64,000 nt of DNA from Candidatus Acidiferrales bacterium. GTDB lineage: Bacteria; Chloroflexota; Dormibacteria; Aeolococcales; Aeolococcaceae. Shown here piece by piece: positions 1-64,000 of the stretch. Where the stretch lies: contig DATLRX010000033.1 in assembly GCA_035534435.1 (NCBI GenBank), positions 88,560 through 152,559 on the forward strand, given 5' to 3'. The notes under the pieces are model-generated. The model was not told the DNA's origin, ran no database searches, and worked only from the letters and a program-made list of their open reading frames with translations. The first letter of the stretch is position 1. Each line of letters opens with the position of its first letter. The translations under genes and the position numbers were made by a program.

Positions 1-241
1 CTCCCACCGCCAGCACGATTCCCTGCGCCATGACGTCACCGGCTCTGAAGCCGGCGTAGCCCAGCACGCCGGCGAGCACGAGGTGGAGGACATCCCTCGT
101 GTATGTCAGATGGAGTGCGACGTGGCCCAGGTTGCCCTCCGGCAGATGATGGACGAGAGTCCCGGCGTCTCCGGTCAAGAACCCACCCACCCCGAGGACG
201 AGGAACACCATCGCGCCGAACTGGGCGTAGAGACGTGCCAT
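1..241 (-). CDS. small membrane protein, partial (5' end in window, 3' end cut by window edge); DUF4383-like
   Basis: Reverse strand from ATG at about 241 translates to MARLYAQFGAMVFLVLGVGGFLTGDAGTLVHHLPEGNLGHVALHLTYTRDVLHLVLAGVLGYAGF... with hydrophobic helices and His-containing loops. It starts 5 nt after the PP2C stop on the same strand. Absent from the ORF track because it is truncated. Confidence 0.3.
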   Translation of the reverse strand, partial: MARLYAQFGAMVFLVLGVGGFLTGDAGTLVHHLPEGNLGHVALHLTYTRDVLHLVLAGVLGYAGFRAGDVMAQGIVLAVG

Positions 242-246
242 CGAGG

Positions 247-1032
247 TCAGACGGTAGCCGATGGCGCGGGCAGCCAGCGATTCGCGACCATCGTCACATT
301 GTCGGTGCCGCCGCCCGCCAGCGCCGCGTCGCAGGCACGCGTCAGGGCAACGCCGAGCGGATCCGACGATGAAAGCACGGCGCCGAGCGCAGAGTCGGCG
401 AGCGGCTCCCAGAGACCGTCCGAACACAGCAGCAAGACGTCCCCGGGGGCTGCGTCCACTTCGAACACATCGGCTTCGACGGGGTCACCCATCACGGCGC
501 GCTCGATGAGATTGCGCTTCTGGTGGTGGCGAGCCTCCTCAGCGCTCATCGCCCCGGCGCGAACCTGGGCGGCTGCCCAGGAGTGATCCTCGGTGATCTG
601 CGTCACCGCCGCGCCGTGGATGAGATAGGCGCGACTGTCGCCCACGTTCACGATGGTGGCGTGCGCGCCGCGGACCACCGCGAGCACCAGCGTCGTCCCC
701 GGGTTGCCGCCGATCTGGTCGCGCACTCCGGCGACCGACCGGCTCGCGGCCGCGACAGCCTCGCGCAGCGCCTGTCGTGGATCGGCCTCCGGCGCGGCGC
801 TGGTCAGGACGGCCATCGCCCCCGTGATCGCAGCGTCGGCGGATTCGAGCCCGCCCTTGTGGCCACCCATGCCGTCGGCGAGCGCCAGCACAGCGCCGGC
901 ACCGTCGGGGCTCACCTTCGCCGCCCAGACATCCTGGTTCTGGGTCCGGACAGGTCCGATGTCGCTGATGCCCGCGATCTCCAGAAGCTCCGCGCCGCCG
1001 GGGATCGACCGCGAGGCGCGGTCTCCGGTCAT
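247..1032 (-). CDS. PP2C-family Ser/Thr protein phosphatase
   Basis: 261 aa. LADGMGGHKGG metal-binding motif, NVGDSRAYL, and C-terminal DG..D..NVT pattern typical of PPM phosphatases. Confidence 0.85.
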   Translation of the reverse strand: MTGDRASRSIPGGAELLEIAGISDIGPVRTQNQDVWAAKVSPDGAGAVLALADGMGGHKGGLESADAAITGAMAVLTSAAPEADPRQALREAVAAASRSVAGVRDQIGGNPGTTLVLAVVRGAHATIVNVGDSRAYLIHGAAVTQITEDHSWAAAQVRAGAMSAEEARHHQKRNLIERAVMGDPVEADVFEVDAAPGDVLLLCSDGLWEPLADSALGAVLSSSDPLGVALTRACDAALAGGGTDNVTMVANRWLPAPSATV

Positions 1033-1769
1033 GCCTCCGCCTCACCCTCGGCCGCGGCGGGATGCCCGAGCACGCGCCGCACCACCTCGTCTGCCGCCTC
1101 AACCGGCTCGAAGCACTGGATGGTCTGCATCCCGAGCGCGCTCGCCGCCTCGACATTGCAGAGGAGGTCGTCGATGAAGAGGCAGCGCTCCGCCACGACG
1201 CCGAGACGCTCGCACGTGAGCCGGTAGATCTCGGGATCGGGTTTGCGCAGGCCGACTTTCGACGAGTCCACGACGACGTCGAAGAGCTCCTCGACCGGGA
1301 ACAGGGCGCTGAAGATCGCCTCGCCCTCTCGCGAGATGTTCGTCAGCAGCGCTGTCTTGTAGCCGGCATCGCGAATCTGGCGCACCGCGTCCGCCATCGC
1401 CCCGCAGGCCACCATGCCGTGGCCGAAGATCACCTTCTGCGCGCCGCGCGGGTCGACCGGATCGTTGCCCGCGTCGGCGTAGCGCACGCACATGCGGTCG
1501 AAGAACTCGTCGTCACCGATCTTGCCCGTTTCGAGCAGGTGCAGATCGTGCGCGCCTGTCGTGAGGTGGTAGTGGTCGCGGAACTCGTTGAGGAAGAACG
1601 CGACCAGTCCGAAGAACTCCGGAGGGACATCGGTGCGGTGCCGGAAGAGGGGCTCCGTCATGACCCCGCCGAGATCGAAGATCACGCCGTCGAGGTCCCG
1701 ACCGGCATCGACCGGCTGCGTCGTCGTCTGCTCCTGAGTCATCGGCTCCATTGTGCCTAACCGTGCCAA
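1029..1769 (-). CDS. HAD-superfamily hydrolase (haloacid dehalogenase-like phosphatase)
   Basis: VIFDLGGVM motif I (DxD) and HAD motif order. ATGA overlap with the PP2C gene. True start may be an internal Met (MEPMTQEQ). Confidence 0.7.
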   Translation of the reverse strand: MARLGTMEPMTQEQTTTQPVDAGRDLDGVIFDLGGVMTEPLFRHRTDVPPEFFGLVAFFLNEFRDHYHLTTGAHDLHLLETGKIGDDEFFDRMCVRYADAGNDPVDPRGAQKVIFGHGMVACGAMADAVRQIRDAGYKTALLTNISREGEAIFSALFPVEELFDVVVDSSKVGLRKPDPEIYRLTCERLGVVAERCLFIDDLLCNVEAASALGMQTIQCFEPVEAADEVVRRVLGHPAAAEGEAEA

Positions 1770-2076
1770 GATGGCCGGTCATGAGAGCGGGTTGGACATC
1801 GCTGCCGTGGCCGAGTTGACAGCCTGCCCCTCCTTGAGCCAGGTCACGGAGGCGCGCGACCGGATCTCCGGCGTCGCGATTCGAACGCCGGTCGTGCCAC
1901 TGCATGACGAGTCTTCCCCAGGCATCCATCTCAAGCTCGAGAACCTGCAGCCGACGGGGCCGTTCACGGTCCGAGGCGCCACGAACCTGCCGGGCGGGAA
2001 CATCGACCCCGCGACACTGTTCGACATCGTCGCGCGCGAGCAGGAGGACGGACGTGCTGTACCTCACCCGGGCTGA
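1753..2076 (+). pseudogene. degenerate N-terminal fragment of a PLP-dependent threonine/serine dehydratase-like gene
   Basis: 107-aa ORF filling the HAD-ocd intergenic space. IRTPVVPLHDESSPGIHLKLENLQPTGPFTVRGATN matches the TdcB/IlvA N-terminal signature (..LK.EN.Q.TGSFK.RGA.N), but the catalytic Lys is replaced (SFK to PFT). The ORF terminates after about 75 homologous residues. A paralog of the intact gene at 2989..3918. Confidence 0.3.
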
Positions 2077-2992
2077 CGTCGAGCGGATGCTCGCGCCGGC
2101 CGAGCTGCTCGACGCGCTCGAGCGAGGCTTCCGTGCGTACTCGACCGGTGCCGCCTCGGTACCACCGCGCACCGCTGCGCGCACCCCTGCCGGTCTCCTC
2201 GGCGCCATGCCCGCGTGGGTCTCCGGCGGTGGGCTCGCGCTGAAGGCGGTGAGTGTGTTCCCCGGCAACGGGGCGCTCGGCCTTCCGTCACATCAGGGTG
2301 TCATCACGCTCTTCGACGAGCGGGACGGGGGCCTGCTGGCGGTGATGGACGCCGAGCACATCACCGCCATGCGTACCGGCGGAGGTGCGGCGGTGTCGGT
2401 ACGACTGCTCGCGCGCGCTGACGCCAGGACGCTCGCCATCGTCGGCGCCGGCGTGCAGGGGCATTCGCACCTCGCCACCGTCCCGCTGACTCGCGAGTTC
2501 ACCGAGATCCGGGTCTCATCGCGCGACATCGACAAGGCACACACCCTGGCGGCGCTCGATCCGCGCTGCGTCGTCGTTGAGGGATTCGAGGAGGCAATTC
2601 GCGGTGCCGACGTCGTGTGCTGCTGCACCGACACGCGAGAGCCGATCACGCGTGCCGGATGGTTCGCGCCAGGGACGCACGTGACGTCCGTCGGTGGCAC
2701 GTTCGGACCCGAGCTCGATCCCGAGACCGTCGCTCTCAACCGCGTCTTCGTCGAGTGGAGAGGTGCGGCCGAGAACGCACCCCCCGCCGGCGCGCATGAG
2801 CTGCAGGGACGTGATCCCGGGTCCATCACCGAGCTTGGTGAGCTGATCGCGGGGCTCAAGCCGGGTCGTGAGAACGACACCGAGATCACCGTCTACAAGT
2901 CGACCGGCAGCGGGTTTGAGGACGCGGTGACGGCGCGAATGGTCTACGAGGCGGCTGTGGCCGCGCACGTGGGAACCGAGCTCGAGCTGTGA
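2054..2992 (+). CDS. ornithine cyclodeaminase / mu-crystallin family protein
   Basis: GTG at 2054 preceded by AGGAGG. 312 aa. Rossmann GAGVQG motif and overall OCD/mu-crystallin architecture. The longer ORF-track N-terminal extension is Arg/Ser-rich junk. Confidence 0.8.
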   Translation: MLYLTRADVERMLAPAELLDALERGFRAYSTGAASVPPRTAARTPAGLLGAMPAWVSGGGLALKAVSVFPGNGALGLPSHQGVITLFDERDGGLLAVMDAEHITAMRTGGGAAVSVRLLARADARTLAIVGAGVQGHSHLATVPLTREFTEIRVSSRDIDKAHTLAALDPRCVVVEGFEEAIRGADVVCCCTDTREPITRAGWFAPGTHVTSVGGTFGPELDPETVALNRVFVEWRGAAENAPPAGAHELQGRDPGSITELGELIAGLKPGRENDTEITVYKSTGSGFEDAVTARMVYEAAVAAHVGTELEL

Positions 2993-3918
2993 CAACGCTG
3001 CTCGAGCTCGGCGCGGATGAGGTGCGCGAGACCGCTGCGCGGCTCGCCGCCGACATCCGCCATACACCGCTCATCGCCGCGCCCGGCGGTGGCTTCCTCA
3101 AGCTCGAATCGATGCAACCCACCGGCAGCTTCAAGGTGCGCGGGTTCTTTGCCGCCGCACACGCGATCGACCCTGACCGCGTCGCGCGCGGCTTCCTGTC
3201 GGTGAGCGCCGGCAACGCGGCGCTTGCGTGCGCGTATGTCGCGCACTCGCTCGGCGTCCCATGTCGCGTCGTCATGTACGAGAACGCGCCGCGTCCGAAG
3301 ATCGACGGCGTGCGCGCCCTCGGTGCAGTGCCGGTGCTCCTGCCGCGCGAAGGAGTGATGGATTGGATCACGAGACGAGGGTGGGAAGGTGAGCCCGAGG
3401 TCTTCGTGCACCCGTTCGCCGACGCCGACGTCATCCGCGGCCACTCCTCGATCGTTCCGGAGATCCTCGCCGACTGTCCCGATGTCGAACGCGTGCTCGT
3501 GCCGGTGGGAGGCGGCGGTCTCATCTGTGGCATCGCGCTCGGCTTTGCGGCGCTCAAGCCCGACGTGCAGGTCGTCGGGGTGCAGTCCGACGGGTATCCG
3601 TTGTGGCAGCAGGCATTTGCCGCCGGCGGTCCCGTGGCGCCTGTTCCGGACACCATCGCCGACGGCACCACGGCGCCGTTCACCGAGGTCATGTTCGAGC
3701 GCCTGGGCGCCCTCGTTCATGAGTGGGTGATCGTTCCGGAGATGGCCATGCGTGCGGCGATCGCACAGCTCGCCACTGCCGCAAAGGTCGTCGCCGAGGG
3801 CGCCGGAGCGCTCGCGTTCACGGCGATGCAGCAGGAACCGGAGCGGACGCACACCGTTGCCGTCCTCAGTGGCGGTAATCTCGATGCGGTGCGCCTGGCC
3901 GAGCTGCTGACCGTATAA
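2989..3918 (+). CDS. PLP-dependent threonine/serine dehydratase-like enzyme (fold type II)
   Basis: 309 aa. LKLESMQPTGSFKVRG (PLP Lys), SAGNAA, GGGGL glycine loop. 4-nt overlap with the preceding OCD gene. Confidence 0.8.
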   Translation: MTTLLELGADEVRETAARLAADIRHTPLIAAPGGGFLKLESMQPTGSFKVRGFFAAAHAIDPDRVARGFLSVSAGNAALACAYVAHSLGVPCRVVMYENAPRPKIDGVRALGAVPVLLPREGVMDWITRRGWEGEPEVFVHPFADADVIRGHSSIVPEILADCPDVERVLVPVGGGGLICGIALGFAALKPDVQVVGVQSDGYPLWQQAFAAGGPVAPVPDTIADGTTAPFTEVMFERLGALVHEWVIVPEMAMRAAIAQLATAAKVVAEGAGALAFTAMQQEPERTHTVAVLSGGNLDAVRLAELLTV

Positions 3919-3928
3919 GGAGCCTGCG

Positions 3929-4315
3929 ATGAGCGATGCGGCACTCGAAATCGTGTTCGACCATTTCCACGCGCGCCGGCGGCGCGACATCGCGGCGGTG
4001 ACGGCCGGCCTCGACCCGGACGTCGTCCACCAGGGCGTGTTGCCGAGTCTCGTGTGCAACGGGCGAGACGCCGTTGTCGAGCGAATCGCATCGAGCTTCG
4101 ATGACCACGACGACCGTGGTATCGAGCGTCTCGAGTTCCTCGCGGCGGGCGAGCACGTGATCGTGTCCATCGCCGGCACGAGGTTCCGCGAGATCCCATT
4201 CCTGGACGGCGAGATCTTCATGCTCTTCACCATCCGCGACGGCCGCATCGCCCGAATCGACGACTTTGCAACCCGGGGGGATGCGCTGCTGGCAGCGCAG
4301 ACGCCGACAGGCTAG
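3929..4315 (+). CDS. SnoaL-like / NTF2-fold small protein
   Basis: 128 aa. AAGGAG RBS 7 nt upstream. Cone-like alpha+beta composition with conserved Asp/His typical of SnoaL polyketide-cyclase-like proteins. 10 nt after the dehydratase gene. Confidence 0.55.
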   Translation: MSDAALEIVFDHFHARRRRDIAAVTAGLDPDVVHQGVLPSLVCNGRDAVVERIASSFDDHDDRGIERLEFLAAGEHVIVSIAGTRFREIPFLDGEIFMLFTIRDGRIARIDDFATRGDALLAAQTPTG

Positions 4316-4713
4316 GCCGACGCCGGCGCCAGCTCCTGCAGCAGCGCCTCCACTCGTTCGTCGATCTCATCGCGGATCCGTCGCACCGTCGAGAGTGGCT
4401 TGCCGGCGGGATCCTCGAGCTCCCAGTCGAGATACCGCTTGCCCGGGTAGAACGGACACGCGTCGCCGCATCCCATCGTGATGACCACGTCGGCGGTGCG
4501 CACGGACTCGTCCGTCAGCGGTTTCGGAAACTCCCTGCTGATGTCGATGCCGACCTCGGCCATTGCCGCGACCACTGCGGGGTTGAGCCGGTCGGCGGGC
4601 TCCGATCCCGCGGAGCGGACATGGACAGTCCCTCGGGCCCGACGGTTGAGGAGCGCCGCCGCCATCTGTGAACGGCCTGCGTTGTGCACGCAGACGAACA
4701 GGACCTCAGGCAC
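4312..4713 (-). CDS. arsC: arsenate reductase, LMW-PTP (thioredoxin-coupled) type
   Basis: 133 aa. VLFVCVHNAGRSQMA P-loop with CX5R, plus a downstream Cys pair. Confidence 0.85.
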   Translation of the reverse strand: MPEVLFVCVHNAGRSQMAAALLNRRARGTVHVRSAGSEPADRLNPAVVAAMAEVGIDISREFPKPLTDESVRTADVVITMGCGDACPFYPGKRYLDWELEDPAGKPLSTVRRIRDEIDERVEALLQELAPASA

Positions 4714-5755
4714 GCGATCCGTCCTGGTCCGGAAAGACTCGGCGGGCGGCGAGCGCGACGTAGACCAAGCCGACGAGCACCGGCACCTCGATCAGTGGGC
4801 CCACCACGCCCGCCAACGCCTGTCCTGATGCGGCGCCGAAGGTCGCGATGGCCACGGCGATCGCCAATTCGAAGTTGTTGCCCGCAGCGGTGAAGGCGAG
4901 CGTGACCGCCCGGGGGTACGGAAGCCGCAATGCGCGGCCAAGGGCCATCGAGCCAGCCCACATGGTCGCGAAATAGACAAGCAGCGGCACCGCGATGCGG
5001 GCCACGTCCAGGGGATGCGAGGTGATCGCGTGGCCCTGCAGCGCGAACAGGATGACGATGGTGAACAGCAATCCATACAACGCGAATGGACCGAGCCGGG
5101 GCAGCAGCCGAGCCTCGTACCACGCACGACCTCTGGCCCGTTCGCCGACACGTCGGGTGAGGTACCCCGCGAACAGGGGGATGCCGAGAAAGATCAGCAC
5201 ACTGCGCACGATCGACCAACTCGACACGGTGAGGTGCGCAGCCGACAAGCCGAGCCATCCGGGCAGGACCTGGAGGTAGAACCATCCAAGGACACCGAAG
5301 GCGAGGACCTGAAAGATCGAGTTGAGGGCGACCAGGACCGCGGCAGCTTCTCGGTCTCCACCGGCCAGGTCGTTCCAGATGATGACCATTGCGATGCAGC
5401 GTGCCAGTCCGACGATGATCAGGCCCGTTCGGTAGGAGGGGAGATCAGGGAGAAAGATCCAAGCCAGCGCGAACATGAGGGCGGGCCCGATCAGCCAGTT
5501 GAGAATCAGTGAGGGCACCACCAGCCTCCGGTCGCCGGTAACCGTGTCGAGCCGGTCGTACCTCACCTTGGCCAGCACCGGGTACATCATCAGCAGCAGC
5601 CCCAGCGCGATGGGGAGCGACACACCGCTGACCTCGACCGTGGACAGTGCGGTGCCCAGGCCAGACCAGGCGCGCCCGAGAATCAGGCCGACGGCCATCG
5701 CCAGGGCAATCCAGGCCGGCAGGAACCGATCCAGGGTGGACAGGCGGCTCGCAAC
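4706..5755 (-). CDS. acr3: arsenite efflux permease, ACR3 family
   Basis: Polytopic membrane protein. LDRFLPAWIALAMAVG N-terminus and MYPVLAKVRYD motif typical of Acr3. The track ORF carries an N-terminal extension. The GTG start near 5755 is inferred, so the start is uncertain. Confidence 0.8.
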   Translation of the reverse strand, partial: VASRLSTLDRFLPAWIALAMAVGLILGRAWSGLGTALSTVEVSGVSLPIALGLLLMMYPVLAKVRYDRLDTVTGDRRLVVPSLILNWLIGPALMFALAWIFLPDLPSYRTGLIIVGLARCIAMVIIWNDLAGGDREAAAVLVALNSIFQVLAFGVLGWFYLQVLPGWLGLSAAHLTVSSWSIVRSVLIFLGIPLFAGYLTRRVGERARGRAWYEARLLPRLGPFALYGLLFTIVILFALQGHAITSHPLDVARIAVPLLVYFATMWAGSMALGRALRLPYPRAVTLAFTAAGNNFELAIAVAIATFGAASGQALAGVVGPLIEVPVLVGLVYVALAARRVFPDQDGSRA

Positions 5756-5819
5756 CGGCCCTGCGCCCGGCGCGGAACCGGAACGGACGGCGACGGCCTC
5801 GTCGGCCGGACTCACGGCA

Positions 5820-6251
5820 TCAACAGCAGCCGGAGGTCGCGTCGTGCGTGCCGCAGCATCCCTCGCCAACAGCGCCGGCCGTCTCCGCCGGAGCGTCGGC
5901 GAGCACCGTGTACACCTCCCAACGGGTATCGGCGCCGGCAACCCAGACCTTGTCCTGGAGCGCATGGCAGCATGTCACGCCATCCTCGACCTCGGTTGGC
6001 AGGCCTTCGGCAGTCAGCCGCCGTGTCGCTGACACGACCTCGGCGGTTGACGAGACCTCCACGCCAAGGTGATTCAATGTGCCCGCCTGTGCGGGATTCT
6101 CGAACAGGACGAGCTTGAGCGGCGGGTCGGCGACGGCGAAGTTCGCGTACCCCGGGCGCCGCTTTGCGGGCTCGGACTGAAAGAGCTTCGAGTAGAAGTC
6201 AACGGCCGCATCGAGGTCGCTGACATTCAGCGCGAGTTGGACCCTTCCCAT
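5820..6251 (-). CDS. glyoxalase/VOC-family CadI/ArsI-like protein with vicinal cysteines
   Basis: MGRVQLALNVSDLDAAVDFYSKLF...GYANFAV...LKLVL...HLGVEV glyoxalase fold. TCCHALQDKVWV vicinal Cys pair and a Cys-rich tail (GCCGTHDATSGCC). First gene of the acr3-arsC operon. Confidence 0.65.
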   Translation of the reverse strand: MGRVQLALNVSDLDAAVDFYSKLFQSEPAKRRPGYANFAVADPPLKLVLFENPAQAGTLNHLGVEVSSTAEVVSATRRLTAEGLPTEVEDGVTCCHALQDKVWVAGADTRWEVYTVLADAPAETAGAVGEGCCGTHDATSGCC

Positions 6252-6266
6252 GTCAGCACGAGCATC

Positions 6267-6338
6267 CGCAGTCACAGGTCCCGTCGCAGTCACAGGTCCC
6301 GTCGCAGTCACAGTTGCAATCGCAGTCCACGGTGCAGC
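6267..6338. repeat. four tandem 18-bp direct repeats (CGCAGTCACAGGTCCCGT x2 perfect, x2 degenerate) in the arsR / cadI-acr3-arsC divergent region
   Basis: Read directly from the sequence. Copies 1 and 2 are identical. Copies 3 and 4 retain the CGCAGTC.CA core. They lie upstream of the inferred cadI-like start, or would encode TATGPV repeats if the longer ORF were real. Confidence 0.7.
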
Positions 6339-6343
6339 CTCCT

Positions 6344-6374
6344 ATCGATAAACGTCGATTGATCACAGCGATCA
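6344..6374. promoter_or_regulatory. candidate ArsR operator: inverted repeat ATCGA-N6-TCGAT followed by TGATCACAGCGATCA
   Basis: Palindromes seen about 25-55 nt upstream of the arsR start, in a divergent promoter region. Confidence 0.4.
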
Positions 6375-6399
6375 TACGTTGTTCCATCGACGGCTGTCA

Positions 6400-6780
6400 A
6401 TGGGTAGAATGAGCCCTGTGCCCACCACACCGAAGCCGTTGATGGCCCTCCCCGTCGTCGATCGGGTCAAGGGATGCAGCCAGCAGGTCTCGGATCCCCT
6501 CCCCGCGGCACGCGCCGACGTTCTCGCCGGTGTCCACAAAGCACTCGGTGATCCGACACGCGTCCAGATCCTGCACATCCTGGCTGCCGCCACCGAACCG
6601 GTCTGCGTCTGCGATTTCACCGCGGCATTCGACCTGGGGCAGCCGACGATCAGCCATCACCTGGCGAAGCTGCGTGAGGCGGGCATCGTGACCAGCTTCA
6701 AACGCGGGATCTGGGCCTTCTATCAACTCGATCCGGAGATGCCGGCAGCCGCCCGGTCCGCGATCGAGCTCCTTCGCTGA
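6400..6780 (+). CDS. arsR: ArsR/SmtB-family metalloregulatory transcriptional repressor
   Basis: Winged-HTH metalloregulator. ELCVCDF-type CVC As(III)-binding motif (PVCVCDFTAAF). HTH (QPTISHHLAKLREAGIV). Divergent from the ars operon. Confidence 0.8.
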   Translation: MGRMSPVPTTPKPLMALPVVDRVKGCSQQVSDPLPAARADVLAGVHKALGDPTRVQILHILAAATEPVCVCDFTAAFDLGQPTISHHLAKLREAGIVTSFKRGIWAFYQLDPEMPAAARSAIELLR

Positions 6781-6947
6781 TCTGAGGCCTCCCGAGCCGC
6801 GAGCGCCGGCCCGACCGAACGATGGTCTGAACGGTCCAAACGACCGGCCACCCGAACTGCCATGCTGGGCTCCGACGCATTGACGGACGGCTGAGCCCGC
6901 ATTGGGCGTGTGCCGTCCGTTCTCCGCGCCGAGAGTGTGGGGGTGAG

Positions 6948-7751
6948 GTGGTGAGAAGCATCGTTGTGTCTGCGCTGGCCTGCGCCTGGATGGCGGCGGC
7001 TGCATCCGGTTGCGGCGCATTGGCGCCGCAGCATGCGCCGAGTGCACCCGCGGTCCGGGCGTCGCCGGCGATCAGCACGAGTCCATCGGCGACGGCAAGC
7101 GGACCATGCGCGGGCGTCACGGCGACGGTGAGCATCGACGACGTGGCGCCGGCGTGTCAGGCGCGCTGGGTGCCGTACGGGGTCACCGAGGTTCCGCCCG
7201 CGAACGAGCTGACGATCGAACACGTCCCCAACGCGCCGGCGGTGGTCAACATGACCGACGGGGCGGTGACCGACGCGACGGCGCAACACTGGGCGAATGC
7301 CAGCAACTGGGACAGCGGCTGGTGGCAGTGGGCGCAGGCTCACGGCCAGCTCTTCATGTTGCGCAACCTGGTCGGTCCGGCCCTCATCCCCGTCGCCGAG
7401 GTCGAGGCACTCCAACACGGGGGGACCGTCGCCCAACCCGACTGCAATCTCTACCCCGTCAGCTCCACGTTGTTCGCGGTCGGCGACGCCGGCAGGGCGT
7501 ACTTCGCTCGCAAACACCTACCGACCGATGACACGTACGTCTTCGTGGTCGTGTACCGCGGCCCGTGCAGCGAAACGCTCAGAACCGCTGACGGAGTGAC
7601 GTCGTCGATCGTCGACTTCACGGAGAACACCACCGTGTTCGCGCCGGGCACCTTGCGCAGCGACCCGGTCCTCGGTGATCTCTGGTTCGCCGATGCGGGA
7701 GGCAACTGTCAGGACCCGCTCGGGCCGCCACCCGTCTGGTGCGGTCGGTGA
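6948..7751 (+). CDS. putative lipoprotein, unknown function
   Basis: GTG start with a G-rich RBS. Signal peptide plus lipobox (AAASGC). Trp/Asn/Tyr-containing non-junk composition. Several Cys residues. Confidence 0.5.
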   Translation: MVRSIVVSALACAWMAAAASGCGALAPQHAPSAPAVRASPAISTSPSATASGPCAGVTATVSIDDVAPACQARWVPYGVTEVPPANELTIEHVPNAPAVVNMTDGAVTDATAQHWANASNWDSGWWQWAQAHGQLFMLRNLVGPALIPVAEVEALQHGGTVAQPDCNLYPVSSTLFAVGDAGRAYFARKHLPTDDTYVFVVVYRGPCSETLRTADGVTSSIVDFTENTTVFAPGTLRSDPVLGDLWFADAGGNCQDPLGPPPVWCGR

Positions 7752-9019
7752 CGCGGCGCCTGCGCTGTCTGTGCCTGACGCTCGCGCTGACGGGCCTGCT
7801 GCCGCTTGCATCGGCATCCGCCGCAGGCGGCGGGGGCGGTTCCGGGGCGCCGGGCCCGGGGCCGTCCGGGGCGGGCAGCGCAGCGTTGACGCACGGCAGA
7901 CTCGTCACCGGAGCAGGCGGCACCTACCTCCCGATCACGCCGACGGACATCGTCCCCGATGGATCGGATCCACCGAACCCGCTCCGCATACCGCCGAAGG
8001 GACCGAATCCACAAGGGATGTCGTGCCCCACGACGAGCCTGTTCCATGTCGGACCGGGCTCACCTGCACCCGGGGGCGGCGTGGTCGCGGTGATCGCGAT
8101 CCATCCCACGTTCACGCGAAACGCAGGCGGCGGCTACGACGGATCCGACGCGCGTTTCGCATACACACTCCGCAACGCAATCCCTGCCGGCGGCGACCCG
8201 ACGGCAACGTCGCCCGGGAGCCTCGCGACCGAGGCGAACGTGATCGGTCATGTCGTCGCGGTCACGGCGTTCCTGCGGACGCGCGGAACGTGGGAGGACG
8301 CGCAGCCCGTCGCACCGTTCGGCGGGAGTTGCGTCGGCGCGAGCTTCACCTTCAGCGCGCCGTACCTCGCAGGTGATGCGCCGCCACCCACGCCGCCCCC
8401 CGGGATGCTCACCACACCGCCGTTCCCGACCGGTGCGCCGCTTGCCGCCGCATTGACCGCGGCGTGGACCATCGGGAGCGTCGCGACGTTGCCCGGACCG
8501 GCGCCGACCGCGCGCACCTTCGTCCACATCCCGACGTGCGCGTGGACGCAGTCAGATGTTCCGGCGCAGCCGGCGGCCCTGCACGCGCTGAGCGCGGCCG
8601 TCGTCGGCGGATACACGCTCTTCCTGCTGTACGACGTGGTGGTCACGCCGGGACCGGTGACATGGCGCTGGGGAGACGGCACGAGCAGCACCGCCGCGGG
8701 CCCCGTTGAACACGCACCGACGAGCCTGCCCCGCTACGACCCCTCGACGCAGATGTGGACGGCACCGTGCGCCGTGAGCCACGCGTACGACGCGGTTTCC
8801 GGCGGGGTGACCATCACCGCATCCGAGACCTTCCGGATCGCCATCACGGTGAGCTGGAGCGACGGCCTCAGCGTCCACACACAACCGGTTGCGTGCGATG
8901 CCGTTTCCGGTGGCGCCTGCAGCATCGCGCTCGGCCCCGCCAACGGCTGGTCGAGCGGGCCGCATGCGGTCGATCAGATCGAGCCGGTTCCCTTCGCGCC
9001 GCCGACCCCGGCACCATAG
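7739..9019 (+). CDS. secreted Pro/Gly-rich protein, unknown function
   Basis: Signal peptide (LALTGLLPLASASAAGG) and a Gly/Pro-rich linker. Multiple Cys. Overlaps the preceding lipoprotein gene by 13 nt. Confidence 0.5.
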   Translation: MRSVTRRLRCLCLTLALTGLLPLASASAAGGGGGSGAPGPGPSGAGSAALTHGRLVTGAGGTYLPITPTDIVPDGSDPPNPLRIPPKGPNPQGMSCPTTSLFHVGPGSPAPGGGVVAVIAIHPTFTRNAGGGYDGSDARFAYTLRNAIPAGGDPTATSPGSLATEANVIGHVVAVTAFLRTRGTWEDAQPVAPFGGSCVGASFTFSAPYLAGDAPPPTPPPGMLTTPPFPTGAPLAAALTAAWTIGSVATLPGPAPTARTFVHIPTCAWTQSDVPAQPAALHALSAAVVGGYTLFLLYDVVVTPGPVTWRWGDGTSSTAAGPVEHAPTSLPRYDPSTQMWTAPCAVSHAYDAVSGGVTITASETFRIAITVSWSDGLSVHTQPVACDAVSGGACSIALGPANGWSSGPHAVDQIEPVPFAPPTPAP

Positions 9020-9023
9020 CGCC

Positions 9024-10556
9024 TCAGCTCAGCAACGATCGTCCGGTCATCGCGTCGGGCACGGGCAATCCCATCGCATCGAGGACGGTCGGCGCAATGT
9101 CGCGGAGGCCGCCGTCGGTGCGCAACGAAGCGTTGCCTGCGCCCGCGATGATGACTGGGACCGGGCTGGTGGTGTGCGCCGTGAGGATCGATCCATCGCG
9201 ACGGTCGATCTTGTATTCGGCGTTGCCGTGATCGGCCGTGATCAGCAGGCCGCCGTGCGCGGGCTCGACGGCTCGCGCGATGCGCCCGAGGCACATGTCG
9301 ATGCATTCGACGGCGCGCACGGTCGCATCGAAATGCCCGGTGTGTCCGACCATGTCGGCGTTCGCGAAGTTGGCGATGATGAGCGCCTCCGCTCCACCCT
9401 CGAGGTGCGCGACGACGGCGTCCGCGACGCCCGCCGCACTCATCTCCGGGGCAAGGTCATACGTCGCGATCCGGGGCGACGGGACCAGGAGACGCTCCTC
9501 ACCGTCGAACGGCGTCTCGCGACCGCCGTTGATGAAGTACGTGACATGCGCGTACTTCTCCGTCTCCGCAACATGGAACTGGCGCAGACCGGCATCGCTC
9601 ACCACCTCCGCCAGTGTGTGCGCGACATTCTCACGTGGGAACGCGACCTGCGCGTCGAGGTCCCGCTCGTACTCGGTGAAGGTGACCAGCTCAACGTCCT
9701 CGAGCACGCGCGACCTCGTGAACGCCGCGAACGCACGGTCGACGAGTGCGTGACTCAACTGCCGGCCACGATCGGGGCGGAAGTTGAAGAAGATGATCGA
9801 GTCGCCGTCCTCGATGCGGATGCGCCGTCCGTCCTGAAGGATCGACGCCGGAGGGACGAACTCGTCGGTGACGTCCGCGGCGTACTGCGCCTCGATGTAC
9901 GCGACGGCGTCGGTCGCGGCGTCCCCTCCCGCTCCGGCGATGACGTCGTACGCGCGCTCCGTCCGGTCCCAGCGATGGTCGCGGTCCATGGCGTAATACC
10001 TGCCCGCGACGGAGGCCACCGCACCGACACCGACGCGTTCGATGTCGTTGATGAACGTGCGGACGAACCCTGACGCGCTCGTCGGGGGCTCGTCACGACC
10101 GTCGAGAAACGCGTGGAACCAGAGCGAGGTCAGCCCGCGGCGGCGTGCCAGCTCGGCAATGGCAACAGCGTGATCCTGGTGGCTGTGCACGCCGCCGGGA
10201 GAGACCAGGCCAAGGCAATGCAGCGAAGCACCGCCATCGCGCGCCCGGTCGACGGCGGCGCAGAGCGGACCGTTCTCGAAGAAGCTGCCGTCGTCGATGT
10301 CGTGGTTGATGCGCGACAGTGGCTGTAGCACGAGCCGGCCGGCGCCGATGGTCAGATGTCCGACCTCCGAGTTTCCCTGCTGCCCGGGTGGGAGACCAAC
10401 GGCAACTCCGCTCGCATCGACCTGGGTGTGCGGCCAGCGCGCGTCGAGCGCATCGAGCTCAGGTGTCGCAGCAGCGGCGATGGCATTGCCGTACGGATCG
10501 GCGTTGTAGCCCCACCCGTCCAGGATCACGAGCACGAACGGGCGCACGCCGCTCAC
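9024..10556 (-). CDS. gpmI: 2,3-bisphosphoglycerate-independent phosphoglycerate mutase
   Basis: VLVILDGWG, NAIAAAATPELDAL, and metal-binding His/Asp pattern of iPGM. About 510 aa after trimming the N-terminal extension. Confidence 0.85.
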   Translation of the reverse strand: MSGVRPFVLVILDGWGYNADPYGNAIAAAATPELDALDARWPHTQVDASGVAVGLPPGQQGNSEVGHLTIGAGRLVLQPLSRINHDIDDGSFFENGPLCAAVDRARDGGASLHCLGLVSPGGVHSHQDHAVAIAELARRRGLTSLWFHAFLDGRDEPPTSASGFVRTFINDIERVGVGAVASVAGRYYAMDRDHRWDRTERAYDVIAGAGGDAATDAVAYIEAQYAADVTDEFVPPASILQDGRRIRIEDGDSIIFFNFRPDRGRQLSHALVDRAFAAFTRSRVLEDVELVTFTEYERDLDAQVAFPRENVAHTLAEVVSDAGLRQFHVAETEKYAHVTYFINGGRETPFDGEERLLVPSPRIATYDLAPEMSAAGVADAVVAHLEGGAEALIIANFANADMVGHTGHFDATVRAVECIDMCLGRIARAVEPAHGGLLITADHGNAEYKIDRRDGSILTAHTTSPVPVIIAGAGNASLRTDGGLRDIAPTVLDAMGLPVPDAMTGRSLLS

Positions 10557-10575
10557 GGCGTTGAGCCCAGCGGCA

Positions 10576-11316
10576 TCACGCTCGCGAGGCCGCGGCGATG
10601 ATCGCGGCGAACTCCTCGGCTCGCAGACTGGCGCCCCCGACCAGCGCACCGTCGATGTCCCGCTCGGCGAACAGGGACGCGGCGTTGGCGGCGGTCACGC
10701 TGCCGCCGTACAGGACTCTCGGCTGCGCCTGCACGAATCTCGGACAGAGGTGCGCCTTGATGTGCGCGGTGACCTCCTGCGCCTGGTCAGGTGTCGCGGT
10801 GCGTCCCGTGCCGATCGCCCATACGGGCTCGTACGCAATCACGAACCCATCACTCGGTGCCGGCATCTCGAGCGAGAGGAACACGGCATCGAGCTGGCGG
10901 TCGACCACCTCAAATGTCCGATCGGCGTCGCGCTCATCCTCGGTCTCTCCGACGGCGAGGATGACGAGCAGGCCGTGCGCAAGCACGGCGCTGAACTTCT
11001 TCGCGACCTCGTCGTCGCGCTCACCGAAGACATGACGGCGTTCGGAGTGCCCGACCAGCGCGAGATCGCAGAGACCTTCGAGCATCGACGGTGAGATCTC
11101 ACCCGTGTACGCGCCCTTCTCGTCCCAGAAGACGTCCTGCGCACCGAGCAGGATGCCGGATCCCTCGATGACCGAGCGCACGGGCCAGAGGTGCGTGAAC
11201 GGCGGCAACATCGCAACCTCCACGCCGCGGATACCGGCAACTGCGGCGACGACGGCACCGGCCAGCGCCGTGCCCTCGGCAACGGTCGTGTTCATCTTCC
11301 AGTTACCGGCCACCAT
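10576..11316 (-). CDS. tpiA: triosephosphate isomerase
   Basis: MVAGNWKMN start motif, catalytic His/Glu context, YGGSV. Confidence 0.9.
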
Positions 11317-11351
11317 CGGCCGGCCGCCGGATGCCTCGGTGAGAGGCTCCG

Positions 11352-12548
11352 TCAACGACGGGCACCCTCACGGTCGCGGAGCGCGGCCACGCCCGGGAGC
11401 GTGCGTCCCTCGAGGAACTCGATGGTCGCGCCGCCACCAGTGCTGATGAAGCTGATCTGCTCTGCGACACCCGCGTCCTGCACGGCGGCGGCAAGGTCAC
11501 CGCCGCCGATCACCGATGTGGCGGATGAGGCAGCGACGGCGCGCGCAACGTCCCTCGTCCCGACGGCGAAGGATGGGATCTCGTAGATCCCGAGCGGCCC
11601 GTTCCAGATGATGGTCCCGGCGCCGCCGCAATCCGAGGCGATCCGTGCCACCGTGTCCGGGCCTGCGTCAACCACCGCCCACCCGTCGGGGATGCCGGTG
11701 TTCGCCACCACGCGTGTCGGCGCGTCAGCGTCGTCGACGCGTTCCGCGATGACCGCATCGGTTGGCAGCCGGATGTCGGCGCGACGACCGGCGGCGGCAT
11801 CGAGCAGCGTCCGTGCCGTTGCCACCTGGTCCTCCTCGACGAGCGACGTCCCCGTGGCCATGCCGAGGGCGCGATAGAAGGTGCACGCCATGGCGCCGCC
11901 GACCCAGAGGATGTCGACGCGGTCGAGGAGATGGTCGAGCACGCCGACCTTCGTCGAGATCTTCGAGCCGCCGACGATCGCGACCACCGGCGCGCGAGGA
12001 TTGTCCATGACGCCACCGAGCATCTCGAGCTCGCGCGCCATGAGCTTGCCGGCCACTGCCGGGAGCAGGTGCGCGACGCCCTCCGTGGAGGCATGCGCGC
12101 GATGCGCCGTGCCGAACGCGTCGTTGACGTACACGTCGGCGAAGGCGGCGAGCTGCTGCGCGAACGCCGGATCGTTCGATTCCTCACCGGGCTCGAAGCG
12201 GATGTTCTCGAGCATCCCGACGTCACCGTCGCGCAGCGATGCGACCATGCTCCTGGCGCCGTCACCGACCACGTCGGACGCGAGACGCACGTCGGCCCCG
12301 ATGAGGGTGCTCAGGTGCGTCGCCACGGGACCGAGGCGGAGCTTGTCGTCGATTCGCCCTTTCGGGCGTCCCAGGTGCGCCACGACGATGACGCGGGCGC
12401 CTCGAGCACGCAACGCCTCGATGGTCGGGATCGCCGCGCGAATCCGGCGGTCGTCGACGATCGCTCCATCGCGCATGGGCACGTTGAGGTCCTCGCGCAG
12501 CAGCACCCGCTGGCCGTGGACATCGATGTCATCGATGGTCGCCTTGTT
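11352..12548 (-). CDS. pgk: phosphoglycerate kinase
   Basis: [23 protein letters not shown]-terminus and PGK C-terminal GGGA...FLEG...LPGVAAL. The 587-aa track ORF is pgk plus a spurious upstream extension overlapping gap. Start approximate. Confidence 0.85.
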
Positions 12549-12562
12549 CACACGCTTGCGCT

Positions 12563-14468
<1,906 letters not shown>

Positions 14469-14480
14469 GGTCAGCGCCCG

Positions 14481-14894
14481 TCAGTCATAGCGCCGATCGG
14501 GCTTGTCGACGTCGCGATGGCTCACGGACACCACCAATCCGTCGGCACGGAGTCGCGCTGCCAGCGCCTCGACGATGGCGACGGAGCGGTGCCTCCCGCC
14601 GGTGCAGCCGACGGCGACGTGCAACACATCGCGTCCATGACCTGCCGAGCGCTCCACCGAGAACGTGACGAGCGCGCGAACGCGATCCATGAGCTCACCG
14701 GCCGCGGGATCCTCGAGGACATAGTCCCGCACCGCCGGCTCGAGACCGGTATGCGGCCGCAGCTCGGGAACCCAGAAGGGGTTTCTCACCATCCGCGCGT
14801 CCGCCGTCACCTCGGCCTCCGCTGGGAGACCGAACTTGAAACCGAAGGAGGCCAGCTCGACGCTCATCGGCGCGGGCGGCGCCACGTCGTTCAC
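14481..14894 (-). CDS. RapZ (YvcJ) C-terminal domain only
   Basis: 137 aa. SFGFKFGLP...RNPFW and GCTGGRHRSV motifs correspond to residues about 150-290 of RNase adaptor RapZ. No P-loop N-domain is encoded. 4-nt overlap with the uvrC stop. Confidence 0.6.
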   Translation of the reverse strand: MNDVAPPAPMSVELASFGFKFGLPAEAEVTADARMVRNPFWVPELRPHTGLEPAVRDYVLEDPAAGELMDRVRALVTFSVERSAGHGRDVLHVAVGCTGGRHRSVAIVEALAARLRADGLVVSVSHRDVDKPDRRYD

Positions 14895-16912
14895 AGGAGC
14901 TCCTTGACGCGGAGCGCCACCGGGCGTGGCACGACCGTCGTGAGCTGGTCGACCGGCGCGTCGCGGATGGCGTCGATGCTCCCGAAGTGACGCAGCAGCG
15001 CGCGCCTGCGCACCGGTCCGAGCCCCGGCACCACGTCCAGCTTCGAGCGCAGCGCCGCCTTCGCACGGCGTCCGCGATGGTGTGTGATGGCGAAACGATG
15101 CGCCTCGTCGCGCACCCGCTGCACCAGGAAGAGTGTCGGGCTGTCGCGTTCGAGGATGATCGGTCGTGCGCGTCCCGGCTTGTACAGCTCCTCGTTGCGC
15201 TTGGCCAGCCCGAAGACCGGCACCTGCTGCAGGCCGGCTTCGCGAAGCGCGCGCACCGCCGCGCTCAGCTGACCTTTTCCACCGTCGATGAGGACCAGGT
15301 CCGGCAGCACGGAGAAGCTGAGATCCGAGTCATCCCCGCCGCGACGCGGAGCGCGGCGCGCGCGTTGCTCGGATCCGTTCGCACCGGCCGGATCGAGGAC
15401 CGGGACGTCATCGGCTCCGCCCTCGTCGCGGGGCGCGAGCCTGCGGAACCGCCGGCGCAGCGTCTCCTCGATCGACGCGAAATCGTTGGCGCCCTCGACG
15501 GTCTTGATGCCGAAGTGGCGGTAGCTCGCCGGTGCCGGACGGCCTTCCTCGAAGACGACCATCGACCCCACGGAGTTGGTTCCCATCGTGTTGCTGATGT
15601 CGTAGCACTCGATGCGACGTGGTGGAGCCGGAAGCTGCAGGCTGGTGGCGAGGTCGTCGAGCAGCGCCTCAGTCTTCGCCGCGTCGTAGTCGTCCACGAT
15701 GCGTTGCTGGCGCAGGGCGACCATCGCCGTCTCCGCCGCTTGCGCTATGAGCCGGCGCGCGTCACCGCGTTGGGGGACGTGCACCTCCACCGGACCGCCA
15801 CGCTGTTCGGCAAGGAACTCCTCGAGAACAGCGCGACCGTCGATGTCGTCCGAGACGAGCAGACGCCGTGGGACCGAGGTCACGCTGCCGTAGTACTGCG
15901 GCAGGAATCCGGCGAGGCAGGCGGCGGCGTCCAGCCCCGTGACGCCTTCGAGCTCGTGCGTCTCCATGCCCATGACGCGTCCCTGGCGGATGCTCAGGAC
16001 GGCGGCCATCGCCCTGCCGCCCTCGACCACGACGGCGATGCAATCCTCGTCGGCGCGAGCGCCGCGAAGCACCGTCTGGCGCTCGCTGATGCGCTCGATT
16101 GCGCGCAGGCGGTCCCGAAAACGGGCGGCAAGCTCGTAGTCGCGACCATCGGCCGCGGCGTCCATCTGGTCGCGCAGCTCGTCGTGCAGCTTCTCCGAGC
16201 GTCCCTCCATGAACTCCTGCACCTGCTCGAGGATCTCCGCGTACGCCGGCGCGTCGATCCTGCCTTCGCACGGGCCTGAGCAGCGCTTGATGTGATAGTC
16301 GAGGCACACCCGTCCGCGCCGGAAGATCTCGTCGCTGCAGGTGCGAAAGGGGAAGATGGTGCGCAGCGATCGCACCGTCGTGCGCAGCGACTGCGCGCTC
16401 GTGTACGGGCCGAAATAACGCGCCCCGTCGCGGATCACCTTTCGCGTGTAGTAGGGCCTCGGGAACAGCGTCGCGCCTTCGGCACTCTTGCCGCGCGGCT
16501 TGCGCACCTCCTCGCGCGCCGTGCCCGGAGCGACCGCATCGTGGACGCCGGGCCGCGGGATCTTGAGGTAGAGATAGCTCTTGTCGTCCTTGAGGCGCAC
16601 GTTGAACCGCGGCCGGTGCTGCTTGATCAGCGAGTTCTCCAGCACGAGCGCCTCGTGCTCGCTCTGACACGCGATCACCTCGAAGTCGAAGACGCTCGCG
16701 ATGAGCTGATGCGTTCGCGCCTGCAACGTGTCGATACCCGTGAACCACGAGCGCAGGCGGTTGCGAACGTTCGCAGCCTTGCCGACGTAGATGACGCGCG
16801 CGTCGGCGCCGCGCATGACGTAGACGCCCGCGCCGCTCGGCGAGGCACGGAGCCGCGCCTTCAGCAGCGCGGGGTCGTCGAGAAGACGCTCTGCCCGCTT
16901 GGTCGGCACCAT
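14891..16912 (-). CDS. uvrC: excinuclease ABC subunit C
   Basis: GIY-YIG (GVYVMRGADARVIYVGKA), UvrBC-interaction region and C-terminal HhH. ATG at 16912. 673 aa after trimming the Arg-rich extension. Confidence 0.85.
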   Translation of the reverse strand: MVPTKRAERLLDDPALLKARLRASPSGAGVYVMRGADARVIYVGKAANVRNRLRSWFTGIDTLQARTHQLIASVFDFEVIACQSEHEALVLENSLIKQHRPRFNVRLKDDKSYLYLKIPRPGVHDAVAPGTAREEVRKPRGKSAEGATLFPRPYYTRKVIRDGARYFGPYTSAQSLRTTVRSLRTIFPFRTCSDEIFRRGRVCLDYHIKRCSGPCEGRIDAPAYAEILEQVQEFMEGRSEKLHDELRDQMDAAADGRDYELAARFRDRLRAIERISERQTVLRGARADEDCIAVVVEGGRAMAAVLSIRQGRVMGMETHELEGVTGLDAAACLAGFLPQYYGSVTSVPRRLLVSDDIDGRAVLEEFLAEQRGGPVEVHVPQRGDARRLIAQAAETAMVALRQQRIVDDYDAAKTEALLDDLATSLQLPAPPRRIECYDISNTMGTNSVGSMVVFEEGRPAPASYRHFGIKTVEGANDFASIEETLRRRFRRLAPRDEGGADDVPVLDPAGANGSEQRARRAPRRGGDDSDLSFSVLPDLVLIDGGKGQLSAAVRALREAGLQQVPVFGLAKRNEELYKPGRARPIILERDSPTLFLVQRVRDEAHRFAITHHRGRRAKAALRSKLDVVPGLGPVRRRALLRHFGSIDAIRDAPVDQLTTVVPRPVALRVKELL

Positions 16913-16932
16913 TCCAGCCACTCTATCGCCGC

Positions 16933-21176
<4,244 letters not shown>

Positions 21177-22025
21177 CGCCCGGCCGACGCGCGGTACGCG
21201 TCGGGCCGCCGATCGGTCAGCAGGTTGTTGCGGGGCGTGCGACTCCGAGCGCGGGTGACCGAGTCGAGATCGACCTCGGCCATGAGCAGCTCCTCGTCGG
21301 CCTTGCTCGCAGGCCCGGCCACCGGCCACCCGTCGGCGCCGACGATGATCGAGGCGCCGATGAAGGTGACGTCGCGCTCGACGCCGATCCGATCCGCGCA
21401 CGCCATCACGACGCCGTTCTGCGCCGCGGTGGCCATCGCGACGTAATCGCCCTGGCAGTAGCCGCGATCGTCCCAGACCGTGCGCTTGAACGACGCGACC
21501 CAGTTGGTCGGGACCGCGACGATCTCGGCGCCTGCCAGCGCGAGCGCGCGAGCCGGCTCGGGGAACCAGAGGTCGTAGCAGATGATGATGCCGACCCTCC
21601 CGAACGGAAGGTCGACGATCGGCAGCTCGTCGCCCGGCTCGAACCACGACTGCTCGTCGTAGTAGAGGTGCAGCTTGCGATACGTGGCCAGGCGCCCCGC
21701 CGGGCCCACGAGGATCGCGCTGTTGTGCCGGCAGTCGCCGTCGCGTTCGTTGAGCCCCGCGACGATGTGGCACCCGTGCGTGGCGCAGACGTCGCGCAGC
21801 GCGGTCACCGTCGGGCCGCCGTCCGGGTCCTCCGCGCAGCGTTGCGCCTCGTCTGCATCCGCGAACACGTAGCCGCTCGAGGCGAGCTCCGGCAGCACGA
21901 TGAGGTCCGCACCCTGGGTCGCCGCCACGGTCGCCCAGCGCACCGCCTGCGCAAGGTTTCCTTCGAGCTCACCGACGTGCGGCTCGTACTGGGCAACCGC
22001 GATGCGGACGGGCCTGGTCACCCTC

Positions 22026-23159
22026 TCACGGTAGCGCAGCGGGTGCGGCCCCAGGCAGCCTCGGCATCCCGTCTGAGACGCCGCAGAGGATCTCGTGCGG
22101 CAGCGTCCCGGCCAGATCGCCGACCTCGTCGGCACCGATACGGACTCCGTCGCGTTCGCCGATGAACATCGCCACGTCGCCTGCCGCCACGCCATCGATG
22201 TCCGTGACGTCCACGCTGACCTGATCCATGCTCACCATCCCGACGATCGGGCAGCGGCGGCCGCGGATTGCGAGGTGTCCGCAGTTGGAGAGGGCACGCG
22301 GCAGCCCCTGCCCGTAGCCCATCGTCGCCGTGGCGATCCGGCGCGCCGTCTCGGCTCGCCACGTCCTCCCATATCCCACCGTTTCCCCCGGCGCGACCGT
22401 GCGCACCTGGGCGACCCTGCAGAACACATGCATCGCGGGCCGGAGCGACGGCGGTCCCGGCACCGGTGGATAGCCGTAGAACGCGATGCCGACACGGACG
22501 AGGTCGTGATGCATCGCCGGGTGCGCCAGCACCGCGGCGCTGCCCGACGTGTGCAGCAGCGCGTCCGGCGCAAGCGGTCGGATCACCTCGACCGCGTCGA
22601 GGAACCGCGTGTGCTGCGTGATGGTGAATGCCGAGTCCGAACCCGCGTCAGCGAAGTGCGTGAACAGGCCCGCCACCTCGACGCGCTCACCCGCGTCTCG
22701 CAGCGCCGCAACCAGAGACTCCACCGTCTCGGGAAGGGTGCCGAGCCGGTGGAGTCCACTGTCGATTTTGACGTGTCCGCGGACCCGGCGTCCCGTCCGG
22801 CCCGCGGCGGCTGCCGCGGCGCGAACACCGTCGGCGTCGAGGATGCCGATGTCGACATCGGCGTCGATCAGCCGGTCCTCCTGCCCTGGCGGCGTCCACC
22901 CGAGGACGAGCATCCGTGCCGTCACGCCCGCGGCACGCAGCTCGATCGCCTCTCCCGGCGTGTACACGCCGAGCCAGGTCGCTCCGCCGTCGAGTGCAGC
23001 CCTGGCGGCGATCCGGATCCCGTGCCCGTACCCGTTCGACTTGACCATGGCCATCAACCGGGCGGGACGGACCAGCGTCGCGATGACCGCCGCGTTGCGC
23101 GCCAGCGTGTCGACGTCGATCTCCACCCAGCGGAGGTGGTCGCCGGACGGTTCCGTCAC
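22026..23159 (-). CDS. alr: alanine racemase
   Basis: AMVKSNGYGHG PLP-Lys motif and C-terminal domain Tyr context. 377 aa. Confidence 0.85.
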   Translation of the reverse strand: MTEPSGDHLRWVEIDVDTLARNAAVIATLVRPARLMAMVKSNGYGHGIRIAARAALDGGATWLGVYTPGEAIELRAAGVTARMLVLGWTPPGQEDRLIDADVDIGILDADGVRAAAAAAGRTGRRVRGHVKIDSGLHRLGTLPETVESLVAALRDAGERVEVAGLFTHFADAGSDSAFTITQHTRFLDAVEVIRPLAPDALLHTSGSAAVLAHPAMHHDLVRVGIAFYGYPPVPGPPSLRPAMHVFCRVAQVRTVAPGETVGYGRTWRAETARRIATATMGYGQGLPRALSNCGHLAIRGRRCPIVGMVSMDQVSVDVTDIDGVAAGDVAMFIGERDGVRIGADEVGDLAGTLPHEILCGVSDGMPRLPGAAPAALP

Positions 23160-25828
23160 GCTCCGACCGGCACCGGCTCCGGCGGCGGCGCGGCGGCCTT
23201 CTCGAGCGTCACGCGGCGCACGAGGCCGAACGGCGTCTGCTCGTCCGACTGCCCCAGCGGGTTATCGGCAACCATGGCTAGAACAGCGTCGGCGTCGACG
23301 CCGACGGTCGCGAACACCTCCGCGGCCATGTCGTTGGCGTCGATGACGGCGACGCCGACGCGGCGTCCGGTGCGCCCACGAACCTCGGCGGCGATGCGCA
23401 ATGCCTCGCCCGACGCATCGAGCGGCGACTTGGTCGCCCATGTGTCGTACGGCGGGAGGTTCAGCGAGGACGGTCCGTCGATCGCGTTGACACCGTGGCC
23501 CGCCACACGGTAGAAGATGCCGCGCATCCCGAGCGGCTTGGTGACGGCCGCCGCGGCGGCGGCGAGCAGTATCCGCGGGACGCCCGCCTCGTCGATGGCG
23601 AGTTGCATCGTCGTCGGATGGGCCAGCCCGATGCCCGTGGGCTCGTGGCTCACGTAGCGCGACAGCAGCCGGGCCGCGCGTGACACGGGGATCTCATCGA
23701 TCGGATACGAGCGGCCCTGGCTGATTGCAAGTGCTTTCTCGCTGATCAGCAGCACGTCGCCGTCCTCGATCGCCACCCCGCCCTTCTCGAACTGCTCGAG
23801 GCTGTCGCCGATGATCTGCATGAGATCCGCACCCGGCACGATCAGCGCCGAACGCAGCGGGTATCGCGCCCAGATGCGGCCTTTGTCCTCGAGGAAGAGG
23901 TGACGGCCCCAGTTGAGGCGAGCGCCGTCGAGCAGCGCCTGTCCGCCGGCCACCTTTGCGGCCGTGGCCTGGTCACCGCGGCGCACGAAGCCACCGTGAT
24001 AGCTGTGATCGTCGAGCGCGCGGGTCGAGCCGTCGATGTAGATGCGCAGCCAGACCTCGGCGTTCACCGCGCGCCAGAAGAACATCGATTCCTCGACCTC
24101 TCCGGCGCATGCGCGGCGGAAGCCCTCCGCCACGGCCGCGGCCTTCCAGTACGGTCGCCCGCGGAACGACGGCGAGCGCATGAGGCTCTGCAGCACCGCG
24201 CGCTGGCGCCGGTACCAGCGGAACTCCGGGGTGGTGAAGCCGATCTTCTTGCGCCGCCGCTCGACGGCGCGAGGCAGCGTCCCGTGCAGCGCCTGCCGCA
24301 CGATGGCGCGCGTCCATCCGTTGTGGATGATCGCGGTCCTCGGCAGCGTGAGGATGTAGTCGACCAGCTCCTGGTCGAGGAACGGCAGGCGGGCCTCGAG
24401 TGAGTGCGCCATCGACGCCCGGTCCTCGTACCGAAGCAGCGGCGGGAGGCTGTACGTCCGGAAATCCTGCAGCAGGCGGCGCTTCAGGTCGTCCGCCACG
24501 CGATCGTCGTCGGGGGGTTTGCGGCCGCGCGTGAACGCCGGGGAGAGCATCGATGCGACGTCCACGCGCTGGCCACGCTCGCGCAGGCGGCGGCGCACCA
24601 GGGGGCCGACGATGTCACGCAGCAACCAGGCCTCGTGCGCGAACTCCGTGTAGCGGCGCTCGCGCAGGAGCTGGCGCAGCAGGACGTAGGGGTAGTGGTC
24701 GTACCCGGCGAGCAGCTCGTCGCCCGCCTGACCGTCGAGGGTGACCGTGACCTGGCGCCTCGCGAGACGCATCACCATCCACATCGCGAACGGCGCCGAC
24801 GACACCATCGGCTCCTCCATGTGCCAGACCCACGCCTCGAGCTCGCGGATGAAGTCCTGGTCGCTGGGACTGACGGCGCTGTTGTCGGCGCCCGTCTTGT
24901 CGAGAACGCTTTTGATGTAGGCGCTCTCGTCGATTCGATCCCCCGGGAACACGGCCGAGAACGTCTTGAGCCGGTCACCGAGCGACTCGGTGTCCGGAAC
25001 ATGGTCGCGCAGCTGCTGCGCCATCACCGTGCAGATCGACGACGAGTCGAGACCACCGCTGAGGCAGATGCCGACCGGCACATCGGCGACGAGGCGGCGC
25101 TGCACTGCGCGCTCGAACACCGCGCGAAAGGCCTCCGGGCTCGCGTCGCCGTCCTCCGACAGGCGCGGCGTCCAGTACGTCGTCTCGGAGATGGCGCCGC
25201 CCTCGATGATCGCGAATGCGGCGGCGGGCACCTGGCGGATCCCGCGAAAGAACGTGCCGTCGTTGTGGTCGAACAATCCAAAGCGCAGGTACTCGTACAT
25301 CTGCTGCTCGTCGACCTCGCGCGGGAACGTCTCGTCCTGGAGGATCGCCTTGATCTCCGACGCGAAGATGACGCGCCCGTGGTGGCGCGCGTAGAACAGC
25401 GGCTTGATCCCGAAGTGGTCGCGCGCGAGCACGAGCTTCGGGCTCGCTGCGCGCCTGTCGAGGATCGCGAGCCCCCACATGCCGTTGAAACGCCGGAAGC
25501 AGTCCGTGCCCCACTCGGCGTACGCATGGAGCACGACCTCGGTGTCCGACGCGGTGTGGAAGGTGTGCCCGAGCGGTTCCAGCTCGGCGCGCAACTCCCG
25601 GTAGTTGTAGACCTCGCCGTTGTAGACGATCTGGAGCTTGCCGCCGTCCATCGCCATCGGCTGATTGCCGTGCGCGAGGTCGATGATGCTGAGCCGGCGG
25701 AACCCGAGCGAGGCGATCTCGTCCTCGTAGCGACCTTCGTCGTCGGGGCCACGATGCCGGATCGACTCCGTCATCGCAGTGAGCAGTGCGCTGTCCGGTG
25801 CGCCCCAGAATCCGGCGATGCCGCACAT
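23156..25828 (-). CDS. fusion protein: asparagine synthetase-like (glutamine amidotransferase + PP-loop synthetase) fused to a CofE-like (F420-0:gamma-glutamyl ligase fold) domain
   Basis: A single 890-codon frame. It starts MCGIAGFWG (Ntn Cys2) and carries SGGLDSS (PP-loop). The C-terminal ~260 aa contain GDVLLISEKALAISQGR, AIDGPSS and LPPYD...GRRVGVAVIDANDM in CofE motif order. No internal stop. Confidence 0.75.
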   Translation of the reverse strand: MCGIAGFWGAPDSALLTAMTESIRHRGPDDEGRYEDEIASLGFRRLSIIDLAHGNQPMAMDGGKLQIVYNGEVYNYRELRAELEPLGHTFHTASDTEVVLHAYAEWGTDCFRRFNGMWGLAILDRRAASPKLVLARDHFGIKPLFYARHHGRVIFASEIKAILQDETFPREVDEQQMYEYLRFGLFDHNDGTFFRGIRQVPAAAFAIIEGGAISETTYWTPRLSEDGDASPEAFRAVFERAVQRRLVADVPVGICLSGGLDSSSICTVMAQQLRDHVPDTESLGDRLKTFSAVFPGDRIDESAYIKSVLDKTGADNSAVSPSDQDFIRELEAWVWHMEEPMVSSAPFAMWMVMRLARRQVTVTLDGQAGDELLAGYDHYPYVLLRQLLRERRYTEFAHEAWLLRDIVGPLVRRRLRERGQRVDVASMLSPAFTRGRKPPDDDRVADDLKRRLLQDFRTYSLPPLLRYEDRASMAHSLEARLPFLDQELVDYILTLPRTAIIHNGWTRAIVRQALHGTLPRAVERRRKKIGFTTPEFRWYRRQRAVLQSLMRSPSFRGRPYWKAAAVAEGFRRACAGEVEESMFFWRAVNAEVWLRIYIDGSTRALDDHSYHGGFVRRGDQATAAKVAGGQALLDGARLNWGRHLFLEDKGRIWARYPLRSALIVPGADLMQIIGDSLEQFEKGGVAIEDGDVLLISEKALAISQGRSYPIDEIPVSRAARLLSRYVSHEPTGIGLAHPTTMQLAIDEAGVPRILLAAAAAAVTKPLGMRGIFYRVAGHGVNAIDGPSSLNLPPYDTWATKSPLDASGEALRIAAEVRGRTGRRVGVAVIDANDMAAEVFATVGVDADAVLAMVADNPLGQSDEQTPFGLVRRVTLEKAAAPPPEPVPVGA

Positions 25829-25930
25829 GTCAGTGGCTCGCCGGCGACACGGCCGGCGTCAGGGAACGAGGGGGCATGACCAGGGCAACGGTACGACAGC
25901 GTCCGTGGTCACGGACCGGAGACCAGTCGA

Positions 25931-27595
25931 TCAGAAGTCCATGTCGTCGTCGTCCATGCCACCCATCCCGCCCATTCCACCGCCGTGGGAATGGCCGCCT
26001 CCGGCCGGCGCACCCTCCTCGGGCTCCGGTGCGTCGGCGATGAGCGCGTCGGTGCTGAGGACGATGGTCGCGATCGACGTCGCATGGGTCAAGGCTGAGA
26101 CGACAACCTTGGTGGGGTCGATGACCCCGTGCTCGATCAGGTTTCCGTACGTTTCGGTGAGAGCGTCGAAGCCCTCGTCGCCCGTCGACTCCGCCACGGT
26201 GTTCACGACCACCTGGCCTTCGAGCCCGGCGTTGCTCGCGATGATGCGGAGCGGCTCACGCAGCGCCCGCGCGACGATGTCGGCCCCGAGACGCGCGGTG
26301 CCCTCGAGCTCCAGCGCCTCGATCGCCGGGACCGCGCGCAGCAGCGCGACGCCGCCGCCGACGACGACGCCTTCCTCGATCGCCGCGCGTGTTGCGGCCA
26401 GCGCATCCTCGACACGAGACTTGCGCTCCTTCATCTCCACTTCCGTCGCTGCGCCGACCTTGACGACGGCCACGCCGCCGGTGAGGCGCGCGAGGCGCTC
26501 CTGGAGTTTCTCGCGATCCCAGTCGGACGTGGTCTCATCCATCTGCTGACGGATCTCCGCACAGCGTCCCTCGATCGCGGACTTGGCACCGCCACCACGC
26601 ACGATCGTCGTGTCGTCCTTGGTCACGGTGACGCGACCGGCGACCCCGAGATGCTCGTCACGGACGGCGTCGAGCCGGAGCCCGGTCTTCTCGCTGATCA
26701 CGGTCGCCCCGGTGAGCACGGCGATGTCCTGCAGGATCGCGTCACGCCGCTCGCCGAACGCCGGCGCCTTGACGGCCATCGCGCTGAACGTCCCGCGAGC
26801 GCGGTTGACGACCAGGGTGGCGAGCGCCTCCGCCTGGATGTCCTCGGCGATGATGAGCAGCGGGCGCCCGGCGCGCATCACCAGCTCCAGGCTGGGAAGC
26901 AGGTCGGGAACCGCCGAGATCTTGGCATCCGTGACCAGAACTCGCGCGTCGTTCAGCACCGACTCCATGTTCTGGGTGTCGGTGACCAGGTGCGCCGAGA
27001 TGTAGCCGCGGTCGAACTGCATGCCCTCCACGACCTCGACCTCGGTGTCGATGCCGTTGCCGTCCTCGACGGAGACGACCCCCTCCTTGCCCACCTTGTC
27101 GAACGCGTCGGCGATCATGGCGCCGATCGTCTCGTCGCCCGAGCTGATGGTGGCCACGCGCCGGATGTCGTCACCGCCCTTGACGGGGTGCGACCGGGAG
27201 CGGATCGACTCGACGGCGGCGTCGCAGGCCGCCATCATTCCGCGGCGAAGATCGTTCGGCGGAGCGCCTGCGGCGAGATTGCGCAGTCCCTCGTCGAGCA
27301 TCGCCCGCGCCAGCACCGTCGCTGTGGTGGTGCCGTCGCCGGCGATGTCGTTGGTCTTGATGGCCACTTCCTTGAGCAGCTGCGCTCCCATGTTCTCGAA
27401 GTGATCCTCGAGCTCGAGCTCGCGCGCGATCGTGACGCCGTCATTGCTGATCAGCGGCGGCCCGAACTTCTTGTCCAGGACGACCGTGCGGCCGCGCGGG
27501 CCGAGTGTCACCGCGACGGTGTCGGCGACGATGGCCGCGCCGCGCGCGAGCGCGGCGCGCGCCGGCGCCTCGAAACGGAGCTGCTTGGCGGCCAT
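25931..27595 (-). CDS. groEL: chaperonin GroEL
   Basis: MAAKQLRFE...[14 protein letters not shown] and C-terminal GGM repeats. Confidence 0.95.
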
Positions 27596-27604
27596 GTTCG
27601 CTGT

Positions 27605-27919
27605 CTAGCTCTTGTTGCCGTTCTTCTCGACGACCGCGAGGATGTCCTTCTCGCCGAGGATCAGGTAATCGACATCGTCGATCTTGACCTCGCTGCCCGC
27701 GTACTTCGCGTACATCACGCGGTCTCCGACCTTGACGTCGAGTGCGACGCGAACTCCGGTCTGCTCGTTGTAGCGACCGTTGCCGACCGCCTCGATGATG
27801 CCTTCCTGGGGCTTCTCCTTGATGGTGTCAGGGAGAACGATGCCGCTCTTGGTCATCTCGTCACGCTCGACGGGTTTGACGACGACGCGGTCAGCGAGGG
27901 GGCGAAGGTTGAGGGACAC
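27605..27919 (-). CDS. groES: co-chaperonin GroES
   Basis: [16 protein letters not shown]...; AGGAGG RBS. Confidence 0.95.
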
Positions 27920-27940
27920 GGACGGACCTCCTGGTTTTTC

Positions 27941-27967
27941 TTAGCACTCTTAGTGGGTGACTGCTAA
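27941..27967. promoter_or_regulatory. CIRCE element (HrcA operator) upstream of groES
   Basis: TTAGCACTC-N9-GACTGCTAA, 8/9 match to the consensus right arm GAGTGCTAA, about 25 nt upstream of the groES RBS. Confidence 0.7.
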
Positions 27968-28025
27968 CACTCTACCGAACCGAGTGCCAATCGCGCAAGC
28001 GGCGACACCCGCCGATCGCGGTTGA

Positions 28026-28880
28026 TCAGACGGCGGTTGCGGTCGCGGGCGGGCGCACCGCGGGCGGGGAGCCGCCGGTTCGCCGGGGGCGGAGGAAAAG
28101 GGTGAGGCCGATCACCAGGAACGCCGCCCAGATGACCGCCTGGAGCACCGTCGGCGCGGCGCTGTAGCCGACGAGACCGTGGAGCACGTCCCCGATCCCG
28201 GTGTCGTCAGGCAGGCTGCCGCTCACATTCCAGAGCGTCATCGACCTCCCCGGCAGCACGTTGAGCTGCTGGAGATTCTGGACGGCGTCGGCGAGGAGCC
28301 CGGCGGCGACCACCATCAGCAGGCTGCCCACGATCGAGAAGAACCGGCCGAGGTTGATTCGCAGCCCCACGCGATACATGGCGTAGCTCACCCCCACCGC
28401 GATCGCGAGTCCCACCACCGCGCCGAGCACCAGCTGCAGCGGCGAGCTCTGGTACGCGATCGCGAGCAGGAAGATGACCGTCTCGACGGCCTCGCGGCCG
28501 ACGGTCACGAAGGCGATGAGCCCGAGTGCGATTCCCGAACCGCCGCTCACCGCCCCGGACACCTTGTCGCGCAGCTCACGACCGAGGCTGCGGCTGTGAC
28601 GGCGCATCCAGAACGTCATGTACGTCAGCACCGTCACGGCGACGGCGAAGATCACCGTCTCGAACCACCTCTGCTGCGACGACCCGATGAAGGCATCGCG
28701 GGTCACGACCCAGAGGACAACGCCCGTGGCGGTCGCCATCCCCACGGCGAGGCCGGCGCCTCCGAAGACGTGGCGGAAGAGGTCGCGCCGTCCGGCGGCG
28801 GCGAGGTAGGTGAGCAGGATCGAGCAGATCAGCGTGCCCTCGAGTCCCTCGCGGGCGAAGATCAGCAGGCTCCCGAACAT
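28026..28880 (-). CDS. FTR1/EfeU-family high-affinity iron permease
   Basis: Two RExxE motifs (REGLEGTL and REAVETVIF) in predicted TM helices 1 and 4. 7-TM profile. Confidence 0.75.
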   Translation of the reverse strand: MFGSLLIFAREGLEGTLICSILLTYLAAAGRRDLFRHVFGGAGLAVGMATATGVVLWVVTRDAFIGSSQQRWFETVIFAVAVTVLTYMTFWMRRHSRSLGRELRDKVSGAVSGGSGIALGLIAFVTVGREAVETVIFLLAIAYQSSPLQLVLGAVVGLAIAVGVSYAMYRVGLRINLGRFFSIVGSLLMVVAAGLLADAVQNLQQLNVLPGRSMTLWNVSGSLPDDTGIGDVLHGLVGYSAAPTVLQAVIWAAFLVIGLTLFLRPRRTGGSPPAVRPPATATAV

Positions 28881-28929
28881 CCAGCTCCGTCTCCATCGGG
28901 TGTGGATCCGTTCGGACCCCGTCGCCGCG

Positions 28930-28948
28930 TTAGCTTAGCCTAACCTAA
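28930..28948. promoter_or_regulatory. IdeR/DtxR iron box
   Basis: TTAGCTTAGCCTAACCTAA, an 18/19 palindrome versus consensus TTAGGTTAGCCTAACCTAA. Overlaps the regulator stop codon and lies about 45 nt upstream of the FTR1 start. Confidence 0.65.
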
Positions 28949-29647
28949 CTTCTCTGCAGGGGCCTCGACCCAGACGGCTCTCGCGGTTCCTGAGTCGATG
29001 GTGACCTCCTCGCCGCCGGCGCGAATCGTCAAGACGCGGGCGGTGCGGCCGGTGACGCCCACCTCGATCCCGGGAATGAGGCCGCACTCATCGAGGAGCC
29101 GGAGCAGCTGCGGCGCCTCGTGCTCCGCCACCTCCGAGATCCGCGCCACCCGCGCCGTGTCCCCGTCGCGGAGATCGACCAGGCGCATGAGATGCCGTCC
29201 TTTCGGCGGGGTCCGCCCGGGGATGACGTTGCCGTGGGGACAGGTGACCGGCCGCCCGAGTTGCTGATCGAGGCGGTCGAGGACCGTCGATGACATCCCG
29301 TGAGTCAAGGTCTGCGCTTCCAGGTCTGCCGTCGCCCAGTCGAACCCGAGCACATCCGTGAGCCAGCGCTCGACGATTCGATGCCTGCGAACGATGGTGG
29401 CCGCGGCCTCCGCGCCATCGGGGGTGAGCTCGACGGAGCGATCTGCCGCGATGCGGACCAGCCCGTCGCGGGCGAGGCGCTGCAGCGAGACGGTGACGGT
29501 CGGCGCGCTGACCCCGAGCCACTCGGCCAGGCGACCTGGGCGCGGGACCTCGCTCTCGTGCTCGATGTAGTAGATGGCCTCGAGGTAGCGCTCGGCGGCC
29601 TCGGAGTGGTGCTCGGGCTGGGCGTCCACCGGCACATCAGCCGGCAC
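28940..29647 (-). CDS. ideR: DtxR/IdeR-family iron-dependent repressor with C-terminal SH3-like (FeoA) domain
   Basis: HTH region (AAERYLEAIYYIEHESEVPRPGRLAEWLGVSAPTVT), metal-site His/Glu/Cys context and a C-terminal FeoA/SH3-like domain. Start inferred to abut the tsaD stop. Confidence 0.7.
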   Translation of the reverse strand: MPADVPVDAQPEHHSEAAERYLEAIYYIEHESEVPRPGRLAEWLGVSAPTVTVSLQRLARDGLVRIAADRSVELTPDGAEAAATIVRRHRIVERWLTDVLGFDWATADLEAQTLTHGMSSTVLDRLDQQLGRPVTCPHGNVIPGRTPPKGRHLMRLVDLRDGDTARVARISEVAEHEAPQLLRLLDECGLIPGIEVGVTGRTARVLTIRAGGEEVTIDSGTARAVWVEAPAEKLG

Positions 29648-30669
29648 TATGCGCACTCCGCGAGCGATGGATCGACATCGAAACCGGGGGTGTCCGGACC
29701 GTGGATCGCAAGGCGCTGCCAGCCGGCTGCACCGATCATCGCCGCATTGTCGGTGCAGAGATCGAGCGGTGGCACCACGACGCGGAGCCCGCTGAAGCGA
29801 GCGGTCACCGCCTCGCGGAGCGCCCGGTTGGCGGCGACCCCGCCCACCACCGCGACGGTGCTCGCGCCGCATCGATCGACGGCCGTCTCGAGACCGCTCA
29901 CGAGCTGATCGACCGCCGCGGCCTGGAAGCTTGCCGCGAGATCGGCGACCACCGTCGGGTCGCGGGGCACGCCGGTTTCCGTCAGCGCATCCGAGCCGAG
30001 GTCGCGAACGAGATAGCGGACTGCCGTCTTGAGCCCGCTGAACGAGAACGCGCCGTCGAGCCGCGTTCGCGGCAGGGGGAACCGTGCCGGATCACCGCCG
30101 GCGCCGGCCCGCTGGATCGCGGGACCGCCGGGGTACTCGAGCCCGATCAATCTCGCCACCTTGTCGAACGCCTCCCCGGCCGCGTCGTCGCGGGTGGCGG
30201 AGAGCCGCTCCGCGAGGCCGTGCTCGCGGAGGACGACGCACTCGGTGTGGCCGCCGCTCACCAGGAGCGCGAGGTACGGCGGCTCGAGATCGGGATCTGC
30301 GAGCCACGCGCTGTAGACGTGGCCGGCAAGGTGCGACACGCCGACGATCGGCAGCCCACGCGCGATGGCGGCCGACGATGCGTACATCGTGCCGACGATG
30401 AGGCAGCCGGCGAGGCCGGGCCCCCGGGTCACCGCGACCGCATCGATGGCATCCCAGCCGCCCGGGACCGGCGCGAGGGCCGCGTCGACAACCGTGGAGA
30501 GTCCCTCGAGGTGAGCGCGAGCCGCCAGCTCGGGTACGACGCCGCCATGGGTGGCGTGCAGCGCGATCTGTGACGACACCACCGACGAGCGCACCTCGCG
30601 TCCGTCGGTGAGCACCGCAGCGGCGGTCTCGTCGCAGGAGGTCTCGATCGCGAGGAGATTCAGGCGGAC
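29647..30669 (-). CDS. tsaD: tRNA N6-threonylcarbamoyladenosine synthase TsaD (Kae1/Gcp)
   Basis: LLAIETSCDETAAAV N-terminus, HxxGH metal site (SHLAGHV). 341 aa after trimming. Confidence 0.85.
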   Translation of the reverse strand, partial: VRLNLLAIETSCDETAAAVLTDGREVRSSVVSSQIALHATHGGVVPELAARAHLEGLSTVVDAALAPVPGGWDAIDAVAVTRGPGLAGCLIVGTMYASSAAIARGLPIVGVSHLAGHVYSAWLADPDLEPPYLALLVSGGHTECVVLREHGLAERLSATRDDAAGEAFDKVARLIGLEYPGGPAIQRAGAGGDPARFPLPRTRLDGAFSFSGLKTAVRYLVRDLGSDALTETGVPRDPTVVADLAASFQAAAVDQLVSGLETAVDRCGASTVAVVGGVAANRALREAVTARFSGLRVVVPPLDLCTDNAAMIGAAGWQRLAIHGPDTPGFDVDPSLAECA

Positions 30670-31181
30670 GGGTACTCCATCGACGGGGCGCCGCCGACAC
30701 CGGCGACGTCGATACCGCCGAGGATCGCGTTGAAGCCACGCTTGAAACCGGGCGCGTGAATGCTGTCGCTCCACATGATGACGGCGTCCTCGCCGTTGTC
30801 CGTGTAGTACCCGCGGCGGCGCCCGATCGCCTTGAAGCCGAAGCGCTCGTACAGGCGTATGGCATGGTCGTTGCTGTCGCGAACCTCGAGGGTGATCCAG
30901 CGAGCGCCGAGCGCGTACGCGCGCTGGATCAGGGCAGCGAAGAGCACTGTGCCGTATCCCTTGGAGTGGTCGCCCGCGCGAACGCCGATCGTCGTGATGT
31001 GCGCCTCGAGCGCCACGCGCCACAGCCCCGCATACCCGACCACCTCACCGTCCTGGCGCAGCACGATGTACGACGCCTGCCGGTTCTGCGACAGCTCGCT
31101 CGCGTAGGCATTCTTCGGCCACGGCGACGCGAAGACCTGACGCTCGATGGCTTGCACGGCGGCAATGTCCTCGTAGCGCAT
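30660..31181 (-). CDS. rimI: ribosomal-protein-alanine N-acetyltransferase RimI (GNAT)
   Basis: GNAT motif A (RGYGT-like HSKGYGTVLF) in its conserved position upstream of tsaD. Start approximate. Confidence 0.65.
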   Translation of the reverse strand: MRYEDIAAVQAIERQVFASPWPKNAYASELSQNRQASYIVLRQDGEVVGYAGLWRVALEAHITTIGVRAGDHSKGYGTVLFAALIQRAYALGARWITLEVRDSNDHAIRLYERFGFKAIGRRRGYYTDNGEDAVIMWSDSIHAPGFKRGFNAILGGIDVAGVGGAPSMEYPSA

Positions 31182-31284
31182 CGGTTCGACGGAAAGCCGA
31201 GGGACGACCTGCATGAACACCCTGAACAAGGCGGCGGTGTTGGTCTTCGCATCATAACCGCGCACTCGAGACGCGGAGGCCGGC

Positions 31285-31300
31285 CATGACGGATGTCATG
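31285..31300. promoter_or_regulatory. perfect inverted repeat CATGAC-GGAT-GTCATG in the divergent rimI / ABC-TCS promoter region
   Basis: Read from the sequence, about 60 nt upstream of the ABC ATPase start. Confidence 0.35.
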
Positions 31301-31357
31301 TCAGGTTGCTGACGCCGGGCACTACCCCCTTCCGTCGGTGTCGCCCAGGCTGGGGAC

Positions 31358-32302
31358 ATGACACAGCAGCTCTCCGTCCAGCGCCCGGCCGCGTCCTCCG
31401 ACCGCTCCGCGATCAGCCTCGCCGTCCACGTCGACGGCGTATCGCGCTCGTACGGCACTGTGCGTGCGGTCGATGACGTCAGCTTGAGCGTCGGCCGCGG
31501 CCAGACGGTCGCGTTGCTCGGACCGAACGGCGCCGGCAAGACGACCACGATCACCCTCCTCCTGGGACTCGCCAGGCCCGACCGGGGAACCGTCGCGGTG
31601 CTCGGCATGTCCCCGGAGGACGCGGTCTCGCGCGGGCTGATCGGCGCGATGCTCCAGGACGGCGGGATGATGCCCGGCGTCCAGGTCGGTGAGCTGCTCG
31701 CGATGGCGCGGAATCTCTTTCCCGCACCGCTCTCCATCGAGAACACGATCAGCGTCGCGCAGCTCGAGGGTCTCGAGAAGCGGCGGGTGGATCGACTCTC
31801 CGGAGGTCAGTCCCAGCGCCTTCGCCTCGCGATGGCGCTCGTCGGTGACCCGGAGCTGCTGATCCTCGACGAGCCCACCGCCGCGATGGACGTGGAGGCG
31901 CGACGCAACTTCTGGCACGCGATGCGCGGATTCACCGACCGCGGCCGGACCATCCTCTTCTCGACGCACTACCTCGAAGAGGCGGACGCGACCGCCGACC
32001 GCATCGTCCTGATGGCGCGCGGCCGCGTCGTCGCCGACGGGACGCCCGCCGCGATCAAGAACTCAGTCGGCCTGCGAGTCATCCGCTTCGCGGTGGTGCG
32101 TGCCGAGACGTCGGGGTTCGACGCGCTGCCGGGAGTTGTCGCCTCATCCGCGCGTGGCAACCGTGTCGAGCTGCGCTGCAGCGACACCGACATCGCATTG
32201 CGCGCGCTGCTCAGCGCGCGCCCGGATGCCCACGACATCGAGGTCTCTGGGATCGCACTCGAGGACGCGTTCCTCTCCATCACCGACGGCGCCGCCGCCT
32301 GA
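31358..32302 (+). CDS. ABC transporter ATP-binding protein
   Basis: Walker A GPNGAGKTT, signature LSGGQSQRL, Walker B LLILDEPT. Confidence 0.8.
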   Translation: MTQQLSVQRPAASSDRSAISLAVHVDGVSRSYGTVRAVDDVSLSVGRGQTVALLGPNGAGKTTTITLLLGLARPDRGTVAVLGMSPEDAVSRGLIGAMLQDGGMMPGVQVGELLAMARNLFPAPLSIENTISVAQLEGLEKRRVDRLSGGQSQRLRLAMALVGDPELLILDEPTAAMDVEARRNFWHAMRGFTDRGRTILFSTHYLEEADATADRIVLMARGRVVADGTPAAIKNSVGLRVIRFAVVRAETSGFDALPGVVASSARGNRVELRCSDTDIALRALLSARPDAHDIEVSGIALEDAFLSITDGAAA

Positions 32303-32320
32303 TACAGGAGTTCACTCTCA

Positions 32321-33061
32321 ATGCGTTCGTACCTCGCTCTCGAGCTTCGCCGCTCCCTTCGCGACCGCCGCTACCTGCTGCTCGTGGTCGGGTGGCCCGT
32401 CGGCGCATACCTGCTCTTCTCGACCGTCTTCGGGGCGGCATCGGACAGGTCCGAGGGTCTCGCGCCGACCATCGCGATCATGATCGCCATGGCCACCTTC
32501 GGCGCCATGGGTGGCGTCCTCATGGCGTCCGGTCCCCGGCTTGCCATCGACCGCCAGGTCGGATGGCTCCGCCAGCTGAGCCTCACCCCGATCTCCCCCA
32601 TCCGCGTCCTCGCGGTGCGGCTCATCACCGCGATGACCCTCAGCCTGCCCGCGATCTGCCTCATCTTCCTCACCGCGGCCGTCGTGAAAGACGTGACGCT
32701 CCCGCTCTGGGAATGGCCGGTGCTCGTGCTGTGCATCTCGGCGGGCTGCCTCCCGTTCGCCGCCATGGGAATCGTCATCGGGAGCGTCGCCGACGGCGAC
32801 GGCGCGCAGGGGCTGACGATGGTGCTGTACCTCGTGCTCGCCGCCCTCGGTGGGCTCTGGGTGCCGGAGCAGATCCTCCCCGCGCCCCTGCAGACCGTGG
32901 CCAGGGCGCTGCCCTCATACCACCTCGCGCAACTCGGCTGGCACGTCGCACAGGGGGTCGCTCCGGCGATCGGGGACGGCCTCGTCCTGCTCGGCTGGTT
33001 CGCCGTCGCGGCACTGCTCGCCGTCGCCGTCTCCCGCCGTCTGTCGCTGCGCGCCGCGTGA
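32321..33061 (+). CDS. ABC-2 type transporter permease
   Basis: 246 aa, six hydrophobic helices. Immediately downstream of the ATPase. Confidence 0.7.
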   Translation: MRSYLALELRRSLRDRRYLLLVVGWPVGAYLLFSTVFGAASDRSEGLAPTIAIMIAMATFGAMGGVLMASGPRLAIDRQVGWLRQLSLTPISPIRVLAVRLITAMTLSLPAICLIFLTAAVVKDVTLPLWEWPVLVLCISAGCLPFAAMGIVIGSVADGDGAQGLTMVLYLVLAALGGLWVPEQILPAPLQTVARALPSYHLAQLGWHVAQGVAPAIGDGLVLLGWFAVAALLAVAVSRRLSLRAA

Positions 33062-33081
33062 ACGTGGCATAGCATCCGACC

Positions 33082-34236
33082 ATGGACGCGGAGATCGAGG
33101 CGACGACGCTCGCCGGCTCGCCGGACAACCTGATGTGGCCGATCCCGACGATTGCCCGCCTCGCGTGGGCGGCGATCTGGCTCGTCTTCCTCGGCTATCC
33201 GATCAGCGACATCCTCGGCACCGGCTACTCACCGACGCGGGCGGTCGTCGCATGGCTCTGTCTGGTCGCGTTCGCCTGCATGTACCTCCTGGCGATGTGG
33301 CTGTGCCTGTCACTCGTGCCACGCGTCGCCAACGGCATCCAGTTGCTGCCACTCGTGGCGGTGTTCGCGATGGGGATCGCGATGGCGCTCGTCTTCCGCG
33401 GACAGTGGACGGGGTTGCTCGTCTACTGCGGCGTCTCCGCCGGGTGGACGCTGCGCTGGCGCTATCTCGTCCCCGTGCTGTTCGCCCTCGGCGCCTTCAT
33501 GGTCGTCTCGGGTGTGTTGCTCGGCTACCCCTGGGCAGACCTGGGCTTCATCACCTTCCTGACCGTTGCGCTCGGGTTCACGATGCTGGCGTTCCGCCGC
33601 CTCATCGCAACGGTCATCGAGCTGCGCACCGCGCGTGCCGAGGTCGCCCGGCTCGCGGTCGCCGACGAGCGGCTGCGAATCTCGCGCGATGTTCATGACA
33701 TCCTTGGCCACAGCCTCTCGGTGATCGCGCTCAAGGCCCAGGTCGCCCGCCGCCTGATGACGAGCGAGCCGGAGGCCGCCGCCGAAGCGATGGGCGATGT
33801 CGAGACGGTCGCGCGTGAATCGCTCGCCGAGGTCCGCTCGATGGTCACCGCATACCGGCAGCGCTCGCTCGCCGACGAGCTGCAGGGGGCGCGCGACGTG
33901 CTCGACGCCGCCGGGATCAGTTTCGCGGTGACGCGCGACAGCATCGTGCCACCGGCGCCGGTCGACAGCCTGCTCGCATGGACGGTCCGTGAGGGCGTCA
34001 CGAACGTGCTGCGCCACAGCCGCGCGCACCACTGCGAGATATCGCTCGAAGCCGGCGACGGTGGCTTCTCCGTGGCGATCGTCGACGACGGCGTCGGCGG
34101 TGTGGCCAGCGCGGGAGGAAGCGGCTTGCACGGGCTCCGTGAGCGGGTCGGCGCCGCCGGCGGCCGCCTCGAAGCCGGCCCGCGGCAGCAGGGCGGATTC
34201 CGGTTGCAGGCGTTCATCCCCCAGGCTGCGGCGTGA
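33082..34236 (+). CDS. membrane sensor histidine kinase, DesK/LiaS-like (HisKA_3)
   Basis: Multi-TM N-terminus, H-box RISRDVHDILGHSLS, HATPase_c G-boxes (DDGVGG, GSGLHGLRER). Confidence 0.8.
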   Translation: MDAEIEATTLAGSPDNLMWPIPTIARLAWAAIWLVFLGYPISDILGTGYSPTRAVVAWLCLVAFACMYLLAMWLCLSLVPRVANGIQLLPLVAVFAMGIAMALVFRGQWTGLLVYCGVSAGWTLRWRYLVPVLFALGAFMVVSGVLLGYPWADLGFITFLTVALGFTMLAFRRLIATVIELRTARAEVARLAVADERLRISRDVHDILGHSLSVIALKAQVARRLMTSEPEAAAEAMGDVETVARESLAEVRSMVTAYRQRSLADELQGARDVLDAAGISFAVTRDSIVPPAPVDSLLAWTVREGVTNVLRHSRAHHCEISLEAGDGGFSVAIVDDGVGGVASAGGSGLHGLRERVGAAGGRLEAGPRQQGGFRLQAFIPQAAA

Positions 34237-34838
34237 TCCGCGTCATCATCGCGGAGGACCAGGGAATGGTCCGCGGTGCGCTCGCCACGTTGCTGGGACT
34301 CGAAGAGGACATCGAGGTTGTGGCGCAGTGCTCCCGTGGCGACGAGGTGGTCACCGCGGCGCTCGCCGAACGTCCCGACGTCGCGCTCCTCGACATAGAG
34401 ATGCCCGGCATGGATGGCCTCGAGGCCGCTGCGCGCCTCCATCAGGCCGCGCCCGAATGCGTGATCATCATTCTCACGACGTTCGGCCGGCCTGGGTACC
34501 TGCGGCGCGCCATGGAGGCCGGCGCGACGGGTTTCGTCGTCAAGGACGGTCCCGCCGATCAGCTCGCGGTCTCGATCCGCAGAGCGGTGGCGGGTGAGCG
34601 CGTGATCGATACCGCGCTTGCGGCAGCCGCTCTCAGCGACGGGTCCAATCCCCTGACACCACGCGAACGCGATGTCCTGCACGCCGCGTCAGCCGGAGCG
34701 ACGATCGCCAGCATTGCCAAAGCACTGTTCCTGTCTCAGGGGACCGTGCGCAACTACCTCTCGTCGGCGATTCAGAAGACGGGCGCTCGCAACCGCATCG
34801 AAGCCGTGCGCGCCGCCGAGGAGCACGGCTGGCTGTAG
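34233..34838 (+). CDS. LuxR/NarL-family response regulator
   Basis: Receiver domain (DD...D phosphoacceptor LLDIEMPGMDG, K) plus a C-terminal LuxR HTH. GTGA overlap with the kinase gene. Confidence 0.85.
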   Translation: MIRVIIAEDQGMVRGALATLLGLEEDIEVVAQCSRGDEVVTAALAERPDVALLDIEMPGMDGLEAAARLHQAAPECVIIILTTFGRPGYLRRAMEAGATGFVVKDGPADQLAVSIRRAVAGERVIDTALAAAALSDGSNPLTPRERDVLHAASAGATIASIAKALFLSQGTVRNYLSSAIQKTGARNRIEAVRAAEEHGWL

Positions 34839-34847
34839 GCGGCGGAC

Positions 34848-35414
34848 TCAGTCGACGTACAGCGCCACGAGACCGTCCGGCTCGAGCGGCGGACGGGACA
34901 GGGCGAGCGGGATCGCGGCGGCGAGCGCCTCGGCGGGATCGATGACGACCATCGGGTCGAGGGGGAGCACGTCGCTGGTGAACACGACGCCCCCGCCGCT
35001 GTCGAACGCGCTGAGCAACACACGGCGCGGAGACGCGGCGGCCCCCGTGGTCGCGACGTAGAGGGCGCCGCGGCCGGCATCCGCGGCGACCCATGAACCG
35101 ACGTGCGCGCGTGAGAGCGGCGCGCTCGCGATCACTTCGAGCGAGCCGACGCCGTGGAGCGGCAGCCCACGGGCCTGGGCGATCCCGAGAGCGGCGGCCA
35201 TGCCCGCCCGGACGCCGGTATACGTCCCCGGTCCGACGACGACGACGACCACCCCGAGGTCGTCGGTGATCATCTGCAGGAGGAGACCCGGCAGGGAGGT
35301 CGCGACCTGTGCGCCACGCACCACCTCCGCACCACGGACGGTTCCGTCGCGACCGGCGCGGACCACGACGATCCGCGCACGCGACGACGTGTCGACGGCG
35401 AGCACGTCCGTCAC
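34848..35414 (-). CDS. tsaB: tRNA threonylcarbamoyladenosine biosynthesis protein TsaB (YeaZ)
   Basis: VLAVDTSS N-terminus and GPGTYTGVRAG motif. GTG start in GTGA overlap with the tsaE stop. Long Arg-rich track extension discarded. Confidence 0.75.
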   Translation of the reverse strand: MTDVLAVDTSSRARIVVVRAGRDGTVRGAEVVRGAQVATSLPGLLLQMITDDLGVVVVVVGPGTYTGVRAGMAAALGIAQARGLPLHGVGSLEVIASAPLSRAHVGSWVAADAGRGALYVATTGAAASPRRVLLSAFDSGGGVVFTSDVLPLDPMVVIDPAEALAAAIPLALSRPPLEPDGLVALYVD

Positions 35415-35875
35415 AGCCGGCTCCACGCCGGTGTGAGGTGGTCGGGTGCGCCCTCGTGCGGCGTGATCACGCGCGTCCCGTCGTCCTCGATCTCGAACCC
35501 GAGCCGGAGGTGCACGCGGCCCAGGAGCTCCGAGTGCTCGCCCCACTCGACGACCACCACGCCACCCGACTCGAGCATCTCGTCGACGTCGAGCAGGCGG
35601 ACGTCCGCGCCGGGACCGAGCCGGTAGAGATCGATGTGGTGCAGCACACGCGGTCCGGCGCGGTACACGTGATGGAGCACGAACGTCGGACTGCGGACCA
35701 GTGCCGGGTCCATGCCCATCCCGGTTGCGACGCCTCGCACGAGGACCGTCTTGCCCGCTCCGAGCTCGCCGCTGAGGAGGATGAGGTCGCCGGGCTCGGC
35801 ATGCGTGCCGATGCGCTCTCCGAGTGCGAGGGTGTCCGTCTCGCTCGCGCACCGGACGGCGGCGACGCCGGTCAC
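35411..35875 (-). CDS. tsaE: tRNA threonylcarbamoyladenosine biosynthesis ATPase TsaE (YjeE)
   Basis: GDLILLSGELGAGKT Walker A. Start inferred at the GTG abutting the thiL stop. Confidence 0.75.
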   Translation of the reverse strand: MTGVAAVRCASETDTLALGERIGTHAEPGDLILLSGELGAGKTVLVRGVATGMGMDPALVRSPTFVLHHVYRAGPRVLHHIDLYRLGPGADVRLLDVDEMLESGGVVVVEWGEHSELLGRVHLRLGFEIEDDGTRVITPHEGAPDHLTPAWSRL

Positions 35876-36915
35876 GTGAAGTGGCGCGAGGTCGTCCGCG
35901 GGGTCGCGACGCCGTCTCCTCCCTCCCGATCGAGGACGCCGACGCCGGCCCCGGCCCGCAAGCGCCCCACGACGCTGAGCGGGGCGAGATCGGAGGGCCA
36001 CGATCCCGCCAGCGTCGCCACCGCGTCGGGCGGCAGGGTCGCGACGAGCTCGAAATCCTCACCCCCGCCGAGCGCCAGGTCCGGCCACGCGGCGCCGAAG
36101 TCGCTCACCAGCGCGGCCTCCACGGGCACCCGGTCGAGCCAGACCTCGGCACCGCAGCCGGACAGGTCGGTGATCCGCTCCAGCTCGACGAGGAGCCCAT
36201 CACTGATGTCGCCGCCGCAGCGCACCCCGGACGCGACGAGGTGGAGCCCCTCGGCGAGGCGCGCGCTGGGCGCCAGCTGAGCCTCGACCCACGAGCGTTC
36301 CCGGCGGGAAAGGTCGTCGCCACCGTCGAGCAGCAGGCGGAGCCCCGCGGCGGCGCGACCGAGCATCCCCGTGACCACGATCACGTCCCCGGCGACACCG
36401 GCGTCGCGACGCAACTCCGTGCCGGGCGCAAGCGTGCCGCCCACCGAGACGTCGATGACGAGTGGTCCGTCGATGGCGCTGAGGTCGCCGCCCGCCACAG
36501 CGCAGCCGGCCGCGGCGGCCGCGGCGCAGAGGCCACGCTGGATCTCCAGGACGTCCTCGGCGCAGGTGCTCGAGGGCGCGCAGAGGGTGGCGGCGCACCA
36601 CGCCGGCCGGGCGCCCATGCCGGCAAGATCCGAGAGAGCGACCGCCATGGCGCGCGCCCCGAGCCGGCGGGGGGTGATCCAGGAGCGGCGAAAGTCGATG
36701 CCCTCGACGAGGGCATCCTGGCTGATGGCAACGTTCCGGCCGGGATCGGGAACCCACACGGCCGCATCGTCTCCGGTGCCCAGCGCCAGGCCCGGTCCCG
36801 TGCCGCGGGCGATCTCAGCCAGTGCCTTGAGTAGCTCGGTCTCGCCCACGTCGAGCAGGGTCGCGCCTCCGGTGTCGAAGCGTCGTTCGGGCATCACCTC
36901 AGCCTCCAACGTCAC
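35872..36915 (-). CDS. thiL: thiamine-monophosphate kinase
   Basis: AIR-synthase-related PurM-like fold: GDDAAV, ALSDLAAMGA-like ALSDLAGMGA. Confidence 0.8.
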   Translation of the reverse strand: MTLEAEVMPERRFDTGGATLLDVGETELLKALAEIARGTGPGLALGTGDDAAVWVPDPGRNVAISQDALVEGIDFRRSWITPRRLGARAMAVALSDLAGMGARPAWCAATLCAPSSTCAEDVLEIQRGLCAAAAAAGCAVAGGDLSAIDGPLVIDVSVGGTLAPGTELRRDAGVAGDVIVVTGMLGRAAAGLRLLLDGGDDLSRRERSWVEAQLAPSARLAEGLHLVASGVRCGGDISDGLLVELERITDLSGCGAEVWLDRVPVEAALVSDFGAAWPDLALGGGEDFELVATLPPDAVATLAGSWPSDLAPLSVVGRLRAGAGVGVLDREGGDGVATPRTTSRHFT

Positions 36916-37075
36916 ACGTCCGCAATATACGTGGGTGCGCCGTCGGGTACGGTTGGCGCGACCGAGCGAGTTGCACTCGGTCCCATCGGGCCGCTAAGGT
37001 GCGGCCTGGGGAAAGGCTCGACCGATGCTCTTGGCGGTATCGGGCGGGCAAGAATGACACGGAGGACACCGGATT

Positions 37076-38161
37076 TTGACGTTCAGCCGGAAGCTGGCCC
37101 TGACCGTGACAGGGGTCATCACTCTTCTGGCCACCGGACTCGGAGCCATCCCGAACACTCAGGCAAACAGCGCGCAGGTGCCGAACTCTGCGATCGCAGC
37201 GCTGCAACAGCGGCGCGCGGCACTCATCGCAGAGCTCGCCGCGTTGCAGCCTAACCTGAGGGCCGCGGGTGGATCGGTGGGTTCGGCGGAGGCGTTGTTC
37301 AACGCCCAGCAGACTAAGGTGCTGAACGAGCGCAAGCAGCTCGACAGTCTGAATGCGTCCCTGCTTTCGCTGAGCAGCCAGCTCGCGAGCAACGACGCAA
37401 CCGTCGCGCAGAACAAGGCACAACTCGCCGCGATCACTCGCGCGACGTACGAGACGAGCGGCAGCGACCAGGTGCTCGCCGCGGTGCTCAGCGCACCCTC
37501 ATTCAACCAGGCGATGGACGAGCTGAAGTCCGCGAACCAGGTGTCGCAGCAGGTGCTTGCGCTCGTCGAGCGGCTCGCCGGCGCGGATCGCGCCATCACC
37601 GCCGAGCAGTCGAGCATTCGTCGTGAAGCCGCCCAGGCGTCGACCATCGAGGCGCAACTTGCCGCGCAGAGCGATCAGCTCCTCGTCGTGCTCGAGAATC
37701 GCAACACCGTGTTCGCGGGCCTGAGCGGACCGGCGAAGCGGATCGCGGCGGAGATCGCCAACATCGACAACGAGATCGCGTTCCTCGAGGCGGGCCCGCA
37801 CGTCGGTACCGGACCGTGCGGCGACCACTTCGCGTATGGGTTCTGCACGTACTACGTGGCGACGCGTCGTTGCGTGCCATGGCTCGGCAACGCCGGTTCC
37901 TGGTACATCGCCGCCGCGCAGATGGGATACAAGGAGGGCTCGCTCCCGGTCCCCGGCGCGATCGTCGTCTTCAGGCCCGGCGTTGACGGCGTCAGCGCCG
38001 AGGGACATGTCGCGTACGTCGAGGCCGTCGGCCCCGCGGGCGGCATACCGACCGGAGACTTCAAGCTCTCCGAGATGAACTACGCCGGCTGGAACGTGGT
38101 CGACTACCGCGTCATCAGTGACGCGAGCGCAGACATCGAAGGGTTCATCTACGGCAACTAG
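37076..38161 (+). CDS. secreted coiled-coil + CHAP-domain peptidoglycan hydrolase (PcsB-like)
   Basis: TTG start 9 nt after GGAGGA. Signal peptide. About 200 aa of Ala/Gln/Leu-rich predicted coiled coil. C-terminal CHAP with Cys (CGDHFAYGFCTYYV) and His (GHVAYVEAV). Confidence 0.75.
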   Translation: MTFSRKLALTVTGVITLLATGLGAIPNTQANSAQVPNSAIAALQQRRAALIAELAALQPNLRAAGGSVGSAEALFNAQQTKVLNERKQLDSLNASLLSLSSQLASNDATVAQNKAQLAAITRATYETSGSDQVLAAVLSAPSFNQAMDELKSANQVSQQVLALVERLAGADRAITAEQSSIRREAAQASTIEAQLAAQSDQLLVVLENRNTVFAGLSGPAKRIAAEIANIDNEIAFLEAGPHVGTGPCGDHFAYGFCTYYVATRRCVPWLGNAGSWYIAAAQMGYKEGSLPVPGAIVVFRPGVDGVSAEGHVAYVEAVGPAGGIPTGDFKLSEMNYAGWNVVDYRVISDASADIEGFIYGN

Positions 38162-39396
38162 CGCGAGCTAGCGGCTTCGATCGCCTGGCGCAGCAACTCC
38201 TGCGCCGCCGGCAGCGTCTCGATCACATCCGACGCGAGCGCGCCCGCCCGCCCACGCCGAGCCTGCACCATCAATCCCGCCTGCGCGTGGATGGTGACGC
38301 CGGCAATCGCCGCGTCGCGTGGCGCCAGACCCTGCGCCAGCATCGATCCGATGAGCCCCGAGAGGACGTCCCCGGTGCCTCCCGTCGCCAGCGCGACGAC
38401 ACGGTGTTTGTCCACATGCAGGTCGTGCGCCGCACCCGCGATGACGGTCTCCGCGCCCTTGAGCACAACGATGACGCCGTGCTCGTCGGCATACCGCTGC
38501 GCGAGCCCGTTGCGATCGCCCTGCACCGCGTCGGTGGACATGCGTGCAAGACGGCCCATCTCCGCCGGATGCGGAGTCAGCACGACGGGCCGGCCGCACC
38601 GACGCCAGTCGAAGCCCGCCTCGGCCGCGATGTTGAGCGCGTCTGCATCAACGACAGCCGGGCACGGCAGATCGGTGAGGATCTCGAGCAGGGCAGGGAC
38701 CGTGTCGAGCGCGCGCCCGAGACCAGGCCCGATCACCAGCGCATCGGCACCGCGAAGCCGTTCACGAAGCTGCTCGACGCCCTGTGTACGCAGGGTTCCC
38801 GTCCCACCGTCGGCGAGCGCCGTCGGCATCACCTCGAGACACCCGGCGGCCACGATCGAGTGGATGCTGGCGGGGACGCAGACCTCGACAAGTCCCGCAC
38901 CGCCGCGCGCCGCACCGAGCGCGGCCAGCTTCGGGGCGCCGGTGAACCCCCGTGACCCGGCCACGACGACAACCCGTCCGAAGGTTCCCTTGTGGCCGTC
39001 GTCGGGGCGCGCGGCAAGCAGCAGATCCGCCGGCGCTTCAGGCAACGCCCGGCGGCGCGGCGTTCGACTCACTGCCACGGCGATCGCGAGACCGCCGTCA
39101 TGCGTCAGCGAGAGTGCGATCGGCGTTGCCTCGCCGCGCACGTGGACTCGCGGCGGTCCGCCACCAGCTCGCACGACCTCGATATCGCGATACGCCGGCA
39201 TGCGCTCACCCTGCGACGAGTAGAGCTTCATCACCGCCTCCTTGGCCGCCCACCGGCTCGCCCAGCGCTGTGGTCTGCCGGCGCTGTAGCGCTGCTCGCC
39301 CTCGGTGTAGATCTTCTGCGCAAAGCGCGGGTGACGCTCCAGAGCTGCCGCGATGCGATCCACCACGGTCACGTCGACCCCCACGACCATCGTCAT
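38158..39396 (-). CDS. fusion: holo-[acyl-carrier-protein] synthase (AcpS) + ADP-dependent NAD(P)H-hydrate dehydratase (YjeF C-terminal domain)
   Basis: The N-terminal ~110 aa are AcpS (GVDVTVVDRI...RWAAKEAVMK). The C-terminal ~290 aa are ribokinase-like YjeF-C (GSRGFTGA, VVDADAL, GGTGDVLSG). One frame, no stop. Confidence 0.75.
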   Translation of the reverse strand: MTMVVGVDVTVVDRIAAALERHPRFAQKIYTEGEQRYSAGRPQRWASRWAAKEAVMKLYSSQGERMPAYRDIEVVRAGGGPPRVHVRGEATPIALSLTHDGGLAIAVAVSRTPRRRALPEAPADLLLAARPDDGHKGTFGRVVVVAGSRGFTGAPKLAALGAARGGAGLVEVCVPASIHSIVAAGCLEVMPTALADGGTGTLRTQGVEQLRERLRGADALVIGPGLGRALDTVPALLEILTDLPCPAVVDADALNIAAEAGFDWRRCGRPVVLTPHPAEMGRLARMSTDAVQGDRNGLAQRYADEHGVIVVLKGAETVIAGAAHDLHVDKHRVVALATGGTGDVLSGLIGSMLAQGLAPRDAAIAGVTIHAQAGLMVQARRGRAGALASDVIETLPAAQELLRQAIEAASSR

Positions 39397-39403
39397 ACGA
39401 CGA

Positions 39404-41236
39404 CTATTCCACAGTCACCGATTTCGCGAGGTTTCGTGGCTGGTCCACGTCGCACCCGCGCTGCACCGCAACGTGATACGCGAACAGCTGCATCGGGATG
39501 ACGTTGATCAGCGGCGACAGCACCTCGGAGCAGCCGGGAACCGCGATGGTGCTCGCGAACCCGGCGTCAAACGGATCCTCACCCTCGGTGACGATCGCGA
39601 TCACCGGCGCGTCGCGCGAATGCACCTCCTGCACGTTGCTCACCATCTTCGGGAGCGTCGCAGAACGTGTCGCGATCGCGACCACCGGGACCTCGGGCTC
39701 GAGGAGCGCGATCGGCCCGTGCTTCAGCTCACCGGCGGCATAGCCCTCGGCGTGCACGTACGAGACCTCCTTGAGCTTGAGCGCACCTTCCATGGCAATC
39801 GGGAAGTTGATGCCACGACCGATGTACAGCGCGCTGCGCGCGTGCGCAAACCGCTGGCCGAGATCGACGAGCAACGGCTCCAGCTCGAGCGTCCTGGTCA
39901 GCAGATCGGGCACCTGCTGGAGCTCTGCGACGAGACGCTGATGCTCGGCGACGTCGAGCGTGCCGCGCGCGTCCCCGAGCCGGAGCGCCAGGAGCAGGCC
40001 GCAGACCATCTGCGTCATGAACGTCTTCGTGCCGGCCACGGAGATCTCCGGCCCCGCCTGCATGTAGAGCGCGCCGTCGGCCTCGAGTGACAGCGCGCTG
40101 CCGACCACGTTGGTGATGGCGATGACCTGCGCGCCCGCACGCCGGGCCTGCCGGACGGCGGCGAGCGTGTCCGCGGTCTCGCCGGACTGCGACACCGCAA
40201 TCACCAGGGAATGCTTGTCGACGAGTGCCTCGCCGTAGCGGAACTCGCTTGCGGCCTCGACCTTGCAGCGCAGTTTGGCCAGGTGCTCGATCGCGTAGCC
40301 TGCGACCATCGCCGCGTACCACGCGGTGCCGCAGGCGACGAGAACGACCTCGTGGACCTCCTCGAGCCGTCCGCTGTCGAAGCCGAGCTCCGGCAGCACG
40401 ACCATGCCGAGGTCGTCGATCCGGCCGCGAAGCGCGTTGCGCACAGCCTCCGGCTGTTCGTGAATCTCCTTGAGGAGGAAGTGCGGGTAGCCGTTCTTCT
40501 GCGCCTGCTCCGCCTCCCAGTCGACGGTGACCACCCGGCTTTCGACGGCGGTGCCGTCGAGCTGCTGCACGCTGATCCCCTCGGGCGTCGCGGTGACGAT
40601 CTCGCCCTCTCCGATCAGCGCGATGCGCTTGGTGTACGGGATCAACGCGGTGATGTCGCTGCTCACGAACACCTCACCGCGCCCCAGCCCGACGACGAGC
40701 GGGGCGTTGACGCGTGCGCCGACGACTCGGTCCGGTTGATCCGCGGAGATGACGACCAGCGCGCACGCACCCTCCATGCGGTTGAGCGCGCTGCGCACCG
40801 CCGCCGCGAGGTCGCCGTGGTAGTTGTCCTCGATGAGGTGCGGCACAACCTCGGTGTCGGTTTCGCTGAGGAACTCGTGCCCTCGAGCCATGAGCTCGGC
40901 GCGCAGCTCGCGATAGTTCTCGACGATGCCGTTGTGGATGACGTGGATCCGTCCGGTGCAGTCCTGGTGCGGATGAGCGTTCTCCACCGACGGACGGCCG
41001 TGGGTGGCCCAGCGCGTGTGCCCTATGCCGACGTTGCCCGACGGCAGGCCGTCCAGGCCGACCTCGCGCGCGAGCTCAGCGACCTTGTGCGTGTTCTTGA
41101 CGGTGGTGACGTCACCGGACGCGTCGATGATCGCGATCCCGGCCGAGTCGTAGCCGCGATACTCGAGCCTGCGAAGGCTGTCGAGCAGGATCGGGGCTGC
41201 GGGTCGGGGGCCGGCGTAGCCGATGATGCCGCACAT
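39404..41236 (-). CDS. glmS: glutamine--fructose-6-phosphate aminotransferase
   Basis: MCGIIGY Ntn start, two SIS domains, C-terminal ...SVTVE. Confidence 0.95.
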   Translation of the reverse strand: MCGIIGYAGPRPAAPILLDSLRRLEYRGYDSAGIAIIDASGDVTTVKNTHKVAELAREVGLDGLPSGNVGIGHTRWATHGRPSVENAHPHQDCTGRIHVIHNGIVENYRELRAELMARGHEFLSETDTEVVPHLIEDNYHGDLAAAVRSALNRMEGACALVVISADQPDRVVGARVNAPLVVGLGRGEVFVSSDITALIPYTKRIALIGEGEIVTATPEGISVQQLDGTAVESRVVTVDWEAEQAQKNGYPHFLLKEIHEQPEAVRNALRGRIDDLGMVVLPELGFDSGRLEEVHEVVLVACGTAWYAAMVAGYAIEHLAKLRCKVEAASEFRYGEALVDKHSLVIAVSQSGETADTLAAVRQARRAGAQVIAITNVVGSALSLEADGALYMQAGPEISVAGTKTFMTQMVCGLLLALRLGDARGTLDVAEHQRLVAELQQVPDLLTRTLELEPLLVDLGQRFAHARSALYIGRGINFPIAMEGALKLKEVSYVHAEGYAAGELKHGPIALLEPEVPVVAIATRSATLPKMVSNVQEVHSRDAPVIAIVTEGEDPFDAGFASTIAVPGCSEVLSPLINVIPMQLFAYHVAVQRGCDVDQPRNLAKSVTVE

Positions 41237-41270
41237 AGGACCTCTCTGGAACGCTCGCGGGCGCCTCGAG

Positions 41271-42242
41271 TTACGGGACCGGGGGTGTCGGGGACGGTGT
41301 CGGAGTTGGTGGTGTGGGGATCGTCGATATGACGATGGTCACGGTGACCTTTCCGGCGCGCGTCGTGACACCAGGCGGGAGGACGAGGGTCACCGACTGT
41401 GTGTACGTCCCGAAGACGCCGTTCAGGAACACCGGCGAGGTCGACACCGAGTCGATCCCGTTGAGGAGATCCTGAGGCCCGGTGATCTCGATCGTCAGCG
41501 GTGAGGCGGTGACGGCGGCCAGGTAATGACCCGGGGATGCCGTGCCCTCGGTGCGCGGGATGACGGCGACGAGTCGCTGGGTCACATCCGCGCTGATGGC
41601 GATGCTGACGCTGACGTTGGTGTGGTTGATACCGACATCGTTCAGGCGCACGCCCTTCGCGTCATAGGCGAGCACACCCAGATCCGCCTGGAAGTTGGCC
41701 TTCTGGGTGGCGAGGTCAACAGTGACGCGGGCCTGGATGCCGGCCAGCTCGCGCGCCGGCCCTTCGATCACCACCGACGAGGGGGTCACCTGTTCGACCC
41801 CGCTCTCGTATCCCACCGGCGGCGGATTGGTGATGACGATGGTCACGGGCACCGACTTCGACTCGAACGCGTCCACGTCGATCGTCACCGACGTCGGTGG
41901 GTCGATGAGCTCGATCGCCGGGTCGTTGTTGACGACGGTGATGGGAATCGCATAGACGCCGGTGCGCGTCACGCTCGACCAGTGAACGGTGACGCTCAGC
42001 GCCGTCGCGGGATTGAGTGACGACAGCGTGTTCTGATCACCGCCGACGCGCACCGACACGTCCTGCAGCGGATGCACGAGCACGAACTGCGAGGGAATCG
42101 CGCTCGTCAGCACCGGGACGGTGACCAGTCTCGTCTCCGGCGGATTGCCCGCATACACGACACCGACCCACGTGACGAATGCGATGAAGAAGCAGCCGAC
42201 CTTCAGCTTCCAGTTGCGGCTGATGAAGCCCGGGAAGCTCAC
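41271..42242 (-). CDS. cdaR: CdaR-like YbbR-domain regulator of diadenylate cyclase
   Basis: N-terminal TM helix, repeated beta-rich YbbR-like modules, Pro/Thr-rich tail. ATGA overlap with cdaA. Confidence 0.65.
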   Translation of the reverse strand: MSFPGFISRNWKLKVGCFFIAFVTWVGVVYAGNPPETRLVTVPVLTSAIPSQFVLVHPLQDVSVRVGGDQNTLSSLNPATALSVTVHWSSVTRTGVYAIPITVVNNDPAIELIDPPTSVTIDVDAFESKSVPVTIVITNPPPVGYESGVEQVTPSSVVIEGPARELAGIQARVTVDLATQKANFQADLGVLAYDAKGVRLNDVGINHTNVSVSIAISADVTQRLVAVIPRTEGTASPGHYLAAVTASPLTIEITGPQDLLNGIDSVSTSPVFLNGVFGTYTQSVTLVLPPGVTTRAGKVTVTIVISTIPTPPTPTPSPTPPVP

Positions 42243-43108
42243 GAATGCGACCGGCGTCCGAGCGTGCGCAGCGTCCCCACCCGTGACAGCGGGCGGAGCC
42301 TCCCGAGCCGACCCGGGCCGCCTTCCTTCTCGAGCAGTGTGACCAGCATCTCGTGCAACTTTCCCTGGTCGAGCCCGCGATACAGCTTGCCGTCATGGGC
42401 GACGCTGATCAGGCCGGTCTCCTCACTGACGATGAGCACGACGGCATCGCTCTGCATGCTGAGCCCGAGCGCCGCTCGATGCCGTGTCCCCATGCGTCCC
42501 ACCCCGGGCAGCGTCTCGGCAAGCGGGAGCACGCACCCGGCGGCCACGAGCCGGTTCTCGTGGATGATCACCGCGCCGTCGTGGAGCGGCGATCCCGGGA
42601 TGAAGATGGTGGCCAGCATCTCGGCGGTCACCTCGCCGTTGATGTGGACGCCCGTCGCAGAGAGGTTCTCGAGACCCGTCTCGCGTTCGAAGACGATGAG
42701 CGCGCCGACCTTGCGCTCGGCGAGGGAGCCGCCGGCACGCAGCACCTCATCGACGATCCGCGAGAACGCGAGCTCATTGTGCCGCCCGAGCACGTTGCGG
42801 ACGGTCCCGAGCCTGCCCACCTGGTCGAGCGCGCGGCGGAGCTCCGGCTGGAAGAGGACGATCGCCGCGATGACGATTGCCTGCGTGCCGTTGCTGAAGA
42901 TGAACTCGAGGAGCCTGAGGTGAAGCAGCTGCGCCGCCCATCCGACGACGAAGATGACGCCGAGCCCGAGGAGCAGCTGGACCGCCTGTGTGCCGCGGAT
43001 CAGCTTCAGCAGCTGGTAGAGCAGGAAGGCGACAACCAGGACGTCGATCCCGTCCCGCCAGCTGAGGCTCTGCAGGAAGAAGTGCGCGTTGCGAAGCAGG
43101 TCGCTCAT
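42239..43108 (-). CDS. cdaA: diadenylate cyclase CdaA (DacA)
   Basis: Three N-terminal TM helices, then a DAC domain with DGAVII and RHRAA motifs. ATG at 43108. Track extension trimmed. Confidence 0.85.
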   Translation of the reverse strand: MSDLLRNAHFFLQSLSWRDGIDVLVVAFLLYQLLKLIRGTQAVQLLLGLGVIFVVGWAAQLLHLRLLEFIFSNGTQAIVIAAIVLFQPELRRALDQVGRLGTVRNVLGRHNELAFSRIVDEVLRAGGSLAERKVGALIVFERETGLENLSATGVHINGEVTAEMLATIFIPGSPLHDGAVIIHENRLVAAGCVLPLAETLPGVGRMGTRHRAALGLSMQSDAVVLIVSEETGLISVAHDGKLYRGLDQGKLHEMLVTLLEKEGGPGRLGRLRPLSRVGTLRTLGRRSHS

Positions 43109-44058
43109 GCCGCGACGTCGCCCTCCTGGGCGTAGATGCGCGCGAGCAGCGCCTGCTGCACCCAGAGGCGATTCTCCGCCTGGGCGAACACGATCGAGTG
43201 CGGGCCGTCGATCACCGCGTCGGTGATCTCCTCGCCACGGTGCGCGGGCAGGCAGTGCATCACCCTGACCCCGGCCGGCGCCAACGCCACGAGCGCGTCG
43301 TTCACCTGCAGGCTCGCGAAGTCCTCGCGGCGTTGCTGCTGCTCGGTTTCCTGACCCATGCTCGTCCACACGTCCGTATAGATGATGTCGGCGTCGCGGA
43401 GCGCCGGCGCCGCCTCGTGCTTGATGTCGAAGACCGTTGCAGCGTCGCGCAGGCCCTCTGCCCGCCGGAGCACGGCGTCGGGCGGCTCGTAGCCGGGTGG
43501 GCAGATCACGCGCAGATGCACCCCGAGAAGCGCGGCGGCGTAGATCCACGAGGTGCAGACGTTGTTGCCGTCCCCGATGTACGCCACGGTCGCGCCTTCG
43601 AGACGGCCCGTCGTCTCGCGCACGGTCATGCAGTCCGCGAGCGCCTGGCAGGGGTGCTCGGAGTCGGTGAGCGCGTTGATCACCGGGGACGCGGCCGCCG
43701 CGGCGATGGTGACGAGGTCGCGGTGGGAGACGAGCCGCGCGACGATGCCGTCGGCGTACCCGTCGAGGATGCGGCTGATGTCACCGGCCGATTCGCGCTC
43801 CCCGAGCTGGACCTCGGGGTTGAAGAGTGCGATCGGATGACCGCCGAGGCGATTGATCGCAACCTCGAAGGACACTCGCGTGCGGTTGCTGGGACGCTGG
43901 AAGATGAGCGCCAGGGAGCGGCCCGCGAGCGGGCGGCCGAGATCGCGCCCCGCCTTGGCGGCATCGGCCAGGTCGAGGGTCGCGATGATCTCGTCGGTGC
44001 TGAGGTCCGCGATGCTCAGGAGATCGCGGCCGGCGAGCGAATGGTGCATCCGCCTCAT
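43105..44058 (-). CDS. argF: ornithine carbamoyltransferase
   Basis: SNRTR (STRTR variant), HPCQ, HCLP motifs. Start at the internal Met (approximate). Confidence 0.85.
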   Translation of the reverse strand: MRRMHHSLAGRDLLSIADLSTDEIIATLDLADAAKAGRDLGRPLAGRSLALIFQRPSNRTRVSFEVAINRLGGHPIALFNPEVQLGERESAGDISRILDGYADGIVARLVSHRDLVTIAAAAASPVINALTDSEHPCQALADCMTVRETTGRLEGATVAYIGDGNNVCTSWIYAAALLGVHLRVICPPGYEPPDAVLRRAEGLRDAATVFDIKHEAAPALRDADIIYTDVWTSMGQETEQQQRREDFASLQVNDALVALAPAGVRVMHCLPAHRGEEITDAVIDGPHSIVFAQAENRLWVQQALLARIYAQEGDVAA

Positions 44059-44116
44059 ATGGTTGCACCGGAGCGTCGATAGCGCGCCCCGCGACCAAAC
44101 CGGCGCAGAGACCCGC

Positions 44117-45145
44117 ATGCGCTATACCGTGCGGCGCGTGGATATTGCGGTCGTCGTCAACGGCGGGGTGGCCGAGACCCTCCAGTCGACTCCCCTGCTT
44201 CGCACGCTGCGCGCCGGGTTTCCCACGGCGCGGATCGCGCTGGTCTGTCCTTCGACCGCGGTGGACGTCGCCGACGGGATCCCACCCGTCGATCGCGTGA
44301 TCCCTCTGGCACAGCTTCGCGGCAGCCGGTCCGGAGGCGTCCACCTCTGGCTCACCCTGCGAGGCCTTCGCCTCGACGCGGTCTTCCTGTGCACGTCAGG
44401 TGCGATCCCCGCCGTCTCCGCATACTTCGCCGGGATCGCTGAACGCAGCGGCGTCGGCGGTGGTGCCCGCAGCCTCCTGCTGACGGGCAGGGTCCAGCCC
44501 GGACGCTCCGAGAATCGCGCGCAGACATGGCTGCGGCTTGCCCACGTCGCCGGCGTCCACCAGGAGCTGCACAGTCCGGTCTTCGAGCCCGGCCCGGACG
44601 CTCGGCGCCGGGCCGAGCAGGTCCTTCACGGGAGCGGACTCGCCGACGGACGGCTGCTCGTGGCCATCGCGCCCGGCACGGGCTACGCGGAACCTCGGCA
44701 CGCGACCGCCGCGTCGACCGCCTGGGACCCCGAGCGCTGGGCGCATCTCGCCAACCTGCTCGCCCAGCGCCATGGCGCCGGGATCCTGCTCGTCGGGTCG
44801 CCGTTGGATCGATACGCCGCCGAGCGGACCAAGATGGACCTTCGCGCGGATGCAACCGATCTGGTCGGCGAGATCGACCTCGCGACGCTCGCCGGGGTCA
44901 TCGCCCGCTGCGACCTGCTCGTGGGCACCGACACCCCCCTTCTCCAGCTGGCCGCTGCCATGGGCACGTCGACCGTGGGTCTGTTCGGCCCGACCGACGG
45001 GGCGCGCGGAGGCGCATATGGCCACGCGCATCGAGTCGTGCAGGCACTGGCCCCGCCGCGCTACGAGAACATGCCGCCTGAGCGGGCGAGCATGGATCAG
45101 ATCCGCGTCGACGACGTCCTCGCCGGGATCGAGGCGACCCTCTAG
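44117..45145 (+). CDS. glycosyltransferase family 9 (heptosyltransferase-like)
   Basis: ATG at 44117. GT-B fold with the C-terminal GT9 signature (LVGTDTPLLQLAAAMGTSTVGLFGPTD). Divergent from argF. Confidence 0.7.
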   Translation: MRYTVRRVDIAVVVNGGVAETLQSTPLLRTLRAGFPTARIALVCPSTAVDVADGIPPVDRVIPLAQLRGSRSGGVHLWLTLRGLRLDAVFLCTSGAIPAVSAYFAGIAERSGVGGGARSLLLTGRVQPGRSENRAQTWLRLAHVAGVHQELHSPVFEPGPDARRRAEQVLHGSGLADGRLLVAIAPGTGYAEPRHATAASTAWDPERWAHLANLLAQRHGAGILLVGSPLDRYAAERTKMDLRADATDLVGEIDLATLAGVIARCDLLVGTDTPLLQLAAAMGTSTVGLFGPTDGARGGAYGHAHRVVQALAPPRYENMPPERASMDQIRVDDVLAGIEATL

Positions 45146-45149
45146 CCCG

Positions 45150-46148
45150 TCACCGGATGTACATGAGGGCGCGCTTGAGCACGTCGAGGTTGTCGAGCGC
45201 GTAGCCCGTCCCGCGCACGGCACAGAGATGCGGCTGCGTGTCGCGATGGACCTCGATGCCCGTGGCGGTCGCGATCGCGGTGTCGAGCCCCTCGAGCCTG
45301 GCGCCACCACCGCAGAGCACGATCCCCTCGCGCTTGATGTCGGCGATGAGGCGGGTGGGCGTGTCGGCGAGCACCGCGTCCACCGCGGAGAGGATCGGAC
45401 CCACGTGACGCTCCAGGCAGGGCGCCAGCTCGGTCGAGGTGATGGTGATCGTGACGTCCCCCGCATCCGTGCGTCCGGCGACATCGAGGCGGCGCTCCTC
45501 ATGGGGGCCGACACGGGCAAGCGACGCGATCAGCTCCTCGATGGTGCCTGCGTCAAGGACGGCGCCGTGCGAGGCGCGGAGCTGATCGTCGACGCAGGCA
45601 TGGAGGCGATCTCCGCCGTGCCCGGCAAGCGAGCGCACGCTCACCGTGCCCTCAAGAGCAAGGGCGGCGATGTCCGTCTTGCCGGCGCCGATGTCGATGA
45701 CGAGATGACCGTTGGGACCGCTGAGCCGGACTCCCGCCCCCATCGCCGAGGCCAGTGGCGCGTCGAGCAGGTAGACGGTGCGCGCGCCCGCCAGAGCGGC
45801 GGCCTCGAGCAGCCCGCGGCGCTGCGAACCGGCGAGCGACGACATGACCGCGATGACGACATCTGGTTTGAAGATCCGCTGCCGGCCCGCGGCCCGGATC
45901 ATCGCGTGGTTGATCAGCCAGCGGGCGGCGGTCGGATCGACGATGCTCCCGCCGGCGATGGGCCGGCGCAGATGGAGCTCGGGATCGTCCGCCGCAGCCT
46001 GGAGGGCGGCAGCGCCGAAGACGGCGGCGTGCATCTCGCCGCCACGAATCGCGACGGCCGTCGGCTCGCCGCCGATCATGCCCTCGCCCTTGACGATGAT
46101 CCGAGTGGTTGTGGTCCCGAGGTCGATGCCGACCTTCTTCCCCAGCAC
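45150..46148 (-). CDS. mreB: rod-shape-determining actin homolog MreB
   Basis: GIDLGTTTT phosphate-1 motif. Actin-fold connect and adenosine motifs. 332 aa. Confidence 0.8.
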   Translation of the reverse strand: MLGKKVGIDLGTTTTRIIVKGEGMIGGEPTAVAIRGGEMHAAVFGAAALQAAADDPELHLRRPIAGGSIVDPTAARWLINHAMIRAAGRQRIFKPDVVIAVMSSLAGSQRRGLLEAAALAGARTVYLLDAPLASAMGAGVRLSGPNGHLVIDIGAGKTDIAALALEGTVSVRSLAGHGGDRLHACVDDQLRASHGAVLDAGTIEELIASLARVGPHEERRLDVAGRTDAGDVTITITSTELAPCLERHVGPILSAVDAVLADTPTRLIADIKREGIVLCGGGARLEGLDTAIATATGIEVHRDTQPHLCAVRGTGYALDNLDVLKRALMYIR

Positions 46149-46163
46149 TGCTCGCCTGACGCC

Positions 46164-47468
46164 TCAGTCGCCGATGACACCGGTGAGGTCGCGCACCTCA
46201 GTGCCCGGTTCGTCGGTGGTGACCCGCTCGATGTCGGCGCCGATCCCCGTCAGCTTGACCACAAGATCGTCGTAGCCACGCTCGAGATGGAAGACGCTGT
46301 CGAGCTCGGTGACCCCCTCGGCGCACATGCCCGCGATGACGAGTGCGGCCCCGGTGCGGATGTCGGGGATGCTCATGCGGGTCCCGCGCAGGCGCGACGG
46401 CCCGGTGATGATGGCGCTGCGGCCGTGGACCTCGATCTGAGCGCCCATCTGCTGGAGCGCGGGAACATGGCGAAAGCGGTTCTCGTACAACGCTTCGCTG
46501 ATGATGCTCACGCCGGTCGCCTGCGTCATGAGCGCGCAGAACTGCGGCTGCATGTCGGTGGCGAAACCAGGATGGGTCCACGTCGTCACGTCGACGCTGC
46601 GCAGATGCGAGCAGCTGACGCGGACGTGGTTCGCGCCCTCGACGATATCGCATCCCGCGGAGCGCAGCTTGCTGAACAGCCAGCGCAGGTCGCTCGGACG
46701 CATCTGCTCGACGATGACATCACCATATGTCGCGGCGGCGGCGATCATGTAGGTGCCCGCCTCGATGTAATCGGCGGTCACGTTGTGCGTCGTCCCGTGG
46801 AGCAGGCCGCCGCTGCCCTCGATGACGATCAGCTCGGTCCCGACACCGGAGATGTGCGCGCCCATCCCGATGAGGCATCGAGCGAGGTCGTACACATGCG
46901 GCTCGCGGGCGGCGTTGCTGATCACCGTGATCCCCTCCGCGAGGACGGCGGCCATCATCAGGTTCTCGGTGCCGGTGACGGTCGGCATGTCGAGCGCGAT
47001 GCGCGCTCCGTGCAACCGCCGCGCCCGCGCGAAGTACGCGCCGTCGCGCTCCTCCACCTCAGCGCCCATGAGACGGAGTCCCTCGAGATGCTGCTCGACG
47101 CGGCGCATCCCGATGTCATCCCCTCCGGGCTTCGCGATGCTGGCCTCTCCCGCGCGGCCGACGAGGGCGCCCAGGAGCAGGAAGGACCCCCGCATCCTGC
47201 GGCTGAGGTCGGCGTCGACCTCGGTGCGCGCCAGCGCCGCCGCATGCAGGCGCCAGGTGTGGAGGTCCGGGTGCTCGACGACCACACCGACGTGCTCGAG
47301 CATGCGGGCCATCGTCGAGATGTCCTCGATGTCCGGCACATTGCGGAGCTCGACGGGCTGGTCGGTGAGCAGGGCCGCGGCCATGACCGGGAGGGCGGCG
47401 TTCTTGCTCCCGGAGATCGCGACCGCGCCCTCGAGCCGCCGCCCGCCACGGATGCGGAGGAGTTCCAT
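46164..47468 (-). CDS. murA: UDP-N-acetylglucosamine 1-carboxyvinyltransferase
   Basis: MELLRIRGGRRLEGAVAISGSKNAALP N-terminus, active-site Cys loop region. 434 aa. Confidence 0.9.
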   Translation of the reverse strand: MELLRIRGGRRLEGAVAISGSKNAALPVMAAALLTDQPVELRNVPDIEDISTMARMLEHVGVVVEHPDLHTWRLHAAALARTEVDADLSRRMRGSFLLLGALVGRAGEASIAKPGGDDIGMRRVEQHLEGLRLMGAEVEERDGAYFARARRLHGARIALDMPTVTGTENLMMAAVLAEGITVISNAAREPHVYDLARCLIGMGAHISGVGTELIVIEGSGGLLHGTTHNVTADYIEAGTYMIAAAATYGDVIVEQMRPSDLRWLFSKLRSAGCDIVEGANHVRVSCSHLRSVDVTTWTHPGFATDMQPQFCALMTQATGVSIISEALYENRFRHVPALQQMGAQIEVHGRSAIITGPSRLRGTRMSIPDIRTGAALVIAGMCAEGVTELDSVFHLERGYDDLVVKLTGIGADIERVTTDEPGTEVRDLTGVIGD

Positions 47469-47557
47469 CTCCGCTTACCGTACTCGACGGCGGCGACTGA
47501 CCGGGTAGATTACGCTCAGGGTTCCAGCAGGATCGCCGCATCGCATCGGGAGAGACC

Positions 47558-48634
47558 ATGGCAACCGCAACGATTCCTTCCGTCGACACCGTCGAGCAGC
47601 TCCTCGGCGCTGAGACCGCATCGCTCCTCGAGCATCGCTGCGAGACGGTCGACAAGTCGATGCTGCACCTGCCCGGCCCCGACTTCTTCGATCGCACCTG
47701 GCTCGGGACCGACCGCTCGGCCCAGGTTCTGCGCAACCTCAACTCGATCTACAGCCACGGACGGCTCGCCCACACCGGCTACGTCTCGATCCTGCCGGTC
47801 GACCAGGGAATCGAGCACTCGGCCGGTGCGTCGTTCGCGCCGAACCCCGAGTACTTCGATCCCGAGAAGATCGTCGAGCTCGCGGTGGAGGGCGGGTGCA
47901 ACGCGGTGGCGTCGACCTTCGGCGTGCTCGGCGCGGTATCGCGCAAGTGGGCTCACAAGATCCCGTTCATCGTGAAGATCAACCACAACGAGCTGCTCAC
48001 GTATCCGAACGGGGCCGACCAGATCCTCTTCGGCACGGTCAAAGAGGCGTGGAACGTCGGGGCGGTCGCGGTGGGCGCGACGATCTACTTCGGATCGGCC
48101 GGCGCGGACCGGCAGATCCAGGAGATCTCGCGCGCGTTCGCCGAGGCGCACTCACTCGGCATGGCGACGGTCCTCTGGTGCTACCTCCGCAACTCGGCCT
48201 TCAAGAAGGATGGTGTCGACTATGCGGTGGCCGCGGATCTCACCGGGCAGGCGAACCACCTCGGCGTGACGATCGAGGCGGACATCATCAAGCAGAAGCT
48301 GCCGACGACCAACGGTGGATTCGTGGCGCTCAGCTTCGGCAAGACCGCCGAGGCGGTGTACACGAAGCTGACATCGGATCATCCGATCGATCTCTGCCGG
48401 TACCAGGTGCTCAACTGCTACGCGGGGCGCGTCGGCCTCATCAACTCCGGTGGCGAGTCGATCGGCGCCGGCGACCTCGCCGCGGCGGTGCGTACCGCGG
48501 TCATCAACAAGCGAGCCGGCGGCACCGGGTTGATCAGCGGTCGCAAGGCATTTCAGAAGCCGATGCGTGACGGTGTGCACCTTCTGCATTCGATTCAGGA
48601 CGTGTACCTGAACGACGCCATCACCATCGCGTAG
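47558..48634 (+). CDS. fbaB: class I fructose-bisphosphate aldolase (DhnA/FbaB type)
   Basis: 358 aa. Overall similarity to the E. coli FbaB/archaeal class I aldolase family (Schiff-base Lys region IKINHNE..., SILPVDQG). Confidence 0.75.
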
Positions 48635-48657
48635 GCGCCACCGCACTCTCGACCCGC

Positions 48658-49158
48658 ATGGACTACGACGAGATCCCTCGCAACGACGATGAGCGCGTCA
48701 CGCTCCTGGCCTTTCTCGACTGGCAGCGCGGCACGCTCGCGCGCAAGTGCTCGGGCCTCAGCGATGAGCAGATGCGCCGGGCATCGGCGCCGCCCTCGAA
48801 CCTGACGCTGGTCGGCCTGCTCCGGCACATGACGGACGTCGAGCGGGGCTGGTTCCGGCGCACGCTCGCCGGGGAGGACATCGGGGACCGCTACTCGTCA
48901 GACGACGACCCCGACGGTGACTTCGACAACGTCGCGACCGCCGACGTCCAGGAGGCGTTTGCCGGCTGGCGGGAGGAGTGCGGCCTCGCGGACGAGATCA
49001 TGTCCCGGCGCGCCCTCGAGGCGACCGGCCGCCAGCGCTCGGGACGCGAGGTCTCGATGCGATGGATCCTCAACCACATGATCGAGGAGTACTCGCGGCA
49101 CAACGGGCACGCCGACCTCATCCGCCAGGCCGTCGACGGCGCGACCGGCTACGACTGA
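48658..49158 (+). CDS. DinB/DUF664-family protein (mycothiol-dependent-isomerase-like fold)
   Basis: 166 aa. Four-helix-bundle pattern with conserved His (LLRHMTDVERGW, HMIEEYSRHNGHADL). Confidence 0.55.
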   Translation: MDYDEIPRNDDERVTLLAFLDWQRGTLARKCSGLSDEQMRRASAPPSNLTLVGLLRHMTDVERGWFRRTLAGEDIGDRYSSDDDPDGDFDNVATADVQEAFAGWREECGLADEIMSRRALEATGRQRSGREVSMRWILNHMIEEYSRHNGHADLIRQAVDGATGYD

Positions 49159-49159
49159 C

Positions 49160-50371
49160 TCACGCCCTGCCTTCCTCTCGTTTCAACTCCTCGCGGCCGA
49201 TGATCGACAGGTGCACCTCGTCGGGTCCGTCCATGAATCGCGCTGACCGCGCGTAGGCGAACATCTGCGTCAGGGGCAGGTCCTGCGAGACGCCGGCACC
49301 GCCGTGGACCTGGATGGCACGGTCGATCACGGCCTGCGCGACGTTCGGCGCGACGACCTTGATGGCGGAGATCTCGAATCGGGCGCCGAGACTCCCCTTC
49401 GTGTCGAGCAACCACGCGGCCTTCTGGCACAGCAGCCGCGCCTGCTCGATCTCGATCCGTGACCTCGCGATCTGCTCACGGACAACCCCTTGCTCCGCAA
49501 GGCGTTTCCCGAATGCCGTCCTCGACTTCGCCCGCTCGCACATGAGCGAGAGCGCGCGCTCCGCGGCCCCGATGAGGCGCATGCAGTGATGCAGACGCCC
49601 CGGGCCGAGACGGGCCTGGGCGATCATGAACGCGGTGCCCTCGTCGCCGATACGATTGCTCTTGGGGACGCGAACGTTCTCGAGCAGGACCTCACAGTGG
49701 CTTCCGGGATCGTCGAAGCCGTACACCTTCAGCTGACGGACGATCGTCACCCCGGGCGCGTCCATGGGGACGAGCACCATGGTGTGACGGGAGTGGCGTT
49801 CCGCGTCGGGATGAGTCATGCCGATGAGGAGGATGACCTTCGCGTTCGGGTGCGCGGCGCCGCTCGTGAACCACTTACGGCCATTGATGACATAATCATC
49901 GCCGTTGCCGTCGATGCGCGTGGCGAGCTGCGTGGGATCGGAGCTGGCCACCGCCGGCTCGGTCATGCCGATGCACGAGCGGATCTCCCCGGCGAGCAGC
50001 GGCTTGAGCCAGGCCTCCTGCTGCTCGGGGGTGCCGAACTGCGCGAGCACCTCCATGTTGCCGGTGTCCGGCGCGGAGCAGTTCATCGTCTCGGACGCGA
50101 TCGAGCTCCACCCCATGATCTCGGCGAGCGCGCCGTACTCGAGGTTCGTGAGACCGGGTCCGAATCGCTTGTCCGGAAGGAAGAGGTTCCAGAGGCCGCG
50201 TCTGCGTGCCTCGGTCTTCAACTCCTCCATGACGGGCGAGATGCGCTGCGGGATCGTCTCGGCCGAGAAGCCGCGCCAGTACTCGTCCTCGGCGGGACGG
50301 ACACACTCGTCCATGAAGCGCCAGACCTTCTCACTCAGCTCGCGGACCCGATGCGTCTCCTCGAACTCCAT
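49160..50371 (-). CDS. acyl-CoA dehydrogenase
   Basis: ACAD N/middle/C domains. The catalytic Glu region near the C-terminus is not positionally verified. ATG overlapping the stop of the upstream kinase-like gene. Confidence 0.8.
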   Translation of the reverse strand: MEFEETHRVRELSEKVWRFMDECVRPAEDEYWRGFSAETIPQRISPVMEELKTEARRRGLWNLFLPDKRFGPGLTNLEYGALAEIMGWSSIASETMNCSAPDTGNMEVLAQFGTPEQQEAWLKPLLAGEIRSCIGMTEPAVASSDPTQLATRIDGNGDDYVINGRKWFTSGAAHPNAKVILLIGMTHPDAERHSRHTMVLVPMDAPGVTIVRQLKVYGFDDPGSHCEVLLENVRVPKSNRIGDEGTAFMIAQARLGPGRLHHCMRLIGAAERALSLMCERAKSRTAFGKRLAEQGVVREQIARSRIEIEQARLLCQKAAWLLDTKGSLGARFEISAIKVVAPNVAQAVIDRAIQVHGGAGVSQDLPLTQMFAYARSARFMDGPDEVHLSIIGREELKREEGRA

Positions 50372-50373
50372 CG

Positions 50374-51426
50374 TCAGCCTCCTCCGGACGAACCCAGCCG
50401 ATCCAGCGCGTCGAGGCCGCCCTCGACGATTGCGGGCACCATCTCCCCCATCCGCTCGAATCCCTCGCCGACGGTCATGCCCATCAGGAATCGCGCCGTG
50501 ATCCCCTCGGCGATGATCGCCAGCTTGTACGCGCCGAGCGCGATGTACCACTCGAGCGCCGACATGTCGCGTTGCGTGCCGGCAGCGTAGTCTCGCAGGA
50601 TGTCGGCGCGCTTGTAGAAGCCGTCCTGCACGGTCACGGGCATGCCGTGGAGCGCTCGCCCGGCCGCCTCGGTCTCGTCATCGGACCAGTACACGCAGAG
50701 CAGGCCGACGTCGCACAGCGGATCACCGATCGTGCACATCTCCCAGTCGATCACCGCGACGATGCGGCCGGGATCGGTCGGCGCGTACATGACGTTGTCG
50801 AGGCGGTAGTCACCGTGCACGATGCCGGGCGCGGATTGCACCGGCACCGTCTCGTCGAGCCGGCGGTGCAACTCCTCGATGCAGGGGAGCTCGCGCGTCT
50901 TCGACGCCTCCCATTGCTGCCACCAGCGCCGCACCTGGCGTCCGAGGAACCCTTCCGGGTGGCCGAAACCGGCGAGTCCAATCGCGTCGGGGTCGATGGC
51001 GTGCAGGTGGAGCAGCGTGCTGACGAGTGCCGAGGACATCGCCTGCCGGGTCTCGCGAGTGTCGGGGAATCCCGCGGGAAGGGCATCGCGAACGACGTGG
51101 CCGTCGATCCATTCCATGACGTAGAAGGGAGCGCCGATCACCGACTCGTCCTCGCAGAGTGCGATGACGTGCGGGACAGGGATCCCCGTGTCCTGCAGCG
51201 CGGCCAGCACGCGATACTCGCGAGCCATGTCGTGGGCGGTGGGCAGCACATGCGCGAGCGGTGGGCGGCGCACCACGAACCGGCGCACGCCGTCGTCCAC
51301 GATGTAGGTGAGGTTCGACCGGCCTCCCGGGATCACCTCGGCGCGCAACGACCCCACGGGCCCCCCCACGCGGGGCGTCAGATAACGCGCGAGCGAGTCG
51401 AGATCAAGCCCGGGAGGCGACGTCAC
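50374..51426 (-). CDS. aminoglycoside-phosphotransferase-like (APH/ChoK-fold) kinase
   Basis: Brenner motif HGDYRLDNVMY and DWE. Commonly paired with an ACAD. Confidence 0.75.
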   Translation of the reverse strand: MTSPPGLDLDSLARYLTPRVGGPVGSLRAEVIPGGRSNLTYIVDDGVRRFVVRRPPLAHVLPTAHDMAREYRVLAALQDTGIPVPHVIALCEDESVIGAPFYVMEWIDGHVVRDALPAGFPDTRETRQAMSSALVSTLLHLHAIDPDAIGLAGFGHPEGFLGRQVRRWWQQWEASKTRELPCIEELHRRLDETVPVQSAPGIVHGDYRLDNVMYAPTDPGRIVAVIDWEMCTIGDPLCDVGLLCVYWSDDETEAAGRALHGMPVTVQDGFYKRADILRDYAAGTQRDMSALEWYIALGAYKLAIIAEGITARFLMGMTVGEGFERMGEMVPAIVEGGLDALDRLGSSGGG

Positions 51427-51848
51427 TGCGCCGGCGGGTGCCCGCCGTGGCGCCGGCGCCGGATCTCCGCGACGCGGAGTCGCAGCGTGGCGCGCTCGAG
51501 CGCCAGGACGGCCTCCTCATCGGCCTCGTTCAGGGTGAGCAGCTCCTGCGCACGCTTCCGCGCCTCCTCCGCGCGCGCCTCGTCGATCTCCTCGGCACGC
51601 TCGGCGGCGTCGGCAAGGATGGTGACCTTCTCCGGCAGGACCTCGAGGAAGCCTCCGACGACCGCGAGCACGTGCTCGGCGTCGTCGTTGCGGATGGTCA
51701 CCACGCCGGTGCGCAGCGGCGTGAGCAAGGCGATATGGTGCGGCAGGACCCCGAGGTCGCCCTCCACGCCCGGCGCGAGCACGAAGTCAGCCTCCTCGCT
51801 GAACACGCGACCTTCCGGCGTGACGAGCTCGACCTGGAGCTTGGCCAT
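51423..51848 (-). CDS. atpC: F0F1 ATP synthase epsilon subunit
   Basis: MAKLQVELVTPEG... beta-sandwich plus helical hairpin. Last gene of the atp operon. Confidence 0.9.
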   Translation of the reverse strand: MAKLQVELVTPEGRVFSEEADFVLAPGVEGDLGVLPHHIALLTPLRTGVVTIRNDDAEHVLAVVGGFLEVLPEKVTILADAAERAEEIDEARAEEARKRAQELLTLNEADEEAVLALERATLRLRVAEIRRRRHGGHPPAQ

Positions 51849-51853
51849 CCCGA

Positions 51854-54203
<2,350 letters not shown>

Positions 54204-54256
54204 GCGGCGTCAGCCTCGGCCGGTGCGCAGCATGGCGCCGATGAGGATGCGCATCG

Positions 54257-55780
<1,524 letters not shown>

Positions 55781-55802
55781 CAGCTAGTCATTCCTCTCTC
55801 GA

Positions 55803-56333
55803 TCAGGCAAGAGCTGCCTGGAGCTGTTGAAGGTGCGTGCGCAGGCTGTCGTCGATGACCCGGTCACCGATGCGGATCACGAGCCCGCCGACGATGGACG
55901 GATCGGTGCGCACGGTCGTCTGCACGTCAGTGCCGAGTTGCCTGCTCAGCGAATCACGAATGCGCTGCTCGAGCGCGCCATCGGCAGAGACCGCGGTCGT
56001 CACCTCGACGCGCACGACGCCGGAAGCCCTGTCGCTCAGCGCATCGAAGTGGCTGAGGATCTCGCGAACGATCCCGACCCTGCGCCGCTCGATGAGCAGG
56101 CGGGCAAGGTTGCGAGCCTGCGGAGATGCGCCGTCGAGCAGTTGCAGCCCCAGCCGGACGCGCTCCGAGAGGCTCGTCCTCGGATTCGCCAGCGCCTCGG
56201 ACACAGCCGGATCGCCGAGCGTCCCGACGACACCCGCGAGCTGCTCGCGCCAGCCGGCGATGTCGCCGGCGTCCTGGGCGAGCCCGAAGTACGCCTCGGC
56301 GTAGCGGCGGGCGAGGATGCTCGCGCGTTCCAC
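55803..56333 (-). CDS. atpH: F0F1 ATP synthase delta subunit
   Basis: 176 aa OSCP-like. Position between atpF and atpA. Confidence 0.8.
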   Translation of the reverse strand: MERASILARRYAEAYFGLAQDAGDIAGWREQLAGVVGTLGDPAVSEALANPRTSLSERVRLGLQLLDGASPQARNLARLLIERRRVGIVREILSHFDALSDRASGVVRVEVTTAVSADGALEQRIRDSLSRQLGTDVQTTVRTDPSIVGGLVIRIGDRVIDDSLRTHLQQLQAALA

Positions 56334-56334
56334 G

Positions 56335-56886
56335 TCAGTTCTGCTGCGCTTTCGAGGCCGGGTTGTCGCCGACCTTGGTCAGAGCCTCGTCGATGAGGCG
56401 CTGGTGCGCCTTCGCATCGATGGTCTCGCCGAGCAGGCGCTGCGTCGCGGCGACGACGAGGCTGCTCACCTCGTTGCGCAGATCCTGGATCGCGCGGTCA
56501 CGCTCCCCGCCGATCTCGATGCGCGCGCGCTCGACGAGCGCCTCGGCATCCGTCCGCGCTTTGGCGATCACCTCCTGCGCTTCCGCGGTGGCCTCACCGT
56601 GTGAGCGATTGATGATCTCGCGTGCCTGGACGCGCGCTTCCTCGAGCGTCGCCTCGACCTGCGCCTGGACGCTGGTGAGCCGTCGCTCGGCTTCCGCAGC
56701 GGCGGTAAGCCCGGCCTCGATCTTGGTCTCGCGCTCGGTGGCCGCCTTCATGACGCGCGGGTACACGTACTTCCCGAGGATCAGGATCATCAGGACGAAC
56801 GCTATGAGCTCCGCAAAGAACGTCCCGTTCGGCGTGAGCAGTCCCGCCGTTTGATCGGACGTCGCACCAAGCACCATCGTCAGCAA
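56335..56886 (-). CDS. atpF: F0F1 ATP synthase B subunit
   Basis: N-terminal TM helix then a long charged helix (EAER, KAEAE repeats). Confidence 0.85.
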   Translation of the reverse strand: MLTMVLGATSDQTAGLLTPNGTFFAELIAFVLMILILGKYVYPRVMKAATERETKIEAGLTAAAEAERRLTSVQAQVEATLEEARVQAREIINRSHGEATAEAQEVIAKARTDAEALVERARIEIGGERDRAIQDLRNEVSSLVVAATQRLLGETIDAKAHQRLIDEALTKVGDNPASKAQQN

Positions 56887-56889
56887 CCC

Positions 56890-57147
56890 TTACTTCGGCG
56901 CCGCGATGACGTAGATGAAGAAGAAGCCGAGTGCGAGGTTGATGAAGTACATCCCCTCGACCAAGCCGATGATCAGGAACATCGTCACCTGCAGGCGACC
57001 CTGCGCCTCAGGCTGACGCGCCGTGCCGGCGATGGTCGCGTTACCGGCGAGGCCGTCACCGATCGCGGCGCCGATCGCGCCGCCGCCGAGCGCCAGTCCC
57101 GCGGCGATGAGCGCTCCCATCTGGAGCAGTGCTTGGGCGGTCGTCAT
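56890..57147 (-). CDS. atpE: F0F1 ATP synthase C subunit
   Basis: 85 aa two-helix hairpin. [16 protein letters not shown] and the conserved carboxylate in helix 2 (LVEGMYF). Confidence 0.85.
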
Positions 57148-57160
57148 AGGGTGTCTCTCC

Positions 57161-57973
57161 TCAACTCGTAACCGTGTGAGCAGGCGCGTGATGCTCTTCC
57201 TCGAGACCTTCACGGGCCATACCGAAATAGATGATGGTCAACAGCATGAAGATGAATGCCTGGATGGTGCCGATCAGGAAGACGTCAAAGAGCTTCCAGA
57301 CGACGAGCAGGATCACCCAGATCGGTGAGAGCGTCGTCTGCAGCACCGACGACCCGGCGAACGCGGTGTAGCCGAGAGTCAGCAGGTACACCATGACCAG
57401 GCCGCCGAAGATGTTGCCGAACAACCGGAGCGCGAGGCTCAGGGGCTTCGCGACCTCTTCGATGATGTTGAGCGGCGTGAACGCGATCCGGCCGATCAGC
57501 GGCAGCTCGAACGGCTTCGTGAAGCGGCGCAGATAGCCGCGAAACCCGAGGACGTGGATGCTGTACCACTGCACGATCAGAATGACCACGATCGCCATCG
57601 CGATCGTGAGGTTGATGTCCGCGGCGGCGGGCTCGAGCGGTTTGGTGAGCGGAAAGAAATCCAGCCAGTTGGCGATCAGGATGAAGAGGAAGATCGTCGC
57701 AGCGATCGGTGTGATGAACCCTGACCCTTCATCGGAAACCATCTCCTTGGTGAGGTTCCGTATGTAGCTGAGCAGCAGTTCGAGCACCATCTGCAGCTTG
57801 CCGGGCTTGCCGTGACCGAGCCGATACGCAACACCGAAGCCGAGCGCGAGGGTGAGGACGATGGCGATGCCGCTCGAGATGAGCGTGTCGACGTTGAAGG
57901 TGCAGAAGAACGCCTGTCCGCAAACCTGGATGACCGGATGGTTGCCCGGAGGGGTGTCGGCCGCGAGGATCAT
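57161..57973 (-). CDS. atpB: F0F1 ATP synthase A subunit
   Basis: Polytopic. Conserved Arg in the penultimate helix region (NIFGGLVM...). Confidence 0.85.
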
Positions 57974-58386
57974 GCGTGTCGCAGCTGCTCACGCAGCGCC
58001 GCCGCGGCGAGCACCACCTGCGCGACGCCGAGGCCGAGGATCACGAGCCAGATGTTGGCCACGCCGAACGCGAGACCGATGGCGATGGCGATCATGCTCA
58101 ACGTCACGATCCGCAAGAGGCTCGTCGCGAGAAACGGGACCGGCAGCGCGATCAACTTGGCCGCCATGGCACCGTTGACCGATCCGATGGCAAGCCCGGT
58201 CGCGAGCGCGCCGCCCTGCGCGGGATGCCCGATCACAAAGCCGGCGATCACCGCAAGCACCGCTGCGCCGGCGCACACGAAGGCGGCGTTTCGCACCAGG
58301 CGCAATGCGTTCGCGGTGGTCTTGGGGCGCGAAGAAGCTCCTTCCGAGGTCACCTCTGCTCCCGCTGCCTTCACTTGGACTGTCAA
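57970..58386 (-). CDS. AtpI-like small membrane protein preceding atpB
   Basis: 138 aa, 3-4 hydrophobic helices. ATGA-type overlap with atpB. Confidence 0.5.
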   Translation of the reverse strand: MTVQVKAAGAEVTSEGASSRPKTTANALRLVRNAAFVCAGAAVLAVIAGFVIGHPAQGGALATGLAIGSVNGAMAAKLIALPVPFLATSLLRIVTLSMIAIAIGLAFGVANIWLVILGLGVAQVVLAAAALREQLRHA

Positions 58387-58437
58387 ACCAAGGCAACGAT
58401 ATCAATTGGGTGCCGCGGCACGACCCAGCGCTTCGTC

Positions 58438-58581
58438 AGATGAAGCGTTTGAACTGGATGAAGGCGATGTAACACGCGGCCGAGATGCCGATCAGCAGGC
58501 CGGCGAGCACGCCGATCGGGGTGGTGTGGAACAGGAGATCGACGCCCTCACCGAGGAGCAGCGGCGCGATCAACCCGACCG
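58438..58581 (-). CDS. small (about 47 aa) two-helix membrane peptide upstream of atpI-like gene (AtpZ-like?)
   Basis: Hand translation of the reverse strand: MQIAVGLIAPLLLGEGVDLLFHTTPIGVLAGLLIGISAACYIAFIQFKRFI. Not in the ORF track (below size cut-off). Coordinates approximate. Confidence 0.3.
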
Positions 58582-58644
58582 CGATCTGCATCCCGAGGCC
58601 GGCGAGCTCGCTGCCGGACGGCTGCCGAGGAGATGGACCGCTGC

Positions 58645-59805
58645 TCAGTCGGACTCTCCGGTGTGATGGATGTGCGCGGGCAGCGAGCGGCGACCTTCCA
58701 CCTGGACCTCGCTTTCCTCAGCCACGACGAAAGGGAGGCGCGGGGTCCGGCGGCGGTTCCGCCAGAGCAGTCCGAGCAGCGACACGCCGAGCAGGCCGAG
58801 CGCGATGAAGATGATCGTGCGGTGCCCGTAGATGGTGAGCGCCAGGCACCCGAGAATCGCGGTGACCAGGTAGAAGGTCATCGCCGTCTCGAGCGGCGTC
58901 ATGCCGACCGCGCGGAGGCGGTGATGCAGGTGTCCAGCGTCCGGGGCGGCGGGATTCCTTCCCGCGAGCGTACGCCGCACGATCGCGAACAGCGTGTCGC
59001 CGATCGGAAGACCCAACGCGATCAGCGGCACGAGGATCGAGAGACCGACGACGACCTTTGCGACACCGAGCACGGTGATGAGCCCGAGCACGACGCCGAG
59101 GAAGTGGCTGCCCGAGTCGCCCATGAAGACGCGCGCGGGCGGCAGGTTGAAGACCAGGAACCCGAGGCAGCAGCCCATGACCGCCCCGCTCAGGATCACG
59201 ACGCCGGCCTGCACCTGGGACTCAACATCGCCGGGTGGCCCGATCCGGCTGATGGCCGCGAGCAGACAGACGCCCGCGACGATGGCGATCACCCCGGCCG
59301 CCACGCCATCTGCGCCGTCCAGAAGATTCACCGACACCTGCATGCCGACGAGCCACACCACCGTGACGGGCGCGCTCAGCCACATGAGATCGATGACCGA
59401 CGGCGAGTGCGACCCCGGGATGGCGACCGTGGTGATGGTGATTCCGAAGAGGACCGCGAGCACGCCGACGCCGACCTCGATCCCGAGCTTGCTCCGCCAT
59501 GACAGGTCGAGGATGTCGTCGATCGCCATTGCCACGGTGATGGCGGCCGTCACGGCCAGGACCTGCCAGCGATCGGCGATGCTCGAACCGAAGATCGCGA
59601 TCGCGACGGCGAATCCGGCGAACATCGCGATGCCGCCGAGCCTCGGCGTCGCTTGCCGGTGGAGATGCCGGGCGCCGTCGGGCTCGGCGACGGCGCCGGT
59701 ACGGCGGGCGAGCCAGATCGAGCCCGGCACCGCGGCCATGCAGACGGCGCTCGCCACGAGGAACGGCGGAAGCGCCGTCAGCCAGGGCGAGTCGGCGGCG
59801 ATCAC
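58645..59805 (-). CDS. wecA: UDP-GlcNAc:undecaprenyl-phosphate GlcNAc-1-phosphate transferase (WecA/Rfe, MraY family)
   Basis: AIDDILDL (DDxxD), NLLDGADG, and the polytopic MraY/WecA profile. Confidence 0.8.
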   Translation of the reverse strand: MIAADSPWLTALPPFLVASAVCMAAVPGSIWLARRTGAVAEPDGARHLHRQATPRLGGIAMFAGFAVAIAIFGSSIADRWQVLAVTAAITVAMAIDDILDLSWRSKLGIEVGVGVLAVLFGITITTVAIPGSHSPSVIDLMWLSAPVTVVWLVGMQVSVNLLDGADGVAAGVIAIVAGVCLLAAISRIGPPGDVESQVQAGVVILSGAVMGCCLGFLVFNLPPARVFMGDSGSHFLGVVLGLITVLGVAKVVVGLSILVPLIALGLPIGDTLFAIVRRTLAGRNPAAPDAGHLHHRLRAVGMTPLETAMTFYLVTAILGCLALTIYGHRTIIFIALGLLGVSLLGLLWRNRRRTPRLPFVVAEESEVQVEGRRSLPAHIHHTGESD

Positions 59806-61115
59806 GCCGGCGGCAATTCCCGGTATGGGAGTGGGAAACGCCGGCAGAGCGCGAGGCTCCGTGCACGCACGTCGGCCCGCACCTCGGCATCGTCGAAGCC
59901 GGTGAGCATGCGGTGCACGAGCGCGGCGATCTCGTCCATCTCCGGCTCACCCATGCCGCGCGACGTCACCGACGGGCTGCCGAGCCTGATCCCGTTCGGG
60001 TTGAACGGCGATCCGCCGTGGCCCGGGAACGCGTTGGCGTTCACCGTCACGCCCACCTCGTCGAAGGCAGCCTGCACCGTGCGGCCGCGGAGCCCGGTGG
60101 GGCGCAGGTCGATGACCATCAGGTGGTTGTCGGTGCCGCCCGTGGTGAGCTGCAGGCCGCGCGACATCAGCCCCGCGGCCATCGCCTTGGCATTGGTCAC
60201 GACGCTGTGAGCGTAATCGCGGAAGGCCGGCTGCGCGCACTGCTTGAACATCACGGCTTTCGCCGCGATCGCGTGCATCTGCGGACCGCCCTGGATGTTC
60301 GGGCATGCCGCCTTGTCGATCTGATCGGCGTGCTCCGCCTTGCAGAGGACGACCCCGCCCCAGGGTCCCCGCATCGTCTTGTGGGTCGTGAAGGTGACGA
60401 AATCGGCATGGGGGACGGGGCTGGGATGCGCCCCGCCCGCGACGAGACCCGCGAAATGGGCCATGTCGACCATGAGGTATGCGTCGATCTCCTGAGCGAT
60501 CTCCGCAAATGCCGCGAAATCGAGGATCCGCGGGTACGAGCTGTAGCCGGCGACGATCATCTTCGGGCGCACCTCGAGGGCGCGCTCACGAACCGCCGCC
60601 ATGTCGAGGATGCCGGTCTCCTCGTCGACGAAATAGGGCTCGAAGTGGTAGATCCGGCCGCTGAAGCTGACCGGCGAGCCATGGCTCAGGTGACCGCCCT
60701 GGTCCAGCGCCATGCCGAGCACGGTGTCACCCGGGCTGAGCACGCTCGCGTAGACGGCCATGTTCGCCTGCGTCCCGGAATGGGGCTGGACATTGGCATG
60801 ATCGGCACCGAACAGCGCCTTGGCACGATCCCTGGCCAGGTTCTCGACCTTGTCGACGATCTGGCATCCGCCGTAGTAGCGCTTGCCCGGGACGCCCTCG
60901 GCGTACTTGTTGTTCAGCCACGACCCGAGCGCCTCGAGGACGGCCACGGACGCGAGGTTCTCCGAGGGAATGAGTTCGAGCGTCTCCTCCTGTCGCTCCA
61001 GCTCGGCGTCGAGCAATGCGGCGACTTCGGGGTCCGTCGCGCGCAGCGCGGGCTTGTCGGTGAATCCGGCGCCACCGGTGGCTGCCGGACGGGTGTCGAC
61101 AGGTGTGCTGGTCAC
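59802..61115 (-). CDS. glyA: serine hydroxymethyltransferase
   Basis: ELIPSENL, PLP-Lys region, 437 aa from a GTG in GTGA overlap with the tsaC stop. The track ORF has a 178-aa Arg/Gly-rich false extension. Confidence 0.85.
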   Translation of the reverse strand: MTSTPVDTRPAATGGAGFTDKPALRATDPEVAALLDAELERQEETLELIPSENLASVAVLEALGSWLNNKYAEGVPGKRYYGGCQIVDKVENLARDRAKALFGADHANVQPHSGTQANMAVYASVLSPGDTVLGMALDQGGHLSHGSPVSFSGRIYHFEPYFVDEETGILDMAAVRERALEVRPKMIVAGYSSYPRILDFAAFAEIAQEIDAYLMVDMAHFAGLVAGGAHPSPVPHADFVTFTTHKTMRGPWGGVVLCKAEHADQIDKAACPNIQGGPQMHAIAAKAVMFKQCAQPAFRDYAHSVVTNAKAMAAGLMSRGLQLTTGGTDNHLMVIDLRPTGLRGRTVQAAFDEVGVTVNANAFPGHGGSPFNPNGIRLGSPSVTSRGMGEPEMDEIAALVHRMLTGFDDAEVRADVRARSLALCRRFPLPYRELPPA

Positions 61116-61729
61116 TGCGATCTCTGCCCCTCCGTGCTGGTTGAAGGTGAACCCCCGAGCAATCGGCGCAGCGCGGCAATGGTGATCGGGCCTTCGCGCA
61201 GCACGTGGGGGGTGTTGGACGTGCAGTCGATGATAGTCGAGGCGAGTCCGCCGCAGGACCCACCCTCGACCACGGCGTCGACCTCGTCCCCGAGTGCCGC
61301 CACGACCTCTGCGGCTGTCGTGGCGGGCGGTTCCCCGTGGCGGTTGGCGCTCGTGCTCGCGAGCGGACCGGTGCGCCGGAGGAGATCGAGAGCGACGGGA
61401 TGGTCGGGAACGCGAACGCTGAGCGTCGTCCCGGTTCGTGGGATCGCCCATCGACGAGCACGGAGGGTGCAGATGATCGAGAGCGCACCGGGCCAGTACG
61501 CCTCCGCCAGCGCACGAGCGGTGGCGCTCAGCTCGACGTCCCTCTCGATCTCGTCGACGGACGCGCTCAGCAGCGTGAGCTCGAGGCCCGCGGGACGCCG
61601 CTTGATCGCGTAGATGCGGTCGACGGCCGCGGCGCTCGCGGGATCGCATGCCAGACCGAAGACGGTATCGGTCGGCATGGCGATGACTCCGCCGCGGGCG
61701 ATGGCGGTGACCGCCGCGTGCAGCGTCAC
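61112..61729 (-). CDS. tsaC: L-threonylcarbamoyladenylate synthase TsaC/YrdC
   Basis: AIARGGVIAMPTDTVFGLACD YrdC signature. GTG start in GTGA overlap with the prmC stop. Confidence 0.75.
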   Translation of the reverse strand: MTLHAAVTAIARGGVIAMPTDTVFGLACDPASAAAVDRIYAIKRRPAGLELTLLSASVDEIERDVELSATARALAEAYWPGALSIICTLRARRWAIPRTGTTLSVRVPDHPVALDLLRRTGPLASTSANRHGEPPATTAAEVVAALGDEVDAVVEGGSCGGLASTIIDCTSNTPHVLREGPITIAALRRLLGGSPSTSTEGQRSQ

Positions 61730-62610
61730 CGCTGCTCCGCGTCGAGGACGCGGATCCTCCCGGTCAGGTCGGGGACCATCGACACGCTCATGCCGGGGAG
61801 GGCCTCCTCCACCAGCGCACCGACGTCGGTTGCGCGCCTGGGGTCGACCTCCAGGAGGAGGCGGGCGGTGGTCACGTGCGCTCGGATCGATGCCAGCAGC
61901 GCTCGATATGCATCGAGCCCATCCGCGCCGCCGAGCAGTGCGCCGTGCGGCTCGAAGTCGCGCACGTCGCGATCCACGCCGGCAAGCTCGTCGGCGGTGA
62001 CGTAGGGTGGGTTGCTCACGACGAGGTCGAAGGAACCCTCGAGCGCATCCGCCCACGAGCATTCCACGAACGTCGCAGCGACCTCCAGGCGCTCCGCGTT
62101 CGCGCGCGCCACCTCGAGTGCCGCGGCGCTGACATCGGTGGCGATGACCGTGGTGCCGGGCACCTCCGCCGCGAGCGTGATGGCGATGCACCCACTCCCC
62201 GTGCCGAGGTCGGCGACCCGCGCGGGGTGGCCGTCTCGAGCGCGCAGCGCCAGCAGCCCGCGCTCGACGAGCGTCTCCGTATCGGGGCGCGGGATGAGCA
62301 CATCGCCCGTCACCGTGTAGGACCGGCCGTAGAACTCTCGCCCGCCGGTGATGTAGGCCACCGGCTCCCCCTTGCCGCGCCGGCGCACCAGCTCGCGAAT
62401 CGCGCTCAGCTCGCGCTCATCGAGAGGGCGGTCGAACTGCAGGTACAGGTCGAGGCGGCGGATGCCGAGCGCCTGCGCGCAGAGCAGCTCCGAGTCGAGC
62501 CTCGCGGTGGTGCTGCCGTGGTCACCGAGGTAGGTGGTGCTCAGGCGCAGCACGTCGATGAGGATGGGGGCGGCGGACGCCACCTCAGGCGTCGTGCCCG
62601 GCAGCACCAC
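61726..62610 (-). CDS. prmC: release factor glutamine methyltransferase PrmC (HemK)
   Basis: VVSNPPYV methyltransferase motif IV, SAM-binding DLGTGSG. Start approximate; it overlaps the prfA 3' end. Confidence 0.75.
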
Positions 62611-63706
62611 CGTCGGGCTCGTCCTCGAGAAGCCGGCGCGCCTGGTCCTCATTGGCGAGCGGCTCGATCAACAGGTCGAGGTCCCCGTCGAGCACCCGGG
62701 GGAGCTGGTGCAGCGTGAAGTCGATGCGATGGTCGGTGACACGCGACTGCGGGAAGTTGTACGTGCGGATCTTCTCGCTGCGATCGCCGCTGCCCACCAT
62801 CGAACGTCGCGTCGCCCGCAGCTCCGCCTCGCGTTTCGCCTCGGCGAGGTCGTACAGGCGCGCGCGCAGCACGCGCATCGCCTTGGCGCGATTCTTGATC
62901 TGTGATTTCTCGTCCTGGCACGTCACGACAAGGCCGGTCGGCAGGTGGGTGATGCGCACCGCGGAGTCCGTCGTGTTCACGCTCTGGCCGCCGGGTCCGG
63001 TGCTCCGGTACACATCGATCTTGAGGTCGTTCTCGTTGACGTCCACCTCGAGCTCATCGGCCTCGGGAAGGACGACCACCGACGCGGCGGACGTGTGGAT
63101 GCGCCCCTGTGCCTCGGTCTCGGGCACGCGCTGAACGCGGTGCACGCCGGACTCGAACTTCAAGCGTGAGTACGCGCCCTGCCCGTGCACCTCGAACACC
63201 ATCTCCTTGAACCCGTGCCCAGCTGTCTCGTTGTGGTCGAGCACCTCGATGCGCCAGCGCTGACGCTCCGCATAGCGCGAGTACATCCGGAACAGATCCG
63301 CCGCGAACAGCGCCGCCTCATCGCCGCCGGTGCCGGCACGAATCTCGACGACGACATCGCGGTCATCGTTGGGGTCGGCGGTGAGCAGCAACGCGCGCAG
63401 ACGCTCGTACTCCCCGTTCGCCGCCGCGAGCTGCGCGTCGTGCTCCTCGGCGGCCATCGTCACCATCTGCGGATCGGTTTCCGCATGGGCCATCTCGGCG
63501 GCTTCACGCGCCGCGCTCTGCGCGTCACGCCAGCGACGCGCGGCCTCGACCACCTCGCGCAGCTTCGCCTGCTCGCGGGAAAGCTGTTGCACGCGATCGA
63601 GATCCTGGTATGCGTCCGGTTCGCTGAGCAACCCCTCGAGCTCCACATAGCGTGCCTCGAGTGCCGCAAGGCGCTGCTCGAACGCGGTCAACTCGCTCTC
63701 GGACAT
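62585..63706 (-). CDS. prfA: peptide chain release factor 1
   Basis: [20 protein letters not shown] (GGQ), PxT-like region; 373 aa. Confidence 0.9.
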
Positions 63707-63975
63707 CAGCGAGCACCCGCGATTTCGTAGACGGGACCATCGTTGTGAGGCGCGCCGCGACGCGCGGCGTCGAGCGCGGCGATGGCGACCTCGATCTGAT
63801 GATCGTCCGGGGTGCGTGTGCTCAGCAGCTGCGCACCGAGCACGGGTGCGAGGGCGATCCTGCCGGCTGCCGTGCCGCGAATGCGGATCAGCGCGCGGAT
63901 GATCTCGTACGACACGGCGGCGACAACGGGCACGAGCACGATCTGGCCCACGAGACGTATCGCCGTCGGCAGCAA
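63706..63975 (-). CDS. hypothetical protein (possibly 5'-truncated by window end), translationally coupled to prfA
   Basis: 89-aa ORF whose TGA overlaps the prfA ATG (TGATG). N-terminal hydrophobic segment. Not L31 (no CxxC). It could extend beyond position 64000. Confidence 0.25.
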
Positions 63976-64000
63976 TCCCAGCGGCGCGAAGACTCCGACA

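Follow-up and report, generated by a model that had tools for sequence, protein, structure and literature searches.

We found that two genes, encoding an ornithine cyclodeaminase (OCD)/mu-crystallin family protein and a fold-type-II PLP enzyme (PALP2), form the functional and evolutionary core of this locus and are conserved as a pair across Candidatus Dormibacterota, and that the locus in the window (the whole stretch of 64,000 nucleotides analysed) is a decayed four-gene operon of a Candidatus Dormibacterota bacterium, consisting of a remnant of a second PLP enzyme gene (PALP1), the OCD-family gene, PALP2 and a SnoaL-like gene (Table 1). The earlier note on this DNA had described an operon of three genes, in which the OCD-family gene overlaps by 4 nt with a PLP enzyme gene carrying the SFKVRG lysine and is followed 10 nt after the latter by a SnoaL-like gene with a strong ribosome-binding site; all of these features are present in the sequence and the three genes are real, but the fourth had been missed, and the operon of the window's clade originally comprised four genes, not three. 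The OCD-family gene, PALP2 and the SnoaL-like gene are intact and under purifying selection, with dN/dS ratios of 0.079, 0.119 and 0.129, respectively, against locus L005, which is 81% identical to the window locus. The divergent leader in front of the operon is nearly identical in the window, L005, L013, L031 and L041 and also in L066, which is more distant; it is kept regardless of which gene follows it, and may act as a promoter or leader. No sigma-70 consensus was found at the leader, scanning of positions 1000-5000 for promoters and terminators gave nothing above chance, and an Rfam scan of the whole window detected no RNA element.

Table 1. Features of the decayed operon, with positions in the window
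Feature	Positions	Strand	Evidence or location
Conserved divergent leader, 28 nt (CGGCTCCATTGTGCCTAACCGTGCCAAG)	1743..1770		From HAD hydrolase start (minus strand) to first plus-strand operon gene
PALP1 remnant, 101 codons	1771..2076	+	Alignment to L005; weak PALP and EutB-like N-terminal matches
OCD/mu-crystallin family protein, 312 aa	2054..2992	+	Pfam PF02423, E = 2.9e-62
PALP2, fold-type-II PLP enzyme, 309 aa	2989..3918	+	Pfam PF00291, E = 7.4e-57
SnoaL_2/NTF2-like protein, 128 aa	3929..4315	+	Pfam PF12680, E = 6.1e-9

PALP1 is a second TdcB/EutB-like fold-type-II PLP dehydratase, which in relatives is intact and 341 aa long and has EutB as its best NCBIfam match (242.3 bits; cut-off, 413). 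Alignment of window positions 3-1988 with L005 1376-3340, and of 1993-4713 with L005 4065-6785, showed that PALP1 in the window has suffered a net in-frame internal deletion of 720 bp (240 codons), and its PLP-lysine motif has changed from SFKVRG to PFTVRG, with Thr in place of Lys. The remnant overlaps the start of the OCD-family gene by 23 nt and contains the ribosome-binding site of that gene (AGGAGG, 2042-2047), and its N-terminal part has a dN/dS of 0.36, compared with 0.08-0.13 for the intact genes. Since the same 101-codon remnant recurs in three independent assemblies (L007, L008 and L009), the fragment is not an assembly artefact. The absence of PALP1 from L013 and L057 was likewise ruled out as an ancestral state, as a scar made up of its 5' and 3' ends remains there. 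Both PALP1, upstream, and the SnoaL-like gene with an ars cluster, downstream, are joined to the locus only in the window's clade.

The pair itself has a far wider distribution. PALP2 starts at the GTG of a GTGA sequence overlapping the OCD stop codon and, judged by this overlap, is translationally coupled to the OCD-family gene; the 4-nt stop/start overlap is kept across the phylum at a syntenic chromosomal site, with the order [PP2C-HAD](-)|OCD-PALP2(+)|...|gpmI-tpi-pgk-gap(-). Genomes 69-98% identical carry the pair at this site with or without PALP1 and the SnoaL-like gene (L005, L007-9, L066 and L067), and in L069, where OCD (71%) and PALP2 (64%) lie in another genomic context, the two genes are still adjacent yet divergent after an inversion. 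Among the top clusters for OCD and PALP2, about 120 in number, 26 share the length of their longest contig, and 15 of these contigs are shorter than 10 kb. L070 has an OCD orthologue and no PALP gene in its 6.7 kb of sequence, and the pair is dispensable, because two genomes of the window's clade (L031 and L041) have deleted the whole enzyme block. The view of the earlier note that the OCD-like gene and the PLP gene belong together as a linked pair is thus borne out; nesting of both enzymes in housekeeping clades with loss of linkage, named there as grounds against it, does not apply to the pair, since no NCBIfam equivalog cut-off was reached and the linkage is conserved across Dormibacterota. 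The surroundings of the locus are housekeeping genes (gpmI, tpi, pgk and gap). The idea that the HAD neighbour supplies PALP2 with serine, as a phosphoserine phosphatase, gained no support, its best match being an epoxide-hydrolase-N-terminal-like phosphatase, below cut-off.

The OCD-family open reading frame begins with GTG, 6 nt downstream of its AGGAGG, and the length of about 312 aa in all 120 listed orthologues supports this start at 2054 rather than an upstream ATG at 1904. Membership in PF02423 is clear (210.9 bits; gathering score, 24), and the protein has a Rossmann motif, GAGVQG, at 131-136, as well as the substrate-binding tetrad R39-K64-R107-D290, which is invariant in the 120 listed orthologues, as are Gly50 and Ser156-Arg157. 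The nearest solved structure is the Thermococcus litoralis Pyr2C reductase/alanine dehydrogenase 6t3e (E = 2.3e-52), followed by 1omo (5.7e-44); mouse CRYM (1.3e-40) and the BhcD structure 6rqa are also matched, and CmnK only at E = 8e-7. The roles of residues at the specificity and cofactor positions have been described (PMC4141209). Specifically, the position of Gly50 is occupied in true OCD by an acidic residue that binds the distal amino group of the substrate (Pseudomonas putida Glu56), by Arg52 in AfAlaDH, Leu52 in TlLhpI and Gly in CRYM, so that both the OCD-specific Glu and the Arg of AfAlaDH are absent; missing too is the NAD-specific Asp behind the second Rossmann strand (Asp159 of TlLhpI), in whose place stands Ser156-Arg157, aligned with Asn-Arg of CRYM. 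Because the tetrad is kept while Gly50 stands for Glu and Ser156-Arg157 for the NAD-specific Asp, the protein is predicted to be an NADPH-dependent imine or ketimine reductase rather than a cyclodeaminase, both the NADPH preference and imine reduction being read from aligned residues.

None of the specific families accommodated this protein: in bits and followed by the respective cut-offs, its scores were 105.4 against 350 for ornithine cyclodeaminase in the strict sense (NF005762; EC 4.3.1.12), 183.2 against 409.15 for archaeal-type alanine dehydrogenase (TIGR02371), 179.7 against 322 and 80.8 against 400 for the Pyr2C/Pip2C reductases NF004793 and NF045512 (LhpI), 140.9 against 472 for EutC (TIGR02992), 131 against 500 for BhcD (NF045643) and 111.3 against 326.9 for SbnB (TIGR03944). 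Its nearest characterised relative is TlLhpI, which has alanine dehydrogenase, N-methyl-alanine dehydrogenase and Pyr2C reductase activities and whose homologues among the LhpI genes are often flanked by Ser/Thr dehydratase genes (PMC4141209). The window protein resembles the TlLhpI and AfAlaDH subfamilies in structure and catalytic tetrad, but differs from them at the specificity and cofactor positions, in its low TIGR02371 score and in its host, a member of a mesophilic soil bacterial phylum, and genes for a proline-racemase-like T3LHyp dehydratase or ProDH were not found. With mammalian CRYM (ketimine reductase/thiomorpholine-carboxylate dehydrogenase) it shares a GxLGxMPA motif, Gly at the specificity position and, at the point that sets NADPH-dependent members apart from those using NAD, an Asn/Ser-Arg motif; unlike CRYM, to which it is only about 35-40% identical, it is bacterial, operon-coupled to a PLP enzyme and has no thyroid-hormone-binding context.

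PALP2 belongs to PF00291 (193.4 bits; gathering score, 35) and is of the TdcB type with all PLP-binding motifs kept; Lys49 in SFKVRG, GGGG at 174-177 and EGAGA are invariant in the 120 listed orthologues, and the top PDB matches are TdcB (2gn0, 1.2e-40) and then serine racemase. It consists of the catalytic domain, matching just the catalytic part of IlvA models, and has no ACT regulatory domain. The substrate loop, SAGNAALA, is unusual and equally invariant in the listed orthologues: the SxGNH(A/G)Q loop of threonine ammonia-lyases is absent, and the GNH/Q residues present in 91 of the 150 nearest representatives are missing. As the His and Gln that mark the canonical SxGNHxQ loop are not present, Ser and Thr may not be substrates of PALP2, which could be a racemase or a β-replacement enzyme. 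Its scores were far from the cut-offs for TdcB/IlvA (NF006389, 185.9/453; TIGR01127, 184.6/378.75; TIGR01124, 135.5/411.3), EutB (TIGR02991, 162.3/413; NF005680, 144.3/413), BhcB (NF045641, 147.6/550) and SbnA (TIGR03945, 39.7/349.95), and every curated equivalog considered for the two proteins (TdcB, IlvA, EutB/C, BhcB/D, SbnA/B, OCD, alanine dehydrogenase and Pyr2C reductase) was thus rejected on score. The PALP2 orthogroup stands apart from other dehydratases. In a representative search and cluster look-up, the nearest outgroups were only unnamed metagenomic 'threonine dehydratase' proteins.

The best reading of the pair, to which we would give about an even chance, is a couple of dehydratase and imine reductase like BhcB/BhcD or EutB/EutC. 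PALP2, which is TdcB-type and keeps all PLP-binding motifs, would be a β-eliminating dehydratase that converts a β-hydroxy or other β-substituted α-amino acid into an enamine/2-imino acid, and the OCD-family protein would use NADPH to reduce this imine, or the 2-oxo acid once it has been re-aminated or has cyclised, yielding a saturated L-amino acid. The net effect would be reductive removal of the β-substituent, for example, from Ser to give Ala, from Thr to give 2-aminobutyrate, or from a larger substrate, as the CRYM-like Gly50 pocket may suggest. The precedent is the β-hydroxyaspartate cycle of Paracoccus denitrificans, in which BhcB (β-hydroxyaspartate dehydratase) and BhcD (iminosuccinate reductase) likewise combine a fold-type-II PLP dehydratase with an OCD/mu-crystallin family enzyme, BhcD reducing the imine before it is hydrolysed. 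The window proteins match the models of both enzymes, but far under the cut-offs, and differ from them in the SAGNAALA loop and in a cofactor motif predicting NADPH; no bhcA (aminotransferase) or bhcC (aldolase) gene is adjacent to the pair in the window or the loci examined.

The comparison with EutB/EutC made in the earlier note is apt in that a threonine-dehydratase-like gene again lies beside an ornithine-cyclodeaminase-like gene, and the lost PALP1 has EutB as its best match, although the scores of PALP1, PALP2 and the OCD-family protein are all under the EutB and EutC cut-offs. The order dehydratase, then reductase, is assumed for EutB/EutC. No eutA/D/E or doe (doeA/B) genes, ectoine transporter or EnuR-type regulator were found near the pair in the loci examined. 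EutB and EutC genes are paired in ectoine/hydroxyectoine utilisation clusters. The reactions of EutB/EutC are not biochemically established, and Halomonas elongata grew unimpaired on ectoine when eutBC was deleted (PMC3187862).

It is unlikely that the two genes are chance neighbours encoding separate housekeeping enzymes, namely, a catabolic Ser/Thr ammonia-lyase (TdcB-like or a substitute for IlvA) and a proline-forming OCD or alanine dehydrogenase. Such a view agrees with the best NCBIfam and PDB matches of PALP2 (threonine ammonia-lyase/TdcB) and of the OCD-like protein (archaeal alanine dehydrogenase/Pyr2C reductase), with the position amid gpmI, tpi, pgk and gap, and with the JGI names of orthologues, 'threonine dehydratase' and 'alanine dehydrogenase'; however, the equivalog scores, the missing ACT domain and GNH/Q residues, and the missing OCD-specific Glu and NAD-specific Asp all oppose it, as does the persistence of overlap and adjacency phylum-wide and of adjacency through an inversion. 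Rather less likely is a cyclic-ketimine route, with the OCD-like protein as a Pyr2C/Pip2C or other cyclic-ketimine reductase in catabolism of the D-proline, hydroxyproline or D-lysine type and PALP2 as a racemase or a dehydratase whose product cyclises. Pyr2C/Pip2C reductase is indeed the second-best NCBIfam match and the activity of the nearest structure, the Gly50 pocket and NADPH motif resemble those of CRYM, and serine racemase is the second-best PDB match of PALP2, but the score is under the cut-off, no gene for a proline-racemase-like dehydratase, D-amino-acid dehydrogenase or transporter was found near the pair in the loci examined, and PLP external-aldimine chemistry works poorly on secondary amines. 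Less likely again, we would doubt that the pair is a new reductive 'β-deoxygenation' module that has an NADPH-dependent CRYM-like pocket and SAGNAALA as its non-canonical substrate loop and that acts on something else than Ser, Thr, β-hydroxyaspartate or hydroxyectoine. On this view, PALP1 upstream and the NTF2-like protein downstream would have been extending the module, in the window's clade, into a four-enzyme route toward some non-proteinogenic amino acid, and deletions in several lineages would now be breaking that route up.

Still more improbable is the dedicated three-enzyme pathway put forward in the earlier note, in which an OCD-like, a PLP and a SnoaL-like enzyme would together make a non-proteinogenic amino acid or small molecule, the NTF2-like protein performing a cyclisation or dehydration. 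In the window the SnoaL-like gene has its own AAGGAG (3917-3922), follows the PALP2 TAA stop after a 10-nt gap and is probably co-transcribed with the pair; its 3' end and that of the convergent arsC overlap by 4 nt. The same 10-nt arrangement is kept in about eight species of the clade (L005, L007, L010, L011, L013, L021, L023 and L057), so that a clade-specific functional link may exist, and the locus gained PALP1 and the SnoaL-like gene on the same branch. In addition, the many invariant charged residues of the protein (listed with Gln35: D11, R16, R17, H34, Q35, R85, E95, R109, D111 and D112) suggest an enzyme. However, no OCD or PALP gene lies within 8 kb in 47 of the 56 species-level Dormibacterota SnoaL loci, where the usual context, with a gene for an unknown protein of 312 aa on one side and tatA/CHAP genes on the other, offers no conserved metabolic neighbour (only this 312-aa gene, tatA, a CHAP hydrolase and EamA); the gene is about 30 kb away in genomes whose pair occupies the same syntenic site; and L031 and L041 have kept it, fused to the same leader, after deletion of PALP1-OCD-PALP2. 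The search for co-occurrence in other genomes thus upheld the pair but found the SnoaL-like gene beside it in one clade only, and a three-gene unit, with the SnoaL-like gene as a conserved partner, is not supported. No paper describing such a trio turned up in a literature search for OCD, threonine dehydratase and SnoaL.

The properties of the SnoaL-like protein are general ones. It belongs to SnoaL_2 (PF12680, 36.9 bits against 27) and not to the SnoaL polyketide cyclase family PF07366 (16.9/28.4), and its AlphaFold model (pLDDT 89.9, pTM 0.85) has the alpha+beta cone fold of the superfamily that includes ketosteroid isomerase (KSI), limonene epoxide hydrolase (LEH), TerC and SnoaL-type cyclases. 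Foldseek matched the model to many NTF2-like structures in the PDB with probability 1.0, but these were generic matches giving no functional lead; by sequence, nothing in the PDB matched below E = 0.66, identity to any solved protein was 25% or less, and no counterpart of the SnoaL, KSI or LEH catalytic constellations could be verified. The family, as sampled, is confined to Dormibacterota MAGs. Most likely, the protein is an independent small enzyme or binding protein whose gene landed downstream of the pair and is co-expressed with it, with no obligatory third step, and for this gene tight spacing and a strong ribosome-binding site are no evidence of functional linkage. Since the SnoaL-like gene arrived later and can persist without the pair, the locus represents an uncharacterised example of a familiar type of enzyme pair rather than a new three-enzyme pathway. 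The remaining analogy, with SbnA/SbnB synthesis of L-2,3-diaminopropionate, in which the same two superfamilies are paired and to which weak HMM matches exist, fails and is effectively refuted by the family scores, because PALP2 is TdcB-type and not CysK-like, the OCD-like protein is far from both SbnB and CmnK, and no siderophore or NRPS genes lie nearby.

The pair and its locus hold no surprise for the specialist and open no long-standing question. However, Dormibacterota form an abundant phylum of uncultured soil bacteria in which hardly any protein has been characterised by experiment, OCD-family imine reductases are of biocatalytic interest, and a coupled pair found phylum-wide with the signatures Gly50, Ser156-Arg157 and SAGNAALA is a concrete target for heterologous expression, which could become the third characterised case of a dehydratase/imine-reductase logic known for BhcB/BhcD and assumed for EutB/EutC. 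For the window proteins, the names 'ornithine cyclodeaminase', 'alanine dehydrogenase' and 'threonine dehydratase' are unsupported and likely represent annotation errors.

Three co-directional ORFs reported in the earlier note, an OCD/mu-crystallin-family gene (OCD), a fold-type-II PLP gene (PALP2) and a SnoaL_2/NTF2-like gene (SnoaL), were borne out by their Pfam matches, overlap, gap, ribosome-binding sites and dN/dS ratios (Table). The start of OCD was placed at 2054, not at the upstream ATG at 1904, in agreement with the lengths of approximately 120 orthologues, nearly all of 312 aa, and PALP2 starts at a GTG within GTGA, overlapping the OCD stop codon by 4 nt. Against L005, an 81%-identical locus, dN/dS was 0.079 for OCD, 0.119 for PALP2 and 0.129 for SnoaL, showing purifying selection on each gene. 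The window has a G+C content near 69%. Searching its whole length gave no Rfam family, and promoter- and terminator-like signals in 1000-5000 did not exceed chance.

Features of the operon and surrounding genes (window coordinates unless another locus is named)
Feature	Coordinates	Strand	Remarks
28-nt leader	1743-1770		L005, ~3095-3122; L066, ~5037-5065; L031, ~7957-7984
PALP1 remnant	1771-2076	+	101 codons; resembles Ser/Thr-dehydratase-like PLP enzymes at their N-terminal end alone
OCD	2054-2992	+	OCD_Mu_crystall, E = 2.9e-62; GTG start; AGGAGG 6 nt 5'
PALP2	2989-3918	+	PALP, E = 7.4e-57; Schiff-base lysine inside SFKVRG
SnoaL	3929-4315	+	SnoaL_2, E = 6.1e-9; AAGGAG; 10-nt gap after PALP2 TAA stop
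ars cluster	4312-6780		Arsenic resistance; convergent, 3' of SnoaL
arsC (LMWPc)	4312-4713	-	Converges on SnoaL, 4-nt overlap
ACR3/SBF arsenite carrier	4706-5965	-	
Glyoxalase/ArsI-like gene	5820-6311	-	
arsR	6379-6780	+	
Two overlapping genes	6948-7751, 7739-9019	+	267 and 426 aa; no Pfam/NCBIfam match
Alanine racemase gene	22026-23159		Adjoins the 890-aa protein gene
890-aa protein gene	23156-25828	-	GATase_7, Asn_synthase and C-terminal F420-0:gamma-glutamyl ligase-like domain

The three genes of the proposed operon are thus present, but a fourth had been overlooked. At the equivalent site in L005 and its close relative L004, an intact gene (341 aa) for a second fold-type-II PLP enzyme, PALP1, lies between a divergent HAD hydrolase gene and OCD. 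Window positions 3-1988 aligned with L005 1376-3340 and positions 1993-4713 with L005 4065-6785, indicating an in-frame net loss of 720 bp (240 codons) from the window; the remnant joins 73 N-terminal to 27 C-terminal codons, and its PLP lysine has changed to Thr (SFKVRG to PFTVRG). Since the same 101 codons are found in three independent assemblies (ENA, GenBank GCA_025450215.1 and Logan), the remnant is real, and a dN/dS of 0.36 for its N-terminal part indicates relaxed constraint. Because the deletion was in frame, the remnant stop codon (2074-2076) still falls inside OCD, just after the OCD ribosome-binding site, and the open remnant may preserve translational coupling to OCD. PALP1 and PALP2 share only 35% identity; the best NCBIfam match of PALP1 was EutB, below threshold (242 versus a cut-off of 413). 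Relatives of PALP1 (53-57% identical) stand alone elsewhere, indicating that it was recruited into the operon. No extra copies of PALP1, OCD, PALP2 or SnoaL were detected within the window.

In a neighbor-joining tree of concatenated OCD and PALP2, the window grouped with L007, followed by L010, then by (L005, L011) and (L013, L057), and then by (L021, L023), with L066, L067 and L069 outside this clade; PALP1, SnoaL and the ars genes occur at the locus only within it. Only 19-28 nt separate the HAD gene from the operon, suggesting either that the mRNAs are leaderless or that promoters lie within coding regions. The 28-nt leader between them, CGGCTCCATTGTGCCTAACCGTGCCAAG, is conserved among genomes only about 70% identical at the protein level and precedes whichever gene comes first: OCD in L066; PALP1 (MAGHESG...) in L005 and the window; a PALP1 scar and then OCD in L013 and L057 (~6100-6140), the scar consisting of the initial ~21 nt of PALP1 followed directly by its final ~12 nt, where the ribosome-binding site lies; SnoaL in L031 (7980-8010), joined in frame to PALP1 codons 1-3; and ~100 nt followed by SnoaL in L041 (7900-8010). 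The locus therefore records at least four separate deletions of enzyme genes in this clade, through which SnoaL was always kept: one internal to PALP1, one that left only a scar of PALP1, and two that each removed the three enzyme genes, with different junctions. Elsewhere in the clade, L057 showed apparent frameshifts in OCD, PALP2 and SnoaL, and PALP2 of L004 (OY970307.1, 5061-5990) is split by one 1-nt indel relative to L005, which is otherwise 99.9% identical; on this long-read chromosome, the split may reflect misassembly instead of true gene decay.

Named homologues came from Candidatus Dormibacterota MAGs. When a single genome of each species was scanned with an alignment of SnoaL, 56 loci were obtained, almost all from Dormibacterota, and these were probed by tblastn with the four proteins. 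OCD or PALP genes lay less than 8 kb from SnoaL in only seven (L010-L013, L021, L023 and L057), L031 and L041 carried HAD(-), SnoaL(+) and ArsC(-) without the enzyme genes, and the other 47 had no OCD or PALP gene inside 8 kb. In approximately 28 of these 47, SnoaL is flanked by an unknown 312-aa gene (-), tatA (-), a CHAP hydrolase gene (+) and EamA (+). At the syntenic site of L066 and L067, PALP2 orthologues about 69% identical keep the 4-nt overlap with OCD in the order [PP2C-HAD](-), OCD-PALP2(+), two unknown genes and gpmI-tpi-pgk-gap(-); neither PALP1 nor SnoaL nor the ars genes occur there, SnoaL being ~30 kb from the pair on the same contigs (loci L027 and L001). On L069, a more distant metagenomic contig whose neighbourhood is unrelated to this site, OCD (71%) and PALP2 (64%, SAGNAALA kept) adjoin but are divergent. 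L070 has an OCD orthologue without a PALP gene nearby. From this survey, the robustly linked unit is OCD-PALP2, the trio does not hold as a unit, and SnoaL beside the pair is a clade-specific juxtaposition. Among about 120 top OCD and PALP2 clusters, 26 had a longest contig matched in length between the two families, 15 of these contigs being shorter than 10 kb. A literature search for the trio found no paper describing it.

The usual 5' neighbour of SnoaL (L001 4956-5894, minus strand; ~28 loci) encodes a protein of 312-350 aa that lacks a Pfam match, starts with a Pro-rich stretch, is predicted to have a membrane helix and contains a domain rich in Ser, Thr and Gly; the gene is followed by tatA and the CHAP peptidoglycan hydrolase gene; these neighbours point to an envelope-related rather than metabolic context. 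The SnoaL model was confidently NTF2-like (pLDDT 89.9), with generic fold neighbours only (KSI-fold 4kvh, TerC and limonene epoxide hydrolases; identity ≤25%). With its many invariant charged residues, the protein is probably an enzyme. One MAG (Candidatus Dormibacter sp. cluster2_bin.63; L049 and L060) had two copies, 50-54% identical to the window protein; other genomes gave single matches, placing the paralogy in deeper branches of the family.

The OCD-like protein scored below every equivalog cut-off (score/cut-off: AlaDH 183/409, Pyr2C/Pip2C reductase 180/322, EutC 141/472, BhcD 131/500, SbnB 111/327 and OCD 105/350), its closest structures being the T. litoralis Pyr2C reductase/AlaDH 6t3e (2.3e-52), the AlaDH of A. 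fulgidus, and CRYM from mouse and human. Following the residue assignments of Watanabe et al. (PMC4141209), it has the substrate tetrad R39-K64-R107-D290, and its specificity position, Glu56 in OCD, Arg52 in AfAlaDH and Leu52 in TlLhpI, is Gly50, as in CRYM. Ser156-Arg157, aligning with Asn-Arg of CRYM, replaces the NAD-specific Asp159, and these residues, Gly50 and the tetrad are invariant in 120 orthologues. CRYM is NADPH dependent. From the alignment and this dependence, we infer an NADPH-dependent imine or ketimine reductase as opposed to a true cyclodeaminase, and Gly50 suggests a substrate bulkier than pyruvate imine.

PALP2, comprising the catalytic domain only, is TdcB-like (closest structure 2gn0, 1.2e-40, then serine racemase) and also fell below all cut-offs (TdcB 186/453, ilvA_1Cterm 185/379, EutB 162/413, BhcB 148/550 and SbnA 40/350). 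Its SFKVRG, GGGG-loop and EGAGA motifs do not vary, and an equally invariant SAGNAALA takes the place of the canonical SAGNH(A/G)Q loop, suggesting a substrate other than plain Ser or Thr. Exhaustive comparison with 50%-identity representatives showed an isolated orthogroup (best full-length representative 51% identical, 281 bits; next 40%, 189 bits), to which SAGNAALA is confined; GNH is present in 91 of the 150 nearest representatives. The nearest PALP2 outgroups are metagenomic proteins annotated as 'threonine dehydratases'.

The same two families are paired in EutB/EutC and in BhcB/BhcD, where BhcB forms iminosuccinate from beta-hydroxyaspartate by dehydration and BhcD, of the OCD family, reduces the imine to aspartate, and LhpI/AlaDH-type OCD homologues are often flanked by Ser/Thr dehydratase genes (PMC4141209). 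By analogy, and from the residues described, PALP2 would catalyse beta-elimination, and the 2-imino acid so formed, or a derived ketimine, would be reduced by the OCD-like protein with NADPH, the net outcome being reductive removal of a beta-substituent; we give this reading about an even chance. The pair would work in the manner of BhcB/BhcD and EutB/EutC but belongs to neither, since it falls below their cut-offs and lacks their gene neighbourhoods; its two orthogroups are uncharacterised and restricted to the phylum. Two independent housekeeping enzymes would be unlikely given the linkage of the pair elsewhere. A cyclic ketimine/racemase route, recalling the Pyr2C reductase and serine racemase structures, appears somewhat less probable still, the OCD-like protein scoring below the Pyr2C/Pip2C reductase cut-off. 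The three-enzyme pathway of the earlier note, with SnoaL cyclising or dehydrating a small molecule, fits the gene order in the window and is improbable in the light of the 47 loci with no OCD or PALP gene within 8 kb of SnoaL. SbnAB-like Dap synthesis, despite the shared families, is very improbable at the SbnA and SbnB scores. The OCD-PALP2 pair, while not surprising, offers a useful enzymology target and an annotation correction.

Beyond the ars cluster, in which L004 and L005 have a MIP (aquaglyceroporin-type) gene instead of ACR3, lie the two overlapping genes and then gpmI-tpi-pgk-gap-whiA-uvrC; L066, L067 and L005 have syntenic unknown genes in this position, after the operon and before gpmI. 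Farther along, the 890-aa protein represents an unusual fusion of glutamine-dependent asparagine synthase domains with an F420-0:gamma-glutamyl ligase-like domain.

Follow-up and report, generated by a model that had tools for sequence, protein, structure and literature searches.

AcpS is a homotrimer with active sites between its subunits, and transfers phosphopantetheine (P-pant) to apo-ACP. The stand-alone AcpS proteins of Streptomyces coelicolor (2jbz/2wdy), Mycobacterium tuberculosis (4hc6/3hqj) and Bacillus subtilis (1f80) share a fold of ~110-120 amino acids and a set of motifs with the N-terminal half of the protein described here, which like acpS of Actinomycetota is encoded after glmS, but which differs from them in that a 290-aa domain covalently follows and in that it falls below the NCBIfam equivalog cut-offs. 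This second domain is the same C-terminal dehydratase as in bifunctional Nnr/YjeF (Escherichia coli YjeF; Thermotoga maritima TM0922, 2ax3/3rss), at 33-34% identity, and the glmS/acpS/alr/tsaE neighbourhood is shared as well, whereas the N-terminal partner of the dehydratase is the YjeF_N epimerase in Nnr/YjeF and AcpS here. Stand-alone NnrD (B. subtilis YxkO, 1kyh/3rph; Enterococcus faecalis EF1790, 2r3b) likewise has no fused epimerase and is structurally close (TMt 0.82-0.86), but lacks the additional N-terminal enzyme domain. A precedent for an AcpS-type domain inside a larger multifunctional polypeptide is the C-terminal PPT domain of the fungal type I FAS alpha subunit (4v58, 2wat), which also came up among the PDB sequence and Foldseek matches; however, its partner is its own substrate-bearing synthase, whereas here a metabolite-repair enzyme without any known connection to ACP takes that place. 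Another case of uncoupled Nnr halves is At5g49970 of Arabidopsis, a plant NAD(P)HX epimerase-PPOX fusion in which one half is attached to an unrelated enzyme of cofactor metabolism (PMC5938422), but there the epimerase half is joined to a vitamin B6 enzyme, while here the dehydratase half is joined to a CoA/ACP enzyme. Clustering of acpS with yjeF has been recorded in seven phyla with unclear significance (PMC5938422), and beyond that remark the literature searched contained nothing on an AcpS-YjeF fusion.

In this study, a complete fusion ORF was identified on the minus strand at 38158..39396 of the window (the whole 64-kb stretch of DNA analysed), where it is listed as a single ATG-started ORF that codes for 412 aa and ends in TAG (38158-38160); the plus-strand frame over the same interval is interrupted by a stop. 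The sequence-only reading, which named no strand, had proposed AcpS and YjeF_C in one uninterrupted frame, and this is borne out: the protein consists of an AcpS domain, a short coil and a complete YjeF_C domain (~124-411), in that order, and its AF2 model shows two compact domains with a coil between them (pLDDT 94.3). All four motifs quoted in that reading were located, GVDVTVVDRI at residues 6-15, RWAAKEAVMK at 48-57, GSRGFTGA at 147-154 and GGTGDVLSG at 339-347, and the Pfam annotation that it had called for returned both ACPS (PF01648) and Carb_kinase (PF01256) and no YjeF_N. Its further concern, the reading frame across the junction, was settled by reading the sequence through, which revealed neither a stop nor a frameshift between the ACPS and YjeF_C halves. 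Two genes merged through a frameshift, an assembly error or a missed stop, or two halves made separately by internal initiation, would offer another explanation, since high-GC DNA yields long spurious ORFs and among the database relatives P0131 (645 aa) is plainly the product of a frameshifted read-through. However, the collinear ACPS-YjeF_C architecture was present in 120 of the 120 best 90%-identity protein clusters, which come from independent assemblies, thus the fusion is not a product of assembly or gene calling, and an uninterrupted frame of 398-445 aa recurs in more than 140 independent clusters or genomes, including complete chromosomes and one cultured isolate. In addition, the aligned ACPS and NnrD segments lie only ~46-58 nt apart in every Dormibacterota locus. 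This recurrence refutes a merging artefact, and we consider an explanation of this type, internal initiation included, barely credible.

The AcpS-type (group I) 4'-phosphopantetheinyl transferase domain occupies residues 1-112 (39061..39396, minus strand). Pfam ACPS matches residues 5-108 with 48.8 bits (cut-off 25), and the NCBIfam PPTase domain model TIGR00556 gives 58.8 bits (cut-off 45.35), while the AcpS equivalog models all remain under their curated cut-offs (e.g. NF000832, 64.6 vs 107; TIGR00516, 36.4 vs 59.8). A passing score at the domain level alone marks the AcpS half as divergent, and its assignment rests on this match together with fold and residues. AF2 places the AcpS strands and helices at residues 2-112 with pLDDT ~88-98, Foldseek retrieved AcpS of S. 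coelicolor, B. subtilis and Streptococcus pneumoniae (2jbz, 1f80, 1fte; TMt 0.72-0.78, E ~1e-7), and the best sequence matches of this half are actinobacterial AcpS. D8, E53 and K57 (the E-x-x-x-K motif) and the pair H99-D100 are conserved; all of 32 divergent fusions carry E53 and K57, and D8 and H99 each occur in at least 90% of them. The Mg2+/CoA-binding residues of B. subtilis AcpS, which we take to be Asp8, Glu58 and Lys62, and the His-Asp pair of S. coelicolor AcpS mutated in entries 2wds/2wdy (H110A/D111A), which corresponds to H99-D100 of the fusion, were matched to this numbering by motifs and not by structural superposition. The N-terminal ~112 residues would act as a Mg2+-dependent AcpS that transfers 4'-phosphopantetheine from CoA to apo-ACP, with active sites at subunit interfaces.

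The failure of every AcpS equivalog HMM to reach its cut-off would also fit a half that is no longer a working PPTase and instead acts in the place of YjeF_N, as a scaffold or a module for oligomerisation, with the real AcpS or Sfp-type PPTase encoded elsewhere. Against this, D8, E53, K57 and H99 have been kept over deep divergence, the AcpS half is the best-conserved portion of the protein (mean identity to 119 homologues of 84%, compared with 77% for the dehydratase half and 51% for the linker), it sits in the canonical acpS slot after glmS, and the fusion is the sole AcpS-like ORF, as it is the sole YjeF_C-like ORF, in the 64-kb window. We therefore regard a loss of PPTase function as very improbable. 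To judge from these conservation figures neither half is decaying, and catalytic-type residues are invariant or at least 90% conserved across the 32 fusions, down to 31% identity.

Residues 136-412 (38161..38991, minus strand) form the YjeF_C/NnrD domain, a predicted ADP-dependent (S)-NAD(P)H-hydrate dehydratase. The Carb_kinase model matches residues 142-396 over profile positions 1-241 of 242 (180.5 bits, cut-off 27) and NCBIfam TIGR00196 (yjeF_cterm) matches residues 124-398 (210.1 bits, cut-off 129.85). TM0922 (2ax3, E 3.6e-45) and YxkO (1kyh/3rph) are among the PDB sequence matches, and in Foldseek the domain superposes on TM0922 (2ax3/3rss) with an rmsd of 1.8-1.9 A over ~277 columns (E 1e-25) and reaches a TMt of 0.86 against 3rph; none of the PDB sequence or Foldseek matches is a solved chain spanning both AcpS and YjeF_C. 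The HKG, TPH..E and GGxGD motifs, the last with the catalytic Asp, are conserved, and K136, D250, D252, T274-P275-H276, E279, K313 and G340-x-G342-D343 are invariant across the 32 fusions. The C-terminal ~290 residues are thus predicted to regenerate NAD(P)H from (S)-NAD(P)HX with consumption of ADP, where ADP rather than ATP as phosphoryl donor and specificity for the S-epimer are assumed from bacterial precedent (PMC5938422).

The two domains are joined by a coil of ~20 residues (residues 113-135, TPRRRALPEAPADLLLAARPDDGH; 38992..39060, minus strand), the C-terminal half of which already belongs to the N-terminal extension of YjeF_C, as TIGR00196 begins at residue 124. AF2 assigned no secondary structure to residues 113-135, with a pLDDT of 69 in the block 111-120, and residues 111-125 are the least conserved segment of the fusion, at the linker identity given above. 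Pfam detected no YjeF_N in the protein even at E<=1, and a custom YjeF_N HMM, trained on the N-terminal halves of 89 Nnr proteins, four of them spot-checked with Pfam, detected none in a six-frame search of the 64-kb window and none in the flanks of 24 related loci (443 kb), where positive controls worked. The proposed absence of YjeF_N from protein and linker is upheld by Pfam, the custom HMM and the short modelled coil alike, which together rule out a cryptic or degenerate YjeF_N hidden in the linker. In keeping with this, the Nnr equivalog NF007856 scores 160.8 bits against a cut-off of 703, with the match confined to the C-terminal half of the model, and no epimerase activity is expected from the fusion protein. 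The same HMM found no tri-domain ACPS-YjeF_N-YjeF_C intermediate among 296 fetched proteins: P0131, as a read-through, does not qualify, and in P0138 the linker of ~100 aa consists of low-complexity sequence and not of YjeF_N. The epimerase has been described as dispensable, with the dehydratase occurring alone in 168 genomes, and NAD(P)HX epimers equilibrate with a half-life of ~40 min (PMC5938422). In the host of the fusion R-to-S epimerisation would be spontaneous, or else fall to an unlinked epimerase; the absence seen around the locus may hold genome-wide. The earlier statement that a phosphopantetheinyl transferase replaces the epimerase holds as to position, but not as to function, since there is no sign that AcpS substitutes for the epimerase.

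The gene directly upstream of the fusion is glmS (39404..41236, minus strand; Pfam GATase_6/7 and SIS). Its stop and the ATG of the fusion are 7 nt apart, thus the two genes are probably co-transcribed or translationally coupled, and the order glmS-then-fusion is repeated in 24 related loci. On the other side lies a convergent CHAP-domain gene (37076..38161, plus strand; Pfam CHAP), the stop of which overlaps that of the fusion in a palindromic CTAG (38158-38161) and which bounds the glmS-fusion transcription unit on its 3' side; a CHAP gene beside the fusion is conserved in locus L081 and in the loci of the window's clade. Acidimicrobiales have glmS-acpS-nnr(YjeF_N+YjeF_C)-alr, where acpS and nnr abut but are distinct genes. 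The two are separate, overlapping ORFs in loci L031 and L033, separate and adjoining in a Chloroflexota locus (L065), and adjacent also in a Selenomonadales locus (L028). A deep Dormibacterota clade has glmS-ACPS::NnrD-alr, which equals the Acidimicrobiales cluster minus ~600 nt of YjeF_N, while the clade of the window retains glmS-ACPS::NnrD with alr displaced. In the window alr (alanine racemase; 22026..23159, minus strand; phmmer with the Alr of L031, E 1.7e-65) lies ~15 kb away from the fusion, whereas in Acidimicrobiales and in the deep Dormibacterota clade it directly follows nnr or the fusion. Joint loss of YjeF_N and alr, which would have backed a link between the epimerase and PLP, was rejected on the grounds that the deep clade keeps alr right behind the fusion, and in the clade of the window it has only been relocated. 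An AcpS-NnrD-Alr super-fusion, suggested by long stop-to-stop segments at two loci (L018 and L019), was likewise rejected as a high-GC open-frame artefact, its frame differing from that of the fusion.

The sequence-only reading had derived the fusion from acpS and nnr as separate neighbours after glmS, and the comparison of gene order in Acidimicrobiales and Dormibacterota corroborates this origin. The starting point would have been the widely conserved acpS | nnr(YjeF_N-YjeF_C) pair downstream of glmS, from which the YjeF_N module was putatively lost and the frames joined before the sampled Dormibacterota clades diverged, either by a single deletion or by domain loss followed by loss of a stop codon. 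Taken together, we think it probable, with good though not complete confidence, that the fusion, in a bacterium of Candidatus Dormibacterota, is a bifunctional AcpS/NnrD housekeeping enzyme formed from the acpS | nnr pair after glmS; its halves, with a short flexible coil between them, most likely act independently. Points against this reading are the divergence of the AcpS half and the fact that AcpS is a trimer and YjeF_C a tetramer, with symmetries that are incompatible in a simple closed oligomer, which might impair one of the two activities or require an unusual assembly. This natural trimer-tetramer fusion presents a small structural puzzle.

The earlier description of the fusion as lineage-specific understates its spread. 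It was found in 23 species-representative genomes of Candidatus Dormibacterota and is phylum-wide there, and it occurs again in ~25 divergent Clostridia/Tissierellia clusters, including Oscillospiraceae and the cultured Levyella massiliensis. Dormibacterota entries already in the databases, such as the "Multifunctional fusion protein" of Ca. Dormiibacter inghamiae (UniRef100_A0A934NB40), have the same architecture at 43-86% identity, whereas the Firmicutes fusions (L. massiliensis WP_019189571.1; Clostridia MAG MBQ7109356.1) have the same architecture at only ~31-40% identity. In per-domain score rankings the unfused homologues of each half come ahead of the other fusion group, and the gene context of the Firmicutes fusion (L024) differs from that in Dormibacterota; because of these two observations the Firmicutes fusion probably had an independent origin. 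In a bootstrapped NJ tree of YjeF_C the two groups fall in different regions, with deep nodes at 0-1% support.

An apparent origin of the fusion at least two times, in different contexts and from halves nearer to unfused homologues, raises the question of a real functional coupling, in which the linkage of AcpS to the dehydratase would tie fatty-acid/ACP metabolism and NAD(P)H repair together. It might take the form of local protection of the FAS NADPH pool, of cross-regulation by the adenine-nucleotide ligands CoA, 3',5'-ADP and ADP, or of YjeF_C acting on a second substrate related to CoA. That AcpS stays with the dehydratase while the epimerase goes is in line with such coupling, as is the crystallisation of YjeF proteins with CoA among other adenine-nucleotide ligands. 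On the other hand, a short and unstructured linker of low conservation is what simple tethering would give, fusions between translationally coupled neighbours commonly arise as neutral events, and the C-domain tree does not separate single from multiple origins; coupling thus seems unlikely to us. With equally modest expectation, the recurrent epimerase-free AcpS-NnrD fusion may be a Rosetta stone that connects holo-ACP/CoA metabolism with the YjeF_C dehydratase. The link may consist in adenine-nucleotide cross-talk (CoA, 3',5'-ADP, ADP), in a CoA-related second substrate, or in NADPH repair at the site of fatty-acid synthesis, and an unusual higher-order assembly, forced by the fusion of a trimeric with a tetrameric enzyme, might accompany it. 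If true, such a link would account for the clustering of acpS and yjeF in seven phyla.

Given its spread and its earlier deposition in RefSeq and UniProt, the fusion is a tidy and fairly ordinary domain rearrangement, and it does not overturn present understanding. By separating the Nnr halves it shows that the dehydratase half by itself can maintain the conserved acpS-yjeF association, a complement to the published case for assigning the vitamin B6 association to the epimerase half, and it adds a further phylum-level case of a seemingly dispensable epimerase. Its main value lies in the Rosetta-stone hint that joins AcpS to the dehydratase half and in annotation hygiene. PGAP labels the fusion "NAD(P)H-hydrate dehydratase", inside which the only recognisable AcpS of Dormibacterota and of many gut Clostridia is hidden, and JGI often labels it "NAD(P)H-hydrate epimerase"; as a consequence of these names, metabolic reconstructions will mistakenly count AcpS as missing and the epimerase as encoded.

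A single ATG-initiated ORF of 412 aa occupies 38158..39396 on the minus strand in the ORF listing of the window, and the plus-strand frame over the same interval is broken in translation. The sequence-only reading had described one uninterrupted frame joining AcpS to the YjeF_C dehydratase domain without the YjeF_N epimerase domain, and this is confirmed: all four motifs it quoted occur in the minus-strand translation, the junction DNA between the domains contains no stop or frameshift, and Pfam assigned residues 5-108 to ACPS (PF01648, 48.8 bits against a cut-off of 25) and residues 142-396 to Carb_kinase, the NAD(P)H-hydrate dehydratase (PF01256, profile positions 1-241 of 242, 180.5 bits), with no YjeF_N match even at E<=1. 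In NCBIfam, TIGR00196 (yjeF_cterm) covers residues 124-398 (210 bits against 129.85), and TIGR00556, a domain-level model, is alone in exceeding its cut-off on the AcpS half (58.8 against 45.35), none of the AcpS equivalog models reaching theirs. The bifunctional Nnr equivalog NF007856 scores 160.8 against a cut-off of 703, matching through the C-terminal half of the model only. The protein has the domain, fold and motifs of an AcpS-type PPTase with scores under the equivalog cut-offs, agrees with NnrD in every testable respect, and differs from bifunctional Nnr in lacking the defining YjeF_N.

A confident AlphaFold2 model (mean pLDDT 94.3, pTM 0.80), built from an alignment of 32 divergent fusions, has one compact domain at residues 1-112 and another at ~136-411, linked by a coil without secondary structure (pLDDT 69 for block 111-120); as modelled, this linker is too small and cannot conceal a 170-aa epimerase domain. 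Foldseek searches of the PDB matched the C-domain to Thermotoga maritima TM0922, with E 1e-25 and an rmsd of 1.8-1.9 A across ~277 columns, and to Bacillus subtilis YxkO, and the N-domain to AcpS of Streptomyces coelicolor, B. subtilis and Streptococcus pneumoniae (TMt 0.72-0.78); among sequence and Foldseek matches, no solved PDB chain spans both domains. Since AcpS forms trimers and YjeF_C forms tetramers, how the fusion assembles into an oligomer is a mildly interesting question. The fusion P0138 (473 aa) carries a ~100-aa low-complexity Ala/Asn/Ser linker between its two domains, which is not YjeF_N.

Across 32 aligned collinear fusions with only 31-58% identity to the window protein, E53 and K57 of the AcpS E-x-x-x-K motif are invariant and D8 and H99 are kept in at least 90%, and in the dehydratase half K136 (HKG), D250, D252, T274-P275-H276, E279, K313 and G340-x-G342-D343 are invariant. 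Averaged over 119 Dormibacterota homologues, identity to the query (cluster representative P0001, used in scripted comparisons and 2 residues different from the window protein) reaches 84% in the AcpS half and 77% in the dehydratase half, and drops to 51% in linker residues 111-125. Neither half, judged by its sequence, looks like a decaying remnant, and no second AcpS-like or YjeF_C-like ORF occurs in the 64-kb window. The proposals that the AcpS half is merely a scaffold, or that the fusion reflects an artefact or internal initiation, are minor and poorly supported. Beyond what was observed, namely the domain architecture and fold, the conserved residues, the gene order and the distribution, we infer both enzyme activities and the mutual independence of the halves, and consider it quite probable that the protein is a bifunctional housekeeping enzyme with independently acting halves: the AcpS half would phosphopantetheinylate apo-ACP from CoA, the other would act as ADP-dependent (S)-NAD(P)HX dehydratase, both would be co-expressed from the glmS operon, and NAD(P)HX epimerisation would be left to chemistry.

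A custom YjeF_N profile was trained on 89 classical Nnr proteins, in which YjeF_N and YjeF_C are combined, using their N-terminal halves (four spot-checked with Pfam, all four with YjeF_N). It found no YjeF_N in the six-frame window (best E 1.5, with filters off), in 443 kb of sequence surrounding 24 fusion loci of Dormibacterota or in any of the ACPS-containing proteins fetched, and it recovered the domain in five control loci (E 1e-25 to 3e-72). Extrapolating from the window and these related loci, the epimerase may be absent genome-wide, or it may have been relocated; loss of YjeF_N is unremarkable in light of the literature (PMC5938422). In four Phycisphaerae loci (L026, L027, L029, L030) neither YjeF_N nor AcpS was detected beside the YjeF_C gene, and these represent further stand-alone dehydratases.

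The minus-strand order in the window is OTCase-cdaA-ybbR(cdaR)-glmS-fusion, the fusion ATG lying 7 nt beyond the glmS stop, followed by a convergent CHAP-domain gene (37076-38161, plus strand) adjoining the fusion 3' end and then by thiL-tsaE-tsaB. Window marker proteins were mapped onto 29 loci to obtain a gene-order series. Acidimicrobiales loci L031 and L032 have glmS-acpS-[~600 nt]-NnrD-alr, where YjeF_N fills the gap (E 1e-36 to 1e-38 with the custom HMM) and acpS and nnr are separate ORFs in different frames, abutting or overlapping; an unfused acpS followed by YjeF_N-NnrD also occurs in Chloroflexota (Thermoflexaceae, L065) and Selenomonadales (L028). A deep Dormibacterota clade (L014, L016-L019, L021, L023) has glmS-ACPS::NnrD-alr-CHAP-thiL, with the aligned halves only ~50-60 nt apart and alr directly 3' of the fusion (~11280-12470), as it is 3' of nnr in Acidimicrobiales. 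The window's clade keeps this order except that alr (at 22026-23159, minus strand, in the window) is displaced by ~15 kb, leaving CHAP as the gene adjoining the fusion. The suggested origin from separate neighbours acpS and nnr after glmS is supported by the unfused order in L031/L032 and the fused order without YjeF_N in Dormibacterota. The simplest history would be that such a pair lost its YjeF_N module and was joined in frame before the Dormibacterota clades diverged; the data cannot decide between one deletion and two steps, in which the domain went first and the acpS stop codon later.

The two TAG stops of the fusion and CHAP genes overlap in a common palindromic CTAG (38158-38161), and within the window's clade most of the related Dormibacterota loci keep a convergent overlap of 4-17 nt. 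A HisKA_3 histidine kinase (33082-34236, plus strand) interrupts the tsaE-tsaB ... rimI-tsaD block, which is conserved apart from this insertion; the syntenic locus L081 has it too (14741-16332), with a response regulator as its partner. Taken as longest ORFs, cdaA (42239-43549, minus strand; 436 aa against 289 aa in L081) and the tsaB-like gene (34848-36062, minus strand; 404 aa against 187 aa, also overlapping tsaE) are over-extended at the N-terminus, which is typical high-GC ORF inflation.

The in-frame fusion stood, but its supposed lineage specificity did not. ACPS+Carb_kinase is present in 120/120 of the top-ranked clusters at the 90% level (399-418 aa, 73-100% identity), the named ones being Candidatus Dormibacterota MAGs, and 23 loci from a scan of species-representative genomes (L001-L023, at 58-85% identity) have the fusion at full length; nearly all belong to Dormibacterota, and one lies on a complete 3.34-Mb chromosome. 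Six of these (L001, L004, L014, L017, L018, L021) carry submitter taxonomy of Saccharimonadales, Chloroflexia or Actinomycetes; their sequence identity of 58-85% and identical 10-gene synteny place them in Dormibacterota, and they are probably mislabelled MAGs. When 1.84 billion representatives at 50% identity were searched exhaustively, 37 of the 150 best matches were collinear fusions, down to 33% identity. Named members of the divergent clusters come from Clostridia, Oscillospiraceae and Ruminococcaceae MAGs, from cultured Levyella massiliensis (WP_019189571.1, 445 aa) and from Candidatus Dormiibacter inghamiae. Being found across Dormibacterota, Clostridia-type clusters and existing database entries, the architecture is widespread, already deposited and not a private oddity of the source genome.

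For the dehydratase half, Dormibacterota-type fusions scored highest (220-350 bits, one at 194), followed by ~90 classical Nnr (185-206 bits), with Clostridia-type fusions level with or under those. For the AcpS half, Dormibacterota-type fusions mostly scored 84-197 bits, with a few divergent ones at 41-63, and Clostridia-type fusions mostly 30-37 bits. Some 50 stand-alone AcpS of actinobacteria and planctomycetes reached 47-64 bits, with the caveat that their loci had been chosen beforehand through a motif they have in common with the query. The neighbourhood of Clostridiales locus L024 is unrelated (pheST present; glmS, alr and tsaE absent). This ranking and neighbourhood suggest that the two groups are likely independent, convergent fusions; a bootstrapped NJ tree placed them in different regions, with deep nodes lacking support. 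Recurrent fusion always keeping the dehydratase half fits the main rival, genuine functional coupling of AcpS and dehydratase, without demonstrating it, and acpS-yjeF clustering has been recorded in seven phyla with 'unclear' significance, possibly tied to NADPH use in lipid synthesis (PMC5938422); we regard coupling as rather improbable beside two independently acting halves.

The fusion is another member of an ACPS-Carb_kinase architecture already present and partly annotated in databases, and our literature search found no paper discussing an AcpS-YjeF fusion. As a Rosetta stone it gives a modest hint that, of the two Nnr halves, it is the dehydratase to which AcpS is linked, and its main value is annotation correction, for AcpS hidden under a dehydratase name and for JGI epimerase names given to proteins without an epimerase domain. 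The Candidatus Dormiibacter inghamiae fusion is a 'Multifunctional fusion protein' in UniProt, and PGAP names all of the named divergent-cluster members just 'NAD(P)H-hydrate dehydratase'; all AcpS equivalog HMMs scoring below cut-off would account for AcpS missing from the names. Many of P0002-P0120, homologues of the query, are named 'NAD(P)H-hydrate epimerase' or 'dehydratase / epimerase' by JGI, yet have no YjeF_N domain. In a further homologue, P0131 (645 aa), the C-terminal ~420 residues are an Arg-rich out-of-frame read-through, a frameshifted gene call.
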